Part shown: positions 1-62,912 of the stretch, piece after piece
Layout: the number at the start of each line of letters is the position of its first letter
Numbering within the stretch: the first letter of the stretch is position 1
Assembly: GCA_024275095.1 (NCBI GenBank)
Contig: JAJRZV010000117.1
Span: 1-62,912 of the forward strand
DNA length: 62,912 bases
From: a bacterium
GTDB lineage: Bacteria; JAJRZV01
Direction: 5' to 3'
The notes under the pieces: model-generated
The model's input: only the letters and a program-made list of their open reading frames with translations
The model's database searches: none
Told to the model about the DNA's origin: nothing
Program-made: the position numbers and the translations under genes

Positions 1-1
1 A

Positions 2-313
2 ACTTCAGAGATGGTGAACATGGTTGCCGACGTGACAGGGATACGTTTTCCGCATGTATTACAAAAGTACGTGGAATTTTATATTTTGACGGTGTTGCAT
101 CCCGCGTATTATGCTGTACATGAGAGTACCACGAAAAGGCTCTGTATTGAAATAAACGGCTGTCCATTCAAGGAAAAAGGGATGATGTTTGATGCTTACG
201 AGTGTAAGGAAATATGCGCTACGGTGTTTAAATACATAGCATTGATGAAACAAATAGATATTTCTTTCGAGCTTGAATATTCTACATTGTGTAAAATTGT
301 TTTTGCAGTGTAA
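2..313 (+). CDS. hypothetical protein, C-terminal part (gene probably starts upstream of the window)
   Basis: The frame is open from nt 2 and ends at TAA 311-313. The tail is Cys-containing (CIEINGCPFKE..YECKEIC). I recognise no family by eye. Confidence 0.35.
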   Translation, partial: TSEMVNMVADVTGIRFPHVLQKYVEFYILTVLHPAYYAVHESTTKRLCIEINGCPFKEKGMMFDAYECKEICATVFKYIALMKQIDISFELEYSTLCKIVFAV

Positions 314-520
314 TAAGTTAATTTTAATATAACCCCAGTTTAAAGGCTTTTCAAGTATTATAATCTATTCAAATGCTTCAATTTAATGCTTAAATAAGCT
401 GATATTTTATTCAATACAACTCAAATTATCCCTTGTTATTCAACGAGCTATGTGTGTATTTTTTAGAAGTGTAAATTCATTTAATTTGTTTCTTTAATTC
501 CTCGATAAGAACAGCTGTTA

Positions 521-529
521 TGATATAAT
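521..529 (+). promoter_or_regulatory. candidate extended -10 element (TGATATAAT) for the surface-protein operon
   Basis: TGATATAAT lies at 521-529 in a 295-nt AT-rich spacer, 80 nt upstream of the ATG at 609. A second TATAAT lies at 582-587. There is no convincing -35. Confidence 0.3.
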
Positions 530-608
530 GCCCCGTGTGATTATGCTCACAGAGTTTTTCACTGGAGGAACTTGTTCAGGGTATAATATAATATTTTAAG
601 GGGTTTAT

Positions 609-3380
609 ATGAGGAGAGGAAAAGAAAGTTTAATAATAATATCATCGTTGTATATATTTGTTTCCTGTTCCTGCTCGGGAAGCAATAAAATTTCCTGTCC
701 AGAAGTAAACGGTATTGTTACGGTGGAGCCCACATTTGTTTATGCTCCTCAATCTGTAACACTTACCGTAACTTTCACAAGTCCTGAAACACCCGTAGAA
801 AATGCATCACTGACCTTTGAAAAAGATATCGGCGCCCCGGCCGATTACCTGGAAAACGTTACCATTGCCAATGGGCTGTCCTATTCCTCCCAATTATCTT
901 ACACAGTGGTAAATGATTACCGCCCGCGCGTGGTGATAACCTGGAAGGAATGTGAGTACAAGCTCATCGGGGATCTGGTCAGCGTGCGTACACGCGTGGT
1001 ACCCAAGTGTAGAAGTACCTATGGTCCCACCTTTCTTTACCTGAATTCAGGAGGACAGTACAGCGTGGATGTTAATACCTTTGGAGCCGTAATCACCGCC
1101 TATGCCTGGAGGGTAGACCTGGGCAATGATGGCACTGTCGATAATGTGTACGTTACCGATTCATATACATTCAACGCCTATGCTGCCACGCACTTTAATC
1201 GTCTCGGCCTGAACGCCCTCGAGCCTGTTGTTTACACGGCAGACGGTGAAAGTGTCGCGTGCCCCAAGCGGGGCGTTACGGTGGCCATACCTGGTGAGTA
1301 TGTGCTGGCTACCAAACAGTCAACTGGTTCAGGTATTGCGGTACCCTTTAAAATATCAACTTATCTCAATACAGGGGATATCCTGTCGCTGACTTCTCCT
1401 GCACCTGCTACGTTTATGGCTTTTGCGTCTCAAAATGGCTTATCGGTAATAGACCTTTCACAACCTGCAAGTCCCGCAGTGAAAGGAATGATTTTTGAAA
1501 GTTACTGCACGGTGGATCCTCTGACCAATGAAACCACCTGCGAGCTCTCGGATAATATCGTTAAGGTGTATTTTGACCCTGCGACTTACAGTTGTATTTA
1601 TGCAGGTGTTCTGAACTCCTCTGGCACGGCCATGAGCCCGGTTCGTGTGTACAGGTTCAGCCCCGGAAGTGGAGTTTCCCGTGCTGCGAATTTGCTCCTC
1701 AACCAGAATATCACCGATTACGGCGTATATTACGACGCTTCAGTGACAGCCACTATACTCGTGGCCTGCGATTCATCACTGAATTTCATGTGGGGTAAAA
1801 TTCTCTGCACTGCAAATGGTGTTACCATCAAAACTTTTCCAGAGGCTTCGGTAAGTGATATGTGTCGTTTTGTTGCTCCCTCGAGGGGGAATTCTTATCG
1901 ATACATTTATACCCTTTACCAGGTCGACTCCAGCTATACGTACAATTTACGAAGGTGTAAATTCGAATACCCTAACGCTCCTAACTGTGACACCGGATGG
2001 GTAACATCGCCGACCATAAACGGTAAAGTGGTAAAGCTGGAGGCCGTATATACAAATGGCATCACTTTCATGGCTGTCCTCATGGCAGATCATACTGCCA
2101 GTGTATATGAAGACGAAGGTACCAGGCCCGTGCTCAGGGGAACCGTTGATTTCAGCACTGTATGTGGCAGCAATGATTCAAATCCTCCTGCAGATGTTCG
2201 TATCAAAGATGGGTACATGTTCATTTCAGCAGCAAAGCGGGGATTTCACGTGTATTCATTGCCCATATCCGGGGCACCCCAACGCCTGACCTCTGTGTGC
2301 AGGGATCCGACAAGTAGCGAGCTCTATTATTTTGGTGCTGGTATTACCGATGGTGCATATCTTTACCTCGCCCACAGAAACGTTTTAAGAACCTATTTGT
2401 TTCAGGATTTTTTGAATCTGGGAGAGGCCGCGAGCGTGGTTTCAGTTCAGGGATTATCGGGTACAAATGGTACGTTTGTATACAGTGGAAATTCCATGTT
2501 TATGGCTGGTGGAGCTATTGGACTGCTGGAATTTGATATGAGCAGTATCATTAACGGCGGAAATGTAATTTATTTGCGTTCGATACTTGACCCCCGGGAG
2601 GATTTCACATCGGTGGTGAACTATACGGAAGTAAGTACAGGGCCGGATAACACCCTGCTGGTTGCCGCCAGTGATGGATTGTATCGGGTGTACCCGGACT
2701 CCAGTACCAGCGAAAAGCTCATAGGAGGCTATTCCTTCAACCACGTTACATGGGATGGAGTCTACATCTATACATCTGATACCGATGGTAATGTTTATGT
2801 ATGGGAACCGGGCAAATATTTTTTCCCTGTGTATACTGATGGTCCCTTTTATTATATTTATGCGCTTGCGGCGACTGCCGGCGTCGGGTATGCTGCTGGA
2901 GGAAGTTCGGGGCTTGTCGTTGTAAAGGCTGCCACAGGAGAGACCCTCAGGATAACCTATCCGGGCACTGTCAGGGGTGTTGATATTGGCGGAAGCCTGT
3001 TGTTTCTGAACACTATTGACTCGGACGTGCTGTATGTATACGACATTACCGATCCTCAGAACCCGGTGTACGTGAGCAAGGGTGTATATCCCCTGGCTGA
3101 CGGTACCAATTCATATACTGCACGGGGGGTCTCATCAAGCGATGGGAAAGTAGTAGTCATCGGAATTGGTGAGGATTCCACGCTGGGAATCTCTGCAGGG
3201 TTTTCCCTGTTCCGGACCATTACTCCGACCTTACCTGAATACGGAGGCACGGGTTCAGAGGTGGGTTCGGGTGGCTCACGTTTTGTGAACATTTGGAAAA
3301 TTTCCAATGAAGGGTATAATTACCTTGTTACAATCGTCAATAATTGGGTTTACTTTTTCCGGCTGGGGAAAGTGGATTAG
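609..3380 (+). CDS. large surface lipoprotein with Ig/PKD-like modules and LVIVD-type beta-propeller repeats
   Basis: 923 aa with RBS AAGGGG. Lipoprotein signal with lipobox FVSC (Cys20). Repeated motifs resemble LVIVD repeats (GLSVIDLSQPASPAV, GFHVYSLPISGAPQ, GLVVVKAATGE, VLYVYDITDPQNPVYV). A PKD-like segment (YAWRVDLGNDGTVDNVY) is present. Confidence 0.7.
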   Translation: MRRGKESLIIISSLYIFVSCSCSGSNKISCPEVNGIVTVEPTFVYAPQSVTLTVTFTSPETPVENASLTFEKDIGAPADYLENVTIANGLSYSSQLSYTVVNDYRPRVVITWKECEYKLIGDLVSVRTRVVPKCRSTYGPTFLYLNSGGQYSVDVNTFGAVITAYAWRVDLGNDGTVDNVYVTDSYTFNAYAATHFNRLGLNALEPVVYTADGESVACPKRGVTVAIPGEYVLATKQSTGSGIAVPFKISTYLNTGDILSLTSPAPATFMAFASQNGLSVIDLSQPASPAVKGMIFESYCTVDPLTNETTCELSDNIVKVYFDPATYSCIYAGVLNSSGTAMSPVRVYRFSPGSGVSRAANLLLNQNITDYGVYYDASVTATILVACDSSLNFMWGKILCTANGVTIKTFPEASVSDMCRFVAPSRGNSYRYIYTLYQVDSSYTYNLRRCKFEYPNAPNCDTGWVTSPTINGKVVKLEAVYTNGITFMAVLMADHTASVYEDEGTRPVLRGTVDFSTVCGSNDSNPPADVRIKDGYMFISAAKRGFHVYSLPISGAPQRLTSVCRDPTSSELYYFGAGITDGAYLYLAHRNVLRTYLFQDFLNLGEAASVVSVQGLSGTNGTFVYSGNSMFMAGGAIGLLEFDMSSIINGGNVIYLRSILDPREDFTSVVNYTEVSTGPDNTLLVAASDGLYRVYPDSSTSEKLIGGYSFNHVTWDGVYIYTSDTDGNVYVWEPGKYFFPVYTDGPFYYIYALAATAGVGYAAGGSSGLVVVKAATGETLRITYPGTVRGVDIGGSLLFLNTIDSDVLYVYDITDPQNPVYVSKGVYPLADGTNSYTARGVSSSDGKVVVIGIGEDSTLGISAGFSLFRTITPTLPEYGGTGSEVGSGGSRFVNIWKISNEGYNYLVTIVNNWVYFFRLGKVD

Positions 3381-3395
3381 AGAAGAGAAAGCGAG

Positions 3396-6203
3396 ATGAG
3401 AAAAATTTTTATCACATTTTTGAGTTTTGCGGTGGTAATTGCAACTGCAACCGTTGCCCATGCCGTTACGATTACCGTACTGGATGCAGTAGAAGTAAGC
3501 GTTAAGGATTCTCTTCTAAACGAATTGATTACAGGCTACATTGCAGGAGGAGCCAACCCTCCCCAGGAATATGGAGGAGACTCGCTGATTACTCCTGCTG
3601 CTGGTTGCCAGATTTACATCGCCGTTGAAATTAACAACGAGAATTTTCCGCAGGGCCAGAACACGCTGACCATCCAGACTGTTACAGGTGCCTTTCAAGT
3701 TCAGTACAACTGGCTCTTTATCTCAACAGGGCTCGTATACCATCTTATCGGCAGTGGTGATTGCGCGGATGGAGTGACATCAACAGCAAATTTTTCATTT
3801 AACGGTGTCCCGGAGGGAGATGCACTTTCCTACACTTTGAGTGTTGACAGTAGCGTGGATAATGGAAAAATTAAGGTATCTCCGGCATTTCTCAATTCGG
3901 ACATGGGCCTTCAAGACGGGAGCCTGTATAAGCTCGTGGATGGGACACCACAACCTATCTATCTTGGCTCCACATTCGAACCATATCGCACTGCTATTGA
4001 GACAGAAATAAAGAATCTCCTTTCGTCTCTGCTCACGCAGTTCATAGGATATTCCATAATGGGAGATATTGAAGATGGGTTTAATGATATAGTTGATTTT
4101 CAGAAGGAGTTTTCCTCACTTCAATTCGATGTGTCTTTCAAATTGAAAAACGTTAAAGTTCTCACGGGCTTGATACAGCTGACAGGGGATGCTTCACTCT
4201 CAAATTCCGTGGCGCTTGCACGTGCATGTAGCAGAAGGTCGAGTGCTCAGGGTGGAGGTGTTGTGCCTCACGTGCCTGACCCTCCGGAGGAGTTTACCAT
4301 CAGCTTCAACGAAAGGTTCGTGGGTGAGATGCTGGCCCTCAATTCCCTGAACGGTTACATGTGTAAATCCTACACCATTGATGCACGCGAATTCCTTGGT
4401 ATATTCCCGGAACTGATAGGAAGCTACGCGGGATATGAGGCAAAAACGGACAGCGTAATACTCACACCAGCTCCACCCCTCTATATTTCGGTTATTCCAG
4501 CAGGGGGTTCGGGAAGGCCTCTTGCGTACGTGAATATGACATCTGTGCCCGTGACATCTCGATACCTTTCTTCTGGTGGAGGGGGCATTGTTTTCAGAGC
4601 TGATATGGACCTTCAGGTTCCTTTATATCTGCAAAGGGATACAAAAAATGGTATTTTATATGTCCTGGATGTTTACAATATTGATATTACGCGCCTTGAC
4701 ATCATCGATAATCCTTTGAGCATCAGCGAAACGGCAATAAATGACTTTCTCCTGCACTATGCTCTTCCTGTGATTTTTTCCAGATTCGTCATGGGTAAAA
4801 TGGCCAACGAACTTCTTAATCCAAAACTTACCGGGTTGAGATTTTCGCCTTACCCGACCCTGGGAGTTACCATCCAGGGTATCTATTTTTCTGCTCCTCT
4901 TATCACTTTGAGTAATGATGCTGATCCCCCTACGGTTAATTTTGTTACTTCTTTGCCGTGGGAAAACAATGTCAACAGTTTTGTGCTGGAGTTTTCAGGG
5001 GCTGATAATGTAACGCCGGAAAACTATTTGAGATACAAGTATCGCTTCATTGATGCATCGGGCATTCAGTTCCCCTGGTCGCGCGAGATGTGGAAAGCAC
5101 GCGATGGAAACAGTATTACTGCTGTGGTAGCACCGTTTCTACCGGAAGGTGTTGTTACTGTCGAGGTGTTTGCCATTGATGGTATGGATAATGCTTCCGA
5201 TGTTGCATCTCTTCGATTTAATGTTGATACGGTACCTCCCTTTGCGTTTGTCACAGAAGGCCCCCTGGCCTTTTACAGTCCCGGTACATTTCATTTTGAA
5301 TACACGGGAAGGGATTACTTTCGCAGTGAAGACGATTTGAACTTTTCTTACAAAATGGACGATGACTCCTGGTCTGCTTTTTCAGGATCTACATCGGTGG
5401 ATATTTATCTTTCTGATCCAGGAACCCATGTGTTCAGCGTACGTGCACGGGATCCTGCGGGTAATATAGGAGAACCCGCCACCTGGGTCTTCAGTATTGA
5501 TGACATACCCCCTGATACAGAACTTATATTTACTCCTCCCAAATATACAATGGGTATATATGAATGCTTCACTTACCGGGCCACTGACAACGTGCAAAAG
5601 ACGGGATTCGACTATTTTTACCGTCTTGATTCCGGAAAATATACCGGTCCCACCAAGATGACATCAGTGTGTTATACGAGACTGAATGAGGGAAGTCACG
5701 TGTTTGAAGTTTACGCGAGGGACCGCGCAGGCAACGAAGATGCTGACCCTGCCACTTATGGATTTACGGTGGACAGACAGCCTCCTTATGTAACGGTACT
5801 TACCGCTCCAGGTGAAATGGTTATAGACGTGAGAGAGATAGTATTTCAGTTTCGAGTTACTGATAATGTAACAACCCCCTCGGAAATTCAGCGCTACTTC
5901 TTTATTGACGATGGATATCCCATTACCGTAACTGACTATGTAAGGTTGGATCTGGTACGGATGGGTATTTTTTATGAACCTGCCTTTTATCGCTTTACTT
6001 TTAAAGCTATTGACAGGGCCGGCAATCAAACGGTTGTCTCGTGGAATATATACGTGAGTTTACTGGGTATTCTCACCCGGGGTGGTGGTTGCGGTTGTAC
6101 GGCGGTACCGGTACCAGAAAAAGATGCTGTTGCGGGCTGGCTGGTAATAGTATTTTTTACCGCGGGAATGCTATGGATAATGCGTCGGTTAGAGTCTTCC
6201 TGA
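3396..6203 (+). CDS. large exported protein with four tandem Y_Y_Y/Ig-like repeats and a C-terminal Gly/Cys-TM-RR anchor
   Basis: 935 aa with a signal peptide (..ATATVAHA). Repeats of about 95 aa each end in F.VD..PP (aa 509-887). The tail is GGGCGCTAVPVPEKDAVAGWLVIVFFTAGMLWIMRRLESS. Confidence 0.7.
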   Translation: MRKIFITFLSFAVVIATATVAHAVTITVLDAVEVSVKDSLLNELITGYIAGGANPPQEYGGDSLITPAAGCQIYIAVEINNENFPQGQNTLTIQTVTGAFQVQYNWLFISTGLVYHLIGSGDCADGVTSTANFSFNGVPEGDALSYTLSVDSSVDNGKIKVSPAFLNSDMGLQDGSLYKLVDGTPQPIYLGSTFEPYRTAIETEIKNLLSSLLTQFIGYSIMGDIEDGFNDIVDFQKEFSSLQFDVSFKLKNVKVLTGLIQLTGDASLSNSVALARACSRRSSAQGGGVVPHVPDPPEEFTISFNERFVGEMLALNSLNGYMCKSYTIDAREFLGIFPELIGSYAGYEAKTDSVILTPAPPLYISVIPAGGSGRPLAYVNMTSVPVTSRYLSSGGGGIVFRADMDLQVPLYLQRDTKNGILYVLDVYNIDITRLDIIDNPLSISETAINDFLLHYALPVIFSRFVMGKMANELLNPKLTGLRFSPYPTLGVTIQGIYFSAPLITLSNDADPPTVNFVTSLPWENNVNSFVLEFSGADNVTPENYLRYKYRFIDASGIQFPWSREMWKARDGNSITAVVAPFLPEGVVTVEVFAIDGMDNASDVASLRFNVDTVPPFAFVTEGPLAFYSPGTFHFEYTGRDYFRSEDDLNFSYKMDDDSWSAFSGSTSVDIYLSDPGTHVFSVRARDPAGNIGEPATWVFSIDDIPPDTELIFTPPKYTMGIYECFTYRATDNVQKTGFDYFYRLDSGKYTGPTKMTSVCYTRLNEGSHVFEVYARDRAGNEDADPATYGFTVDRQPPYVTVLTAPGEMVIDVREIVFQFRVTDNVTTPSEIQRYFFIDDGYPITVTDYVRLDLVRMGIFYEPAFYRFTFKAIDRAGNQTVVSWNIYVSLLGILTRGGGCGCTAVPVPEKDAVAGWLVIVFFTAGMLWIMRRLESS

Positions 6204-7744
6204 CCCTGTTTTTGCTGGCTTGTTCCTGCGATTCGGGCACGCAAAAAAAATTAAACGATTTTGATATTTCCGTGGAACCTCCATGCCTGCAGGCATACGA
6301 AAAAGCCTCGCTGAGCATTGCTTCCTTTGCGCAGAAGGTATCAGGTATTACGCGGATTGAGTGGTCAGTAAAAGGTGACCCCGAGATGTTTTATACCACC
6401 GGTGATGAATTGTCTGCGGTTCTTGTAGCAGGTGGCGAAGAGGGAACCGTTTACAAGGTCACTGTAATAGTAGATGGCAATGGAAAAACTTACGCTTCAT
6501 CTGCAACGATTCCTGTTTTAGAATCACGTCCTGCAGCTCTTTACCTTTCCCATCATAATGCCCCGGGGATATTTACAGGACGTGCCACTTCTCCCTTCAC
6601 CGATTTCGAAGAGGCGCTGAACGTCGCCTTGGAGGAAAATTACAGGTATCTGTTCATCGAGTCAGGTGATTTTGAAGCGGGAGCGAGGGTATTTAGCATT
6701 TCTCCTGAACGTTCCGTTTACGTGGAAGGTGGGTTCAACCGGTGCTGGGTCAAAAGTGATGCTCCGACGGGTGTGCATGTAAATTCGCCATCGGGTATAA
6801 CATTTACTGGGGGAGGGAAGATTACCTTTGTTAACGTTTCGTTTTTAAGCAAGGCCTCGGACGTGTCTCAAAACGCCACACTCATTCAGGTGGAAGGTAC
6901 GGATGTCGAAATACAGAAAAGTGTAATAAAGGGGCCTGTGCGGGCGAAAAACAGCCGGGCATTAAAAGTGGTATCAATGGGGTCTTTGGAATTGTACGCA
7001 GTACGGGTCACAGGCGGAGAGATTGTGGATGAGTCGGCTTATGCCCTTGATGTTCGGTCCGGTGCGAGCATTTCGATACGTTCAAGCATTTTAAAAGCCT
7101 GTGAAGAAAAATGTTACGTGGGATACGGTCTCGCCGTGACAGACCCCGGCGGCGGCGAAGTCGTTAATTCTTTCGTTTCTGCAGGTGCTGCTTTTTCAGT
7201 GGGATTCGGAGTTTATCTGGCTGGTAATTTTTACGGTAGTCCCCTGGACTTTAAGTTCTCTACAATCATGGGGTCTGAAACGGGTGCCGTGACATCCGTT
7301 GGAATAGGTAATTACCTTCAGGATGCGGTGACGCTGCAAACGAGTATCCTTCATTCGGGTTACGGCAGTGATCTCAGTTCCACTCTTGCGTGCCTGTGGA
7401 ACCTTGAGTCCGCGGCCCGGGTTTCCGATTTCAACTGTGTGGATTTCTGGACCGGTCGCGGGGGGCAGCAATGCGATACGGTGGTGGATGATAAGAGCAG
7501 GTATATGGTGCTTACTGGTTCACTCGCGGGTACTCCCGAGCCCCTTTATTGCCTGGACAGTGTGGTTCCCGGCGCTTTTTCGGTCAATCCGGGCTTTAAA
7601 ACAGATCTTGTCCACATCGCTTCCGGCAGCGAATTGATTGATTACTGCCCCGGTGTAGATAATATCACCACCGACATAGACGGGGAGCATAGGCCGTGTG
7701 GTGGAGGATGGGAACCAGGGCCTGATGAGGTATGCTCTCAGTAG
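6173..7744 (+). CDS. lipoprotein with right-handed parallel beta-helix (PbH1-like) repeats
   Basis: I chose the ATG at 6173 (MDNASVRVFLTLFLLAC, lipobox Cys17) over the track start at 6041, which lies inside the previous CDS. Beta-helix rungs repeat. The C-terminal motif is TDIDGEHRPCGGGWEPGPDE. Confidence 0.65.
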   Translation: MDNASVRVFLTLFLLACSCDSGTQKKLNDFDISVEPPCLQAYEKASLSIASFAQKVSGITRIEWSVKGDPEMFYTTGDELSAVLVAGGEEGTVYKVTVIVDGNGKTYASSATIPVLESRPAALYLSHHNAPGIFTGRATSPFTDFEEALNVALEENYRYLFIESGDFEAGARVFSISPERSVYVEGGFNRCWVKSDAPTGVHVNSPSGITFTGGGKITFVNVSFLSKASDVSQNATLIQVEGTDVEIQKSVIKGPVRAKNSRALKVVSMGSLELYAVRVTGGEIVDESAYALDVRSGASISIRSSILKACEEKCYVGYGLAVTDPGGGEVVNSFVSAGAAFSVGFGVYLAGNFYGSPLDFKFSTIMGSETGAVTSVGIGNYLQDAVTLQTSILHSGYGSDLSSTLACLWNLESAARVSDFNCVDFWTGRGGQQCDTVVDDKSRYMVLTGSLAGTPEPLYCLDSVVPGAFSVNPGFKTDLVHIASGSELIDYCPGVDNITTDIDGEHRPCGGGWEPGPDEVCSQ

Positions 7745-7793
7745 CACCGTGATTTATGTAGAGCACCGGAACAAATTTTAAAAGAAAAATAAA

Positions 7794-8612
7794 ATGGCAG
7801 AGGCATTTGTGAAAAGAAAGCTCGATGAATTAAAAAAAATTATCCGTGAATGTGAAAGCGCCCTGGTTGCTTTTTCCGGTGGCGTAGACTCCACCTTTCT
7901 TTTGAGCATAACTTTTCAGGTTCTCGGTGAAAGAAGTGCAGCATTTACCGGGGTTTCAGAAACCTACACTGGTGAAGAACTGGAGCTGGCACGGAAATTT
8001 TGTAAATCCCGAAATATTCGTCACTTCCTCGTAAACACCTGCGAACTTGAAATGAGGGAATTTGCCTCCAACCCTCCTGACAGGTGTTTTTACTGTAAAA
8101 GCGAGCTGTTCACGCATGCACGTGATATTGCCGAAAGCCACGGGTACAAGTGGATATTCGACGGTACAAATGCCGATGATGTGTCGGATTACAGGCCCGG
8201 CAGGGAAGCGGCCAGGCGTCTGGGTGTCAGAAGTCCGTTGCTTGAGGCTGGATTGACCAAAGCGGAAATCAGGATGTTAAGCAGAGAGCTGGCGATAGAC
8301 GGGTGGGACCGTCCGGCCAACGCGTGTCTTGCCTCGAGGTTTGCATACGGAGTGGAAATTACCAGGGAGAGACTTGCGATGATAGCACAGGCGGAATCTT
8401 TTTTGAGGTCTCTCGGTTTTCGAACCGTGCGGGTAAGGTATCATCACGGAGGCCTTGCACGAATTGAGATTGGAAGGGAAGAAATTGACGGTTTTATGTC
8501 AAAAGAAATGCGTGGTCGGATTGCCAACTTCTTCAGGGAACTGGGATTTAAATACATAGCACTTGACCTTGAAGGATACATGTCCGGCAGTATGAACCGT
8601 ATGATAGAGTGA
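7794..8612 (+). CDS. larE: LarE-family PP-loop ATP-dependent sulfur transferase
   Basis: 272 aa. PP-loop SGGVDS. The catalytic-region motif ANACLASRF (Cys178) is present, along with CFYC (Cys98/Cys101). The C-terminal VRYHHGGLARIE is typical of the LarE/TIGR00268 family. Confidence 0.75.
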   Translation: MAEAFVKRKLDELKKIIRECESALVAFSGGVDSTFLLSITFQVLGERSAAFTGVSETYTGEELELARKFCKSRNIRHFLVNTCELEMREFASNPPDRCFYCKSELFTHARDIAESHGYKWIFDGTNADDVSDYRPGREAARRLGVRSPLLEAGLTKAEIRMLSRELAIDGWDRPANACLASRFAYGVEITRERLAMIAQAESFLRSLGFRTVRVRYHHGGLARIEIGREEIDGFMSKEMRGRIANFFRELGFKYIALDLEGYMSGSMNRMIE

Positions 8613-8618
8613 GAGACA

Positions 8619-8715
8619 TCGGGGTCTGGTCTCAACATTTGACATTCGGGGTTTGATGCCATGGTTTTATGGGCGGGTGCAACCCGTGGATAGAGATTGC
8701 TTCGTTGCTCTCACG
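8619..8715 (+). repeat. dispersed repeat, copy A (long variant)
   Basis: TCGGGGTCTGGTCTCAACATTTGACATTCGGGGTTT plus a 60-nt extension related to copies C and D. It starts 6 nt after the larE-like stop codon. Confidence 0.9.
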
Positions 8716-8818
8716 CCTCCAGGCGTGCTCGCTTTCTGCGTGGCTGCGCCAATGGAGGTTCGCACGCCGCGGGAATTGATGAAGCCAGTGTGTAATGACA
8801 TATCAGTTTTCAATTTTT

Positions 8819-9165
8819 TGGAGGCGGGGGGAGTCGAACCCCCGTCCAGAATTGCCTTCGGTTGGGGCGTCTACATGCTTAGTCCCGGATTAAAGTCTCG
8901 CGTTCGTCAGGCTCCGGGACGGGCCCTCGGAACGCCAGCCTCTTATAGTAGCGACCGGGAGGCGTAGAGGCGACGCCCGCCGGTGCCCCTGCCTGCTGGC
9001 GCCCTCTTACACCCGGCAGGGGAGGTGTAAGGGACGTGGCTGCTCAATTATGCAGCCAGTGCAACAGGTTCGGCAATTATGACGATGCGGCCTGTTTTAC
9101 GAGGTTGACCGCACCTCGGCATGCAACCCCAACACCAGCAACCCTGTCGAGCCCACATCGCCCCC
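8819..9165 (-). ncRNA. ssrA: tmRNA (SsrA)
   Basis: The 5' end GGGGGCG.. pairs with the 3' end ..CGCCTCCA and includes a G3:U wobble. Conserved blocks are GCATGCCGAGG..CCTCGTAAAA, ACTAAGCATGTAG and GGACGGGGGTTCGACTCCCCCCGCCTCCA. The tag ORF GCC..TAA (9074-9048) encodes AEPVALAA. CCA is not encoded. Confidence 0.95.
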
Positions 9166-9195
9166 CACATGCGCGAACCTGCTTTACAATTTAAT

Positions 9196-9204
9196 ATTAT
9201 ATCA
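9196..9204 (-). promoter_or_regulatory. candidate extended -10 (TGATATAAT) for ssrA
   Basis: The minus strand reads TGATATAAT about 30 nt upstream of the mature tmRNA 5' end. The -35 is weak. Confidence 0.4.
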
Positions 9205-9390
9205 CTTCTGCGTCTACTTCCCTACGGAGCCATATGGGATTTTTAAGATTCAGGAGAGGTGCTTTGTTCCTTGGTGTCGCATTGGTTTCTTTTTAGAGAA
9301 GTTACGCTTTTTCGACATGGTTTACAGAAAGGGGGAACAGAAGATTTTTGAATGCATGAAAAGGCCTGTGTCGTGCATTTTTTTATTTTA

Positions 9391-9418
9391 AATGTCAAAT
9401 GTTGAGACCAGACCCCGA
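9391..9418 (-). repeat. dispersed repeat, copy B (short)
   Basis: The minus strand reads TCGGGGTCTGGTCTCAACATTTGACATT, 14 nt after the adh stop and in the same orientation as adh. Confidence 0.9.
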
Positions 9419-9432
9419 TTCTGATGCGCCTG

Positions 9433-10431
9433 CTACCTGATCTTCAGGGCGGCTGCTCCCTGGATTTCGCTGTTTTTAAGCTTGAAGAGAGCTTCGCGGG
9501 CCTTTTCCAGCGGAAAAGTTTCCACGTGGACCTGCACGGGTATTTCTCCGGCGATTTTCAGGAATTCTTCAGCATCGCGGCGGGTATAGTTTGCCACTGT
9601 GGTGATGCTGCGCTCGCGGTAGATAAGGTTGTAAGGAGTGGGGGGCATGTCGCTCATGTAAATTGCGTTGATGGCCACCCTTCCACCGGGTTTGAGTTTT
9701 TCGAGGGCCTTGTGAACGACCCATCCTGCAGGAGCAAACACGGCAGCAGCGTTGAGTTTTTCCGGCGGTTCGTCGTCGTGTCCGCCGGCCCATACGGCTC
9801 CCAGATTTTCTGCCAGTTCGCGATGGTGCTGACTCCGGGTAAACACGTATACGCGGCAGTTCCAGTGCACGGCCACCTGAAGGGCCAGGTGTGCGCTGGC
9901 ACCGAATCCGAAAAGTCCCAGAACTTCACCCGGCCGAACGCCTGAAAGACGCAATGTCCTGTATCCAATGATGCCGGCACAGAGGAGTGGGGCTGCCTTT
10001 TCATCAGTGAAGTTTTCCGGCAGGGAAAAGGCAAAGTTTTCACTGGCCACCGCGTATTCCGCATAGCCGCCGCCAGCGTGCAGTCCTGTGAATCGGGCTT
10101 CACTGCAGAGGTTTTCCAGGCCCTTGCGGCAGTATTCACACTGCCCGCAGGTGCTGTTGAGCCAGCCCACGCCCACGCGGTCACCCTTTTTGAATCGGCT
10201 CACTCCTTCACCTGTTGCTTCCACCACTCCTACAATCTGGTGGCCGGGAATGAGAGGGTATGCAGGTGCTACGACCTCGCCTTCAACAGTGTGCAGGTCT
10301 GTGTGGCATATTCCGCAGGTGCTCACGCGGATGAGCAGTTGTTTTTTTTGCGGTTCCGGCACAGGCATGTCAGCGAGTTCGAGCAGGGCTTTTCCTACAG
10401 GCGCGGGATTTTTCAAAATGACCGCCTTCAT
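9433..10431 (-). CDS. zinc-dependent alcohol dehydrogenase (MDR family)
   Basis: 332 aa with the GICHTDLH zinc motif, the structural-Zn Cys cluster CGQCEYC and the Rossmann motif GFGASAH. RBS AGGAGGG. Confidence 0.85.
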   Translation of the reverse strand: MKAVILKNPAPVGKALLELADMPVPEPQKKQLLIRVSTCGICHTDLHTVEGEVVAPAYPLIPGHQIVGVVEATGEGVSRFKKGDRVGVGWLNSTCGQCEYCRKGLENLCSEARFTGLHAGGGYAEYAVASENFAFSLPENFTDEKAAPLLCAGIIGYRTLRLSGVRPGEVLGLFGFGASAHLALQVAVHWNCRVYVFTRSQHHRELAENLGAVWAGGHDDEPPEKLNAAAVFAPAGWVVHKALEKLKPGGRVAINAIYMSDMPPTPYNLIYRERSITTVANYTRRDAEEFLKIAGEIPVQVHVETFPLEKAREALFKLKNSEIQGAAALKIR

Positions 10432-10637
10432 AATATATATACCCTCCTGTGACTTTTGGACATCATTATGTCGCTGTGAGCATGATATGGCAACGGTTCT
10501 TAAGGCGTTCTATCAGCCTTTTTGTTGTTTGTCGAACGAAATTTGAACTTTCATGTGTTGCTAAATCGCACAATTTATTAGAAAATGTAAAACAGGTTTA
10601 CATTTCAACGGGTAATAAAAGGGCGGGTCTTTAGAAT

Positions 10638-11501
10638 ATGCCATCTGAAATCACCAAGTCTGAAAACCAGGCGTTAGCCCGGTTCCTCAAAGAAATAGAA
10701 AAAATTCCTGTTCTCTCAAGGGAGGAAGAGTACCGCCTGGCAAAAAAGTATAAAGAAGAGGGGGATCTCGAGGCTGCGAAGAAGCTCATCATTTCAAATT
10801 TGCGGTTCGTGGTAAAAATAGCCCTGGAGTACCGGCACTATCCTTTCAATCTCATGGACCTCATCCAGGAGGGTAACGTCGGCTTGATGATGGCAGTGAA
10901 GAAGTTTGATCCGGACAAGGGCTACAGGCTCATTTCCTACGCGGTGTGGTGGATTCGTGCATTCATTCATTCCTACATCATGAACAACTGGTCGCTGGTG
11001 AAAATTGGAACCACACAGGCACAGAAGAAACTTTTCGGACACATGCGCGAGCTTGGCGCTATCAGTAACAGTGAAGACGTGAAGGCGCTGGCGGATAAAC
11101 TGGATGTACCGGAAAAGGATGTGGTGGAAATGGAAATGCGTCTCGCCCACCGCGATTATTCCATAGATCAGTCTATAAATGCCGACGAAGACGATATTAC
11201 ATTTGCCGATGTGATTGAGGATAAAGGGCCGTCGCAAGAGGATATTGTCATCAGCCAGGAGGAGCATGCACTTCTCAAGACCGGCATCAAGCGGGCCATA
11301 GATGTTCTTGATGAAAGGGAGCGCAAAATTATCGAGAGGCGGTTTCTCAGCGAGCGACCTGCATCGCTCAGGCAGCTGGGCAAGGAGATGAACCTTTCCC
11401 GCGAACGGGTCCGCCAGATAGAAAAGCAGGCCCTTTCCAAAATTGCGAAGGAACTTCAAAAGGCTAAGGTGCCGCTACCCTTAGGGCCCGGCAGTTCCTG
11501 A
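10638..11501 (+). CDS. rpoH: RNA polymerase sigma factor, RpoH (sigma-32)-like
   Basis: 287 aa. Region 2 reads DLIQEGNVGLMMAVKKFD. An RpoH-box-like TTQAQKKLF is present. The region 4 HTH reads LRQLGKEMNLSRERVRQIE. Confidence 0.8.
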   Translation: MPSEITKSENQALARFLKEIEKIPVLSREEEYRLAKKYKEEGDLEAAKKLIISNLRFVVKIALEYRHYPFNLMDLIQEGNVGLMMAVKKFDPDKGYRLISYAVWWIRAFIHSYIMNNWSLVKIGTTQAQKKLFGHMRELGAISNSEDVKALADKLDVPEKDVVEMEMRLAHRDYSIDQSINADEDDITFADVIEDKGPSQEDIVISQEEHALLKTGIKRAIDVLDERERKIIERRFLSERPASLRQLGKEMNLSRERVRQIEKQALSKIAKELQKAKVPLPLGPGSS

Positions 11502-12920
11502 CTTTCCGGGATTCAAGATTGCGTTAGGATCGAGGAGCTCCTTGAGCTTATAGAGGAGTTCTAAAAATCCCGGATCAATACGATTTTTTATGCGTGCCCA
11601 GGCCCACGGTGGCATCTTGTAAGGTACAAAACCCAGCTCCAGCACCAGCTCGAGGAGTTCTTCATTGACCTTCCTGGCGCGCGTTTTTTCGTCTTCATTC
11701 TTTTTGTCGAATACGGTTATGAACCGCAGGACGCCGTAGTGGCCGCCCTTCATGGGCCGGGTTACAACCGTGGGTGCTATCCCGTGAGCAAGCATGATTT
11801 CGGAGCCGCGCCGTACGCCGTTTTCCCAGAGCGACGACGGCCCGTACGTGCCGATCCAGGTGAGCCCGCCTTTTTCAAGAAGAAACTCGAGCGTCATGGG
11901 AAAATCAGCCAGTGATGCGAAGTCCGGTACTGCTTTTACAATTTCGTCCACGTCCACCGGCCCTTCTACTTCCACTCCGGATTTGCGAAAATCCTTGAGC
12001 ACGCGGTTGTAAATTTTCAGGCGCTCGTTGAGATCGCCCTTTGAAAATCCGCCGATGTCCGCATATAAAAAGAATTCCGGTTCCGAAGGGTCCCTTACCA
12101 GGGGATTGTCCACGCCGAAAAGCATCTTGCCTGCGGGCCATGTGAGCCCCCCAAGATCAAAGAAGATAAAGCGACGTGCGAGAGATCTCAGTATTTGAAA
12201 TCCTTCTTCCACGGAGTATGTAAAAGCGAACAATCTTTTCCTGGCTGTCGGTTCCGGCCAGAGCTGTACGGAAAGCTTTGTGACAATGCCGGTGGTGCCC
12301 TGCCAGTTGAGGAACAGCCCCGTGAGGTCCGGGAGTGGGGCTCTGGCAAACCAGTACTTGCTCAGGGCCGCTGCGCCTGTACGTACCACCTTTCCCGAAG
12401 GCAGCATTACTTCCAGTCCACCGATCCATTCGCCCATTGAACCGTGCATGAATGAAAGATTACCAAGACCGTCTAAAAGACAATTGGCCATTATTGATAC
12501 GTTGGGAGGAGCTAACGGGTAGGCGATGGTGAGGTCGGGCGCGTGTTGCTGGAGATATTCTTTGAGCTGGCCGAAGGTGACTCCAGGTTCAAGCACCACA
12601 TACATTTCCGAACGGTTAAGCTCCACGATACGGTTCATGCCTTTGAGGTCAAGCACGATTCCACCGGGTGCTGGCAGGGCCAGCCCTCCCACATTGGTAC
12701 CTGCGACGATAGGGGTGACAGGGACCCTGTGCTGATTTGCGGTTTCCAGTACTGTCTTCACGTGCTCTGCAGAATGTGCATAAACCACGGCAGCTGGTTT
12801 AGATGGTTCGGCTTCCGTGTAATCGGTGGCGTATTGCTCAAGCGTGGAGTCTTCCGTGCTTACCAGATGTTCACCCAGTTTCTTTTTAAGGGTGGAAAGC
12901 CAGGTTTTTCTTGCAGACAT
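11481..12920 (-). CDS. FAD-linked oxidase (FAD_binding_4 / GlcD-AGPS superfamily)
   Basis: 479 aa. N-terminal FAD-binding domain (VPVTPIVAGTNVGG) and C-terminal LLDPNAILNPGK signature. Its 3' end overlaps the rpoH-like 3' end by 21 nt (convergent). Confidence 0.75.
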   Translation of the reverse strand: MSARKTWLSTLKKKLGEHLVSTEDSTLEQYATDYTEAEPSKPAAVVYAHSAEHVKTVLETANQHRVPVTPIVAGTNVGGLALPAPGGIVLDLKGMNRIVELNRSEMYVVLEPGVTFGQLKEYLQQHAPDLTIAYPLAPPNVSIMANCLLDGLGNLSFMHGSMGEWIGGLEVMLPSGKVVRTGAAALSKYWFARAPLPDLTGLFLNWQGTTGIVTKLSVQLWPEPTARKRLFAFTYSVEEGFQILRSLARRFIFFDLGGLTWPAGKMLFGVDNPLVRDPSEPEFFLYADIGGFSKGDLNERLKIYNRVLKDFRKSGVEVEGPVDVDEIVKAVPDFASLADFPMTLEFLLEKGGLTWIGTYGPSSLWENGVRRGSEIMLAHGIAPTVVTRPMKGGHYGVLRFITVFDKKNEDEKTRARKVNEELLELVLELGFVPYKMPPWAWARIKNRIDPGFLELLYKLKELLDPNAILNPGKSGTAGP

Positions 12921-12921
12921 G

Positions 12922-13278
12922 TTAACCCCTCAGGGCAAGGCCGAGGTTGGCCGCAGCCCGAAATTTACCTTTAATTTTCAACCGGCCGGTGAGCAGGGGG
13001 ACGGGAGACAAGCTACCTGTTCCCAATCGAAAGAAAGCATCGATTGTTCCGCGTATAAATGCATCTATTTCTTGCCCTGTATAACGGTCAATTACTGCAC
13101 CTTCAGGGCGAATTTCCAGGTAACATTCCATGCGTCCCGCGCGGATGCGGTAGCGGCCTTCAGCGTTTTTCAGCTTATTCAAACGCCGGGAGTCGCGTGC
13201 AGCCTTTTTCAGAAGCGCTTCAAGTATGAGCTGAAGAAGATTGGCCCTTTCGCGAGAGGGGATTTCTATGTTGAACAT
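12922..13278 (-). CDS. SCP2 (sterol carrier protein 2)-like lipid-binding protein
   Basis: 118 aa counted from the ATG at 13278 (MFNIEI..). The C-terminal LLTGRLKIKGKFRAAANLGLAL matches the SCP2 signature. The longer track ORF would overlap the upstream gene. Confidence 0.65.
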   Translation of the reverse strand: MFNIEIPSRERANLLQLILEALLKKAARDSRRLNKLKNAEGRYRIRAGRMECYLEIRPEGAVIDRYTGQEIDAFIRGTIDAFFRLGTGSLSPVPLLTGRLKIKGKFRAAANLGLALRG

Positions 13279-13285
13279 TGAGCTG

Positions 13286-15127
13286 TTACCTGACGACTTC
13301 GATGACATCTTCACACCGATCCTCATAAATATCGTCAAAAAGTTGCTTGTATTTGCTTTCGATGGCCTTGCGCTTGATCTTGAGCGTGGGCGTGATTTCC
13401 CCGGACTCGATGGTGAAGTCGTGGTCGAGTATAACAAACCGCCTGACCCATTCAACCCGTGCAAGCTTTTCGTTAGCGCGAGCGACAAGATTCTTGATGT
13501 GCTCCCTCAGTTCCGGATCCTTCACTGCATCTGCCATGCCGGGATACTCCTTGCCGGTGGTTGAGAAGAATTTTTTCGCCTCTTCCTCGTCCAGGGTTAC
13601 AAGGGCCGTTATGTAGGGACGCCTGTCGCCGTGCACGTGTACCTGGCTGATAATGGGATCCAGGCTCTTGATGGTATTTTCAATATTTGCGGGGGCGATA
13701 TTTTTACCGCCGGCGGTAACAATAATATGTTTTTTACGGTCGGTGATGCGTAAAAATCCATCTTCGTCGATTTCACCGATATCACCAGTGTGGAGCCAGC
13801 CTTCCTCGTCAATGACTTCCTTCGTTGCTTCGGGCTTGTTCCAGTAACCCTTGAACACCGTAGGTCCTCTTACCAGCACCTCGCCATCATCAGCAATTTT
13901 GCACTCAAGCACCTCTATCGGTTTACCAACGGTCCCGAACTTGTACTCGTCCAGGGTGTTGGCGTGTGTCACCACGGTGGCTTCCGTTAATCCGTATACT
14001 TCAAGGATAAGCAAACCCACGGCATGGAAAAATTCTAAAAGTTCTACTGATATGGGTGCTGCACCGGATATGAAGAAACGCACGCGACCACCGAAAGCCC
14101 TGCGTATTTTGCGAAAGACCAGAAAATCAGCAATCGCGTTTTTAATTTTCAGGCCGAGGGGGATGGGCTTCCTTTCGCGTACAAGTGCGGCGTACTCCTT
14201 GCCGACCCCGATGGCCCAGTTAAACAGCTTTCTCACAGCAGGGGGCTTTTTTTTGAGTTCGCTTTGAATGGCGCTGTAGGCCTTTTCAAATATCCGGGGA
14301 ACGCTGCCGAATATGGTCGGCTTTACATCCTGTATGTCTTCGAGCACCGTTTTGATACTTCTTGCATATGCCGTTCCGACCCCTCCATACATGCGTCCAA
14401 AGAATCCCACCACGTGTTCGGCTCCATGGGCCATGGGCAGAAAAGAAACAGTGATGTCATCTTCGTATAGCGGTATTTGATCATGCCAGCAGGACAGGAG
14501 TGAAACAATATTGTGATTTGTAATCATTGCACCCTTGGGCGGTCCGGTGGTCCCTGAAGTGTAAAGGATGATTGCTACATCATCGGGAGTGACTTTCCTC
14601 CATCGCTCCTCGAACGCTTTATCAAGTTCAGAGTGTGATCCTTCTTTTTCAATAAATTCTTCAAGAGTGCAAACACCTTCTCCAGATGCTGTGCCTTCCC
14701 ATACGATGATTTTTTCAAGAGCGGGAGTGTTGTTACGGATTTTGAGGATCTTGGCAAGTTGTTCTGCATTTTCTACAAAGATCATACGTGCACCGCTGTC
14801 ATTTAGAATATATTCAATTTGTTCAGGTGAAAGTGTTTGGTAGACTCCTACTGAAATTCCACCTGCCATGATAACGGCCAGGTCGGAAATCACCCATTCA
14901 GGCCGTGTTTCTCCGAGGATACAAACCCTGTCACCTTTTTGAAGTCCTGCACCGATGAGCGCCCTGGAGAGAGCCTTTACTTCTTCGTAGTAATCCCTCC
15001 ACGTTCGTCTTACCCAGCCACCGTCGGGCCGGTACATATAGGCAAGCATCTCCGGCGTATGTTCCACCCTCCATATCAGCAGCTCAGGAATGGTTTTTAC
15101 ATCGCCTTTTTCAGGAAACAAAGCCAT
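13286..15127 (-). CDS. long-chain acyl-CoA synthetase (AMP-forming)
   Basis: AMP-binding motif ILYTSGTTGPPKGAMITNHN and TGDIGEIDEDGFLRITDRKK. I prefer the ATG at 15127 (MALFPEKG..) to the TTG at 15193. Confidence 0.85.
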   Translation of the reverse strand: MALFPEKGDVKTIPELLIWRVEHTPEMLAYMYRPDGGWVRRTWRDYYEEVKALSRALIGAGLQKGDRVCILGETRPEWVISDLAVIMAGGISVGVYQTLSPEQIEYILNDSGARMIFVENAEQLAKILKIRNNTPALEKIIVWEGTASGEGVCTLEEFIEKEGSHSELDKAFEERWRKVTPDDVAIILYTSGTTGPPKGAMITNHNIVSLLSCWHDQIPLYEDDITVSFLPMAHGAEHVVGFFGRMYGGVGTAYARSIKTVLEDIQDVKPTIFGSVPRIFEKAYSAIQSELKKKPPAVRKLFNWAIGVGKEYAALVRERKPIPLGLKIKNAIADFLVFRKIRRAFGGRVRFFISGAAPISVELLEFFHAVGLLILEVYGLTEATVVTHANTLDEYKFGTVGKPIEVLECKIADDGEVLVRGPTVFKGYWNKPEATKEVIDEEGWLHTGDIGEIDEDGFLRITDRKKHIIVTAGGKNIAPANIENTIKSLDPIISQVHVHGDRRPYITALVTLDEEEAKKFFSTTGKEYPGMADAVKDPELREHIKNLVARANEKLARVEWVRRFVILDHDFTIESGEITPTLKIKRKAIESKYKQLFDDIYEDRCEDVIEVVR

Positions 15128-15255
15128 TTTTACAAACCCCCACTGAATGGTCTTCAGGTGATGATATTCAACCTGAGAGACGGGTTCAAGCAAAAGCAGG
15201 TTTTCCTTCTTTGAGGTTATTTCGCTTGCGTTGAGATGCTCGTGATTGATAAAAA

Positions 15256-15675
15256 ATGACTATGAGCAAAATGGAGCGTTTCAGTGTTTCTATAGAAGCT
15301 GAACTCCTGAAAGAGTTTGATCAGCTTATAAAGAACAGGGGGTATAGTAACCGTTCTGAAGCATTGCGGGAGCTTATGAGGAAAGAGATACTCGCCGATG
15401 AATGGATTGAAGGGGGCGAAGTGGCTGGAGCTGTTATCATTGTATACGATCACCACACCCGGGATGCGGCATCGGAGATACTTCGCCTTCAACACGAGTT
15501 CAGCAGAGAAATTATTTCCAACCAGCACATACATCTGGATCACAGGAATTGTCTGGAGATCATCGCGGTACGTGGAAGGGCAGAGCGTATAAAGGACCTT
15601 TACACGAGTTTCCGCTCTATTAAGGGATTGAAACATGCATCCATACAGGCCGCCTATTCAAAAAAGGCGCTTTAA
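15256..15675 (+). CDS. nikR: nickel-responsive regulator NikR
   Basis: N-terminal ribbon-helix-helix MERFSVSIEAELLKEFDQLI and a C-terminal metal-binding domain (HHTRD..HIHLDH). The start may instead be the ATG at 15271. Confidence 0.8.
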   Translation: MTMSKMERFSVSIEAELLKEFDQLIKNRGYSNRSEALRELMRKEILADEWIEGGEVAGAVIIVYDHHTRDAASEILRLQHEFSREIISNQHIHLDHRNCLEIIAVRGRAERIKDLYTSFRSIKGLKHASIQAAYSKKAL

Positions 15676-15679
15676 AAGA

Positions 15680-15779
15680 TCCGGGGTCTGGTCTCAACAT
15701 TTGACATTCGGGGTTTCGTGCTGAGGCTTTGCACGGGATGCGGCGGGTGGGATTCCGTGATTGCTTTGTCGTCATCACG
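15680..15779 (+). repeat. dispersed repeat, copy C (long variant)
   Basis: The core is identical to copy A. The extension shares the blocks GCGGGTG, CCGTG and GATTGCTTYGTYG..TCACG with A. It starts 4 nt after the nikR stop. Confidence 0.9.
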
Positions 15780-15806
15780 GGAAGGAGCGATGAGTTCTCG
15801 AATGAC

Positions 15807-15882
15807 TTTCATTGAAGTGTTAGGATAAATTACAAGGTTTTGTTATTTGTTGATGAGGATGGGTGAGCGAGGGGACTCGAAC
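15807..15882 (-). repeat. duplicate of the tRNA-His 3' end (21 nt) plus 55 nt of downstream flank
   Basis: 76/76 nt identical to 16015-16090. It contains a tRNA-His fragment (15862-15882) and diverges exactly inside the T-arm. Confidence 0.9.
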
Positions 15883-16069
15883 GTGCCCGCTCGCTGAGGG
15901 TTAAGCAGGAGGTTTATCTGGATGGAGTGGTTGTTTTTTGAGGGTATTTTTTCATGGTTGCTTTTGCTCGCTTTAGTGTGATGCGGAGCGCTGGCGCGTT
16001 GGGGGTTCGAGAGTTTTCATTGAAGTGTTAGGATAAATTACAAGGTTTTGTTATTTGTTGATGAGGATG

Positions 16070-16142
16070 GGTGAGCGAGGGGACTCGAACCCCCAACTCC
16101 TGGAGCCACAGTCCAGTGCTCTGCCGTTGAGCTACGCTCACC
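16070..16142 (-). tRNA. tRNA-His (anticodon GTG)
   Basis: The minus strand reads G(-1)GTGAGCGTAGCTCAACGG..CTGGACTGTGGCTCCAG..GGGGGTTCGAGTCCCCTCGCTCACC. G-1 pairs with C73, anticodon loop CTGTGGC, T-loop TTCGAGT. Confidence 0.9.
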
Positions 16143-16299
16143 ATGCCAATTAATTGTTTGATATTATTGAACAAAACGCTCGGTTTTGGCAACGTCCGGG
16201 ATTAAATGTTTTGATTCCGGGGTAGAGTTTCAAAATTTTAATTTCAGAGCATTATTTTGCCGGGGTCAAGTTCAATTTGGATATTGGGAAGTGATGTTG

Positions 16300-16696
16300 T
16301 TAATTGTTTTTGCGTTTATATATTTCCGGGTGTTCTCCGTCGTTATGCGAGTCTCTAAATGTCCAGGAGAGAAATCCCACAAATGTTGCAAACCATTCTG
16401 CTCCTTTTGAGAGGATTTCGATACCTGTAATTGCGACTTCCTCCCACATTCTTTTCAGGGGTTCAAAATTCTCACCTGCAGGTATGTTTTCATAAGCTCC
16501 GGTGCTCGCTTCCAAAAAGTCCTTCCAGCACTAAAAATTCAATTGCTTTGAAAAGCACTGCTATTGTGTAGAGGTTGTAGTAGTCAGGATTGATCTCGAG
16601 GGTTTTCTCCTTTTCCAGAAAGAACTCTTCCAGTACATGGAGGCAATATTCCGCATGTTCTTCTACTTCTTTCGCCGAAATTTCTGTATGTAGCAT
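16300..16696 (-). pseudogene. small hypothetical gene split by a +1 frameshift in an A5/T5 run (or two overlapping small ORFs)
   Basis: The ORF from ATG 16696 stops at 16490. The downstream ORF (16515-16300) has only a TTG start. Skipping one nt at the homopolymer 16514-16518 joins them into about 135 aa. The region is AT-rich. Confidence 0.3.
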
Positions 16697-16816
16697 TTTT
16701 TGTCCATTTCCCCTCCTTTGATGATTTGTTTTTGTTTCTGCTTTATGCAACGAGTTGATTACCTTAAATTTTTAAAAACTTTTATGTTTGCATTCCGGCC
16801 TTCTGCCAGACTTGAC

Positions 16817-17881
16817 TCAAGGGCCGGGTTCCAGGTTTTTATTTGCTGCTACAGCCGAAAAGGCTTCTCCCATATGGCCTGCGCTTACAAGGGTGTTGAA
16901 GGCCATTTTCAGGTGTATTTGTTGTTCCCGGGTCAGGGTGCTCATAATTTTGTAAAAGGCGGATTCAATCCCCCATTCCATGAGGAACCGCCACTGGGGC
17001 ATGCACGTTTTGCCGGTATAACCTGCCTCTTCTAAAGCGGTGAGAAGATGGTTCTTATTCACGGTTACCGTCATATCGCACTCACCTGCGCGCACGTAAG
17101 GATCGTGAATGAGGCGATGGCCTGCAAAGCAGCGCAATGTTCCACCTGCCCTTTGACCAAGTTTTGCGGTGGTGGAAAAGTAGTCCAGCAGCACGATTAT
17201 TCCTTCCCGGTGTTTTTCTGCAATGCTCCGGATAAAAGGTGCCAGGTCCGGCTGGTATTCAACGGTGGTGCCGCATGGAACACCACGAAACCATTCTGAA
17301 ACAATTTCAATATCAGCTTCATCCTGAGGTTCTGTCAAAACTTCAACAAGGGAGCCATCCCGGTATTCTACAAAGATCTCTTCCCACCCCCGCTCAGTTT
17401 TCGTGAAACGTCTGGCGGGTAGAGCATCAAGCACTTCGTTACCAAATATACAGCCTTTTTTTATGGAATCCAGTTCCTCTATTGATGTGTGTATATCCAC
17501 CTGGGAGCTCCAGGAGCCTTTTTCAAGCTTGGCACCTCTATCCGGAGATGGGTCAACGAGTACGTAGCGCACCTGCCCTGAGTGCTCCGGATACACTCTT
17601 TCAAGATAAGAGAGAAATTCGCTGGCGAACGAGCCGTCACCGCCTCCCAGCTCGACAAAAGTCCACAGTCCCGTCGCCCTTGCCCGGTTGATAAATCCTT
17701 CCGCGATGGTCCATGCAAAAAGGTTTACAGAGGCGGATGTATAAAAATCTCCGTCTCTGCCGATTCGGCACTTGCCGGTGGAATAATACCCGAATGCGGG
17801 ATGGTAAAGTGCAGCGTTCATGAACTCGTAGAACGAAATTGGCCCTTTCAATTTCACGAGTTCTGCAATGTTCGAGGTCAT
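16817..17881 (-). CDS. SAM-dependent methyltransferase, MidA/NDUFAF7 (DUF185) family
   Basis: 354 aa. The N-terminus ISFYEFMNAALYHPAFGYYS..IGRDGDFYTS is characteristic. SAM motif VELGGGDG. Confidence 0.75.
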   Translation of the reverse strand: MTSNIAELVKLKGPISFYEFMNAALYHPAFGYYSTGKCRIGRDGDFYTSASVNLFAWTIAEGFINRARATGLWTFVELGGGDGSFASEFLSYLERVYPEHSGQVRYVLVDPSPDRGAKLEKGSWSSQVDIHTSIEELDSIKKGCIFGNEVLDALPARRFTKTERGWEEIFVEYRDGSLVEVLTEPQDEADIEIVSEWFRGVPCGTTVEYQPDLAPFIRSIAEKHREGIIVLLDYFSTTAKLGQRAGGTLRCFAGHRLIHDPYVRAGECDMTVTVNKNHLLTALEEAGYTGKTCMPQWRFLMEWGIESAFYKIMSTLTREQQIHLKMAFNTLVSAGHMGEAFSAVAANKNLEPGP

Positions 17882-18702
17882 GGATTCTTTTGAAGGGATG
17901 ACAATTTTTCTTTTGCCCGCTCGATCATAACACGGTTTTCCTCTACTTCTTCAGGTAGAACATCAGGGGGCGTGGTAAGAACTCTCGCATAAATGCGTAT
18001 AGCTTTTTGTTTTTGTCCTTTTCTTCTCAATGCGTCCGCATAGTAAACCTGATTCATGAGGTAACGCGGTTCTTTGCGTGCAGCGTATTCGAGAAGTTCA
18101 ACAGCATGGTCTATGCTTTCGCCCAGTAGCATGAGCGCAGATCGGGGCATGTAGAGTATGATTTTTCCCCACATGCGATAAGGCCCATAGTAATAATAGT
18201 CTGGTTGAAGCTTCATCGCTTTTTTCATGGAAGATTTCAGTTCCGAAGCATATTTCAACGCTGTCCAGGAAAATCCCTTAATTGAAATAATGGCTCCTTC
18301 GATCACTGCTGTCCAGAAATGGGTAAATGCCTCGCGTGGATATCTCGTTTTGCCTTCCTTTGCGTATTTCAGGCATTCACGAAGTTCCTTTTCGCGTATT
18401 TGTGGATTCAGGTTTTTATATTCCATCAGGAGAGTACACCAGTAACAAGCTCTCAGTGTTTTTTCGAGTGCATCTCGGCCACGTGTATTTATAAATTCCT
18501 GTTTGAACTGATGATAGGCAGTGCAAGCGTTTTGCAGCCGGCTTCTTTTGTTCCATAACCGTATGGCAGCCGTTCCGGTTACCTTTCCCGGGAAAGCCTG
18601 TAAAGCAGATGCTGTGCCTGTAAGACAAGCGCAGCAGAAGGCAAAAATAAACGTTATCTTAGAAAATCTTGAAAAGCAGTGAAGCGGTAATCTGAAATTC
18701 AT
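17878..18702 (-). CDS. TPR-like exported protein/lipoprotein (possibly TatT-like)
   Basis: 274 aa with a signal peptide containing Cys (FAFCCACLTG) and helical-repeat composition. ATGA overlap with the downstream gene. Confidence 0.45.
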   Translation of the reverse strand: MNFRLPLHCFSRFSKITFIFAFCCACLTGTASALQAFPGKVTGTAAIRLWNKRSRLQNACTAYHQFKQEFINTRGRDALEKTLRACYWCTLLMEYKNLNPQIREKELRECLKYAKEGKTRYPREAFTHFWTAVIEGAIISIKGFSWTALKYASELKSSMKKAMKLQPDYYYYGPYRMWGKIILYMPRSALMLLGESIDHAVELLEYAARKEPRYLMNQVYYADALRRKGQKQKAIRIYARVLTTPPDVLPEEVEENRVMIERAKEKLSSLQKNP

Positions 18703-19177
18703 AGCGTGTTTTGTTATTATCCCACCAGTTTACAGAGATTTTCGGTGTCTCAAGGAACAGGTGACCGATTACAAACGGGATGCTCTCGCCTATTACAAAG
18801 TTAAGAACCGTGTAATGCTTGCCTCCGGAAAAAATCCATTCGGGTCCTGCCCCTGCAAACATACCAGGAAGATGTAACCGAACGTTGACAGGAAGGCGAT
18901 AGGTGTTCACCTCCGACACCCCCGCCAGACCTGCAGACCACGAATTGTCGCGCTGGTACAGGAAATCCACTGCAAGTCCTATAATGGTGAAACTGAATTC
19001 CGTCTCCACCCCTGCTCCAAGTCCTGAGCCTATATAAAGATTTTTTAATCCATCTCCCGCAGGGTTGTTGAGACTGACTCCCGCCACTGCTTTTGGTCCC
19101 AGCTCCACCCACGCGTTTGATACGACGGGAAGGCCCAGTGCAAAAACGACAGTAGTGATGATCAATGTTTTTCTCAT
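18659..19177 (-). CDS. small outer-membrane beta-barrel protein
   Basis: ATG at 19177 with RBS AGGAGGG. Signal peptide MRKTLIITTVVFALGLPVVSNA. Alternating amphipathic strands and a C-terminal ..LLFKIF (terminal Phe). Confidence 0.6.
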   Translation of the reverse strand: MRKTLIITTVVFALGLPVVSNAWVELGPKAVAGVSLNNPAGDGLKNLYIGSGLGAGVETEFSFTIIGLAVDFLYQRDNSWSAGLAGVSEVNTYRLPVNVRLHLPGMFAGAGPEWIFSGGKHYTVLNFVIGESIPFVIGHLFLETPKISVNWWDNNKTRYEFQITASLLFKIF

Positions 19178-19243
19178 GACACCCTCCTTAACTGATGATA
19201 AATGAAACATACATGATCACTTTTCGTGATGGAATGATAATCA

Positions 19244-20161
19244 TCACACGTGTTGATCATCGTGAGCAAGTCCCACCATGTTTTCTACGGATTCGTAGCT
19301 CCCGTTTTTTAAATACTCACTCATGAAATTTCTGCATTTAATGAAAAGTTCGGGATGCACCATCGCACCCGTACCGATTTCAACGGCGCGTGCACCGGCA
19401 AGAATAAACTCCACCGCATCTTCGGGTTTGATAATCCCCCCGACACCGACGATATGACACTTGAAACGGCTGTAGACGTCAAAAACGTCACGCAAGGCTA
19501 CGTACTTGAGAGGCGGGCCTGAAAGCCCACCGCGGCGGGCACCCAGAACAGGCTGTTTGCTTTTGATGTTGATGGCAAGGGCAGGCAAAGTGTTAAGGAG
19601 CACCACCGCGTTCGACCCTGCCTCAAGTGCTGCTTCTACCAGATGAAAGAGGTGGGTAGAGTGAGAGAACTTGGCCCATAGAGGCTTGTTGGTGCTGTTG
19701 CGTACTGCCTGTATGACGTCCCGGACCCCGGTAATATTGGAACCGAACTCCAGGCCCCCGGCATGGACGTTGGGACATGAGAGGTTGATTTCGAGGCCAC
19801 TGACCCAGTGGCAGTTCGAGAGTTTCGTCGCCACTTCGGCGTATTCCTGCGGTGACTCTCCAAATATGTTTACAATCACCGGCATTGACAGCGCTGATAG
19901 TTCTTTTTCATAGTTTTGAATAAAAGCATCTACTCCAGGATTTTGAAGGCCGATTGAGTTAATAAGCCCGCACGGCACCTCGAGGAGTCGTGGTTGGGGA
20001 TTACCCTTGCGTGGATGTAATGAGATCCCTTTGGTGACTACAGCACCAAGTGCCGAATAGTCCACCAAGTTTTTCAGCTCTGTGCCCCAGCCAAATGTAC
20101 CTGATGCAGGAAGGATCGGTGTGCTCAGTTGCACTCCACCTGTTTCAATCTCGAGAGTCAT
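19244..20161 (-). CDS. pyrD: dihydroorotate dehydrogenase, class 1B catalytic subunit
   Basis: 305 aa with LSTPILPASGTFGWG, NSIGLQNPG and GGLSGPPLK motifs. 4-nt overlap with pyrK. Confidence 0.9.
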   Translation of the reverse strand: MTLEIETGGVQLSTPILPASGTFGWGTELKNLVDYSALGAVVTKGISLHPRKGNPQPRLLEVPCGLINSIGLQNPGVDAFIQNYEKELSALSMPVIVNIFGESPQEYAEVATKLSNCHWVSGLEINLSCPNVHAGGLEFGSNITGVRDVIQAVRNSTNKPLWAKFSHSTHLFHLVEAALEAGSNAVVLLNTLPALAINIKSKQPVLGARRGGLSGPPLKYVALRDVFDVYSRFKCHIVGVGGIIKPEDAVEFILAGARAVEIGTGAMVHPELFIKCRNFMSEYLKNGSYESVENMVGLAHDDQHV

Positions 20162-20925
20162 TTAAGATGCTCCGGTAAAAGAATTTTGCCCGGGAATACC
20201 GGTCCGTCAACGCACACGCGCATCATCCCGTTGCGGGTTTCTATTGCACACCCCAGGCATACGCCGGTGCCGCATCCCATGTGGTTTTCAAGTGAAAACA
20301 TGGCATTTACATCAGGGAAGCGCTCCAGGAAAGCGGTCATCATGGCTGGAGGCCCGCATACAGCTGCGCATGTGAAGGAATGAATGTGTTGTTCTGCCAG
20401 GTCGAGTACTGTCCCGTGAAAGCCAAAGCTCCCGTCTTCTGTAGCAAATTTCACGTTCAGAGGAGGGTTTTGAAAGACGCTCGAGTGAGGGTCCAGTTCT
20501 CCGCTTTTTTTCGTGCCCACACAGAGCAGGTAAGGGGTTCCCCTGCTGTGTAGCTCGCGGGCGAGAGCTATCATTGATGCTACTCCCGAGCCTCCTCCCA
20601 CGAGTATGCACGCGTTCTGGATTTTTTCAAAACCGTTTCCCAGGGGAAAAATCACGTTCACCTTTCGGCCTTTTTTCCAGTAACTCATGAGACGGGTTCC
20701 TGTGCCCACCACCCGATAAAGGATTTGAAGCGTGCCTTCAGGTGTTCTGGACACAGCGAACGGTCGCCTGAGCAGTGGATAGGGTTCTCCGGATATGGCC
20801 ACCATCGCGAACTGTCCGGGACGGAAAGAGACCCCGGGATTTTCGAAAGAAAGCAGAAAAAAACGATCGCCGACTTTTTCGTTACCTGTAATGGTGAGCT
20901 GAAAGTGAGTGGGAGAGTCTCTCAT
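20158..20925 (-). CDS. pyrK: dihydroorotate dehydrogenase electron-transfer subunit
   Basis: 255 aa, FAD/NAD-binding fold (RPFAVS) and the C-terminal 2Fe-2S motif CGTGVCLGC. Confidence 0.85.
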   Translation of the reverse strand: MRDSPTHFQLTITGNEKVGDRFFLLSFENPGVSFRPGQFAMVAISGEPYPLLRRPFAVSRTPEGTLQILYRVVGTGTRLMSYWKKGRKVNVIFPLGNGFEKIQNACILVGGGSGVASMIALARELHSRGTPYLLCVGTKKSGELDPHSSVFQNPPLNVKFATEDGSFGFHGTVLDLAEQHIHSFTCAAVCGPPAMMTAFLERFPDVNAMFSLENHMGCGTGVCLGCAIETRNGMMRVCVDGPVFPGKILLPEHLK

Positions 20926-21386
20926 AAACGTTTCATCATTACGAGGGCGTCTTCGTTGTTGTCCGAGTAATATTTCCTGCGGAGACCGATGGGTAGAAAC
21001 CCGTATCTTTTGTAAAGCTGAATGGCGGGCACATTCGATACGCGAACCTCTAACAACAATACGTCTGATTTCATTCGAGCACGGTTAATTGCATATTCGA
21101 GAAGCATTGAGCCGATCCCTCTCCGGCGAAAGTGGGGATGTACCGCAATATTCATGATATGGGTTTCACGGAACCCGTGCCACAGCACCACGTATCCCAG
21201 CAGGTGGTTTAGAAATCGAGCTCCCATCACCTCCACACGCTCGTTCCTTAGTTCTTGCCTGAAAAGGTTTTCTGACCAAGGACTCGTGAAAGACATGCTT
21301 TCTATCTCCATAATCTCAGGGAGGTCCTTTTCAGAAAGGCTGACAATGTGAATTCCCTCCCGCAGTCTGTCCGGATGCACGCTCAT
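20922..21386 (-). CDS. rimI: ribosomal-protein-alanine N-acetyltransferase (GNAT)
   Basis: 154 aa. The GNAT motif A is HPHFRRRGIGSMLL. The overall pattern is RimI-like. Confidence 0.8.
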   Translation of the reverse strand: MSVHPDRLREGIHIVSLSEKDLPEIMEIESMSFTSPWSENLFRQELRNERVEVMGARFLNHLLGYVVLWHGFRETHIMNIAVHPHFRRRGIGSMLLEYAINRARMKSDVLLLEVRVSNVPAIQLYKRYGFLPIGLRRKYYSDNNEDALVMMKRL

Positions 21387-21519
21387 GTGTACTCATTATA
21401 AATGAAAGACAGGAAAAAAGTCCTCTCTGTGCGAAGTTGTTTTTCTGTGACCCATATCACATGGTTAGCAGTCACAATTATTTTAAGATTGTAATTGCAC
21501 CGTGATCCTATCCCCCGCG

Positions 21520-21563
21520 CCGGGTTTCGGGTGTGAAAACTCGGGACCCGGTATTTTTTTATT
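21520..21563 (+). terminator. strong intrinsic-terminator-like hairpin + T7 tract, plus-strand polarity
   Basis: CCGGGTTTCGGG-tgtgaaaa-CTCGGGACCCGG forms a 12-bp stem with 3 G:U pairs, followed by TATTTTTTTATT. It overlaps the stop codon of the minus-strand DtxR-family gene. Confidence 0.55.
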
Positions 21564-22218
21564 GACTGATGACGTAGACATTATCGGCGATGGCTTTATC
21601 TACTGCAACGATAGTACCGTTGATCTCTACTACAAAAGCCGGGCTTTTCTGGACAAGTTTAATTTTTGCACCAGGATGCAGACCGAGGGACGTGAGCTTG
21701 TGGAGAAGCCTTTTTGATGAGGGTACGATGTAATGGATAGTAGACATGGTCCCTGGAGGCATGTCGGAGAGACGCTCAACAAGTGGTTTTATTTCCCGTA
21801 TAAACGTTTTACAGCATTCTCCGCGGGGTATTGGCATACCGTGCGGACAGTGGGTCGGGTGGCCCAGAAACGAACATATTCTGTCCACGAGTTCTTCACT
21901 GATAATGTGTTCAAACGTGCAGGCAGGGCCCTCCAGTTTTTCTTTTTCCAGGTCGAACACCTCGTGAAAAAGCACCTCTGCAAGGCGATGCCTTCTGACA
22001 ATTTTCATGGCTCTTTGACGCCCTTTTTCCGTTAATGAGACATCATTGTTGTTCACCTTTACGAGACCTTCCTCTTCCAGGCGGGATAAGGTTTCTCCTA
22101 CCTGTCCGATTTCCAGTGCGTGGAGTGAATCTACAGTGGTGTTTTTGCCTTCTTCGGTTTTCATGTATAATTTTTCAAGAATTTCGTCTTCCCTGACTTT
22201 TCGATCTTTCATGGGCAT
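21559..22218 (-). CDS. DtxR/MntR-family metal-dependent repressor with C-terminal FeoA/SH3-like domain
   Basis: 219 aa with a winged HTH. Metal-site region RRHRLAEVLFHEV..C..EH. The C-terminal domain resembles FeoA. Confidence 0.8.
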   Translation of the reverse strand: MPMKDRKVREDEILEKLYMKTEEGKNTTVDSLHALEIGQVGETLSRLEEEGLVKVNNNDVSLTEKGRQRAMKIVRRHRLAEVLFHEVFDLEKEKLEGPACTFEHIISEELVDRICSFLGHPTHCPHGMPIPRGECCKTFIREIKPLVERLSDMPPGTMSTIHYIVPSSKRLLHKLTSLGLHPGAKIKLVQKSPAFVVEINGTIVAVDKAIADNVYVISQ

Positions 22219-22265
22219 GACAGCACTCCCCCTGGAGATGATTTTTCATTGTATGGATTTGGTGT

Positions 22266-22499
22266 TTACTTTTCACCCCTATTTTTAAATAACCTGGCCC
22301 ACCACTTTTTTAAAGATGTTTTCGATGAGGCGTCAGAAGTGTTTTCTTTTACAGTTTTCCGCGGGAATGAGAGACCGCAATTAGGACATACGTATAACTC
22401 GCATGAAGATGCAAGTGGACACTCGGTGGTGCATGTGCCCTGAAGCCGGTGGAATTGAAATCCGCACAGTGGACATGTAATGTAATCCTGTAGGGGCAT
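22266..22499 (-). CDS. small Cys-rich zinc-ribbon protein coupled to feoB
   Basis: 77 aa containing CPLCG..C...C..C....CPNCG and a basic tail. It starts 4 nt after the feoB stop. Confidence 0.5.
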   Translation of the reverse strand: MPLQDYITCPLCGFQFHRLQGTCTTECPLASSCELYVCPNCGLSFPRKTVKENTSDASSKTSLKKWWARLFKNRGEK

Positions 22500-22503
22500 C
22501 TAT

Positions 22504-24531
22504 TTAAAGCAAACCCGTTAATTTCAGGAAGGTATTGAGTAATCCTCCTATGAGAAAGGAGAATGGAATAATGAAAAGTGTAATGCCCAGTGCTGTTTTT
22601 AAACCGCGTTCTTTGATGATGATAAAGAAATTGGCAATACATGGGACAAAAAGAGTAATGGTTGTAATGCTTACGAGTGTTTGTGCAGTGTTCATGAGCC
22701 CTGCTTTTTGAAGTGCATAGAGTCCTGCTGCACCATAATCGCGCCTCAAAAATCCCACCAGGAACGAATCTGCAGCCTTTTCAGGGAGTCCCAGAAATCC
22801 GGATATGAGAGGGGATGCGGCACGGTGATAGACCTCGAGCACCCCGGTTCTATCCATCATGAAAAGTATTATTGTCCCAAGGATAAATAGGGGTACGGCC
22901 TCCTTTAGATACCATTCCAGCCGGATAAACGTTTTCATAAAGATATTTTTCACATGAGGAACTCTCAGAGGGGGTATCTCCAGAATGAACACCTGCTGTC
23001 CGCCGGGGATGAGGATGGAAGTCAGGTATCCCACTCCGAACAGGACTGTTATCACCACCATGATCCAGATAACAGTAGCTAATATGGGCAGGGAAGAAAG
23101 CATTGCAAAAATGACCCCCAGTTGAGCACTGCAGGGTACGGCGAGGGCAAGAAGCAATGTCGCGATAATTTTTTCCTTTTTGGTATCCAGAATTCTCGTC
23201 GTAATAGTGGCCATGGTATCGCAACCGAGTCCGAGAACCATGGGAAGAACGGCTTTCCCGTTTAGTCCCATGAACTTGAAAAGTTTGTCCACCATTACTG
23301 CCAGACGCGGCATGTAACCGGAGTCCTCTAATATGCCAAACGCGATAAAGAAGAAAAAGACAATAGGCAGGATAATTGCAAAGGAATATGCAAGCGCCAT
23401 GGTGACGACTCCGTATTCGCCTACGAAAAAGTCGTGGACGGTGAGGTATATGATCTGTACATCGGAAAGTGAACCTTTGAGCAGAACATAAGCTGTGCTC
23501 ACCACTCCATCTTCTATCAAATGTTTATGAGGAAAGGGGAGGAGCCGATCTGTGAATTGTATAATCCATGGTGAAATGTGGTGGTTGAATATGCTGGTTT
23601 CCAGAAGGTCCACGGCATACCCTGCACCGAGTACTCCCACGAAATAATAAAGGGCCAGCAGGGCCATACCGGCAAAGGGGATGCCCCATAAAGGATGCAT
23701 GAGCAGAGCGCTCAGCCGATCAGAGAAGGTGAGGCCTGTTGTTCGGGTGAGACGCTCCAGCGTCTCCGCAGCGATCTCGGAAGCTGCACGGGTAAGCGCG
23801 AGACTCAATGTATTCAGTGTTGCACGCGTGCCCTTGTATTCGTCGAAGATCGCTTCCAGAGCCTCCAGCGTGCTCGAGTCCAGGTGCGACCGCAGGTATG
23901 AAGCGATTGTTCTATCTCCATAAAGTACAGCAAGTGCGATGTATCGCCTGTGGGGCAGGTTTTCTGGTAGAAGTGCAAGCACTTTTTGATAGGGTTCTTT
24001 CAGTGTTTCAGGAATATCAAAGGAACATGCCGGCGTGTGAGCTGTAAACGTATTGTACAGTAGGGGCTTGAGCCCTTTACCCTTTGTGGCAATGGTCGGT
24101 AGTACCTGTATTCCTGTGGCAGAGGCGAGTTTTTTAATGTTAATACTGATGCCCTTTTCTGCTGCTTCATCCATCATGTTGAGTATGAGCACCACCCGAT
24201 GGTCGAAAAGAGAAAGTTGAAGCAGGATGTATAAAGCCCGCTGAAGATTTTTTGCATCTGCTACCAGGATGACATCTGAAGGAGGTGCATCAAGAAGTAT
24301 ATTTCTTGTAACAAGCTCGTCTTCTGATGTAGGAAACAAACTGTTAATACCTGGAGTATCTATAACGTGTTTCTCTATTCCACCGCGGGAAATTTTCCCT
24401 TTTGATACTTCTACCGTAGTTCCGGGATAGTTGGATACGGTGGCGTAACGTCCAGTTAAATGGTTAAAAATAACGCTCTTGCCTACATTAGGATTGCCTA
24501 CAAGAAAAATTTTATTGTTGTTATCTTCCAT
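22504..24531 (-). CDS. feoB: ferrous iron transporter FeoB
   Basis: 675 aa. N-terminal G-domain (GNPNVGKS, DTPG) followed by a polytopic membrane domain. Confidence 0.9.
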   Translation of the reverse strand: MEDNNNKIFLVGNPNVGKSVIFNHLTGRYATVSNYPGTTVEVSKGKISRGGIEKHVIDTPGINSLFPTSEDELVTRNILLDAPPSDVILVADAKNLQRALYILLQLSLFDHRVVLILNMMDEAAEKGISINIKKLASATGIQVLPTIATKGKGLKPLLYNTFTAHTPACSFDIPETLKEPYQKVLALLPENLPHRRYIALAVLYGDRTIASYLRSHLDSSTLEALEAIFDEYKGTRATLNTLSLALTRAASEIAAETLERLTRTTGLTFSDRLSALLMHPLWGIPFAGMALLALYYFVGVLGAGYAVDLLETSIFNHHISPWIIQFTDRLLPFPHKHLIEDGVVSTAYVLLKGSLSDVQIIYLTVHDFFVGEYGVVTMALAYSFAIILPIVFFFFIAFGILEDSGYMPRLAVMVDKLFKFMGLNGKAVLPMVLGLGCDTMATITTRILDTKKEKIIATLLLALAVPCSAQLGVIFAMLSSLPILATVIWIMVVITVLFGVGYLTSILIPGGQQVFILEIPPLRVPHVKNIFMKTFIRLEWYLKEAVPLFILGTIILFMMDRTGVLEVYHRAASPLISGFLGLPEKAADSFLVGFLRRDYGAAGLYALQKAGLMNTAQTLVSITTITLFVPCIANFFIIIKERGLKTALGITLFIIPFSFLIGGLLNTFLKLTGLL

Positions 24532-24608
24532 GACCTATTAATGAAAAAGTTTTTCAATAGAAGCAAAATAACCCTACGCTATCACTAAAGACTTTGTCAA
24601 CAGAACCT

Positions 24609-24669
24609 TCGGGGTCTGGTCTCAACATTGGACATTCGGGATTCAATGCCGCGGTTTTAGGGGTGGTGG
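24609..24669 (+). repeat. dispersed repeat, copy D (medium variant)
   Basis: TCGGGGTCTGGTCTCAACATTGGACATTCGGGATTCAATGCCGCGGTTTTAGGGGTGGTGG. The extension matches copy A at about 19 of 25 positions. It lies between the GT2 stop and the feoB start, opposite to both. Confidence 0.9.
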
Positions 24670-24683
24670 TATTATATATATAA

Positions 24684-25778
24684 TTATTTTTTACCTTTTT
24701 GCGTGCTGATGAGCCGGAGGATTTTCCTGGTGCTTTCTTCTATAAACCCCGTAATGAATCCTGTGCCATATGCGATGTGAAAAAGGGGGAAGGAGGGTAT
24801 CGCGGCAAGCGAGGCAGCGAATCCCCAGCGGCGCGCGGAAGAAAATGCAGAAGCTGTAACCAGTACCATATAAATACACATTGGTGTCAAATACGCTGCG
24901 AGCAGAGAGAATGGAAGAAAGAACACCGCGGGTATAAGGGAAAGTACGTAGCCGGTGAAGGCAGGCGGTACAAATTGTCTCCACGGAGTGAGGCGTCTGA
25001 AGCGTACCAGCGATTTGCCCTTTCCTCGGCCATACCGGAAAAAACGGCGTGTGTGGTGCCATAGTGTGCCCGTGGGTACATACCAGCTTTTAATGTCTCT
25101 GGACAGGTATATACGCATGCCTTTTTTCAACATCAGATGGTGAAAGGAGTCATCTTCCGAACCATAGAGGTCTTCTTCAAATATTCCAGCCCTCTCAAAT
25201 ACACTGCGCCTGTAAACACCCATGTAAGCCGTATCCGCCCATCCTTCGTAATTTGGACACCGAAATGCGCCTCCGCCTGTGCCAATTTTACTTTCCATGA
25301 ATACAGCCAGCACCTTTCCCGCCAGATCGATGGGTCTGGGCACCTGATGCCCACCTGCAAAGTCAGCACCTGTAGAACTCAGCACGCGCACGGCATTCTC
25401 AATGAAGTTCGGAGAATAAACGGTGTGAGCATCGCACCTGACGATAAGATCTCCAAGTGAACTTTTGATTCCCAGGTTCAGGCCGGCTGCGGGATTCTGT
25501 TTTGGATTACGGAGTATCTGGTACCTGATTTTTGAGGCGCTGAGTATTTCCCTGGCACGTTCAACAGTGTTATCTGTGGAACAGCCGTCAACGAAAATAA
25601 TTTCCATACGTTCCCTGGGCCACGTTTGGGCCACAAGTGATTCCAGTGCCCTGTCCACCATCTTTCCTTCGTTACGCGCAGGCACGATTACAGAGACAAT
25701 CGAATTTGAACTTGTAGAACCCGCATGGTCATTTCCTTTCATTTTCACGTTCGCGCTTGCGGTATTTTCACGACTCAT
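24684..25778 (-). CDS. family 2 glycosyltransferase with C-terminal membrane domain
   Basis: 364 aa with VSVIVPARNE and DGCSTD (GT-A fold) followed by hydrophobic C-terminal helices. Confidence 0.75.
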   Translation of the reverse strand: MSRENTASANVKMKGNDHAGSTSSNSIVSVIVPARNEGKMVDRALESLVAQTWPRERMEIIFVDGCSTDNTVERAREILSASKIRYQILRNPKQNPAAGLNLGIKSSLGDLIVRCDAHTVYSPNFIENAVRVLSSTGADFAGGHQVPRPIDLAGKVLAVFMESKIGTGGGAFRCPNYEGWADTAYMGVYRRSVFERAGIFEEDLYGSEDDSFHHLMLKKGMRIYLSRDIKSWYVPTGTLWHHTRRFFRYGRGKGKSLVRFRRLTPWRQFVPPAFTGYVLSLIPAVFFLPFSLLAAYLTPMCIYMVLVTASAFSSARRWGFAASLAAIPSFPLFHIAYGTGFITGFIEESTRKILRLISTQKGKK

Positions 25779-25819
25779 TTTTAGGTACTAAATACTCAGA
25801 TTAACTTGTGATCAGGTTC

Positions 25820-27457
25820 CTAATATTTGGGATCTCCTTCTTCCAGTACATCCTCAGGTAACATGTTTTTGTATTTTTCGATGTTTTCATTGAAGGCTTT
25901 GATCAGCTGTTTTCTTGTGTGGTTGAATGCCTGCTTGTTTTTCCAGGTTTGTTCCGGAAAGAGAATTTTCTGGGGTACGCCGGGACATCTTTCAGGTACA
26001 AGAAATTTGAAGTTTTTATCCTGTTTAAATGGCGCGTTGTCAAGTTCTCCGTCGAGTATTGCTTTGATGATTTGTCTTGTGTGCTTAATGGAAAAACGCC
26101 TGCCTGTCCCGTATTTTCCCCCGGTAAGCCCGGTGTTCACAAGGTAAACGTTGACGTTGTGTTTTACGATTTTTTTCCTGAGCATTTCTGCATATACGAC
26201 GGGAGAGAGGATCATAAACGGCGCTCCAAAGCACGCAGAAAAGACAGCCCTAGGTTCTTTCACTCCTACTTCTGTTCCTGCAACTTTTGCGGTATAGCCG
26301 GATACGAAGTGATACATGGCCTGTGCAGGTGTGAGCTTTGCCACGGGTGGAAGTACTCCAAATGCATCGTATGTAAGAAAGATGATGTTTTTTGGATGTG
26401 GCCCCGTGCCTTCCCTGACGATGCGGGGAAGGTGGGTTATCGGGTAAGATGCACGGGTGTTTTCTGTGAGTGAGTTGTCGTCGAGGTTAACTCGCCGTGA
26501 CTGTATGTCTATGGCCACATTTTCCAGTATGGTGCCAAATTTTCTGGTACACTCGTAAATCTCTGGTTCACTTTCTTTCGAAAGTCGTATTACCTTCGCG
26601 TAACAGCCGCCTTCAAGATTGAATATTCCTTCAGAAGACCAGCCGTGTTCGTCGTCACCGATCAAATACCTTTCGGGATCTGTCGAAAGTGTTGTTTTGC
26701 CCGTACCTGAGAGACCGAAGAAAATCGCCACGTCCCCTTTATTTCCCATATTGGCGGCACAGTGCATGGTCAGCACATTCTGCGACGGCAGGATATAATT
26801 CATCAAAGTGAATACCGCTTTTTTAATCTCACCAGCATAAGAGGTACCGCCTATTATGATGAGTTTTTTTTCCAGGTTGAGAATTACGAATGTTTCGGAA
26901 TTGGTGCCGTCTACTTCGGGAATTGCATGAAAACCCGGGGCATGGATCACGGTTATATCGGGAGTAAAGTTTTTTAGTTTCGCCGGGTTTAATTCTCGAA
27001 TAAGCATGTTCCGTGCAAACAGGCTGTGCCAGGCCTTTTCCGTGATTACACGAACTTTTCTCCGGTGCTTTGCGCTTGCGCCTACATAGCATTCCTGAAC
27101 ATACACTTCCCTCGACTGGAAGTAAGAAACCATTCGTCTGTAAAGGTGTTCAAAGTTTTTTTTCTCGATGGGCTGATTGTCCGGGCCCCACCATATTTTC
27201 TTACTGCTGGGGCCGCTTTTCACAATGAATCTATCCCGGGGCGATCTACCGGTGTGATGTCCTGTTCTCACGACGAGAGGACCGAGATGGGCGAGGATGC
27301 CTTCTCTTCTTTGAAGCGCCATTTCGTAAAGGGCAGGCGTGGGCAGGTGCCAGTAAATTCTTTCCAGGTTTTTCAGGCCGTGCTCTTCAAGTCCCTGCTT
27401 CTCGTTTTTTATTACTTTCAACTTTACCCCCTTCGCGCGTTGTGAATCTGAATCCAT
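25820..27457 (-). CDS. pckA: phosphoenolpyruvate carboxykinase (ATP)
   Basis: 545 aa with RTGHHTGRSPRDRF, the kinase-1a motif GLSGTGKTTLS and GDDEHGW. Confidence 0.9.
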   Translation of the reverse strand: MDSDSQRAKGVKLKVIKNEKQGLEEHGLKNLERIYWHLPTPALYEMALQRREGILAHLGPLVVRTGHHTGRSPRDRFIVKSGPSSKKIWWGPDNQPIEKKNFEHLYRRMVSYFQSREVYVQECYVGASAKHRRKVRVITEKAWHSLFARNMLIRELNPAKLKNFTPDITVIHAPGFHAIPEVDGTNSETFVILNLEKKLIIIGGTSYAGEIKKAVFTLMNYILPSQNVLTMHCAANMGNKGDVAIFFGLSGTGKTTLSTDPERYLIGDDEHGWSSEGIFNLEGGCYAKVIRLSKESEPEIYECTRKFGTILENVAIDIQSRRVNLDDNSLTENTRASYPITHLPRIVREGTGPHPKNIIFLTYDAFGVLPPVAKLTPAQAMYHFVSGYTAKVAGTEVGVKEPRAVFSACFGAPFMILSPVVYAEMLRKKIVKHNVNVYLVNTGLTGGKYGTGRRFSIKHTRQIIKAILDGELDNAPFKQDKNFKFLVPERCPGVPQKILFPEQTWKNKQAFNHTRKQLIKAFNENIEKYKNMLPEDVLEEGDPKY

Positions 27458-27718
27458 GGAGTCTATATAATACCATCAACACCGCCAGAGAGGATAAGAA
27501 AGTGAGGAAAGGATGTATGGATTAGTTTTGCATGATTAATAGTAACTTTTTCTGCTTGTTAATCTCCCTATTTTCTGCTTTACATTAAAAATCTGCATCT
27601 TGTCATTATTATATTGTTCTTCTGGAAGAATGGAGTAAAACTTTTTTGCTATATCTTTTGATACACGAAAGAATACCTGGTAATATTTTTTATAATTAAA
27701 ATTCAGAAGAGGGTGGGT

Positions 27719-29371
27719 ATGAACGCAAAAATTAAAGTTGATAAAAAATTGCAAGATATTGATATTACCGAAAGGGGATGGTTTTATCCCTGGTGTACAG
27801 AGGAAAATCTCAATGGTGCGTTAAAGGAAATCAAAGAGGTAGTCGGAGAAGAATGGGCAACTAATGACCTTGCTATTAGAAATAACTACTCAAGAGACCA
27901 GAGCACGGTAAAACGGGTTGTCCCCCACCTTGTTGTTTTACCTGCATCCACTGGAGAAGTCGCCGGTGTTGTAAAGATTGCATACAAGAGGCGCATCCCC
28001 GTTGTTGTGGGCTCATGCAGAATCAACCAGTCAGGCGAGTGCATTCCCAGGCGTGGTGGAATACTGCTGGATCTCGTAAGGATGGACCAGATCCTGGAAA
28101 TTGATGAAGAGGGTATGTATGCCACTGTTCAGCCGTTCGTGAAATGGCAGGACCTCCAGATAGAAGGAGAGAAATTCGGGTACTGGGAAGGCCGGGCATT
28201 ATATGGATGCAAACCAGAGGCTCCCGCATCGGCCTCGGTACTGGGTAATACGCTTGGATACGGTCTTTCTTTTCACAACATTTGGTATGGTTCAGGTATT
28301 AACCGCGTGGTTAGCATGACATGTGTGCTTGGTGATGGCACGGTGGTGAAGCTGGGTTCCGAAGCTATGCCCGGTGCGGGAAAAATCGGCGGTGCTTATG
28401 GGCCGGGGATGATGCTTGCACAGATGCACTGCATGATGCGGGGGAGGCTCGGAATTGTGACCGAACTGACAGTAGAACTATTCCCATGGTACAAATACCG
28501 CCGTTACTACACCTTTCTTTCAACTGAGAAGAACTTTTTCAGGCATATTGAGTGGTGGTACAAAATCATGCGGCTTGACCTTTTCTCCATGTTCATTGCC
28601 CAAGCCGAGCCTGCCACGTGCATCGCCCAGATGGCCACTCCAAATTTCAAAGAGGCAGAGGAATTTTTGGAAATTATGGAGAATATAGGTCTTTTTCCCA
28701 CGTGCGTGTGGCTTGGCATTGTCAGCGCGGAAACGCAGAAGGAGCTTGATGCCAAGTGCCGCATGATTGAAAAGGTTACAGAGGAAACAAAGGGCGCCCC
28801 TCTTCTGGTCAACATGCAGGTGCTGCTTGAGGCTTCGGGCCTCGAGACCTCAAAGGTTCTCGGCAGATTCGGGGGAATAGGCCAGTACCTGCGCAAAACA
28901 AGGAATACCATAAACTACATGAGACAGAAAGAAACCGAGTGGTACTCTGCCTCCTGGATTCAATTGAGTAATGCACCAAGATATTACGAGACCCTGTTAA
29001 GAGCGGCGCGCCAGCAATTGGGACAGAGAGACCCGTGGCTGGAAAAGAAAAACAGGTCGCATTTCAGAGACGACGACACCGAATTCTATATGTGTGCGTA
29101 TTATGGAGGCAGGGTGATTATCTTTGAGAGAGACTACTGCCAGGCATTCAGCAATCCATACGAATTTTACAAGTCCAGGGGTTTTGTGGAGCAGGCAGCC
29201 TATGAACAGTATAAAAGTGGAATGACAGGAGGATGGAGATACGCCAAGCCCGGTTCTGTATGGGAACGTTTGGAGAGAAAAATTAAAAAGGTTTTTGACC
29301 CGAGGGATATTTTGAACCCCGATTACGACGGATTCATTGAAGAGATGATATACGGCGGGAAAGCCTATTGA
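27719..29371 (+). CDS. divergent FAD-linked oxidase family protein (GlcD-like subunit)
   Basis: 550 aa counted from the ATG at 27719 (RBS GAGGGTGG). It has the FAD_binding_4-like layout and C-terminal DPRDILNP. The glycine-rich FAD loop is replaced by VVGSCRINQSG. Confidence 0.6.
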   Translation: MNAKIKVDKKLQDIDITERGWFYPWCTEENLNGALKEIKEVVGEEWATNDLAIRNNYSRDQSTVKRVVPHLVVLPASTGEVAGVVKIAYKRRIPVVVGSCRINQSGECIPRRGGILLDLVRMDQILEIDEEGMYATVQPFVKWQDLQIEGEKFGYWEGRALYGCKPEAPASASVLGNTLGYGLSFHNIWYGSGINRVVSMTCVLGDGTVVKLGSEAMPGAGKIGGAYGPGMMLAQMHCMMRGRLGIVTELTVELFPWYKYRRYYTFLSTEKNFFRHIEWWYKIMRLDLFSMFIAQAEPATCIAQMATPNFKEAEEFLEIMENIGLFPTCVWLGIVSAETQKELDAKCRMIEKVTEETKGAPLLVNMQVLLEASGLETSKVLGRFGGIGQYLRKTRNTINYMRQKETEWYSASWIQLSNAPRYYETLLRAARQQLGQRDPWLEKKNRSHFRDDDTEFYMCAYYGGRVIIFERDYCQAFSNPYEFYKSRGFVEQAAYEQYKSGMTGGWRYAKPGSVWERLERKIKKVFDPRDILNPDYDGFIEEMIYGGKAY

Positions 29372-29378
29372 GGATAAA

Positions 29379-30779
29379 ATGAGCAAGTCCATCACTGAGG
29401 CTCTTGTCCACATTTTGGGGAGAGAAAATGTGCTTACCGGTTCGAGAGAAATTATCTCACGCTATTTTCGCAACAGGGTTAATCGCACTGGCATCATTGC
29501 TGTCACACCGAAAAATGTAAAAGCGGTACAAAGGATTGTTTCTTTTGCAATCAAAACCCGAATCCCCATCTACACCCTTGGAGGGATGTGGTCCCCTGAG
29601 GAAATTGCCTCAAACAAAGGAATTCTCCTTGACCTTTCAAAAATGAATCGAATCTACGAGATAGACCCTGTTAATCTTCATGCGATTATAGGGCCTGGTG
29701 TTACCTTTTCCCAGTTTCAGGAAAAAGTAAAAAAATATGAGCCCCCGGTAAAAATAGCTTTTCCAGTATGTGCAGATTCACCCTTTATTTTATGCAACTA
29801 TATGAACCGTAACATTACGCTTAATGCCCCGACATTACGGGGTAGAACAATTATCGTTTCCAATTATCATGTGGTACTTCCTGACTCAGGAGACATTTTT
29901 AAAAGCGGTTCTCACAGCATATCTGAGCAGGACCACGTTCCTGATTGGCCCGGGACAGGAGGCACGGCCCCTTCTTTAGCATTCTATGGTACTGATGATG
30001 CACTGGGTATCCCTGTTAAAGGTGTAGTATGGCTGTTTCCTGTTCAGGAACACCGCGAAGTTATCCTGTTTCGATTTCCTGACCATGAATCTGTAAATGC
30101 GTTTCTTTTTGAACATTGTCGTGCTGGACGATTTGTCGAAGCGTACGGGGCCAACCAGACCTTTTTATCAGCTCTTCTTGCAAAAAATGAATCCGAAATG
30201 AAAGAGCTGAGAAAAGAAATTCCCGAATGGATTGTTGCAGGTACACTTGAAGGTTCGGAAGAGCTGGTGACTGTAATAAAAGAAATACTGATAACTTCTG
30301 CAAAGAAATTCAACGGGCAAATATTCAGCCATGAACTGCTTTGTTCCACTTTCGATAAGCCATGGTATGTGTGGGATAGAAACAAGTATAAGGGTCACAG
30401 TGAAATAATCAGCTTTTATTGTTTGTTCAGCAGGTTTGAACAGTTGAAGAAGGTTCTTACGGGTGAACTGGAACATCTTGGATATTCAAACAGCGAAGTG
30501 GGGCAGCTTGTGCTGCCTTTAAAACAGGCCCGTTCACTTTATGCTGAATTTGACCTTTACTTCGAAGATAAGGAAGAAGGTAAAAACATTTATATCCGGG
30601 CGTATAAGAAAGTTATTGACGCTGGAGCGTTTGTAGATAGACCCGCTGGGAGCATTGCGGAGTATGTTTATTCTAAAAATCCTGAGATATGGAAATTGCA
30701 GCGGGAAGTAAAGCGACAACTTGATCCTCACAATATTCTCAATCCACATCAATTTATTGCCCGCAGAGGTGGGTCATGA
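29379..30779 (+). CDS. divergent FAD-linked oxidase family protein (GlcE-like subunit)
   Basis: 466 aa with the FAD_binding_4-like N-domain (ILLDLSKMNRIYEIDPVNLHAIIGPGVTF) and C-terminal LDPHNILNP. Confidence 0.6.
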   Translation: MSKSITEALVHILGRENVLTGSREIISRYFRNRVNRTGIIAVTPKNVKAVQRIVSFAIKTRIPIYTLGGMWSPEEIASNKGILLDLSKMNRIYEIDPVNLHAIIGPGVTFSQFQEKVKKYEPPVKIAFPVCADSPFILCNYMNRNITLNAPTLRGRTIIVSNYHVVLPDSGDIFKSGSHSISEQDHVPDWPGTGGTAPSLAFYGTDDALGIPVKGVVWLFPVQEHREVILFRFPDHESVNAFLFEHCRAGRFVEAYGANQTFLSALLAKNESEMKELRKEIPEWIVAGTLEGSEELVTVIKEILITSAKKFNGQIFSHELLCSTFDKPWYVWDRNKYKGHSEIISFYCLFSRFEQLKKVLTGELEHLGYSNSEVGQLVLPLKQARSLYAEFDLYFEDKEEGKNIYIRAYKKVIDAGAFVDRPAGSIAEYVYSKNPEIWKLQREVKRQLDPHNILNPHQFIARRGGS

Positions 30780-32209
30780 GTAAGAATGATTTTCGAAAAG
30801 GACGAGAGGAAAAAGGATATTACAGGTATATGCACGACAGATACATAGAATTGCTTAACTCAGGGGAAAGAGAGGAATATTCTTCTGAACTGGCAGGCCT
30901 CCCGGCTATCCCTGACTTTGAGTTTGCTGATCATCACGATTTTAAAAGCTTCCTGGATTACCATGGTGAAGTTAAAGGGCGCACTATTTACGATTACCGG
31001 AAACAGGCCTATTCGTGTTTAATATGTCGCGTGTGCAATTCCATTACATGTTTCCGCCAGACGAGCGCCAGATACGGACTTGTATGTCCCAGCGGGGACA
31101 GGTTCAGATATGATAACTACTTTGGCCACGGAAAACTCCAGATGATAAGGGGATTCCTGGACGGTGAGCTCTCCCATCCTTACCCTCCAGAAGGTGAACC
31201 TCTCAGGCCTTTGTTTGAACCCACAGAGAGATTTCTGCATGTGGTGTATACATGTACACTATGTGGAGGTTGTGAATCGCTTTGCAAAATTCAAAAATTA
31301 CTTGAGCCAATGCATGCTGCAGTTGCGCTGAGAGAGTATCTTGTTGAGCAGGGAATAGGTCCTCTGCCAGAGCATCGGGTGGTGTTGAAAAACATGGAAA
31401 ATTACGATAACCCATGGGGAGGAGCGCGAAGCGCGCGGACCCGCTGGCTACCGCGTAACAGAAAAGTAAAAGTTCTTGGTAACGGCAGAGAAAGGGCTGA
31501 AGTGCTTTTCTATGTTGGTTGTACCACTGCGTATGTGGGTTTTCTCAAGAAAGTCCCGTTGAGCATCGTGGATATACTTCAAAAAGCAGATGTTGATTTT
31601 GGAATTCTGGGCAACAGCGAAATTTGCTGTGGTTCTACCATGTTGAGACTTGGTGATAGGAGGGGTTTTGAACGTTTCAAAAGCAGAAATATTGAAATGT
31701 TCAATTCCCTGGGAGTAGAGACGATTGTAACAGGATGCGCTGGTTGTACAAGCACATTTAAAGAAGACTATGCGGATGAATTGAATTGTCAAATATACCA
31801 TATTACAGAATTCTTGGAAAAGCTGTTGCAAGAAGGAAAACTGAGAATGAAAAAAGAGGTGCCTTTACGCCTTACTTACCACGATCCCTGTCACCTGGGC
31901 AGATATTGCGGTATTTACGAAGAACCCAGAACGCTTCTTAAGGCAATTCCGGGGGTGAAGCTTGTTGAAATGGAACGCATCAGGGAAGACGCGTATTGCT
32001 GTGGGGCAGGAGGAGGTGTGAGAACCGCATTTCCTGACTTTTCACTGTGGGTGGCACGCAGGCGAATTACTGAAGCCTTAGAAACTACAGGTTGCAATAT
32101 AGTTGTCACTGCCTGCCCGTTCTGCGAACAAAATCTCGCTGACGCGGGTAATTTGGAAGGTGTGAAGGTCATGGACATCAGTGAGATTGTCAGGCTATCG
32201 ATTGAGTAA
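30776..32209 (+). CDS. Fe-S oxidoreductase with two 4Fe-4S motifs and two CCG domains (GlcF/HdrD-like)
   Basis: 477 aa containing CLICRVCNSITC and CTLCGGCESLC, plus CCG motifs (EICCGS, YCCGAGGG) and CPFC. ATGA overlap with the upstream gene. Confidence 0.8.
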   Translation: MSKNDFRKGREEKGYYRYMHDRYIELLNSGEREEYSSELAGLPAIPDFEFADHHDFKSFLDYHGEVKGRTIYDYRKQAYSCLICRVCNSITCFRQTSARYGLVCPSGDRFRYDNYFGHGKLQMIRGFLDGELSHPYPPEGEPLRPLFEPTERFLHVVYTCTLCGGCESLCKIQKLLEPMHAAVALREYLVEQGIGPLPEHRVVLKNMENYDNPWGGARSARTRWLPRNRKVKVLGNGRERAEVLFYVGCTTAYVGFLKKVPLSIVDILQKADVDFGILGNSEICCGSTMLRLGDRRGFERFKSRNIEMFNSLGVETIVTGCAGCTSTFKEDYADELNCQIYHITEFLEKLLQEGKLRMKKEVPLRLTYHDPCHLGRYCGIYEEPRTLLKAIPGVKLVEMERIREDAYCCGAGGGVRTAFPDFSLWVARRRITEALETTGCNIVVTACPFCEQNLADAGNLEGVKVMDISEIVRLSIE

Positions 32210-32215
32210 CCAGGC

Positions 32216-32893
32216 ATGGATGAACGTACGCTCACTGTACTTGTTCGAAAATTAAAACGTGGAAGTGAACATGAAAAAATTTCTGTTCTCTCGTTGATAT
32301 GTGACTCTGGTGATAAGAGAGTTGTTCCAGAACTTCTTGCTGCTCTTAAACGCGAACAGAACACCGCTGTATGCCTGAGGATTATCTGCACTTTGGGCAG
32401 GCTTGGAGACTCACGTGCTGAACCTTCACTGATGGAGATGCTTTCTTCCCCTGACTGGAGAATAAAAGCTCAATGTGCTCAGGCACTTGGAGAGCTAAAA
32501 GCAGTACAAGCCGTAGACCGTCTTGTTACTTTCCTTGGTGATCAAAATGACCTGCTTCATTGGAGTGTATGTGATGCTCTCGGAAGTATTGGAGGTGAAA
32601 AGGCGCTGGGGCATCTTCTCGATACACTTGAACGCGTTCGCAACAACCGCAGGTGCTGGCACATTATATATGCCCTGGGGAAAATAGGTGATGAGAAAGC
32701 ATTTGATAGAATCATCCCGTTTCTTTCTCATCCTGACAGTGTGGTTAGAAGACACGCGGTGCTTGCTTTAAGACAGATGGATTGGAGACGAGCAAGGAAT
32801 TACCTCAAAAAGTGCTTGAAAGATGTGGATGGCGATGTGAGACATTATGCCGACGAGGCCCTCCGGGGTCAGGTCTCAACATTTGACATTTGA
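32216..32893 (+). CDS. HEAT (PBS-lyase type) repeat protein
   Basis: 225 aa with repeated units (R..A...LG..GD..A...L...L). The last 10 codons and the stop lie inside repeat copy E. Confidence 0.7.
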   Translation: MDERTLTVLVRKLKRGSEHEKISVLSLICDSGDKRVVPELLAALKREQNTAVCLRIICTLGRLGDSRAEPSLMEMLSSPDWRIKAQCAQALGELKAVQAVDRLVTFLGDQNDLLHWSVCDALGSIGGEKALGHLLDTLERVRNNRRCWHIIYALGKIGDEKAFDRIIPFLSHPDSVVRRHAVLALRQMDWRRARNYLKKCLKDVDGDVRHYADEALRGQVSTFDI

Positions 32894-32894
32894 C
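32862..32894 (+). repeat. dispersed repeat, copy E (short)
   Basis: TCCGGGGTCAGGTCTCAACATTTGACATTTGAC. It overlaps the 3' end of the HEAT-repeat CDS. Confidence 0.9.
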
Positions 32895-33176
32895 TTTAAT
32901 GATGTGTGTAATTACACATTCATCACCAGGTTATCCGGAACCCAACGAAATGAGGTTTAAACGGGCAGGATGTTTCGATGTGAGAGTCAAGTTCGAGGGT
33001 TGTATATTGCTTTACAAGGGGTGGACAAACTTTATTATATAAAAGTTTAATAGGTAATCCCCACGGCTTTTTGCTATACTTAATAAAATAGATATTATTT
33101 TTCGTGGGTATTTACCCGGGATGTCAACTCCACCTGAGTATGGGCAGGGGTTGCAGTAACGAGAGTTAAAATAATT

Positions 33177-33884
33177 TTATGGAAGATATATCTGTTTGCC
33201 CATGCGGTTCCAGTCGATTCGTGTGAAGTACTGAAAGAAGGCTTTGGTCCAGTACCACAGCCATCGAAAAAAGGTGGTAATTGGAGGCGCTGGAGTTGCT
33301 GAAGGATTGTTCCTGACGGACCAGTATATCACGTAGGCTTTGCCTTTAATAAGACCCATTTCTACGAGAGAATATTTGGGGTCATACGTGAGTCCGAGTT
33401 CCAGTGCCCACATGCGACTGTCATTGCTTGAGTCCCTGTTGTCTCCCATAACAAAGTAATATCCATGAGGCACAACGATAGGACCAAATTCGTCCCTGTT
33501 GGGAAGGATGCGGCGGTCTTTATACATACCGTAAAGATCCTTTAAGGGTTTGCCGTTGATGAAGATCATTTTCTCGCGTATTTCTACGGTATCTCCCGGG
33601 AGCCCGATTACACGCTTGATGAAGTTTTTGGACTGATCAAGAGGATAGCGAAATACAATAATATCGCCGCGCCGGGGTTTGTTCCATGTGATTATATACT
33701 TGTTAACGAGAGGTAGTCTTATGCCGTATTCAAATTTCCTTACAAGAATATGATCTCCGATGTGAAGTGTTGGTATCATGGAACCAGATGGTATCTCGTA
33801 AGGCTCCACGATGAATATGCGTATGAGCATGGCAATACCTACGGCGATGAGAATGGTCTGAAACTCACTGAATAGTTTTTTCAA
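33177..33884 (-). CDS. lepB: signal peptidase I
   Basis: 235 aa with an N-terminal TM helix, the catalytic Ser box IPSGSMIPTL, the Lys box FIKRVIGLPGD and GDNRDSSNDSR. Confidence 0.9.
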   Translation of the reverse strand: MKKLFSEFQTILIAVGIAMLIRIFIVEPYEIPSGSMIPTLHIGDHILVRKFEYGIRLPLVNKYIITWNKPRRGDIIVFRYPLDQSKNFIKRVIGLPGDTVEIREKMIFINGKPLKDLYGMYKDRRILPNRDEFGPIVVPHGYYFVMGDNRDSSNDSRMWALELGLTYDPKYSLVEMGLIKGKAYVIYWSVRNNPSATPAPPITTFFRWLWYWTKAFFQYFTRIDWNRMGKQIYLP

Positions 33885-33894
33885 TACTTCCTCC

Positions 33895-35697
33895 TCATTT
33901 CACTTTTAACACGGATAGGAATGCTTCCTGAGGAACTTCCACCTGCCCGATTTTTTTCATACGCTTTTTACCTTCTTTTTGTTTCTCCAGCAACTTTCGC
34001 TTTCGTGTGACGTCACCACCATAACACTTTGCTGTCACGTCCTTGCGCAGTGGTTTTACCGTTTCGCGGGCGATTACCCGTCCCTGTACAGCCGCCTGTA
34101 TTGCTACTTCAAAGAGTTGTCGTGGTATGACTTCCTTGAGCTTGCGCACAATTTCCCGACCTCTACGGTGAGCCTGTTCTTTTGGTACCACAAAGGTAAA
34201 AGCATCTACAGGTTTGTTATTGATAAGAATGTCCAGCCTGACCAGGTCTCCTGGACGAAAACCGATAAATTCGTAGTCCATGGATCCGTATCCACGGGTG
34301 GCAGACTTAAGATCGTTGAAAAAGTCCATGATGATTTCCGAACGCGGCATTTCATATTCCAGCACGGCGGTGTAAGGTGTTGGATATTTCAGGCTTTTCT
34401 GAATTCCTCTTCTTCCTTCGCAGAGTTCAATGACTTTGCCCACGTAATCTGGTGGACATATAAGTGTTACCATTACATACGGCTCTTCGAAACGCTGAAT
34501 CCGGGAATAATGTGGAAGTTCGGTAGGGGTGTGCACTTCTATTTCTTTTCCTTCTTTGGTGGTTACCCGGTACCGGACATTGGGGGTGGTGACAACGAGA
34601 CGGAGTCCAAATTCTCTTTCGAGGCGTTCCTGTACAATTTCCATGTGCAACAATCCCAAAAATCCGCACCTGAAGCCAAACCCCAGTGCAGCAGAGGTTT
34701 CCGGTTCAAAAGTAAATGAAGCATCGTTAAGGCGCAGCTTCATCAGTGCATCGCGCAGGTTTTCGTAATCATCAGGATTTTCCGGATAGACGCCCGCGAA
34801 AACCATGGGTTTAAGCTCCTTGAATCCGGGCAAGGACCTGCTGACAGGCTTGGTGTGATGGGTAATGGTATCTCCCAACTTAACCTCACCGGGTTCCTTT
34901 ATTCCTGCGATTACAAACCCGACCTCTCCGGGTCCCAGCTCCTGGACCTCGGAAGGATGTGGTGAAAAAAATCCCAGCCGCTGAACCTCGTATGATCTTC
35001 CGGTGCTGAACAGGCGAATCACATCTCCTTTACGAATAACACCTTCAAAAATTCTTACCATTACCACGACACCAAGATACCGATCATACCACGAATCAAA
35101 AACCAGGGCCTGAAGGGGGTTGTCAGCTTTTCCAGACGGAGGTGGTATTTTTACTGCAATCTGTTCAAGGAGTTTGTCTACATTCCATCCGAACTTTGCA
35201 GACACCTCTATTGCTTCGGATGCATCTATGCCGATAAGGTCTTCTATCTCCAGTTTGACCCTGTCAATGTCAGCATTGGGAAGGTCTATTTTGTTTATAA
35301 CAGGAATAACTTCGAGGTCGTGGTCAACAGCTAAGAAAGCATTGGCTACAGTTTGCGCTTCCACTCCCTGAGTGGCATCTACCAGAAGAATTGCACCCTC
35401 ACATGCGGCCAGGCTCCGTGATACTTCATAACTGAAGTCCACGTGCCCCGGCGTGTCTATGAGATTGAATATAAATTCCTCGCCGGTTTTAGCTCTGTAA
35501 ACGAGTCTTACAGCCACTGCTTTAATGGTAATGCCCCTTTCCCTTTCAATTTCCATGGTGTCCAGAAACTGGTCTTTTTTTTCGCGTTCAGAAATCGCAC
35601 CTGTAATTTCGAGGATGCGATCTGCAAGGGTGCTTTTCCCGTGGTCAATGTGAGCAATAAGTGCGAAATTACGAATGTTCCCGGCTTTTTTCATCAT
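33895..35697 (-). CDS. lepA: translation elongation factor 4 (LepA)
   Basis: [25 protein letters not shown] and NKID. I chose the start at ATG 35697 (RBS AGGAAG) rather than 35721. Confidence 0.92.
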
Positions 35698-35867
35698 TTC
35701 TCTTCCTGAGACATTTGACAATATGCGTCAATTCCAGTGTATGCTTATTTACCATGAGCCCTGCCTGGTGGGCAATGGTAATAAAGAGGTTGGAAGGAAA
35801 GGACAGTGATTGTATAAATGCATGAAATGCTTTTAAATTACCGGTAAACTGAATAAGGAAGGAGAAA

Positions 35868-37262
35868 ATGCCGAAGGAAAGCGCATCCGATTCAGTAAAG
35901 CAGCAGCAACCAGGCTTTATAGACACCCTCTGGAATTTCTTCTCGTCTATCAAACTTACCGTTGTGCTTTTAATTGTAATTGCTCTTTTTTCCATGGTTG
36001 GTACTTTTATCCAGCAGAACTCGGATCCTGAGGTATATATACGTCTTTACGGGGAGGCCGGTTATAAACTCATCCGTGTCCTGCAACTGGACAACCTCTA
36101 TTCCGCCTGGTATTTCCAGTTGTTACTTGCATTGTTCATGATGAATTTAATAGTGTGTTCTCTCGAAAGATTCCCCTCGCTGTGGCGCAGTCTCAAGCGC
36201 CTGACGTTGCTGGCCAATCCGGATCACATTATGAAGCAGCCTTTTTCTGCGAAACTTCAATTAGCCGGAAAGACGAATGCTGCATCAAAACTGGAAAGAG
36301 TGCTCATGCAAAGTGGATATAAAGTTGTAAGACTGAACAGCAGCGAGGGCGTTTTTATGGCGTCAGAAAAAGGTCGTATTTCTCGTTTCGGCCCTTATAT
36401 TACACACTTTGGGATAGTTATCACCATTATAGGAGCCATGATAGGAGGAGTGAGAGGGGTTAGAGGGTATGTTGAAATTCCTGAAGGTCAACTGGTGAAC
36501 TATTTTTACGAGAGCGGTACGCACCGGAAAATCGCACTTCCTTTTTACGTAAAATGCGAGGATTTTAAAATCGTTTATTACGACCAGAAGAAGGGCAGGA
36601 TGCCTAAGGACTACTTCTCCAAACTGGCTGTGTATGAAAATGATGAGCTTATTATGAGAAAAACTATTGAAGTAAATGACCCACTCAAATACAAAGGATT
36701 TACCTTTTATCAGGCAAATTATCGCCCGCGCACGTACACGGTGGATATCGAGTTTCAGATTGATTATGAAGGCAGTTCGCCTCGTAAGCTGACGGTGACT
36801 TACGGTGAAGAGTTCTTTTTAAAAAAAGGAATCAAGGCACGTGTTGTAGATTTCTCTGAAAACCTGAATAATATGGGACCTGTAGCCATTCTCGAGATTT
36901 CTCCTGATGGGAATGGTAAAAGCAAGCGCGTGCCCGTATTTGCTCATGCAGGGATATTCAAACATGTAAAAGTAAAGGGTATAAAGGATATTTCCATCAC
37001 CGATTTTCATGTAAAAATTCTTACCTATGCCACAGGATTGCAGGTAAAGAAGGACCCCGGAGTCCCGGTGGTGCTGGTGGGCTTCTGTATTATTTCCCTG
37101 GGTGTGATGTTTTCCCTTGGGATATTCCATAAAAGAATATGGGCTATTGTTCGACCCGGGGGAGACGGCTGGGAAGTGTGTCTCGGGGGCTGGACTTATA
37201 AAAATCGTGGCGGTTTCGAGCGCCATTTTCAGGAAATTGTATCCAGGTTGCAGCAGGAGTAA
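35868..37262 (+). CDS. resB: cytochrome c biogenesis protein ResB/Ccs1 (system II)
   Basis: 464 aa with RBS AAGGAGAAA. The N-terminus LWNFFSSIKLTVVLLIVIALFSMVGTFIQQ is typical of ResB. A large soluble loop and a C-terminal TM follow. No CcsA/ResC gene follows it. Confidence 0.75.
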   Translation: MPKESASDSVKQQQPGFIDTLWNFFSSIKLTVVLLIVIALFSMVGTFIQQNSDPEVYIRLYGEAGYKLIRVLQLDNLYSAWYFQLLLALFMMNLIVCSLERFPSLWRSLKRLTLLANPDHIMKQPFSAKLQLAGKTNAASKLERVLMQSGYKVVRLNSSEGVFMASEKGRISRFGPYITHFGIVITIIGAMIGGVRGVRGYVEIPEGQLVNYFYESGTHRKIALPFYVKCEDFKIVYYDQKKGRMPKDYFSKLAVYENDELIMRKTIEVNDPLKYKGFTFYQANYRPRTYTVDIEFQIDYEGSSPRKLTVTYGEEFFLKKGIKARVVDFSENLNNMGPVAILEISPDGNGKSKRVPVFAHAGIFKHVKVKGIKDISITDFHVKILTYATGLQVKKDPGVPVVLVGFCIISLGVMFSLGIFHKRIWAIVRPGGDGWEVCLGGWTYKNRGGFERHFQEIVSRLQQE

Positions 37263-37311
37263 CTTGAACAGAAGAACTTATTTTTTTATTCATCAGGTGG
37301 TGTGGGCGGCC

Positions 37312-37743
37312 ATGGGGATATGGTGCCTGGTGGCATGGTACTTGGCTGCAACATTAAGGCCTGTTGAAGGCGTCAATGCACCACCTGTGATTGGATGGGT
37401 ACTTATCTGTACGGCTGTGATTGAAGCTGTTGTTGTGTTGATTTTCAGGTATCGTGTTTTTACTCCTCAACGCCTGGTAACAAAGGTTGAAAAAGAAAGT
37501 CCTGAAAAAAGTGCAGCAGCTGCTGTTTTGAGCACTGATACAGTTTTGTGGGCAATCGCGGCGAGTATTCCTCTATACGGCCTGTTCGGTGTACTTCTGG
37601 GTGCAATGAGTGAGGAGTTTCACATCCTCCCTATTATGGCTCTGGGTCTGATATTTTTCACGAGGCGTGATTCTCAAGATTTTGATAATATGATTCAGGA
37701 AATACTCAAGGATTATTACAGTCGCAACGAGCATTCTGACTGA
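37312..37743 (+). CDS. hypothetical membrane protein (4 predicted TM helices)
   Basis: Hydrophobic segments, no recognisable motif, and no CcsA WWD signature. The start is uncertain (ATG 37312 or GTG 37297). Confidence 0.4.
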   Translation: MGIWCLVAWYLAATLRPVEGVNAPPVIGWVLICTAVIEAVVVLIFRYRVFTPQRLVTKVEKESPEKSAAAAVLSTDTVLWAIAASIPLYGLFGVLLGAMSEEFHILPIMALGLIFFTRRDSQDFDNMIQEILKDYYSRNEHSD

Positions 37744-37768
37744 TGCATCCACTGGAGGTATCTCATTA

Positions 37769-38452
37769 ATGAATTCTACCTTGGTTGTATGTATTCGCGA
37801 GGGTAATATCCACGAGGTGCTGGAGCACCTTCGCTCAGGTTTGTGCCACTGGGCAGAGGTAAGAGCAGATTTGTTTCCACCTGACAAACGCGAACAGGTT
37901 GTTTTTTCCCTCTGCAGGGATATTCAGGATGCAGGTGGAAAGGTTATTTTTACAGCACGCCATGTATCAGAAGGCGGCCGAATGGAAAATGCTGAGAGAA
38001 TTCCCCTTTACCTTCAATGTATAAAAATTGTGGACGCGGTTGACGTGGAGGTATCCCAGCAGGAAACATTAAGAGAAGTAGTAGATTCAGCTCGTGCAGC
38101 TGGTAAAAATGTCATATTTTCATATCATAACTTTACTGAGACCCCCACACCCGCAGAACTCGAGACCGTTATGGAGGCTGTGGATAGAAAAAAGGGCGAA
38201 ATATTCAAGGTGGCCTCGATGGTGAAAAATCGGGAAGATGCTCTAAGGCTTGTCAGATTTACCATAGCTCATGCATCCGAAAATGTGGCTGTTATGGGTA
38301 TGGGCGAAAAAGCCCGGTGGACACGGTTTGTGCTCCCGATTCTTGGTTCCCGCCTCGCTTACGCTTCTTCAGGTGAAGGCACGGCTCCTGGTCAACCGTC
38401 GTTGATGGAATATATTGAAGCGGGCAGGCTTCTGGGGATAGATTGGGCGTGA
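37769..38452 (+). CDS. aroD: 3-dehydroquinate dehydratase, type I
   Basis: 227 aa with EVRADLF and a Schiff-base Lys region (EIFKVASM). The length and pattern fit AroD. Confidence 0.7.
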   Translation: MNSTLVVCIREGNIHEVLEHLRSGLCHWAEVRADLFPPDKREQVVFSLCRDIQDAGGKVIFTARHVSEGGRMENAERIPLYLQCIKIVDAVDVEVSQQETLREVVDSARAAGKNVIFSYHNFTETPTPAELETVMEAVDRKKGEIFKVASMVKNREDALRLVRFTIAHASENVAVMGMGEKARWTRFVLPILGSRLAYASSGEGTAPGQPSLMEYIEAGRLLGIDWA

Positions 38453-38453
38453 A

Positions 38454-39149
38454 ATGAAGGGCAGGAAGAGAATTACTTTTGGTGTGGTCATTTTTCCCGG
38501 TACCAATTGCGATCGTGATACCTATCACGCGGTAGAAGCACTGGGTTACAGAGCTCGCTATCTCTGGCACGTTGCCCGGGGGATACCCCAGGATGTACAG
38601 TGTGTAATTTTGCCCGGAGGATTTTCATACGGAGATTATCTGCGGGCAGGGGCCATAGCCAAATTCGCAAGGATCATGGATGCTGTGACAGAGTTTGCAG
38701 ACAGGGGTGGACTTGTCCTCGGTATATGCAATGGTTTCCAGATTCTGGTTGAAAGCGGACTGCTTCCCGGAGCGTTGCTTCAAAATGTAAATTTACGCTT
38801 TATCTGTGAACACGTGTATATTCTGCCTCAGAGATTCGATACACCTTTTACCTGTGCTATACCTGAAGGTAGACCACTCAGAATACCTATTGCCCATATT
38901 CAGGGTCGCTATACGTACGGATCGCAAAAGGAGAAAACCTGTGCTCTTTTCTGTTATTGTGACAGGAACGGAAATATTACCGGCGATGCAAACCCAAATG
39001 GTTCAGAAGATAATATAGCAGGCATTGTTGCGCCGGGTAGGCTGAATGTTGCCGGCATGATGCCTCATCCCGAGCGGGCGGCGGAGATTGTGCTCGGGAG
39101 CAACGACGGTGCATGGATATTCAGATCTGTTGAGAGGTGGTTGAGCTAA
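38454..39149 (+). CDS. purQ: phosphoribosylformylglycinamidine synthase, glutaminase subunit
   Basis: 231 aa with [12 protein letters not shown], the nucleophile LGICNGFQ, and MMPHPER. Confidence 0.9.
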
Positions 39150-41371
39150 TGGCACAAAAGGATATTAATCCACGCCATAAAGCACTGTGCAAAGCTCTTG
39201 CAATGAAAGAGGAGGAATACTGGCGCCTTGTGCGTCTGCTCGGGCGGGAGCCGACGGAAACAGAATTGGGGATGACTGCTGCACTGTGGAGTGAGCATTG
39301 CAGTTACAAATCTTCGCGCCTGCACCTTCGTAAATTTCCCCGCAAGAGCTGGCGTGTTCTTGCTGGTCCAGGAGAAAACGCGGGCGCTGTTGATATTGGA
39401 GACGGATATGCCGTTGTGTTTAAGATGGAGAGCCACAACCACCCTTCTTTCATAGAGCCGTTTCACGGTGCTGCTACAGGTGTCGGGGGAATTTTGAGAG
39501 ACATATTCGCCATGGGTGCAAGACCGGTTGCACTGCTGGATTCATTGCGTTTTGGTAACTTGGATAACTCCCGCATGAAGTACTTAGTGGATGGGGTTGT
39601 CTCCGGCATTGCTTTTTATGGAAATTGCGTTGGTGTTCCCACGATTGGAGGTGAAACGGATTTTGACCCTTCTTATAACGGCAACATTCTTGTGAATGTG
39701 ATGTGTGTGGGCGTGGTGAAACATGAACGTATCCAGTCTGCACGCGCTGAGGGTCCTGGTAATCCAGTGATTTATGTAGGCTCGAAAACGGGTAGGGACG
39801 GTATTGGCGGTGCCACCATGGCCTCGGAGGAATTTTCCGATGAGACTGAAGAAAAACGGCCCTCGGTACAAATTGGAGATCCGTTTACCGAGAAACTGTT
39901 GATCGAAGCATGCCTTGAAGCTTACGAAAAGGATCTTGTCGTGGCTGTCCAGGATATGGGGGCTGCGGGTCTGACATCTTCTTCATCAGAGATGGCCGCG
40001 AAGGGAGGAGTGGGGATTGAACTGGATCTGGATCGTGTTCCTCTGCGGGAAAAAGGCATGAATGCCGTGGAAATAATGATTTCCGAGTCCCAGGAAAGGA
40101 TGCTCATTATCGGGAGAAAAGGTGAAGAACGCCGGCTTATTCGACTTTTCAAAAAGTGGGGTCTGGATGCTGTCGTTGTTGGCCGCGTAACGGATTCCGG
40201 CAAGATCGTGGTGAAACACAAAGGCCGTGTTGTAGCTGACATGCCGGCAAGTATTTTGGTGGATGATGCACCTCTTTACCGCAGACCCGTGAAAGAACCT
40301 TCCTATCTACACGAACTGAGGGAATTTGATGTTTTTTCCCTGCCGGAACCGCGTGACCTTAAAAACGTTTTCGAGAAACTCCTCGCCTGGCCGGGTATTG
40401 CTTCGCGTCAGTGGGTCTACAGACAATACGATCATATGGTCGGGACTGACACGGTGGTTCTTCCAGGCTCTGATGCGGCGGTTTTACGCGTAAAAGGTAT
40501 TAAACAGGCACTTGGTGTCACTTCGGACTGTACCCCGAGGTACTGTTATTTAGACCCTTTTACAGGCGGCATGCAGGCGGTGGCAGAAGCCGCGCGTAAC
40601 CTTGCATGTGTAGGGGCCAAACCCATTGGTATTACAGACTGTCTTAATTTTGGTAATCCTGAAAAACCTGAAGTAATGTGGCAGTTTGTGAAATCAATTG
40701 AAGGAATGTCGAAAGCCCTGAGATATTTCCAGATACCTGTGGTCAGCGGCAATGTAAGCTTTTATAACGAAAACGAAGCTCTGGGCGCTGCTGTCCATCC
40801 TACTCCCACGGTGGGTATGGTGGGTATTGTAGAAGATGTAAATAAGATTGTTCCTGCCTGGTTCACCGAAGAAGAACACGCCATCATTTTGCTTGGGTCT
40901 CCAGGAGAGCAACTGGGAGGGAGTCTTTACCTGAAGGTTGTACATAACCTTGTGGCAGGTGAGCCTCCTGAAGTGGATTTGAAAGCGGAAAAGGCTTTGC
41001 AGAGAACCCTGAGAGAACTCCTATCCAGATGCCTTGTCAGTGCAGTTCACGATGTTTCAGATGGAGGGCTTGCTATTGCGCTTGCCGAATGCAGTGTTGC
41101 GTCTTCAGATGCCGTGGGTTTCAGCGTCGAGGTGCCGGTGTATCTTCGTGCCGATGCTGCACTTTTCGGCGAAGTGCAGGCCAGGGCCGTTGTGGCCTGT
41201 GAGCCTGAAAACACCTATGATGTGATGAGAATAGCGCGCAAGCATGGTATTACCGCTCGATTTCTGGGCACAACGGGTGGTAGATATCTGGATTTCAAAG
41301 GTATGTTCCGAATTTCTCAAAAGAGAGCTCGCCGTATATGGGCTGAAGCATTTGAGAGGGTGCTCAGATAA
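39149..41371 (+). CDS. purL: phosphoribosylformylglycinamidine synthase subunit PurL
   Basis: 740 aa counted from the ATG at 39149 (TAATG overlap with purQ). Motifs [17 protein letters not shown] and GNVSFYNE. Confidence 0.92.
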
Positions 41372-41431
41372 TCCCTTTCTGTTCTTGAACTCACTGCAAT
41401 GCAGTGTTAATTTCAAGCACGTTTTAATGCC

Positions 41432-42994
41432 ATGAAAGTAAACGGTAGAAAAATTAGGTGGGCAGGTCCAGGAGATGTTAACGCTTTTTTCGGGCTCATG
41501 CTGGATAACGTATCCAATCTCATTATCTTAGCGTCACTGCTTACAGGTGTATTTGGTATGCCACGTGAGCTGGTGCTTTACCGGATGATTCCGGGTTCAG
41601 CTCTCGGTGTGCTTGTAGGAGACCTCATATACACCTGGATGGCTTTCCGTCTGGCAGCCAAGACAGGACGCAGCGATGTAACAGCCATGCCTTTAGGGTT
41701 AGATACGCCTTCACTGTTCGGTGTGGCTCTGGGCATCGTGGGCCCGGTATACATGGACACCGGGGATGCCCACCTTGCGTGGCAGGTTGGCATGGCTTCT
41801 GTGGTGATTATGGGAGTGGTGAAGGTCATTCTTTCCTTTTTCGGTGAGCGGGTGAGGGCGGCTGTTCCCCGGGCAGGACTCCTCGGGTCCATTGCCGGAA
41901 TTGCCATTTTGCTGATCGCCTTTTTACCGCTTCTTAAAATTTTCGAAACTCCGGTGGCGGGACTTGTGTCTCTCGGCGTGGTTTTTGCCACCCTTATTGC
42001 AGGTTTGCGACTTCCACTTGGAATACCCGGTGCCTTCGGAGCTGTTCTGGCGGGTACGGGAGTTTACTATCTTGCCGGAGTCCTGGGAGGAGGACTGCCT
42101 TCTTCTCCGGAAATTGCAGTGATACATGTGTCTCTACCACTGCCCAGCGGTGAGTTCCTCGGGGGAATGAAGGACGCTATCAAATATGCATCCCTGTCCA
42201 TTCCATTTGCGGTGGCAACCGTCATAGGGGGTATTGATGTAACCGAGTCTGCAGCTGTAGCTGGTGACGATTATGATACGCGTGAGATACTCCTGGCAGA
42301 AGGCATTGCCACTTTAATTGCAGGCCTGTGTGGTGGTGTTATTCAGAGTACCCCTTATATCGGGCATCCGGCATACAAAAAGATGGGGGGCAGGGCAGGT
42401 TACACGCTTGCCACGGCCCTCTTTATAGGTATAGGCGGGATGGTGGGTTTCCTGCCGTACGTGATTTCGATTATCCCGGAGGCAGCGGTGGCTCCCATAC
42501 TCGTGTTCATTGGTGTTGAAATCATGACCCAGGCATACGCGGCTACTCCACGAGAGCACTATCAGGCACTTTCCATTTCGCTGTTGCCGTCAGCGGCTTA
42601 CCTTGTATGTATAGAGGTAAAACAGTTTATTGCATGGTCAGGTGCGTCTGTACAGGCACTTCCTCCTGTGGCTGTGAAAACCCTGTCCGTGCTATACGTG
42701 TTAAGTAACGGGTTTATACTTACTGCATTGCTGTGGGGTGGCGCCTTTGCCCATTTATCTTCCGGGGATAGGCGTCGCGCTTTTGTTTACACAATCGTAC
42801 TTGCCGGACTTTCGCTGTTTGGTGTCATACACTCGGTAATGGAGAATGGAGCACTTTATCTTCCGTGGAAAGCAGGTTCATCTATTCCTTTTGTGCTGGC
42901 ACTGTCCTACCTGTTTATGGGAGCGAGTTTTTATCTTGCAAAAAAGGAGAGGGCTGATGGAAGAGTTGCAGCGTATTCTCGCCTCACACGATGA
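41432..42994 (+). CDS. NCS2/AzgA-type nucleobase permease-like transporter
   Basis: 520 aa with about 12-13 TM segments. The N-terminal GDVNAFFGLMLDNVSNL is typical of the xanthine/uracil-permease-like family. It sits next to the pur genes. Confidence 0.55.
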   Translation: MKVNGRKIRWAGPGDVNAFFGLMLDNVSNLIILASLLTGVFGMPRELVLYRMIPGSALGVLVGDLIYTWMAFRLAAKTGRSDVTAMPLGLDTPSLFGVALGIVGPVYMDTGDAHLAWQVGMASVVIMGVVKVILSFFGERVRAAVPRAGLLGSIAGIAILLIAFLPLLKIFETPVAGLVSLGVVFATLIAGLRLPLGIPGAFGAVLAGTGVYYLAGVLGGGLPSSPEIAVIHVSLPLPSGEFLGGMKDAIKYASLSIPFAVATVIGGIDVTESAAVAGDDYDTREILLAEGIATLIAGLCGGVIQSTPYIGHPAYKKMGGRAGYTLATALFIGIGGMVGFLPYVISIIPEAAVAPILVFIGVEIMTQAYAATPREHYQALSISLLPSAAYLVCIEVKQFIAWSGASVQALPPVAVKTLSVLYVLSNGFILTALLWGGAFAHLSSGDRRRAFVYTIVLAGLSLFGVIHSVMENGALYLPWKAGSSIPFVLALSYLFMGASFYLAKKERADGRVAAYSRLTR

Positions 42995-44465
42995 GTTTTT
43001 TCGCATCCGTTACAGGAAACTCCAGGAACTTAAAGAAATGGGTTATGACCCTCAAGCGGCTCACTTCAAACCCACACACTCCAGTACAGCTGTATTTGAT
43101 GAGGCAGGATCACTTAGCGCTGAAGAATTGGAAGCTCGTAAAATTCGGGTGGCTGTGGCTGGGCGTGTTATCGCCATGCGCCAGTTTGGCAAAGCCTCTT
43201 TTTTTCATTTGCTGGATGGTACAGGCAAAATCCAGGGTTTCATAGAAATCAGAACAGCCGGAGAAGATGCCTTCAAGGCCTTTAAAAAAATTGACATCGG
43301 GGACATTATCGGAGTGGAAGGCTATCTTTTCCGTACGCGAACAGGTGAACTCACAGTTAATACGGAACATTTTTATCTTTTGACCAAATCCCTGAGACCT
43401 CTCCCGGAAAAATGGCATGGTTTGCAGGATGTGGAAATAAGGTATCGTCAGCGGTACCTTGACCTCATCGCCAATCCGGAGGTCAGGGAAATATTCAGAA
43501 AACGCTCGCGTATAATTGCGTACATTCGACATTTCTTTCAAGACAGACAATTCTTGGAAGTTGATACTCCAACAATGCAGGTAATACCTGGCGGGGCAGC
43601 AGCAAAGCCCTTTGTAACATATCACAACGTACTGGACATGAACCTTTATCTGCGCATTGCTCCTGAACTTTACCTCAAGCGACTTCTCGTGGGAGGCTTT
43701 GAAAGGGTATTCGAGATTGGAAAGAATTTCCGCAACGAAGGAGTCTCGAGCGTTCACAACCCGGAATTTACCATGATGGAATTTTACATGGCATACTCCG
43801 ACTACAATGACCTCATGAACATGACAGAGGAACTTTTGAGCAGTCTTGTGAAGGAACTTTACAACAGCTATACATTTGAATATCAGGGAATTGAAATTGA
43901 TGTAACTCCTCCTTTTAAACGCATCACTTTTCTCGAAAGTCTTACGAGTATAGGCGGTGTTGATTCAGAAATTGTAAACTCCAGAGAACGCGCTTTAAAA
44001 TTGGCCCGGGAGATGGGAGCTAAGCTAAGGGATGACTCGCCTCATGGCAAGGTGCTGGAGGAAATTTTTGAAAGAACTGTTCAACCCCACCTGCAGAATC
44101 CAACGTTTGTGGTTGACTTCCCTGTGGACATTTCTCCGCTTGCGAAAAGAAAGCCGGATAACCCTGAACTGGTGGAAAGGTTCGAGCTGTACCTTGCAGG
44201 CCTCGAGGTGGCCAATGCCTTTTCAGAACTTAATGATCCTATTGACCAGCGTTTGCGTTTTGAGGAACAGGCAAAATTGCGTTCAAGCGGTGATGATGAA
44301 GCACACGCATTTGACGAGGATTTTATCACTGCCCTTGAATACGGAATGCCGCCTGCAGCAGGTGAAGGCATAGGCATTGACAGGCTTGTGATGATACTGA
44401 CCGACTCGCGAAGCATCCGCGAGGTCATCCTTTTTCCTCACCTGCGAAAGAGGCCGCAGGAATGA
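42957..44465 (+). CDS. lysS: lysine--tRNA ligase (class II)
   Basis: ATG at 42957 with RBS AAGGAGAGG. OB-fold N-domain and class II motifs (FRNEGVSSVHNPEFTMMEFY, GIGIDRLVM). Confidence 0.92.
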   Translation: MEELQRILASHDEFFRIRYRKLQELKEMGYDPQAAHFKPTHSSTAVFDEAGSLSAEELEARKIRVAVAGRVIAMRQFGKASFFHLLDGTGKIQGFIEIRTAGEDAFKAFKKIDIGDIIGVEGYLFRTRTGELTVNTEHFYLLTKSLRPLPEKWHGLQDVEIRYRQRYLDLIANPEVREIFRKRSRIIAYIRHFFQDRQFLEVDTPTMQVIPGGAAAKPFVTYHNVLDMNLYLRIAPELYLKRLLVGGFERVFEIGKNFRNEGVSSVHNPEFTMMEFYMAYSDYNDLMNMTEELLSSLVKELYNSYTFEYQGIEIDVTPPFKRITFLESLTSIGGVDSEIVNSRERALKLAREMGAKLRDDSPHGKVLEEIFERTVQPHLQNPTFVVDFPVDISPLAKRKPDNPELVERFELYLAGLEVANAFSELNDPIDQRLRFEEQAKLRSSGDDEAHAFDEDFITALEYGMPPAAGEGIGIDRLVMILTDSRSIREVILFPHLRKRPQE

Positions 44466-45691
44466 GAACAGAGTTATTTATAGCCCTGCGGTATTTACGA
44501 GCGCGCAAAAGAGAGCGTTTTATTTCTTTTGTGAGTTTGATGGCATTTACCGGTGTTTTTATAGGGGTTTTGACCATGATCGTGGTTCTTTCGGTGGCTT
44601 CTGGATTTGAGGAAGACCTCAAGGAAAAGATTCTGGGCTTCAATGCTCATATCGTGGTATTCCGCCTGGGAGGACAATTTACAAACTATATGGATGTTGC
44701 TGACAAGATTGAAACCGTGCCGGGAGTGGTCGCAGCGAGTCCGTTTATCATGTCTCAGGGATTGCTCTCGGGCGGAGGCGGGGTCAGCGGGGTCGTTGTT
44801 TATGGTATATTCCCGGAAAGGGCCTCGAAAGTGCTTGCTATACGCCAGGCCATCATGCGCGGCAAAGGGGACATTATGCAGATTGGAAAGGGTGATCCTC
44901 CGGGTATCGCCATCGGCAAGGAGCTTGCAAAACTTACCTCTACTTATGTCGGCGATGTGGTGACCCTTGTCTCTCCCAAGGGGAGTGCAACGCCTCTGGG
45001 TAACATTCCAAGGTTTAAAAAATTTCGCGTGGTTGCACAGTTTGATGCGGGAATGTATGAGTACGATTCCTCCTTTGTGTTTGCTCACATCAGGGATGTA
45101 CAGCGTTTTTTTGACATGGGAGACGAGGTATCAGGTATTGATGTGCGCGTAAAGGACCCTGATGATGCCGGGACCATCGCTGATAACATCAAAGCAGTGA
45201 TTGGATTTCCCCGGTACTACACCAAGACGTGGATGGATATGAACAGGAGCCTTTTCACGGCATTACGCCTGGAAAAAATTGTGTTCTTTATTATCCTTAC
45301 GCTGATTGTGCTTGTCGCTTCTTTCAACATCATAACAACGCTGACGATGACGGTGATGGAAAAGCAGAAAGACATCGCCATTTTAAGAGCAATGGGAGCA
45401 TCTCGCTCTACCGTATTGCGTATATTTCTGCTTCAGGGAATGCTCATCGGTCTCGTGGGAGAGGTGCTGGGACTCGCGGCCGGGCTGGGAGCATGTTATT
45501 TGCTCAGCAGGTACCAATTCATTCATCTGCCTCAGGATGTATATTACATATCTAATTTGCCGGTGAAAGTGGAACCGCTTACTGTAGTGCTTATTGCACT
45601 TGTCGCATTTGTGCTTGTACTGCTTGCATCACTTTATCCTGCAAGGAGGGCTGCATCATCAGTACCCTCTGAAATTCTGCGTTATGAGTAA
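44462..45691 (+). CDS. lipoprotein-releasing system permease, LolC/LolE family (FtsX-like)
   Basis: 409 aa. The N-terminus ELFIALRYLRARKRERFISF is typical of LolC/E. A periplasmic domain and a C-terminal FtsX 3-TM bundle follow. Confidence 0.85.
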   Translation: MRTELFIALRYLRARKRERFISFVSLMAFTGVFIGVLTMIVVLSVASGFEEDLKEKILGFNAHIVVFRLGGQFTNYMDVADKIETVPGVVAASPFIMSQGLLSGGGGVSGVVVYGIFPERASKVLAIRQAIMRGKGDIMQIGKGDPPGIAIGKELAKLTSTYVGDVVTLVSPKGSATPLGNIPRFKKFRVVAQFDAGMYEYDSSFVFAHIRDVQRFFDMGDEVSGIDVRVKDPDDAGTIADNIKAVIGFPRYYTKTWMDMNRSLFTALRLEKIVFFIILTLIVLVASFNIITTLTMTVMEKQKDIAILRAMGASRSTVLRIFLLQGMLIGLVGEVLGLAAGLGACYLLSRYQFIHLPQDVYYISNLPVKVEPLTVVLIALVAFVLVLLASLYPARRAASSVPSEILRYE

Positions 45692-46745
45692 TTTCCCCAG
45701 CGGTTCCATATCTTTTCTTGAACACAGGGTTTATCGGGATTTTCCAGGTGGTGCTGTTGTCGTAGCGAGAGATGGAAACGTTTTGTATGAAGAGTACGGG
45801 GGGGCCTCCCGACTCATCCCCTCTGTTAAAAGCGTAAAAAGCGGTACACTGTTTGACCTTGCATCCGTGACAAAGCCGCTGGTTACAGGGAAGCTCTGGG
45901 CAGTGCTTTGTCAGAAGGGTCTTGTGGACTGGGATATGCGAGTAGGAGATGTCTTCCGTCATGGAAACACAGCATTGCTGGATGTGAAATTGACAGAACT
46001 GTTGGGACACACCGGCGGCCTCCCCGGGTATCTTCCACTGTACAAAGCAGTGCCTCTCTCCCGGTGGGGTACGGAGGAAGCGAAGGAGATTTTTATCAAA
46101 AAGATACTTTCTCATGAGCCGCGTACCAGGGGACACAGGGTCTACAGTGATTTGGGATTTATGTTGCTTGGGTTTGCATTTGAGAAAGTGACCGGGGAAA
46201 CACTTGAAGAACTTTTCGAAAAATATGTCTTGAATGCACTTTCCGGATGCAGAATGGTCGGTCTGGGTGGATGCAGCGGCGGATATGAGTGTGCAGCTAC
46301 GGAACTTTCCCTTATGGAGGGGAGAGTTCTTGAGGGCGAGGTGCACGATGAAAATGCCAGGGCCCTTGGGGGACTTGCCGGTCATGCAGGGCTTTTCGCC
46401 TCTGCTCGTGATACCATGATACTTGCGACGGAGTGGCTTTTCGCTTTAAAGGGCAGGGGCAGGATTATGAGCAGGAGCGTATGCGAACGCATGCTCTTTC
46501 ACCAGGATGGATATCCGCTTGCATGGGACATACCCGAGGGGCCTCATTCTATTTACGGAAGTCTTCCCCCTGGAACATTTGCACATGCGGGGTTTACGGG
46601 CACCACTGTTGCCATTCGTCCCGAGACAGGGCTGTGTGTTGTGTTCCTGACCAACAGGGTTCATCCTTCGCGACTTTCCTATAATTTTCGATCTACCAGG
46701 CGCGAAGTAATGGAGGAAATTTTCCGCACGTGGGAGGTACAGTGA
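45684..46745 (+). CDS. serine hydrolase, class C beta-lactamase/PBP4*-like family
   Basis: ATG at 45684 (ATGAGTAA overlap with the lolC/E-like stop). S-x-x-K motif LASVTKP. YSD and HAGFTG motifs. Confidence 0.75.
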   Translation: MSNFPSGSISFLEHRVYRDFPGGAVVVARDGNVLYEEYGGASRLIPSVKSVKSGTLFDLASVTKPLVTGKLWAVLCQKGLVDWDMRVGDVFRHGNTALLDVKLTELLGHTGGLPGYLPLYKAVPLSRWGTEEAKEIFIKKILSHEPRTRGHRVYSDLGFMLLGFAFEKVTGETLEELFEKYVLNALSGCRMVGLGGCSGGYECAATELSLMEGRVLEGEVHDENARALGGLAGHAGLFASARDTMILATEWLFALKGRGRIMSRSVCERMLFHQDGYPLAWDIPEGPHSIYGSLPPGTFAHAGFTGTTVAIRPETGLCVVFLTNRVHPSRLSYNFRSTRREVMEEIFRTWEVQ

Positions 46746-47503
46746 AAGTCAAAGAAGGTGATAGGGTGTTGCTTTTGGTGAAAGGGAAAGAGTACCTGGT
46801 GGAAGTGTCAGACCGGAGTTTTGGAACCAATCAGGGCATGTTTGAACTGAAAGATGCTATTTCAAAGGAATACGGTAGTTACATCGTATCTTCCACGGGT
46901 GTTAGAGGATACCTGCTGCGTCCAACGCTTTACGATTTGATGATGAAGATTAAGCGGCAAACCCAGATTGTATACCCCAAGGATGCGGGATACATACTTT
47001 TGCGTCTGGGTATCGGCCCGGGGATGCGTGTGCTTGAATGCGGATGTGGTTCGGGTTCTCTGACAATGGCATTTGCTTTTGCAGTAGGTGATACGGGGAA
47101 AGTTTACTCTTACGATGAGCGCGATGAATTTATAACACTCGCGAAAGAGAATCTGGCGCGAGCAAGACTCCATCATCGTGTGGAATTCAAGTGTCGCCGT
47201 GCACAGGATGGTTTTGATGAAAAAGATGTGAATGCAGTGTTTTTGGATCTGCCTGAACCTTGGGTGGCTATCCAATCAGCCTGGCAAAGTCTTGCTGGAG
47301 GTGGCGTTCTGGGGACACTTTCTCCAACGTACAACCAGATAGAACGTACGGTAGAAACTCTTATGCAGGGGGGATTTGAAATTATCGAGACTGTAGAAAT
47401 ACTGGTGAGAGAGATCCTTGCCAGACCAGGAAAGACTCGTCCGCGTGAACGCATGGTCAGCCATACGGCGTTTTTGATGTTTGCGAGAAAGGTGAATGAA
47501 TAG
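46730..47503 (+). CDS. trmI: tRNA (adenine58-N1)-methyltransferase TrmI/Gcd14 family
   Basis: SAM motif VLECGCGSGSLT and the Gcd14-like pattern. The start is GTG at 46730 or GTG at 46742 (GTGA overlap with the upstream stop). Confidence 0.75.
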   Translation: MGGTVKVKEGDRVLLLVKGKEYLVEVSDRSFGTNQGMFELKDAISKEYGSYIVSSTGVRGYLLRPTLYDLMMKIKRQTQIVYPKDAGYILLRLGIGPGMRVLECGCGSGSLTMAFAFAVGDTGKVYSYDERDEFITLAKENLARARLHHRVEFKCRRAQDGFDEKDVNAVFLDLPEPWVAIQSAWQSLAGGGVLGTLSPTYNQIERTVETLMQGGFEIIETVEILVREILARPGKTRPRERMVSHTAFLMFARKVNE

Positions 47504-47574
47504 CAGAGAGAGGACCAAGATGTTTTCTGCTTTCAAGTGTTTTTAGCTCCTGCTTTACCACTCTCTCGACAGAG

Positions 47575-47605
47575 CGAATGTTCAATGTTGAGACCAGACC
47601 CCGGA
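47575..47605 (-). repeat. dispersed repeat, copy F (short)
   Basis: The minus strand reads TCCGGGGTCTGGTCTCAACATTGAACATTCG. Its outer end lies 4 nt from the -35 box of the tRNA-Glu promoter. Confidence 0.9.
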
Positions 47606-47609
47606 GGGG

Positions 47610-47638
47610 TTGACTATTCGTGGGGGGGCCGGTATAAA
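47610..47638 (+). promoter_or_regulatory. sigma-70-type promoter of tRNA-Glu
   Basis: TTGACT (47610-47615), a 17-nt spacer and TATAAA (47633-47638), about 30 nt upstream of the tRNA 5' end. Confidence 0.6.
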
Positions 47639-47669
47639 TAAAGTCGCCCTGGAGGTGGTCCCTGGAGGT

Positions 47670-47747
47670 GGTCCCATCGTCTAGCCAGGTCCAGGACGCC
47701 GGATTCTCACTTCGGTAACCCGGGTTCAAATCCCGGTGGGACCACCA
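47670..47747 (+). tRNA. tRNA-Glu (anticodon CTC)
   Basis: GGTCCCATCGTCTAGCCAGGTCCAGGAC..CCGGATTCTCACTTCGG..CCGGGTTCAAATCCCGGTGGGACCACCA. The cloverleaf folds, and CCA is encoded. Confidence 0.9.
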
Positions 47748-47973
47748 GTTCCACATTAAGAACTCTTCTCTTGTTTGCTTTGTTTGTTTTAGAGCTACAG
47801 CCTCATGCTCAAGTAATTTGTCAGGTAATGTTCAATTTCACTCCGTCCTTTTGCACAGATGATGCACATTAACTTCCAGTCTCACAACTGGAAACTGCAA
47901 TTCATTTTCCATTGTGATTTATCTTCCCTTTTGCCATGATATGTGTTCATCAAGTTTTTGGTGGAGGAAAAAA

Positions 47974-48450
47974 ATGAGCAAACTGGATGTTGCCGTTATC
48001 ATGGGTTCCATCTCAGACAGTGAGTTTCTTAAGCCCTGCACTGACACGCTGCGTGAATTGGGTATTTCGTATGAGTTAAAAGTACTTTCTGCCCACAGAG
48101 ACCCGGATCGTCTCCTCAAGTACGTAAAAGAAGCTGAAGAAAAGGGTGTACAGGTTTTTATCGCCGCTGCAGGAGGAGCAGCTCACCTTCCCGGCGTGAT
48201 AGCATCACACACATTAAAGCCGGTTATAGGGGTACCTGTGCCCTCAAGTTTTCTTTCCGGGCTTGATTCGCTTCTGTCCATTGTCCAGATGCCGTCAGGT
48301 ATTCCCGTGGCAACGGTAGCAGTAGGTAAAGCCGGGCCTGTAAATGCAGCGGTTCTTGCCTGTCGTATATTGAGTTTGAAAAGGAAGGGTTTATATTCTT
48401 CTCTTACGCAGTTTATGAAAAAGCTCGCTGACAGGAGCAGAGGCGGGTAA
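47974..48450 (+). CDS. purE: N5-carboxyaminoimidazole ribonucleotide mutase
   Basis: ATG at 47974 with RBS GGAGGA. Motifs VAVIMGSISD, SAHR and AAGGAAHLPGV. Confidence 0.9.
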   Translation: MSKLDVAVIMGSISDSEFLKPCTDTLRELGISYELKVLSAHRDPDRLLKYVKEAEEKGVQVFIAAAGGAAHLPGVIASHTLKPVIGVPVPSSFLSGLDSLLSIVQMPSGIPVATVAVGKAGPVNAAVLACRILSLKRKGLYSSLTQFMKKLADRSRGG

Positions 48451-48461
48451 ACCAGAACCCG

Positions 48462-48492
48462 GGGGTAGGTTATTACCCCGACATTTTTATTA
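48462..48492 (+). terminator. candidate intrinsic terminator after purE
   Basis: GGGGTA-ggttat-TACCCC hairpin followed by gacaTTTTTATTAT. The stem is short and 4 nt separate it from the T run. Confidence 0.45.
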
Positions 48493-48553
48493 TCCGTTCA
48501 ATGAATTCTCCCTGAAATTCAATAAAAAAATACCTTCTGTCACCGAATCTTCG

Positions 48554-48569
48554 TGGCATGGCTCTTGCT
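48554..48569 (+). promoter_or_regulatory. sigma-54 (-24/-12) promoter
   Basis: TGGCAT-ggctc-TTGCT has the canonical GG-N10-GC spacing. It lies about 35 nt upstream of the ATG at 48603, the first gene of the signalling operon that ends with an NtrC-type activator. Confidence 0.65.
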
Positions 48570-48602
48570 CATCCTATAGTTACGAATCCAGGGAGGTGGG
48601 TG

Positions 48603-49814
48603 ATGAGAGAGGGGAGACCGCGCATAGAGAAGATAAGAATTCTGCTCGTGGATGATGAGGAAATGGTTTGCAGATCGTTTAAAAGGATTATCTCCAGTGA
48701 CGATGTAGAGGTGGAGGTGTTTCAGGATCCGGTAAAGGCTCTTCGTGCGCTGGAAGGGGGGAAGGTTTTTGACATTGTGATTGCTGATTTCAAAATGGAC
48801 AACATGAACGGGGTGGAATTTTTAGAGCATGTGAGAGACCTTCTTCCTGATGCTGTGCGCATGATTATTACGGGATACATGGATATGCAGATTGCAGCAG
48901 ATGCTGTGAATAAAGTGGGCGTTTACAAGATTATTCTCAAGCCATGGAAAATTGACGAATTGAAGTCAATTATTAACGAGGCTGTGGCACTTGTACACAT
49001 GACACGGCTCTCGCGCAATGCGGCTGACTGTGCCATGGGCCGAGAGGAGGCCGTCAAAAAGGTGAGGGATCATCTCGATTATGTGAAAAGTGCAGGAATA
49101 CTGGATAGTCTGGCCAGGAAAATGCACAGTGACCATGTTGTGAAAGAGACGGCATTGGCAGCCCTGAAAAGCATTGTGACGGCTTTCGAACTGCGGGATG
49201 CTGAAACTGTCGGTCACTCATTTCAGGTGGCAAAACTCACGCGTACCATTGCCGAAAAGGCAGAATACCCGAGTGAACACCTTGATGGATTGGAAGTTGC
49301 GGCTTTGCTGCACGATATAGGGAAAATCTCGATACCCGAGAACATCCTTTTGAAAAAGGGAAAGCTCACCCCTGAAGAATACAATGAAATGAAAAAGCAC
49401 CCACTTTACGGAGCGCGCATCGTGGAAGGGCTTGAATGGCCACCCATGCTGCGGCAGGTCATACTTGAACACCACGAGTGGTACAACGGTAATGGCTATC
49501 CTTTTGGCTTGAGCGGGGAAGAGATCAGCCTGGAAGGCCGCATCGTGATGATCGCTGATACCATTTCGGCCATGCTCCAGCAGCGAAGCTATCGAACTCC
49601 CCGCACGCTCGAGGATGTGCGCAGGGAATTGCTCGACAAGTCCGGTATTCAATTTGATCCCCACCTTGCACGGGTTGCACTTCGCATACTCGACGAGATG
49701 GGAGAGGACGGGTACCGCCAGGTTGTGGAACAGGCTCGGGAGGCCGGAAAGATTATATATCTCGGAAATTTCAGGGAGGGCGACCATGAAGGATTTAACA
49801 AGGCACAGGCATAA
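48603..49814 (+). CDS. response regulator with HD-GYP domain (c-di-GMP phosphodiesterase type)
   Basis: ATG at 48603 with RBS GGGAGGTGGG. Receiver domain (LLVDDEE.., IADFKMDNMNG). HD (LLHDIGK) and GYP (HHEWYNGNGYPFG) motifs. Confidence 0.85.
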   Translation: MREGRPRIEKIRILLVDDEEMVCRSFKRIISSDDVEVEVFQDPVKALRALEGGKVFDIVIADFKMDNMNGVEFLEHVRDLLPDAVRMIITGYMDMQIAADAVNKVGVYKIILKPWKIDELKSIINEAVALVHMTRLSRNAADCAMGREEAVKKVRDHLDYVKSAGILDSLARKMHSDHVVKETALAALKSIVTAFELRDAETVGHSFQVAKLTRTIAEKAEYPSEHLDGLEVAALLHDIGKISIPENILLKKGKLTPEEYNEMKKHPLYGARIVEGLEWPPMLRQVILEHHEWYNGNGYPFGLSGEEISLEGRIVMIADTISAMLQQRSYRTPRTLEDVRRELLDKSGIQFDPHLARVALRILDEMGEDGYRQVVEQAREAGKIIYLGNFREGDHEGFNKAQA

Positions 49815-50322
49815 AGTTTTAGTTACAGATGATGAAGAATACGTGCGCAACACCATCAAACGGGCATTGCGAGCCATTGAGGATTGTGTAATTGTTACAG
49901 CTTCCAACTCTACCGAGGCCAGGCGCATTCTTGAAACGCAGGATGATGTGGAGGTGTTGATCTCCGACCAGAAAATGCCCGGCGACTCGGGCGTGGACCT
50001 TCTTTCCTGGGTGAAGTTGAACCGTCCCGACGTAGTGACCATTATGCTTACCGGGTACGCGGATCTTGAGACAGCCATGAAAGCGATCAACGAGGGCCAG
50101 GTGTTCAAGTTCCTTACAAAACCCTGGGAAAAGGACAACCTCGTGGATGTCGTATCGCAGGCCATCGATGTGTATCACAAAATGAAGGAAGCGAAACGCC
50201 TGCTTAAAGAGCGGAACGAGGAAGCGCGTCGCATTATCGAGGAACTGGAAGCAACTTATCCAGGCATAACGAAGGTGGAGAGGGACGAAGCCGGTCGTAT
50301 TATTCTGGACGGAGTGGAGTAA
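49786..50322 (+). CDS. single-domain response regulator with C-terminal helical extension
   Basis: ATG at 49786 with RBS GGGAGGG. Motifs VLVTDDEE, ISDQKMPGDSG and FLTKPW. It overlaps the upstream gene by 29 nt. Confidence 0.8.
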   Translation: MKDLTRHRHKVLVTDDEEYVRNTIKRALRAIEDCVIVTASNSTEARRILETQDDVEVLISDQKMPGDSGVDLLSWVKLNRPDVVTIMLTGYADLETAMKAINEGQVFKFLTKPWEKDNLVDVVSQAIDVYHKMKEAKRLLKERNEEARRIIEELEATYPGITKVERDEAGRIILDGVE

Positions 50323-50324
50323 GA

Positions 50325-52133
50325 ATGTCCTTGGCTCTCATGTCACATGCAACAGGTCGTGTGCTTGTTATAGATGATGATGCTACTTCTTTGCGCATGA
50401 TTTTTGATGCTCTCACTTCTGCAGGTTATGAGGTTTTTACGGCCCAATCGGGCAGGAGTGCTCTCGAGGTGCTTAAAACAGCATCTCCAGATGTGGCTGT
50501 CGTGGATTTGATCCTCCCTGATACGGATGGTATATCCCTGATGAAAAGCCTTTTGGAACATCACAGCCGCATGAAGTATGTGGTGATCTCAGCTTATGCA
50601 AATATGGACGCTGCTATCCAGGCCCTTCGATATCATGCCACGGATTTTCTCAAAAAGCCGTTTTCCAGGGAAGAACTTCTCCATTCCGTAGAGCAGGCCA
50701 TGCACATGCAACGCATGGAAGAAGAAAGAGAACTTCTGATCAGTCACCTGGAAAATCGCCTGCAACGCCTGGATGTAATCCATGATGTTATTACATCCAT
50801 TACCGCCACCATGGAGCGGAAGGAACTTTTACGCAATATCATGCAAAGGGTCAGGGAATTTTTACAGGTGGACGGGTGCAGCCTGTTTTTTTACGACGAA
50901 GAAAGCGACGAACTTTATTTCGAGGAAATTCTCGGTGGCGGTGGAGACAAACTCAAGGAAATTCGGCTGAAAATGGGCCAGGGCGTCGTGGGCTATGCAG
51001 CACAGAAAAGGTGTGCAGTCGTTGTCAATGACGCTTACAACGACGAGCGTTTCTGCAGCGATGTGGATAAAAAGGTGGGATACCACACCAGGAACATGAT
51101 GGCTGCACCTCTCATTTTTGGCGGGCGCCTTCTGGGAGTCATCGAGGTGGTCAACAAGATCGGTGACAGGGGCTTTGACCAGGAAGACATACGGTTCCTG
51201 GAAATCCTTGCCAAACACATTACAGTTGCCATTCATAATGCCCAGGTGGCGGAAGAACTCGAAAGGGCCAGGCGCTTTGAGGAACTGAAAAAAGAAGAAC
51301 TCAAGAAAGTTCTTGAGGAAAAGGTCCGAGAGATTGAAGAAATCCACAGGAACATGATGCAAACGGAAAAGCTGGCTTCACTGGGAGAATTCACCGCAGG
51401 GATCGCCCATGAAATTAACAATCCGATCAGTTTCGTCTCTGGTAACGCTGAGGTGCTTCTCGATTACATCAGGGACCTGAAAACTGCTTTCGCAAAAATA
51501 CTCGAGGTATGCGTTGATCATCCAGATGCTCAAAAAACGACCCGCCGGGTTTATTCCCTGCTGAATGACCTGGACGAGATTGCGGTCGAGATGAGGGAGG
51601 GGGCCAGGCGTGTCGTTGATATCGTGAATAATTTAAAGCGGTTCGCACATGAAAACACCGAAGATAGAAGACCCATCACCATACGCGAAGCATTATCGCT
51701 TGCAGAAAGAATCCTTCATACAAAGCTTTCGTCTCCGGGTATTTATTACACATCACGTGTGGACCCCTCATTAAGAGTGAAAGGCAATGAGTCACAGTTG
51801 ACCCAGATGTTTGTTAATCTTTTGTCCAATGCTGTTGATGCAGTAAGAGAGAAGGAAAATGGGAAAATTTCTGTAGAAGCATACAGGGACGGTTCATATG
51901 TTGTTATTTATGTTCGCGATACAGGATGTGGCATTTCCAGGGAAAAATTGAATCGCATTTTCGATCCATTTTTTACGACCAAGCCCCCTGGAAAGGGTAC
52001 AGGTCTTGGCCTGTCCATTACGTACCGCATAGTAAAAGACCACGGAGGAGACATTACCGTGGAAAGCGAAGTCGGGAGGGGGACAACTTTCTGCGTGCGA
52101 TTGCCTGCTCTGGAGGAAACACTGGAGGTTTGA
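50325..52133 (+). CDS. hybrid sensor histidine kinase (REC-GAF-HisKA-HATPase)
   Basis: 602 aa. N-terminal receiver (VIDDD.., VVDLILPDTDG). GAF segment. H-box GIAHEINNPISF. N and G boxes (NLLSNAVDA, DTGCGI, GTGLGLSI). Confidence 0.85.
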   Translation: MSLALMSHATGRVLVIDDDATSLRMIFDALTSAGYEVFTAQSGRSALEVLKTASPDVAVVDLILPDTDGISLMKSLLEHHSRMKYVVISAYANMDAAIQALRYHATDFLKKPFSREELLHSVEQAMHMQRMEEERELLISHLENRLQRLDVIHDVITSITATMERKELLRNIMQRVREFLQVDGCSLFFYDEESDELYFEEILGGGGDKLKEIRLKMGQGVVGYAAQKRCAVVVNDAYNDERFCSDVDKKVGYHTRNMMAAPLIFGGRLLGVIEVVNKIGDRGFDQEDIRFLEILAKHITVAIHNAQVAEELERARRFEELKKEELKKVLEEKVREIEEIHRNMMQTEKLASLGEFTAGIAHEINNPISFVSGNAEVLLDYIRDLKTAFAKILEVCVDHPDAQKTTRRVYSLLNDLDEIAVEMREGARRVVDIVNNLKRFAHENTEDRRPITIREALSLAERILHTKLSSPGIYYTSRVDPSLRVKGNESQLTQMFVNLLSNAVDAVREKENGKISVEAYRDGSYVVIYVRDTGCGISREKLNRIFDPFFTTKPPGKGTGLGLSITYRIVKDHGGDITVESEVGRGTTFCVRLPALEETLEV

Positions 52134-52137
52134 GTAA

Positions 52138-54114
52138 ATGGCTAATCGTAGCAGTTCAGCAGGAATAGAGATCATCCGGGTGGAACAGGAAAAGGGTCCT
52201 GTGGTTGTCGCGGTATCACCGTCGCTTTTACCCCAGATAAAGGCGTGGACAGAAGAAGTGCATGAAAATGTGAAACTTGTGCCACTGAATGAGTTGAGTG
52301 AAGTGGTGAAAGAAGGGCGCACGCCTCCTGCAGTTGTGTTGTGCCTTGAAACGTGGAAGGAGGCGGAACAACTGGCAGAAGTGATAATAAAACTTTCCGA
52401 GCATGGATGCGTGCGCATACTCACCCGTTCGGGCTGGGTGGTTGGCCCGGATGAATACTCTGTATATGAGAAGTTGCAGCGGGCTTTCGGGATAGAATCG
52501 ACTTCCACACCTCTCAACCGCCAGTCTTTTCTGGAAGCTATTACAAAACCCCTTTTCCACTGCACTGCCTGGACCCAGTACATTCCCCCTGAGAATGCCG
52601 CGAATCTGGTGCATCTCATACAGCTAATCAACGTAACGGACTTTATAAGTGATGTGCTTCCATCACTTACCCGCTCGGCATGCCAGTTTTTCGGTGGAGA
52701 TTCAGCATCTTTCATGCTCTACGATTCTGTCAGGCACAAACTAAAACTCATTGCAACGTACGGTTCAGGCTACGGTGATTTTCTGGGAAAAACCGAGGAA
52801 CCCGGTCGAGGTGCCGCGGGCTGGGCCTTTGAAAAAGGAAGCGTACTGGTCATCCGCAGGTCACCTGTGGAGATCCAGGAGAAGTTTCGATCACCGGTGA
52901 GGGAAGACCTCTCGTGGTCGGTGGTTATACCTGTTGTGTACAAGGACAAAAAGTACGGAGTACTCAACATACATAGCCATGAAGGGGATCCCCCCTCCTT
53001 CGCGTCTGAAGGGGCGCGGTTACTCTCGCATATTTTGGGACACGCGTTTCAGGACGAGGAACGGTCACGTTTCCAGGCTTTGCTCACCGGTATGGCCCGA
53101 ACCCTTCCGAGAGGCATCATTATGTTCTCCAGAAAGGGTGATGTGGAATTTGTCAACGACAATGCACTTGAACTACTCTCACGGTACGCGTTCCCGCGCA
53201 GGGAAATTGCCGAGGGAACTCGCGCCCCTGAACTTCTTTCCGTACTTCTTTCCTTCAGCCGTGAGGAAGGAGCGGCCAGGATTTTTACGCGCGATGGCCT
53301 GTCGGAGGGCTACATAAGCGTGATGATGATTCCCTATCAGTATGGAAACAGCTGGTATTTCATAGCCGTGCTCAATGATCTCACCGACATTGTGGAGGGA
53401 TTGAACAAGGACAAGATTACAAAGGTTATTGAATCAGCCAAGGAGTCACTTGCGGCAATTCAGCATCATATCAACAACCCACTCTGTTACGTGAGTGCAA
53501 ACATTGAATATTTGAAAACGCTGATGCAGAGTCTCGATGACAGCGAGATCTCCGAAGGGCACAAAAGGGAAATATTGAAAGAGTGTCGTGCCATTGTTGA
53601 AGAGGCCTACGATGGTGTTGCAAGACTCACCCGGTTCATGAAAGAAATTTCTCTGTTTTTGAATCCCACCTTACTCGATAAAACCGAAGTGGACATCAGA
53701 GAGATGCTCCTGGAGCTTGTTGAAGAAGTAGAGTCCAAGAATCTCATGCTTTCCTGGGAAAATGGAGATTTTAAAGTTTGTGGCAATCCAAGGTCGCTTA
53801 GAGAGATGTTCAAGGCAGTGATAGACAACGCGTTGCAGGTAGCAAAAGGTGATTCCACTGTACAGGTAAAAATCGTGCCTGCCAGAGACAAGGTTTCGGT
53901 AATGATTTCAGATGAAGGCCCGGGAATGAGCGAAGAGGAAAAGGCTAAAAGCTACTTTCCCTTTTTTACCACCCATTCGGACAAGGAACATTTCGGGCTC
54001 GGCCTGTCAAAAGTGTATGATATACTCAACATGCATGGAGGATGGCTCGATATAAGGTCCAGGCGCGGTGAAGGCACCGTGGTGGTTATACAGCTACCAA
54101 GGAGCCCTAAGTGA
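52138..54114 (+). CDS. sensor histidine kinase (unassigned N-domain, GAF, PAS-like, HisKA-like, HATPase)
   Basis: 658 aa with RBS GGAGG. H-box-like IQHHINNPLCYV and the ATPase boxes DNALQVA, DEGPGM and GLGLSKV. Confidence 0.75.
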   Translation: MANRSSSAGIEIIRVEQEKGPVVVAVSPSLLPQIKAWTEEVHENVKLVPLNELSEVVKEGRTPPAVVLCLETWKEAEQLAEVIIKLSEHGCVRILTRSGWVVGPDEYSVYEKLQRAFGIESTSTPLNRQSFLEAITKPLFHCTAWTQYIPPENAANLVHLIQLINVTDFISDVLPSLTRSACQFFGGDSASFMLYDSVRHKLKLIATYGSGYGDFLGKTEEPGRGAAGWAFEKGSVLVIRRSPVEIQEKFRSPVREDLSWSVVIPVVYKDKKYGVLNIHSHEGDPPSFASEGARLLSHILGHAFQDEERSRFQALLTGMARTLPRGIIMFSRKGDVEFVNDNALELLSRYAFPRREIAEGTRAPELLSVLLSFSREEGAARIFTRDGLSEGYISVMMIPYQYGNSWYFIAVLNDLTDIVEGLNKDKITKVIESAKESLAAIQHHINNPLCYVSANIEYLKTLMQSLDDSEISEGHKREILKECRAIVEEAYDGVARLTRFMKEISLFLNPTLLDKTEVDIREMLLELVEEVESKNLMLSWENGDFKVCGNPRSLREMFKAVIDNALQVAKGDSTVQVKIVPARDKVSVMISDEGPGMSEEEKAKSYFPFFTTHSDKEHFGLGLSKVYDILNMHGGWLDIRSRRGEGTVVVIQLPRSPK

Positions 54115-55499
54115 AATCGTCCGTGCGTGTGCTTATTGTTGATGATGAGGATTTCATAAGGAAATCTTTTGTTCGGATATTAAAAAGGGACGAGTATGAA
54201 ATACTCGAGGCAGGTTCGCTTGAAGAGGCTAAAAATGTATTTGTTCGTGAAAATCCGGATGTTGTACTTCTGGATGTAAAGCTCCCGGACGGGGACGGAA
54301 TCGAATTTCTCGAACGCTTGAAATCCTCGGGTTCAAGCGCGGAAGTCATAATTGTAACAGGATATGGGACCGTAGAGATGGCCGTTGAAGCAGTCAAAAA
54401 GGGTGCGTTTGATTTTCTGACAAAGCCTATAGAACCTGTGGAAAAATTACGTGTCGCCGTAATGAGGGCGGTGGAAAGAAAGAAATCGCGGGAACGCATT
54501 GCTTATCTTGAGGATGTCCTGGGTAAGGAAAGTGCTTTTTCGCGCATTATCGGGCGCACGACAGAAATGAAAGAAGTATTCAACCTCATTGAATCTGTTG
54601 CTCCGGCAGAAGCGTCGATTTTGATATACGGTGAAAGCGGTACAGGAAAGGAACTTGTCGCGAGAGCCATTCATGACCTGAGTCGTCGTAAAAACGGTCC
54701 TTTTATCACGGTTAATTGTTCGGCTCTTACAGAAACCCTCATAGAGAGTGAGCTTTTTGGGCATGAAAAAGGTGCTTTCACCGGTGCCATTACTTCTCGC
54801 CGTGGTATGTTTGAAGAAGCTGATGGTGGGACGATCTTCTTGGACGAAATAGGAGACTTGCCATCCAGTCTCCAGCCCAAGCTACTTCGTGTGCTCCAGA
54901 ATGGAGAGGTAAGGCGTGTGGGAGGATCCCGTGTGTTTCACGTGGATGTGCGTGTTATTGCTGCTACCAACAGAGACTTAAAGAAAGCAATGGAAGAGGG
55001 GAGCTTCCGGGAAGACCTGTATTATCGCCTCTCCGTCGTGACCATTCATTTGCCGCCGCTGAGGGAAAGACGTGACGACATCCCACTGCTTGCTAACTAC
55101 TTTGTAAAAAAATATGCAGAAAAGAACAATAAGAACATCCACGGAATCAGTGACGTTGCCATGAAAATGCTAATGGCGTACCGCTGGCCAGGTAACGTAA
55201 GGGAGCTTGAGAATGTAATTGAGCGAGCGGTAATTATTGAAAAGGAGGAAGAGATCACTCCCGGTTCCCTTCCCCATGAGCTCACGCTTAACTTTGACAT
55301 TGAACAGGAAGAAAGCACGGATGCTCTTCTTCAGCTTCCCTATCAGAAAGCAAAAGAAGTGTTTACGGCAGCTTTTGAACGAAAGTATTTTGAGGGTTTA
55401 CTCAAAAAAACAGAAGGTAATGTCACCCGGGCGGCAAAACTTGCCGGCATGGACAGAAGCAACTTCAGAAAAATCCTTAAACGCATCGGCCTGAAATAA
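54111..55499 (+). CDS. sigma-54-dependent response regulator (NtrC family)
   Basis: GTG start in a GTGA overlap, RBS AAGGAG. Receiver (LLDVKLPDGDG). AAA+ domain with GESGTGKE and GAFTGA. C-terminal Fis-type HTH (NVTRAAKLAGMDRSNFRKILKR). Confidence 0.9.
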   Translation: MKSSVRVLIVDDEDFIRKSFVRILKRDEYEILEAGSLEEAKNVFVRENPDVVLLDVKLPDGDGIEFLERLKSSGSSAEVIIVTGYGTVEMAVEAVKKGAFDFLTKPIEPVEKLRVAVMRAVERKKSRERIAYLEDVLGKESAFSRIIGRTTEMKEVFNLIESVAPAEASILIYGESGTGKELVARAIHDLSRRKNGPFITVNCSALTETLIESELFGHEKGAFTGAITSRRGMFEEADGGTIFLDEIGDLPSSLQPKLLRVLQNGEVRRVGGSRVFHVDVRVIAATNRDLKKAMEEGSFREDLYYRLSVVTIHLPPLRERRDDIPLLANYFVKKYAEKNNKNIHGISDVAMKMLMAYRWPGNVRELENVIERAVIIEKEEEITPGSLPHELTLNFDIEQEESTDALLQLPYQKAKEVFTAAFERKYFEGLLKKTEGNVTRAAKLAGMDRSNFRKILKRIGLK

Positions 55500-55502
55500 C
55501 CC

Positions 55503-55533
55503 TCCGGGGTCTGGTCTCAACATTTGACATTCG
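55503..55533 (+). repeat. dispersed repeat, copy G (short)
   Basis: TCCGGGGTCTGGTCTCAACATTTGACATTCG, 3 nt after the ntrC-like stop. It is flanked by CCTCCGG at 55501-55507 and 55535-55541. Confidence 0.9.
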
Positions 55534-55833
55534 ACCTCCGGAGGTTAAGCTTTCCATCGTGGAGATTGATTTGTTCACCTTGGTTGTCTGTAATGACGAA
55601 GAAATAGGGTGATCGTAAGTTTCAAGGTTTGTGCAGTAGTGTTTTTGCTTTGTTCTTTATGACTCGATATTGTTTTGCCAAGAGTGCGAGCGTTTATAAG
55701 AAACTTCGTCTGAAACGTTCTCTTTATACCTTATTTTATTCACTGTTGAGAGTCGAAACCGGAAGGTTGTGCTTTCTCGTTGACACATGAAAGTTTAGAT
55801 GGCAGTCTTTCAATTAATTTGTGGGTGGGGGAT

Positions 55834-58548
55834 ATGCTCAACATTCGTGAGAGATTTCTCAACTTTATTGCCACGCAGGCGACGGAACATCCTATCAGGC
55901 TCCTGTTAGTTATTGGTCTGTTTACGGCAGGTTGTTTGATTCTCGCCTCAGGTGTAAAACTTGACCTCTCCATGCTTGCTGAACTCCCTGAAAATGACCC
56001 CATGGTGGAACGCTTTAAGGAGGCATACGACAATTACGGCGGCCTGGAATACGTATTTGTTGTACTTGAGTCAAAGGATATAGACCGGGCTAAAAAAATG
56101 GCCGATGAAATGGCCCCCGCGCTCAAGGGTCTGAAAAAGTATTTCCGCTCTGTAAGGCATAAGGTTGACGTGGATTTTTTCAAGCCGTACAGCATTCTTT
56201 TTCTCAGTTTGGACGAAATAAAAGACCTTACAAGTACATTTCGAAGAAACCTTGATACTTACAAAACCATGCTGAAAAAACTCGATGTGGAGACTTTCCT
56301 GCTGGGAACCTACTCCATTTTTGACAGGGAAATTTCTGAAATCAATGAAATTACCGAGGAGGACACCCGCGCCTCCGGTATAAAGGGGCTCAGGCGCTGG
56401 AGTGAGAGGGTCAGGCAAATACTGGTTGAGGGTAAAAAGGTAAAACCTTCCACGTATCGCAACACCCTGGCGGGCATTTTTGCAGCGCGGGCAGGAACTG
56501 GTGGTGTGGTGGATGAATATTTCCTCTCTCCCAACGAGAAACTTCTCACCATAATGCTGGCACCTGTGGAGCCCAGCGAAAACATTGTCTATGACATTGA
56601 AGCAATGAAAGCTTTGGAGAATGTAGTAAATCGTTTCCGTCCCCGGTATCCCGATGTGAAGGTAGGTATTACCGGAGCTGTTGCCATTGTACGTGATCAG
56701 CATATTGCTATTCAGAAGGACATGAAAATGACAACCATCATATCCATGATCGGAGTGCTTGTTCTCTTTGCTGTATCATATGGAAGACTCATTTACGCCT
56801 TTCTTATGGGCATTCCTCTTGCCATAGGCCTTATATGGACCCTTGCTTTTGTTCGGATTTACCCTGGAGCTATTACAATAACCACCTCAGTATTTGGTGC
56901 AATTCTCATCGGTCTTGGCATTGATTTTGCCATTCATCTCGTATCCCGTTTCAACGATGACATTTACGATGGTAAGGACGTGCCCACGGCGGTTCGTAAT
57001 GCCGTAACTGCTACTGGTAAGGGAATTATTACAGGTGCTGTGACCACAGCTACAGCCTTTTTCACACTTTTAATGGCATATCACAAAGGCGTTGAATTCC
57101 TTGGTGCTGTTGCAGGTACAGGGGTTTTGCTGTGCATGCTGGCCATGTTTCTTGTTGTTCCACCGATTCTTCTTGTTTTAGGTCGTCGGGGAATCCTTGG
57201 TCGTGGTTCTCAGCTGGGGCCCCTCGTACGCATGGCACGAGTGATGGAAAGGAAGCCTCTCTACTTCTTTATCCCGGTTGCCATCCTTACCGGCTGGATG
57301 GTTTTCGAAGCAGAACACGTTGCCTTTGACAACAACTTCAGAAACCTGATGCCTCAAGATATGCCTTCGCTCCAATGGGTAAAACATTTTGAAGAAGAAT
57401 TTGAAAGAGGTATTGATTATGGGCTTGTAGTGGTGGACACCGTAGAAGAAGCGAGACGCCAGACAGAAATGATAGAAGAACTGGACACTGTTGGATTCGT
57501 GGATTCGATTGCCAATTATCTACCAGATGCCCAGGAAGAAAAAATCGATGCCCTGAAGCCCCTTGCAGAGATGCTGGACAGTCTCAAGCCTGCTTCACCT
57601 GATTCAGTAATTTTTGATGGTCCCGACTGGCGCCGGAGGTGGAAGGTAGCCTTCTCTAAAATGCGGGACATTGCTCTTGCCTTGAAGCAGCTTTGCGTGG
57701 CAGGTGGTTATTTCGAGGGTGAAGACGATGCAACCAGGTTTCGAGATAACCTGGATACAATAATAAAGGCCCTGGAAGAAGGTAAAGTGAGTGAAGAAAA
57801 TGCGCGCTATTTCAATTCACTTCACGCCCGGGAGTTCGTGCAATCATTTTATGATTTTCGCAAGTCCGCACGACCGTCTGTACTGACAGTAAACGAGTTG
57901 CCTGAAGACATCAAGAAAGCGTATATAGGAACTAACGGAAAATACCTCATCTACGCTTATCCCAGTCAGTCTGTCTGGACGGACAAGGCGTTCATGGGTC
58001 GATTTGTTGAAGATATGAAATCGGTTAACCCTGACGCCTTTGGAATACCCTTCATTTTTTACTACGCCTCAGCGCGCATCCTGGAAGACCTGGAGCGTTC
58101 TGCTGTACTGGCATTGCTTGTGATTTTCTTACTGGTTTATCTTGATTTCAGGAGCATCAAATATACAGTCCTTGTGCTTATTCCTCTTCTGATGGGAGCA
58201 GTATGGATGGTCGGTTCGATGCCTTTCCTGGGGGTGTATTTTAACTTTATCAATGTAGGTACTGTGTCCCTGGTGCTGGGTATAGGCATAGACGATGGAG
58301 TGCACATGATGCACCGATTCCTTGGAGAGAGGGAACACAGGGTGGTGCATACTATCGCACGTACGGGTAGAGCCATTATTCTCACCTCCCTTACCACGAT
58401 GATCGGCTTTGGTGCGCTTCTCCTTGCTCATTTTCGGGGCCTCAATACCATGGGAGAAGTGCTGTTGATGGGTGTGGGCTATTGTCTGCTTACATCTATT
58501 TTTGGACTTGGTTCCATACTTGGATTGCTTTCTCGCTCCAGGTCTTGA
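55834..58548 (+). CDS. RND-superfamily exporter, MMPL/HpnN-like (COG1033 type)
   Basis: 904 aa counted from the ATG at 55834. It has two 6-TM bundles, each preceded by a large soluble domain, with the duplicated GIGIDF/GIGIDDGVH motif. Confidence 0.75.
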   Translation: MLNIRERFLNFIATQATEHPIRLLLVIGLFTAGCLILASGVKLDLSMLAELPENDPMVERFKEAYDNYGGLEYVFVVLESKDIDRAKKMADEMAPALKGLKKYFRSVRHKVDVDFFKPYSILFLSLDEIKDLTSTFRRNLDTYKTMLKKLDVETFLLGTYSIFDREISEINEITEEDTRASGIKGLRRWSERVRQILVEGKKVKPSTYRNTLAGIFAARAGTGGVVDEYFLSPNEKLLTIMLAPVEPSENIVYDIEAMKALENVVNRFRPRYPDVKVGITGAVAIVRDQHIAIQKDMKMTTIISMIGVLVLFAVSYGRLIYAFLMGIPLAIGLIWTLAFVRIYPGAITITTSVFGAILIGLGIDFAIHLVSRFNDDIYDGKDVPTAVRNAVTATGKGIITGAVTTATAFFTLLMAYHKGVEFLGAVAGTGVLLCMLAMFLVVPPILLVLGRRGILGRGSQLGPLVRMARVMERKPLYFFIPVAILTGWMVFEAEHVAFDNNFRNLMPQDMPSLQWVKHFEEEFERGIDYGLVVVDTVEEARRQTEMIEELDTVGFVDSIANYLPDAQEEKIDALKPLAEMLDSLKPASPDSVIFDGPDWRRRWKVAFSKMRDIALALKQLCVAGGYFEGEDDATRFRDNLDTIIKALEEGKVSEENARYFNSLHAREFVQSFYDFRKSARPSVLTVNELPEDIKKAYIGTNGKYLIYAYPSQSVWTDKAFMGRFVEDMKSVNPDAFGIPFIFYYASARILEDLERSAVLALLVIFLLVYLDFRSIKYTVLVLIPLLMGAVWMVGSMPFLGVYFNFINVGTVSLVLGIGIDDGVHMMHRFLGEREHRVVHTIARTGRAIILTSLTTMIGFGALLLAHFRGLNTMGEVLLMGVGYCLLTSIFGLGSILGLLSRSRS

Positions 58549-58657
58549 CTTTCGCCGTACGAATACATATTCTCACGGCATCAAAAATAGAATCGAAAGC
58601 AGCTGTAGTTTGAAACGGTGCCATTTCCAAAAAAACACCTGAAGGAGGGTCACAACC

Positions 58658-60142
58658 ATGGCTGATGGTGACTTTGTTGTTGCCATAGATTCGGGCACCA
58701 CGGGGACAACCGCCCTGGTAATTGATAAAGACTTGGAAGTTAAGGCCAAAAAAACGGTTGAACTTCCACAGATCTTTCCCAGGCCGGGATGGGTAGAGCA
58801 CGACCCGGAAGCGATATTTGCACTTGCCGAGGATGCCATCGCGGGGGCCCTGGAAGAAGCAGGAGTTCGTCCAACTCAGGTAGTAGCCCTTGGTGTGACC
58901 AACCAGCGAGAGACGACCATTGTGTTCAACAGGGAAACGCTCAAGCCATATTTTAATGCCATTGTCTGGCAATGCAGGCGCACAGCACCCATATGCGAAG
59001 AACTCAAAAAGGCAAAGCTCACTTCACAGGTGAGAAAACGTACGGGATTGGTGATAGACCCTTACTTTTCAGCAACAAAAATTGTATGGCTTCTCAGGCA
59101 CGTCAAGGGACTTCGCAAAGAAGCGGAGAAGGGACACGCCGTTTTTGGAACGGTTGATTCTTACCTCATCGCTCGCTTTACAGGCGGCGAAGTTCACGCA
59201 ACAGAACCTTCCAACGCCTCCAGGACCATGCTCTACAACATTGTAGAAAAGAGATGGGATGGATACCTGTGCGATAAAATGGGAATTCCTGCGAGCATGT
59301 TGCCGGATGTAAAGGATTCTTCAGGTGTGTTTGGTTATACAAAGGGTATGAGGTCACTGCCGGATGGCGTGCCCATTGCAGGAGTAGCAGGTGACCAGCA
59401 GGCCGCAACGTTTGGGCAGGCCTGTTTTACTCCGGGAGAGGCCAAGTGCACTTATGGTACCGGTTCATTTACGCTCCTCAACACGGGGAAGAAACCTGTG
59501 CCGTCTCGCTACGGGCTTGTCACCACGGTGTTATGGTCTATTGACGGAAAAACGGAGTATGCACTTGAAGGCAGCGTGTTTATCGCGGGAGCAGCAGTGC
59601 AGTGGCTTCGAGATGGCCTGAAGCTTATTGAAAGGTCTGAAGAGATTGAAGAACTTGCCGCGCAGGTGAGCTCTTCTGAGGGAGTATACCTGGTGCCTGC
59701 GTTTCAGGGGCTGGGTGCACCTTACTGGAGACCGGAAGCAAAAGGTATTATTTATGGAATTACACGTTCCACCACGGCTGCTCACATTGCCCGGGCAACG
59801 CTTGAAGGTATCGCCTATATGAATGCCGAGGTGATGCTGGCGATGAAGGCTGATTATGGCAGGAGAATAAAATGCTTAAAGGTGGATGGCGGTGCCGCTC
59901 GGAACGATCTGCTCATGCAATTTCAAAGTGACATTCTCGGAGTGGAAATAGTGAGACCCCGGATAATAGAGACGACGGCACTCGGGGCAGGAATGCTTGC
60001 GGGCTTGGGTGTCAAACTCTGGAAGTCACGTGACGAACTTGCTGCACGTTATCGGGAAGAGCGGCATTTCTCTCCTGCTCTCACCAGAAAAAAGAGAGAA
60101 GTCTTGTTACAACAATGGAGAAGGGTGGTGGAAAAAGCATGA
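58658..60142 (+). CDS. glpK: glycerol kinase
   Basis: 494 aa with RBS GAAGGAGGG. Motifs AIDSGTTGT, NQRETT and GDQQAATFGQ. Confidence 0.92.
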   Translation: MADGDFVVAIDSGTTGTTALVIDKDLEVKAKKTVELPQIFPRPGWVEHDPEAIFALAEDAIAGALEEAGVRPTQVVALGVTNQRETTIVFNRETLKPYFNAIVWQCRRTAPICEELKKAKLTSQVRKRTGLVIDPYFSATKIVWLLRHVKGLRKEAEKGHAVFGTVDSYLIARFTGGEVHATEPSNASRTMLYNIVEKRWDGYLCDKMGIPASMLPDVKDSSGVFGYTKGMRSLPDGVPIAGVAGDQQAATFGQACFTPGEAKCTYGTGSFTLLNTGKKPVPSRYGLVTTVLWSIDGKTEYALEGSVFIAGAAVQWLRDGLKLIERSEEIEELAAQVSSSEGVYLVPAFQGLGAPYWRPEAKGIIYGITRSTTAAHIARATLEGIAYMNAEVMLAMKADYGRRIKCLKVDGGAARNDLLMQFQSDILGVEIVRPRIIETTALGAGMLAGLGVKLWKSRDELAARYREERHFSPALTRKKREVLLQQWRRVVEKA

Positions 60143-60939
60143 AAAGGTCGCTTTATGCATCCACATTTGTACTTATTTTTTTCAATGGGTGTCTTATCAC
60201 GCGTACCCAGCTTGAAATGAAGGCCAAACTTGATGAACTTGATGCCAGGCTCTCCATTGTGGAAGAAAAGAAAGTTGACACGGAGGAGTTGAAAGCGAGT
60301 CTTGATGAGATTCGAGGTATACTCGCTGACGTTTCTACCAGGCAGGACGAAATCGAAAAACGCCTGGCCGTTTTGAAAGGTGCCGGTGAAATTGAAAAAG
60401 CTTTTGCAATACTCTCGCGGGAGATCGACCAGAAGATTTCCTCGGTTCAAAAAGAGATGCAGAAAAGCGTGGAAGCAAGGGAAGAAGACCTCCAGCAGCA
60501 ACTCAAGTCATTAAAGAAAGAACTTGAAAGCCTCAAACTCGCATATTCGATTTTCGCAAAAGTACTTGCGGACCCGGAAAAGGCTTACGAAGATGCAAAA
60601 GAGCTGTGGAAAAAGGGTCAAAGCAGCCAGGCCTATGCCATATTCAGCCGCATTGCTGCAATTCACAAAGGGCACCACCTGGAAGATGACTGTTATTATT
60701 TAATGGGCAAAATAAAAGCAGAAAATGGGGATTGTCGTACAGCTATAAAGAACTTTGGTGAAGTGATCACACGATTCCCGTCGTCGTGGCTTGCTCCCAA
60801 AGCATATCTTGGAACGGCCGAATGCCTCAAAAGGCTTGGTGAAAAGAAAAAGGCCAGGCTGTTTTTAAGGGAAGTAATAAAAAAATATCCTCAATCCAGA
60901 GAAGCAACTAGGGCAAAAAAAATGCTTAAAAAACTGTGA
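60139..60939 (+). CDS. YbgF/CpoB-like lipoprotein (coiled coil + TPR)
   Basis: ATG at 60139 (ATGA overlap with glpK). Lipobox FFNGC. N-terminal coiled coil and C-terminal TPR repeats. Confidence 0.6.
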
Positions 60940-60950
60940 AGGAGGACACC

Positions 60951-62219
60951 GTGAAGCACGTGTGCGCCGTGGATAGAGAAGTGTACCAGGCTGTTGTAAA
61001 GGAAATGGAAAGGCAGGAGTTTCGCCTCCAGATGATCGCTTCTGAGAACTACGCCTCGCGGGCCGTACTTGAAACCATGGCAAATGTGATGAGCAACAAA
61101 TATGCGGAAGGGTACCCTGGCAAACGTTACTACGGGGGATGTGAAAATGTGGATGTGGTGGAAGAACTGGCTCGTCGGCGGGCAATGGAGCTTTTCAGGG
61201 CTGATTTCGCTAACGTGCAGCCTCATTCCGGCTCCCAGGCGAACATGGCGGTTTACATGAGCGTATGTGAGCCAGGAGACGTTGTCCTCGGTATGGACCT
61301 TTCCCACGGAGGTCATCTTACCCATGGGTCTCCAGTGAACTTCTCGGGGCGACTTTACAAAGTGGTTCACTATGGTGTCAAAGAAGATACAGAACTCATT
61401 GATTACGACATGGTCAGGGACCTGGCCAAAAAGCATCGTCCAAAACTGATAGTAACGGGGGCAAGTGCGTATCCTCGGGATATTGATTTTAAAACATTTC
61501 GTGATATTGCCGATGAGGTGGGTGCTTATCTCATGGCGGACATTGCACATCCAGCCGGGCTTGTTGTTGCAGGGCTTCATTCTGACCCTGTACCGCACGC
61601 CCATTTTGTCACTGCAACCACGCACAAGACTCTCAGGGGACCCCGTGGAGGGCTTATTCTTGGCAAAGCGGATTTTGAGAAAAAAGTCAACACTCGAGTA
61701 TTTCCAGGAACCCAGGATGGTCCCATGATGCACGTAATCGCGGCCAAAGCAGTGGCTTTCAAAGAGGCACTCTCTGAAGAATTCAAAAGATATCAAAAGC
61801 AGGTGATTGAAAACGCGCGCACGCTTGCGGAGGAGCTAACTGCACGAGGATACCGCGTTGTGTCGGGTGGTACTGATACGCACCTTTTGCTGGTAGACCT
61901 GAGAAACAGAAACATCACGGGTAAAGAGGCCGAAGCCTGGCTTGATGCTGCCTGGATTACTGTTAACAAGAACACCATCCCCTTCGACCCACAGCCGCCG
62001 GCCGTGGCCAGTGGTATCCGTATAGGAACCCCCGGTGTAACCAGCAGAGGGATGGGTGTACAGGAGATGAAGGAAATTGCGGAGATGATAGATAAGGTTC
62101 TCTCTTCTGCAGGTAGTGAAGATGTGGTGAATAAGGTAAGGGTGCGTGTGCGAGAACTTTGCGAGTCTTTTCCCATATACAGAGACTGGCTGGAAGAGGT
62201 GAAAGCGGCAGGTGGCTGA
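60951..62219 (+). CDS. glyA: serine hydroxymethyltransferase
   Basis: I prefer GTG at 60951 (RBS GAAGGAGGA 5 nt upstream) to GTG at 60936. Motifs [20 protein letters not shown] and [12 protein letters not shown]. Confidence 0.92.
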
Positions 62220-62700
62220 ACGTTCACGCCCAGACTGGGATCATTACTTTATGGCTTTTGCGTACCTGGCGGCGCGTCGGAGCACGTGCCTCAGGCGACG
62301 GGTGGGTGCTGTAATTGTCAAGGACAGACAGATCCTTGCTACTGGATATAATGGGGCTCCACGTGGTGTGCCTCACGCGGAGGAGGTTGGCTGCATACGT
62401 GAAAAACTTAATGTTCCTTCGGGGGAAAGGCATGAGCTGTGCAGGGGACTGCATGCAGAGCAAAACGCTATCATCCAGGCCGCGTACCATGGCGTAAGCA
62501 TCAGAGGAGGTGAAATATATACAACCAATTTCCCGTGTATCATCTGCGCTAAAATGATTATCAATGCAGGCATTACTCGCATTGTATATGCGGAAGGTTA
62601 TGCAACTGAAGATGTTACCGGACGTCTTACCGTAGAGCTGCTGGAAAAGGCAGGCATCAAAGTCGAAAAGCTCACCGGGACAGTGGGAATCCCTCGCTGA
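62212..62700 (+). CDS. dCMP deaminase (ComEB family)
   Basis: 162 aa from a GTG start overlapping the glyA stop. Zinc motifs HAEQNAI and PCIICAKMI. Confidence 0.85.
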
Positions 62701-62884
62701 TTTACATGCACTCTGCGCTCCATGGCAGGGCAGGGATTTTATCTGATAACAGGGTTCAGGGACATTTTTGTTCTGCCCACCAAAGTAAACAACTGGGTAA
62801 GCAAGGAGTCATGGAGGACTTCGGATCCATCTCAAGGCAGGGGCAGGTATTTCCTTTCCACGCCCCCGGACTCCCCCCACTCCA

Positions 62885-62912
62885 GAATGTCAAATGTCAA
62901 GACCTGACCCCT
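62885..62912 (-). repeat. dispersed repeat, copy H (variant, cut by the window end)
   Basis: The minus strand reads AGGGGTCAGGTCTTGACATTTGACATTC. The two heptamers are a perfect TTGACAT tandem here. Confidence 0.8.

Follow-up and report, generated by a model that had tools for sequence, protein, structure and literature searches.

The closest described relatives of the repeat analysed here are the ends of TIRtrons. Di Nocera, De Gregorio and Rocco (2013; PMC3733652) described RAYT-like genes that are flanked by TIRs rather than by REPs, and, working from sequence alone, named the genes TIRYT and the units TIRtrons. In their description, TIRtron ends have in common a GGGGWSAS motif whose distance from the gene is fixed, and some of the ends are also scattered as families in which the copies are single, dimeric or grouped. 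Quentin et al. (2018; PMC6006769) placed most TIRYTs in subclass 2.1 of TnpA-REP, with Bac_DnaA_C or HTH C-termini, and noted that GGGG[AT][CG]A[CG] is unlike a DnaA box. The accessible text of these two papers contains no report of the cross-phylum conservation of this exact 26-mer, of a -35 box or stop codon embedded in the ends, or of a stop-proximal placement. A literature search found no experimental work on TIRYT or TIRtrons; a full-text search for the repeat sequence itself found nothing, and the supplements of PMC3733652 do not contain it.

Two further systems invite comparison. REP and REPIN sequences with their RAYT genes resemble the present case in that a HUH/Y1 gene, usually at a single locus, is flanked by a repeat thought to be mobilised, and in that short extragenic copies number in the hundreds, mostly on the downstream side of genes, their inverted doublets forming long hairpins. 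They differ in carrying a GTAG or CGTC tag, which is absent here, where the ends read GGGG and ACATT, and in being palindromic. The present unit is not a palindrome (-2.1 kcal/mol, z = +0.7), as the first-pass annotation of this DNA had recognised when it set the core apart from REP elements, and the associated protein differs from RAYT in falling below the NCBIfam cut-off and in possessing an extra DNA-binding domain. IS200/IS605 elements likewise have a Y1 HUH transposase (Pfam Y1_Tnp) and no target-site duplication; their own ends, however, lack TIRs and have subterminal hairpins, whereas TIRtrons have 26-27-bp inverted ends with no hairpin in each end.

The stretch of DNA analysed here, referred to as the window, makes up the whole of a 62,912-nt contig. 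The first-pass annotation had reported eight dispersed copies of a repeat with 0-4 mismatches, and this count was reproduced: the 28-mer GGGGTCTGGTCTCAACATTTGACATTCG has seven copies at ≤3 mismatches in the window, as against none in 100 dinucleotide-preserving shuffles, and the final bases hold an eighth, which has 4 mismatches. The positions that it gave were also correct, apart from the inclusion of two or three flanking bases. In the window, the repeat takes the form GGGGTC(T/A)GGTCTCAACATTTGACATT. A scan of the full window with the 26-mer core gave a bimodal distribution of match counts, in which the eight copies score 23-26/26 and are followed by sites with 19 and 18 matches, near the random background, with no copies of intermediate decay between the two groups.

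All eight copies lie in non-coding DNA or in the last codons of a gene, in agreement with the earlier description of them as intergenic or at the 3' edge of a coding sequence, and the further claim that five stand near the stop codon of a co-oriented gene was borne out. Three of these five are exact 28-mers on the plus strand: one at 8621..8648 (26-mer core 8621-8646), whose GGGG lies 8 nt past the stop codon of the LarE-like gene; one at 15683..15710 (core 15683-15708), 7 nt past the stop of NikR; and one at 55506..55533 (core 55506-55531), 6 nt past the stop of the NtrC-type activator. The fourth, on the minus strand at 9389..9416 (core 9391-9416), has its GGGG 16 nt past the stop codon of the Zn-ADH gene. 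The fifth, at 32865..32892 on the plus strand (core 32865-32890), is overlapped by the HEAT-repeat gene, the reading frame of which crosses the whole repeat and reaches its stop at 32891-32893.

The remaining three copies are placed differently. The copy at 24611..24638 (plus strand, core 24611-24636, 1 mismatch) lies between the start of feoB and the stop of the glycosyltransferase gene, and its orientation is opposite to that of both genes. The copy at 47575..47602 (minus strand, core 47577-47602, 2 mismatches) lies between the end of the TrmI-like gene and tRNA-Glu, and the copy with 4 mismatches, at 62884..62911 (minus strand, core 62886-62911), occupies the very end of the contig and therefore an assembly break. 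Pfam supports the Zn-ADH, NikR, HEAT-repeat and NtrC-type names proposed earlier, together with FeoB, the family-2 glycosyltransferase, a signal peptidase, the TrmI-like methyltransferase and a deaminase. The LarE-like assignment is weaker, with Pfam PP-loop/QueC matches below the curated cut-offs; the name comes from homologues called LarE by their sources, the nearest of which is 57% identical.

Some of the copies have additional sequence in common. Those at 32865, 47602 and 55506 share six further outer bases (CCCTCC), and those at 8621, 15683 and 24611 share 25-95 further inner bases. At the outer edge, the copies at 32865 and 62911 read GGGGTCAG and the remaining six read GGGGTCTG. The latter form is one base off the published GGGGWSAS, a departure that we counted against assigning the window copies to TIRtrons.

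The family had been presented in the first-pass annotation as undescribed, which does not stand: elements with GGGGWSAS ends are a class already published as TIRtron/TIRYT (PMC3733652, PMC6006769), and the repeat is one more member, present in the window as solo ends only. The link was made through other genomes. A scan with the degenerate 26-mer GGGGTCNGGTCTNNACATTNNACATT, over one genome per species, matched at least 117 stretches in at least 15 phylum-level groups; these loci were retrieved by the motif itself, mostly from metagenome-assembled genomes, which inflates both the conservation and the number of phyla counted and may have let in binning errors. Among the matches listed are Clostridia, Atribacterota, Aminicenantes, Aerophobetes, Elusimicrobia, Planctomycetes, Desulfobacteria, Methylomirabilota, Verrucomicrobia, Bacteroidota and others, as well as one Thermoplasmata MAG that may be a binning error; the 10.5-Mb Limisphaerales chromosome OZ245740.1 and large contigs of Aminicenantes are among them. 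Over 174 copies, the repeat has sharp edges on both sides and the consensus GGGGTCAGGTCTCAACATTTGACATT(T), which starts with GGGGTCAG, has A at position 7 in 85% of copies, and fits GGGGWSAS.

Close pairs among these copies are almost always oriented with GGGG outward (57 '+-' versus 1 '-+', with spacers of 0-164 nt), and copies about 1 kb apart enclose one gene. Although fetched by the repeat alone, 19 of the 117 listed loci encode a Y1/DnaA_C protein directly beside a copy. In metagenomes, the exact 28-mer gave no matches, and a relaxed variant with T gave nine contigs, two of which are complete units; the right end of one of them (L126) equals the window repeat at 28/28 bases. The sequence can thus be securely identified as the end of a TIRtron. 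As in TIRtrons, a Y1 transposase gene lies between TIRs that start with GGGGWSAS at short fixed distances, and the ends also occur dispersed. The present contig differs in that it carries solo ends only, densely spaced (8 in 63 kb), six of which have T at position 7, and in that the cognate gene is absent.

Thirteen complete units, of 1021-1124 bp, have the 26-27-bp repeat as inverted ends and contain one gene each. The start codon follows the left end at a distance of 19-53 nt, and the stop codon is adjacent to the right end or overlapped by it. Between units from different contexts, homology extends as far as the outer GGGG and no further; L126 and L127, for example, are 91% identical over 1040 nt and have unrelated flanks. 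Second or truncated copies also occur inside one MAG or contig (L007/L049, L127). Flanking direct repeats of ≥4 bp accompany none of 73 paired units, which indicates that the target is not duplicated.

These features bear on the resemblance to Tn3 that the first-pass annotation had pointed out, and show it to be superficial. Tn3 family elements and TIMEs do have an outer end that begins GGGGTCTG, and MITE-like inverted pairs exist among them as they do here. Tn3 ends, however, are 38 bp long and finish in TAAG, and they are accompanied by 5-bp duplications and a DDE transposase, none of which was found here: the present ends are 26-27 bp and the transposase is of the Y1/HUH type. A Tn3-type origin is ruled out by end length, target duplication and transposase type.

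The ends of the complete units also appear to serve the gene between them. The left end contains TTGACA, the -35 box of the transposase promoter. In low-GC hosts, a hexamer starting with TA (TAATAT, TAAATT or TAGAAT) follows 16-18 nt past TTGACA, mostly at 17, and such a hexamer is present at 16-18 nt in 11-12 of 16 left ends as read from the printed sequences; under a strict -10 rule, 7 of the 16 left ends qualify, compared with 9% of other copies. At the same spacing of 16-18 nt, none of the window solos offers an acceptable -10 hexamer. Among the complete units, those of one clade have the ATG 6-7 nt past the -10-like hexamer, a distance that implies a leaderless mRNA, whereas those of another clade have a Shine-Dalgarno sequence in a leader of about 50 nt. 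At the right end, the stop codon either overlaps the inner edge of the repeat (TAA-TGTCAAATG), or the gene enters the repeat and stops at an internal TGA. The inner part of the repeat consists of two tandem heptamers, NNACATT-NNACATT, the variable dinucleotides of which co-vary as a direct repeat (38 identical pairs versus 18 ± 3 expected).

The transposase, of about 320 amino acids, combines an N-terminal Y1_Tnp (IS200-like) Pfam domain (E = 1e-9 to 5e-13) with a C-terminal Bac_DnaA_C domain. The HUH and tyrosine motifs, N-H-Y-H (HYH) and Y-x-H-x-N-P (Y-I-H-L-N-P), are invariant in the aligned proteins. Scores against NF047646, the NCBIfam model for REP-associated tyrosine transposases, are 63-65 bits, below the cut-off of 80. 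A 15-member profile matched DnaA domain IV (1J1V) with E = 1.5e-8 and, weakly, E. coli TnpA-REP (4ER8) with E = 0.025. In the predicted TIRYT structure, only the C-terminal domain is confident; the HUH domain, modelled from a shallow alignment, has pLDDT <50. The C-terminal DnaA-like HTH is a feature in common with TnpA-REP subclass 2.1.2 (Bac_DnaA_C). The comparison with DnaA boxes is similarly two-sided: a homologue of DnaA domain IV is part of the protein, and short tandem units within the repeat are candidate sites for it, but the heptamer NNACATT is unlike TTWTNCACA, and the recognition-helix residues are DYSAVSQ rather than DHTTVLH.

The eight repeats in the window are in all likelihood solo copies of a TIRtron TIR, which would be mobilised by a TIRYT encoded elsewhere in the genome. 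The suggestion that they are relics of a MITE or solo TIRs was therefore essentially correct, the copies being solo TIRs of a transposase-bearing element. The cognate transposase is assumed, because the contig contains no TIRYT gene or recognisable fragment of one, in keeping with the first-pass annotation: tblastn, a protein HMM search in six frames and a nucleotide profile built on the first 120 bases of the coding sequence found no transposase gene or fragment near any window copy. Nor was anything above background found when decayed inverted partners were sought up to 400 nt inward of any window copy, and all eight are solos. A TIRYT encoded elsewhere would recognise the repeat, with the conserved outer GGGGTCAGGTCT probably acting as the cleavage module of the HUH domain and the two tandem NNACATT heptamers probably being read by the DnaA-like domain. 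TIRYT may in this way spread or maintain short non-autonomous derivatives by a single-strand reaction of the IS200/RAYT type, and the derivatives take the form of solos in this genome, as seen in the contig, and of head-to-head dimers in other genomes. Binding by TIRYT, the cleavage site and the strand preference are all inferred from the sequences.

A reaction of the IS200 type needs two cleavage sites, and the spread of solos is therefore hard to place within it, a point that we counted against the proposal.

The division of the repeat into two modules is consistent with a distant relative on a Legionella plasmid. Because this relative has only the outer GGGTCAGGYCT in common with the repeat, the comparison suggests that the outer module may be broadly conserved and the inner module subfamily-specific. 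A search for plasmid and phage carriers gave only 12 distant plasmid matches, at <38% identity, and one partial phage match.

The inner sequences shared by some window copies may hold traces of a longer element. Inward of the copy at 8621, an extension at 8649..8716 (plus strand) is held in common with the copy at 15683 and partly with that at 24611; the extensions of 8621 and 15683 have a pairwise score of 41, and the former is possibly a remnant of the element leader. The extension of the copy at 15683 (15711..15806, plus strand), which ends at the start of a 76-nt direct repeat, can be aligned collinearly, though weakly, with the leader and opening codons of the transposase gene of another locus (L059; z = 6.3, 0/300 shuffles); profile searches did not recover this match. 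That some of the window solos might be truncated left ends is only a lead.

The stop-proximal placement noted in the window, with its co-orientation, extends to unrelated genomes. Expectations here are those of random placement in non-coding DNA, with crude gene calls (longest ORFs of ≥100 aa). Among solos outside the window, the GGGG end falls within -40..+20 nt of a co-oriented stop codon in 17 of 68 cases, compared with 7.0 ± 2.4 expected (0/500 simulations), and the inner end falls within the same interval in 8 of 68, compared with 7.2 expected (215/500 simulations). Dimer ends behave in the same way, with 27 near stops (11.3 ± 3.1 expected, 0/500 simulations) and 12 near starts (10.0 expected, 139/500 simulations). 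Complete units do likewise; in one of them (L109), both flanking genes end inside the two ends. A recurrent register at -22 arises because one reading frame runs into the TGA of ATTTGA. The placement of the GGGG end just past the stop codons of co-oriented genes is real.

Two causes of this placement may be considered. The first would be a choice of target at gene 3' ends. The second would be selection, in which the zone just past a stop codon is safe, and an inward -35 box is tolerated only when it points away from the gene; facing inward, the box could fire antisense into the gene. There is also a modest chance that TIRYT elements, or their solo and dimer derivatives, are placed specifically at gene 3' boundaries, through an insertion coupled to the termination of transcription or translation, or as exapted ends bound by TIRYT. 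If true, either would represent a novel type of targeting or of function in HUH transposase systems, and one that many phyla have conserved.

Throughout the window, GC skew is positive; five copies lie on the plus strand and three on the minus strand, with orientation following the adjacent gene. An explanation purely in terms of the replication strand fails, because the skew does not change sign and the orientation of the copies is mixed.

The same placement lies at the centre of a different reading, in which the solos would be exapted gene-end elements, bound by a domesticated TIRYT through its DnaA-like domain and kept by selection rather than by transposition; their host role at gene 3' ends might be that of a roadblock, an insulator or a control of 3'-end formation. 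We regard this as improbable. The enrichment of the GGGG end past stop codons in solos and dimers of unrelated genomes would be expected from it, as would an orientation that tracks the neighbouring gene and not the replication strand. It also draws on the near-constancy of the 26-mer while the associated proteins fall to about 30% identity, on the occurrence of one TIRYT gene in the same chromosomal context in several samples, and on the lack of intermediate decayed copies in the window. Yet the HUH motif and the catalytic tyrosine are invariant, which argues for a retained nuclease function, and the near-identical units in different flanks (L126 versus L127), together with the second and truncated copies within a single MAG or contig, indicate movement. 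Furthermore, three of the eight window copies do not have their GGGG end abutting a stop codon.

A position just past stop codons also raised the possibility, advanced in the first-pass annotation, of a 3'-UTR RNA element. Such an element would act there through stability, ribosome rescue or termination. Five of the seven assessable window copies are indeed in the sense orientation 6-16 nt past a stop codon, or overlap one, and the same stop bias is present elsewhere. The reading is nonetheless very unlikely, and the structural data lend it no support: there is no stable or shared fold, given the folding energy of the core (-2.1 kcal/mol), z scores of flanked copies from +1.07 to -2.09 and structures that differ between copies, and no Rfam family matches the repeat, the only hits at gathering score in the window being the tmRNA and two tRNAs. 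In addition, transposase units use the sequence at both of their ends, in opposite orientations, dimers are equally stop-proximal even though one of their arms is antisense, and three of the copies in the window lie either far from the nearest gene end or antisense to it.

The pair of copies around the tmRNA gene (ssrA; 8816-9165, minus strand) had been described as bracketing that gene. Together the two copies make up a 29-nt inverted repeat without mismatches (8618-8646 / 9391-9419), the arms of which are 744 nt apart, and beyond this geometry nothing was found in support of a unit. That they are the two ends of one composite element, with ssrA as cargo in a mobilisable cassette, is scarcely probable. 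The arrangement is that of a TIRtron, with GGGG ends outward and 744 nt inside, and the copies at 8621 and 9416 alone have the 3-nt outer flank ATC in common. Each copy is, however, accounted for independently as a solo near the stop codon of one member of a convergent gene pair, the placement seen most often, and the chance of so short a gap in such an orientation is about 10-15%, as a rough estimate for 8 copies in 63 kb. No tmRNA lies between or near repeats in any fetched locus. Moreover, the inner sequence beside 8621 resembles that of two other solos and not a right end, and a promoter-like sequence of ssrA appears, by eye, to lie inside the block, where a consensus scan did not flag it.

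The surrounding sequence was also inspected for other features. No terminator-like site was found in 8400-9700, and Rfam at E ≤ 1 over the same interval returned the tmRNA and a sub-threshold permuted-tmRNA match at 8702-8846 (minus strand), neither of which lies on the repeat. Around two distant homologues of LarE, no synteny with ssrA was seen. It is most likely that ssrA is simply located between two convergent genes that each acquired a stop-proximal solo of their own, and that the pair around the tmRNA gene is a coincidence.

A general association of the repeat with tRNA or tmRNA genes was likewise set aside: the loci L001-L117 contain four tRNAs, two of them near a copy, and no tmRNA.

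For the annotation of genomes, repeats of this kind have practical consequences: they break assemblies, as in the present contig, which ends in one, and they alter the 3' ends of genes, as in the HEAT-repeat gene, which terminates through one. To the published description of TIRtrons, the present analysis adds that one 26-nt end is nearly unchanged over at least 15 phylum-level groups, in a set retrieved by the motif itself, while the transposase falls to about 30% identity; that this end, in the complete units, also supplies the transposase gene with its -35 promoter box and its stop codon; and that solo, dimeric and complete-unit ends pile up just past stop codons in the orientation of the gene. 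The repeat thereby offers a defined DNA substrate and clear predictions for the first biochemistry of a Y1 transposase with a DnaA-like domain.

Beyond the GGGG end of the solo terminal inverted repeats (TIRs) in the window, three copies carry six additional outer bases in common, CCCTCC (32859-32864, 47603-47608 and 55500-55505). For the lineage of the window this leaves two readings: a copied unit of more than 26 nt, or a CCTCC-like target.

Three solos likewise share extra sequence on the inward side of the TIR, at 8649-8716, 15711-15806 and 24637-24665. The extension of the solo at 15683 collinearly matches the beginning of the gene for TIRYT, the RAYT-like transposase of complete units, at L059, a locus fetched from outside the window (EFSNDFH versus EFPNAFYH); profile searches gave no confirmation of this match. 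Immediately after this extension, the first copy of a perfect 76-nt direct repeat starts (15807-15882 and 16015-16090). A tRNA-His gene lies on the minus strand at 16069-16141, and the second copy of the repeat spans its 3' 22 nt together with 54 nt downstream. The repeat pair looks like either an att-like partial duplication of the tRNA or a 208-nt tandem duplication.

Solo ends were also found in other genomes. In two related Aminicenantes metagenome-assembled genomes, a shared gene bears differing solo ends at its 3' end: an ACATT-type end with its inner edge toward the gene in one (L065, 291-317), and a GGGGTCGCGTCTTGCGTTTTG-type end with GGGG adjoining the stop codon in the other (L044, 7590-7610). 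These differing ends suggest repeated independent arrivals at a single gene end. At two further loci, a solo end is followed by approximately 340 nt of homologous non-coding DNA (L125, 2272-2600 and 8478-8820; L118, 1193-1520), with 81% identity between the two places on the L125 contig. Such arrangements may represent a non-autonomous derivative carrying cargo.

Several close TIRYT homologues (P0147, P0174, P0182, P0190 and P0223) are carried on contigs that measure 1036-1038 nt and are thus as long as a single complete unit. Their length suggests that the assembly broke at either end of the unit and hence that it is present in multiple copies, or possibly in circular forms. The TIRYT gene at L061 (1747-2706, minus strand), which is 85% identical to that at L038, is intact except for an in-frame TGA at codon 3. 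Either the gene is a pseudogene or is recoded, or the TGA is a sequencing error.

A distant TIRYT-like gene on a Legionella adelaidensis plasmid (L138; NZ_LR134433.1) is bounded by 26-nt inverted ends (278-303 and 1248-1273), which have only the outer GGGTCAGGYCT in common with the window repeat. Its host is a cultured organism, and this gene could be an experimental entry point.
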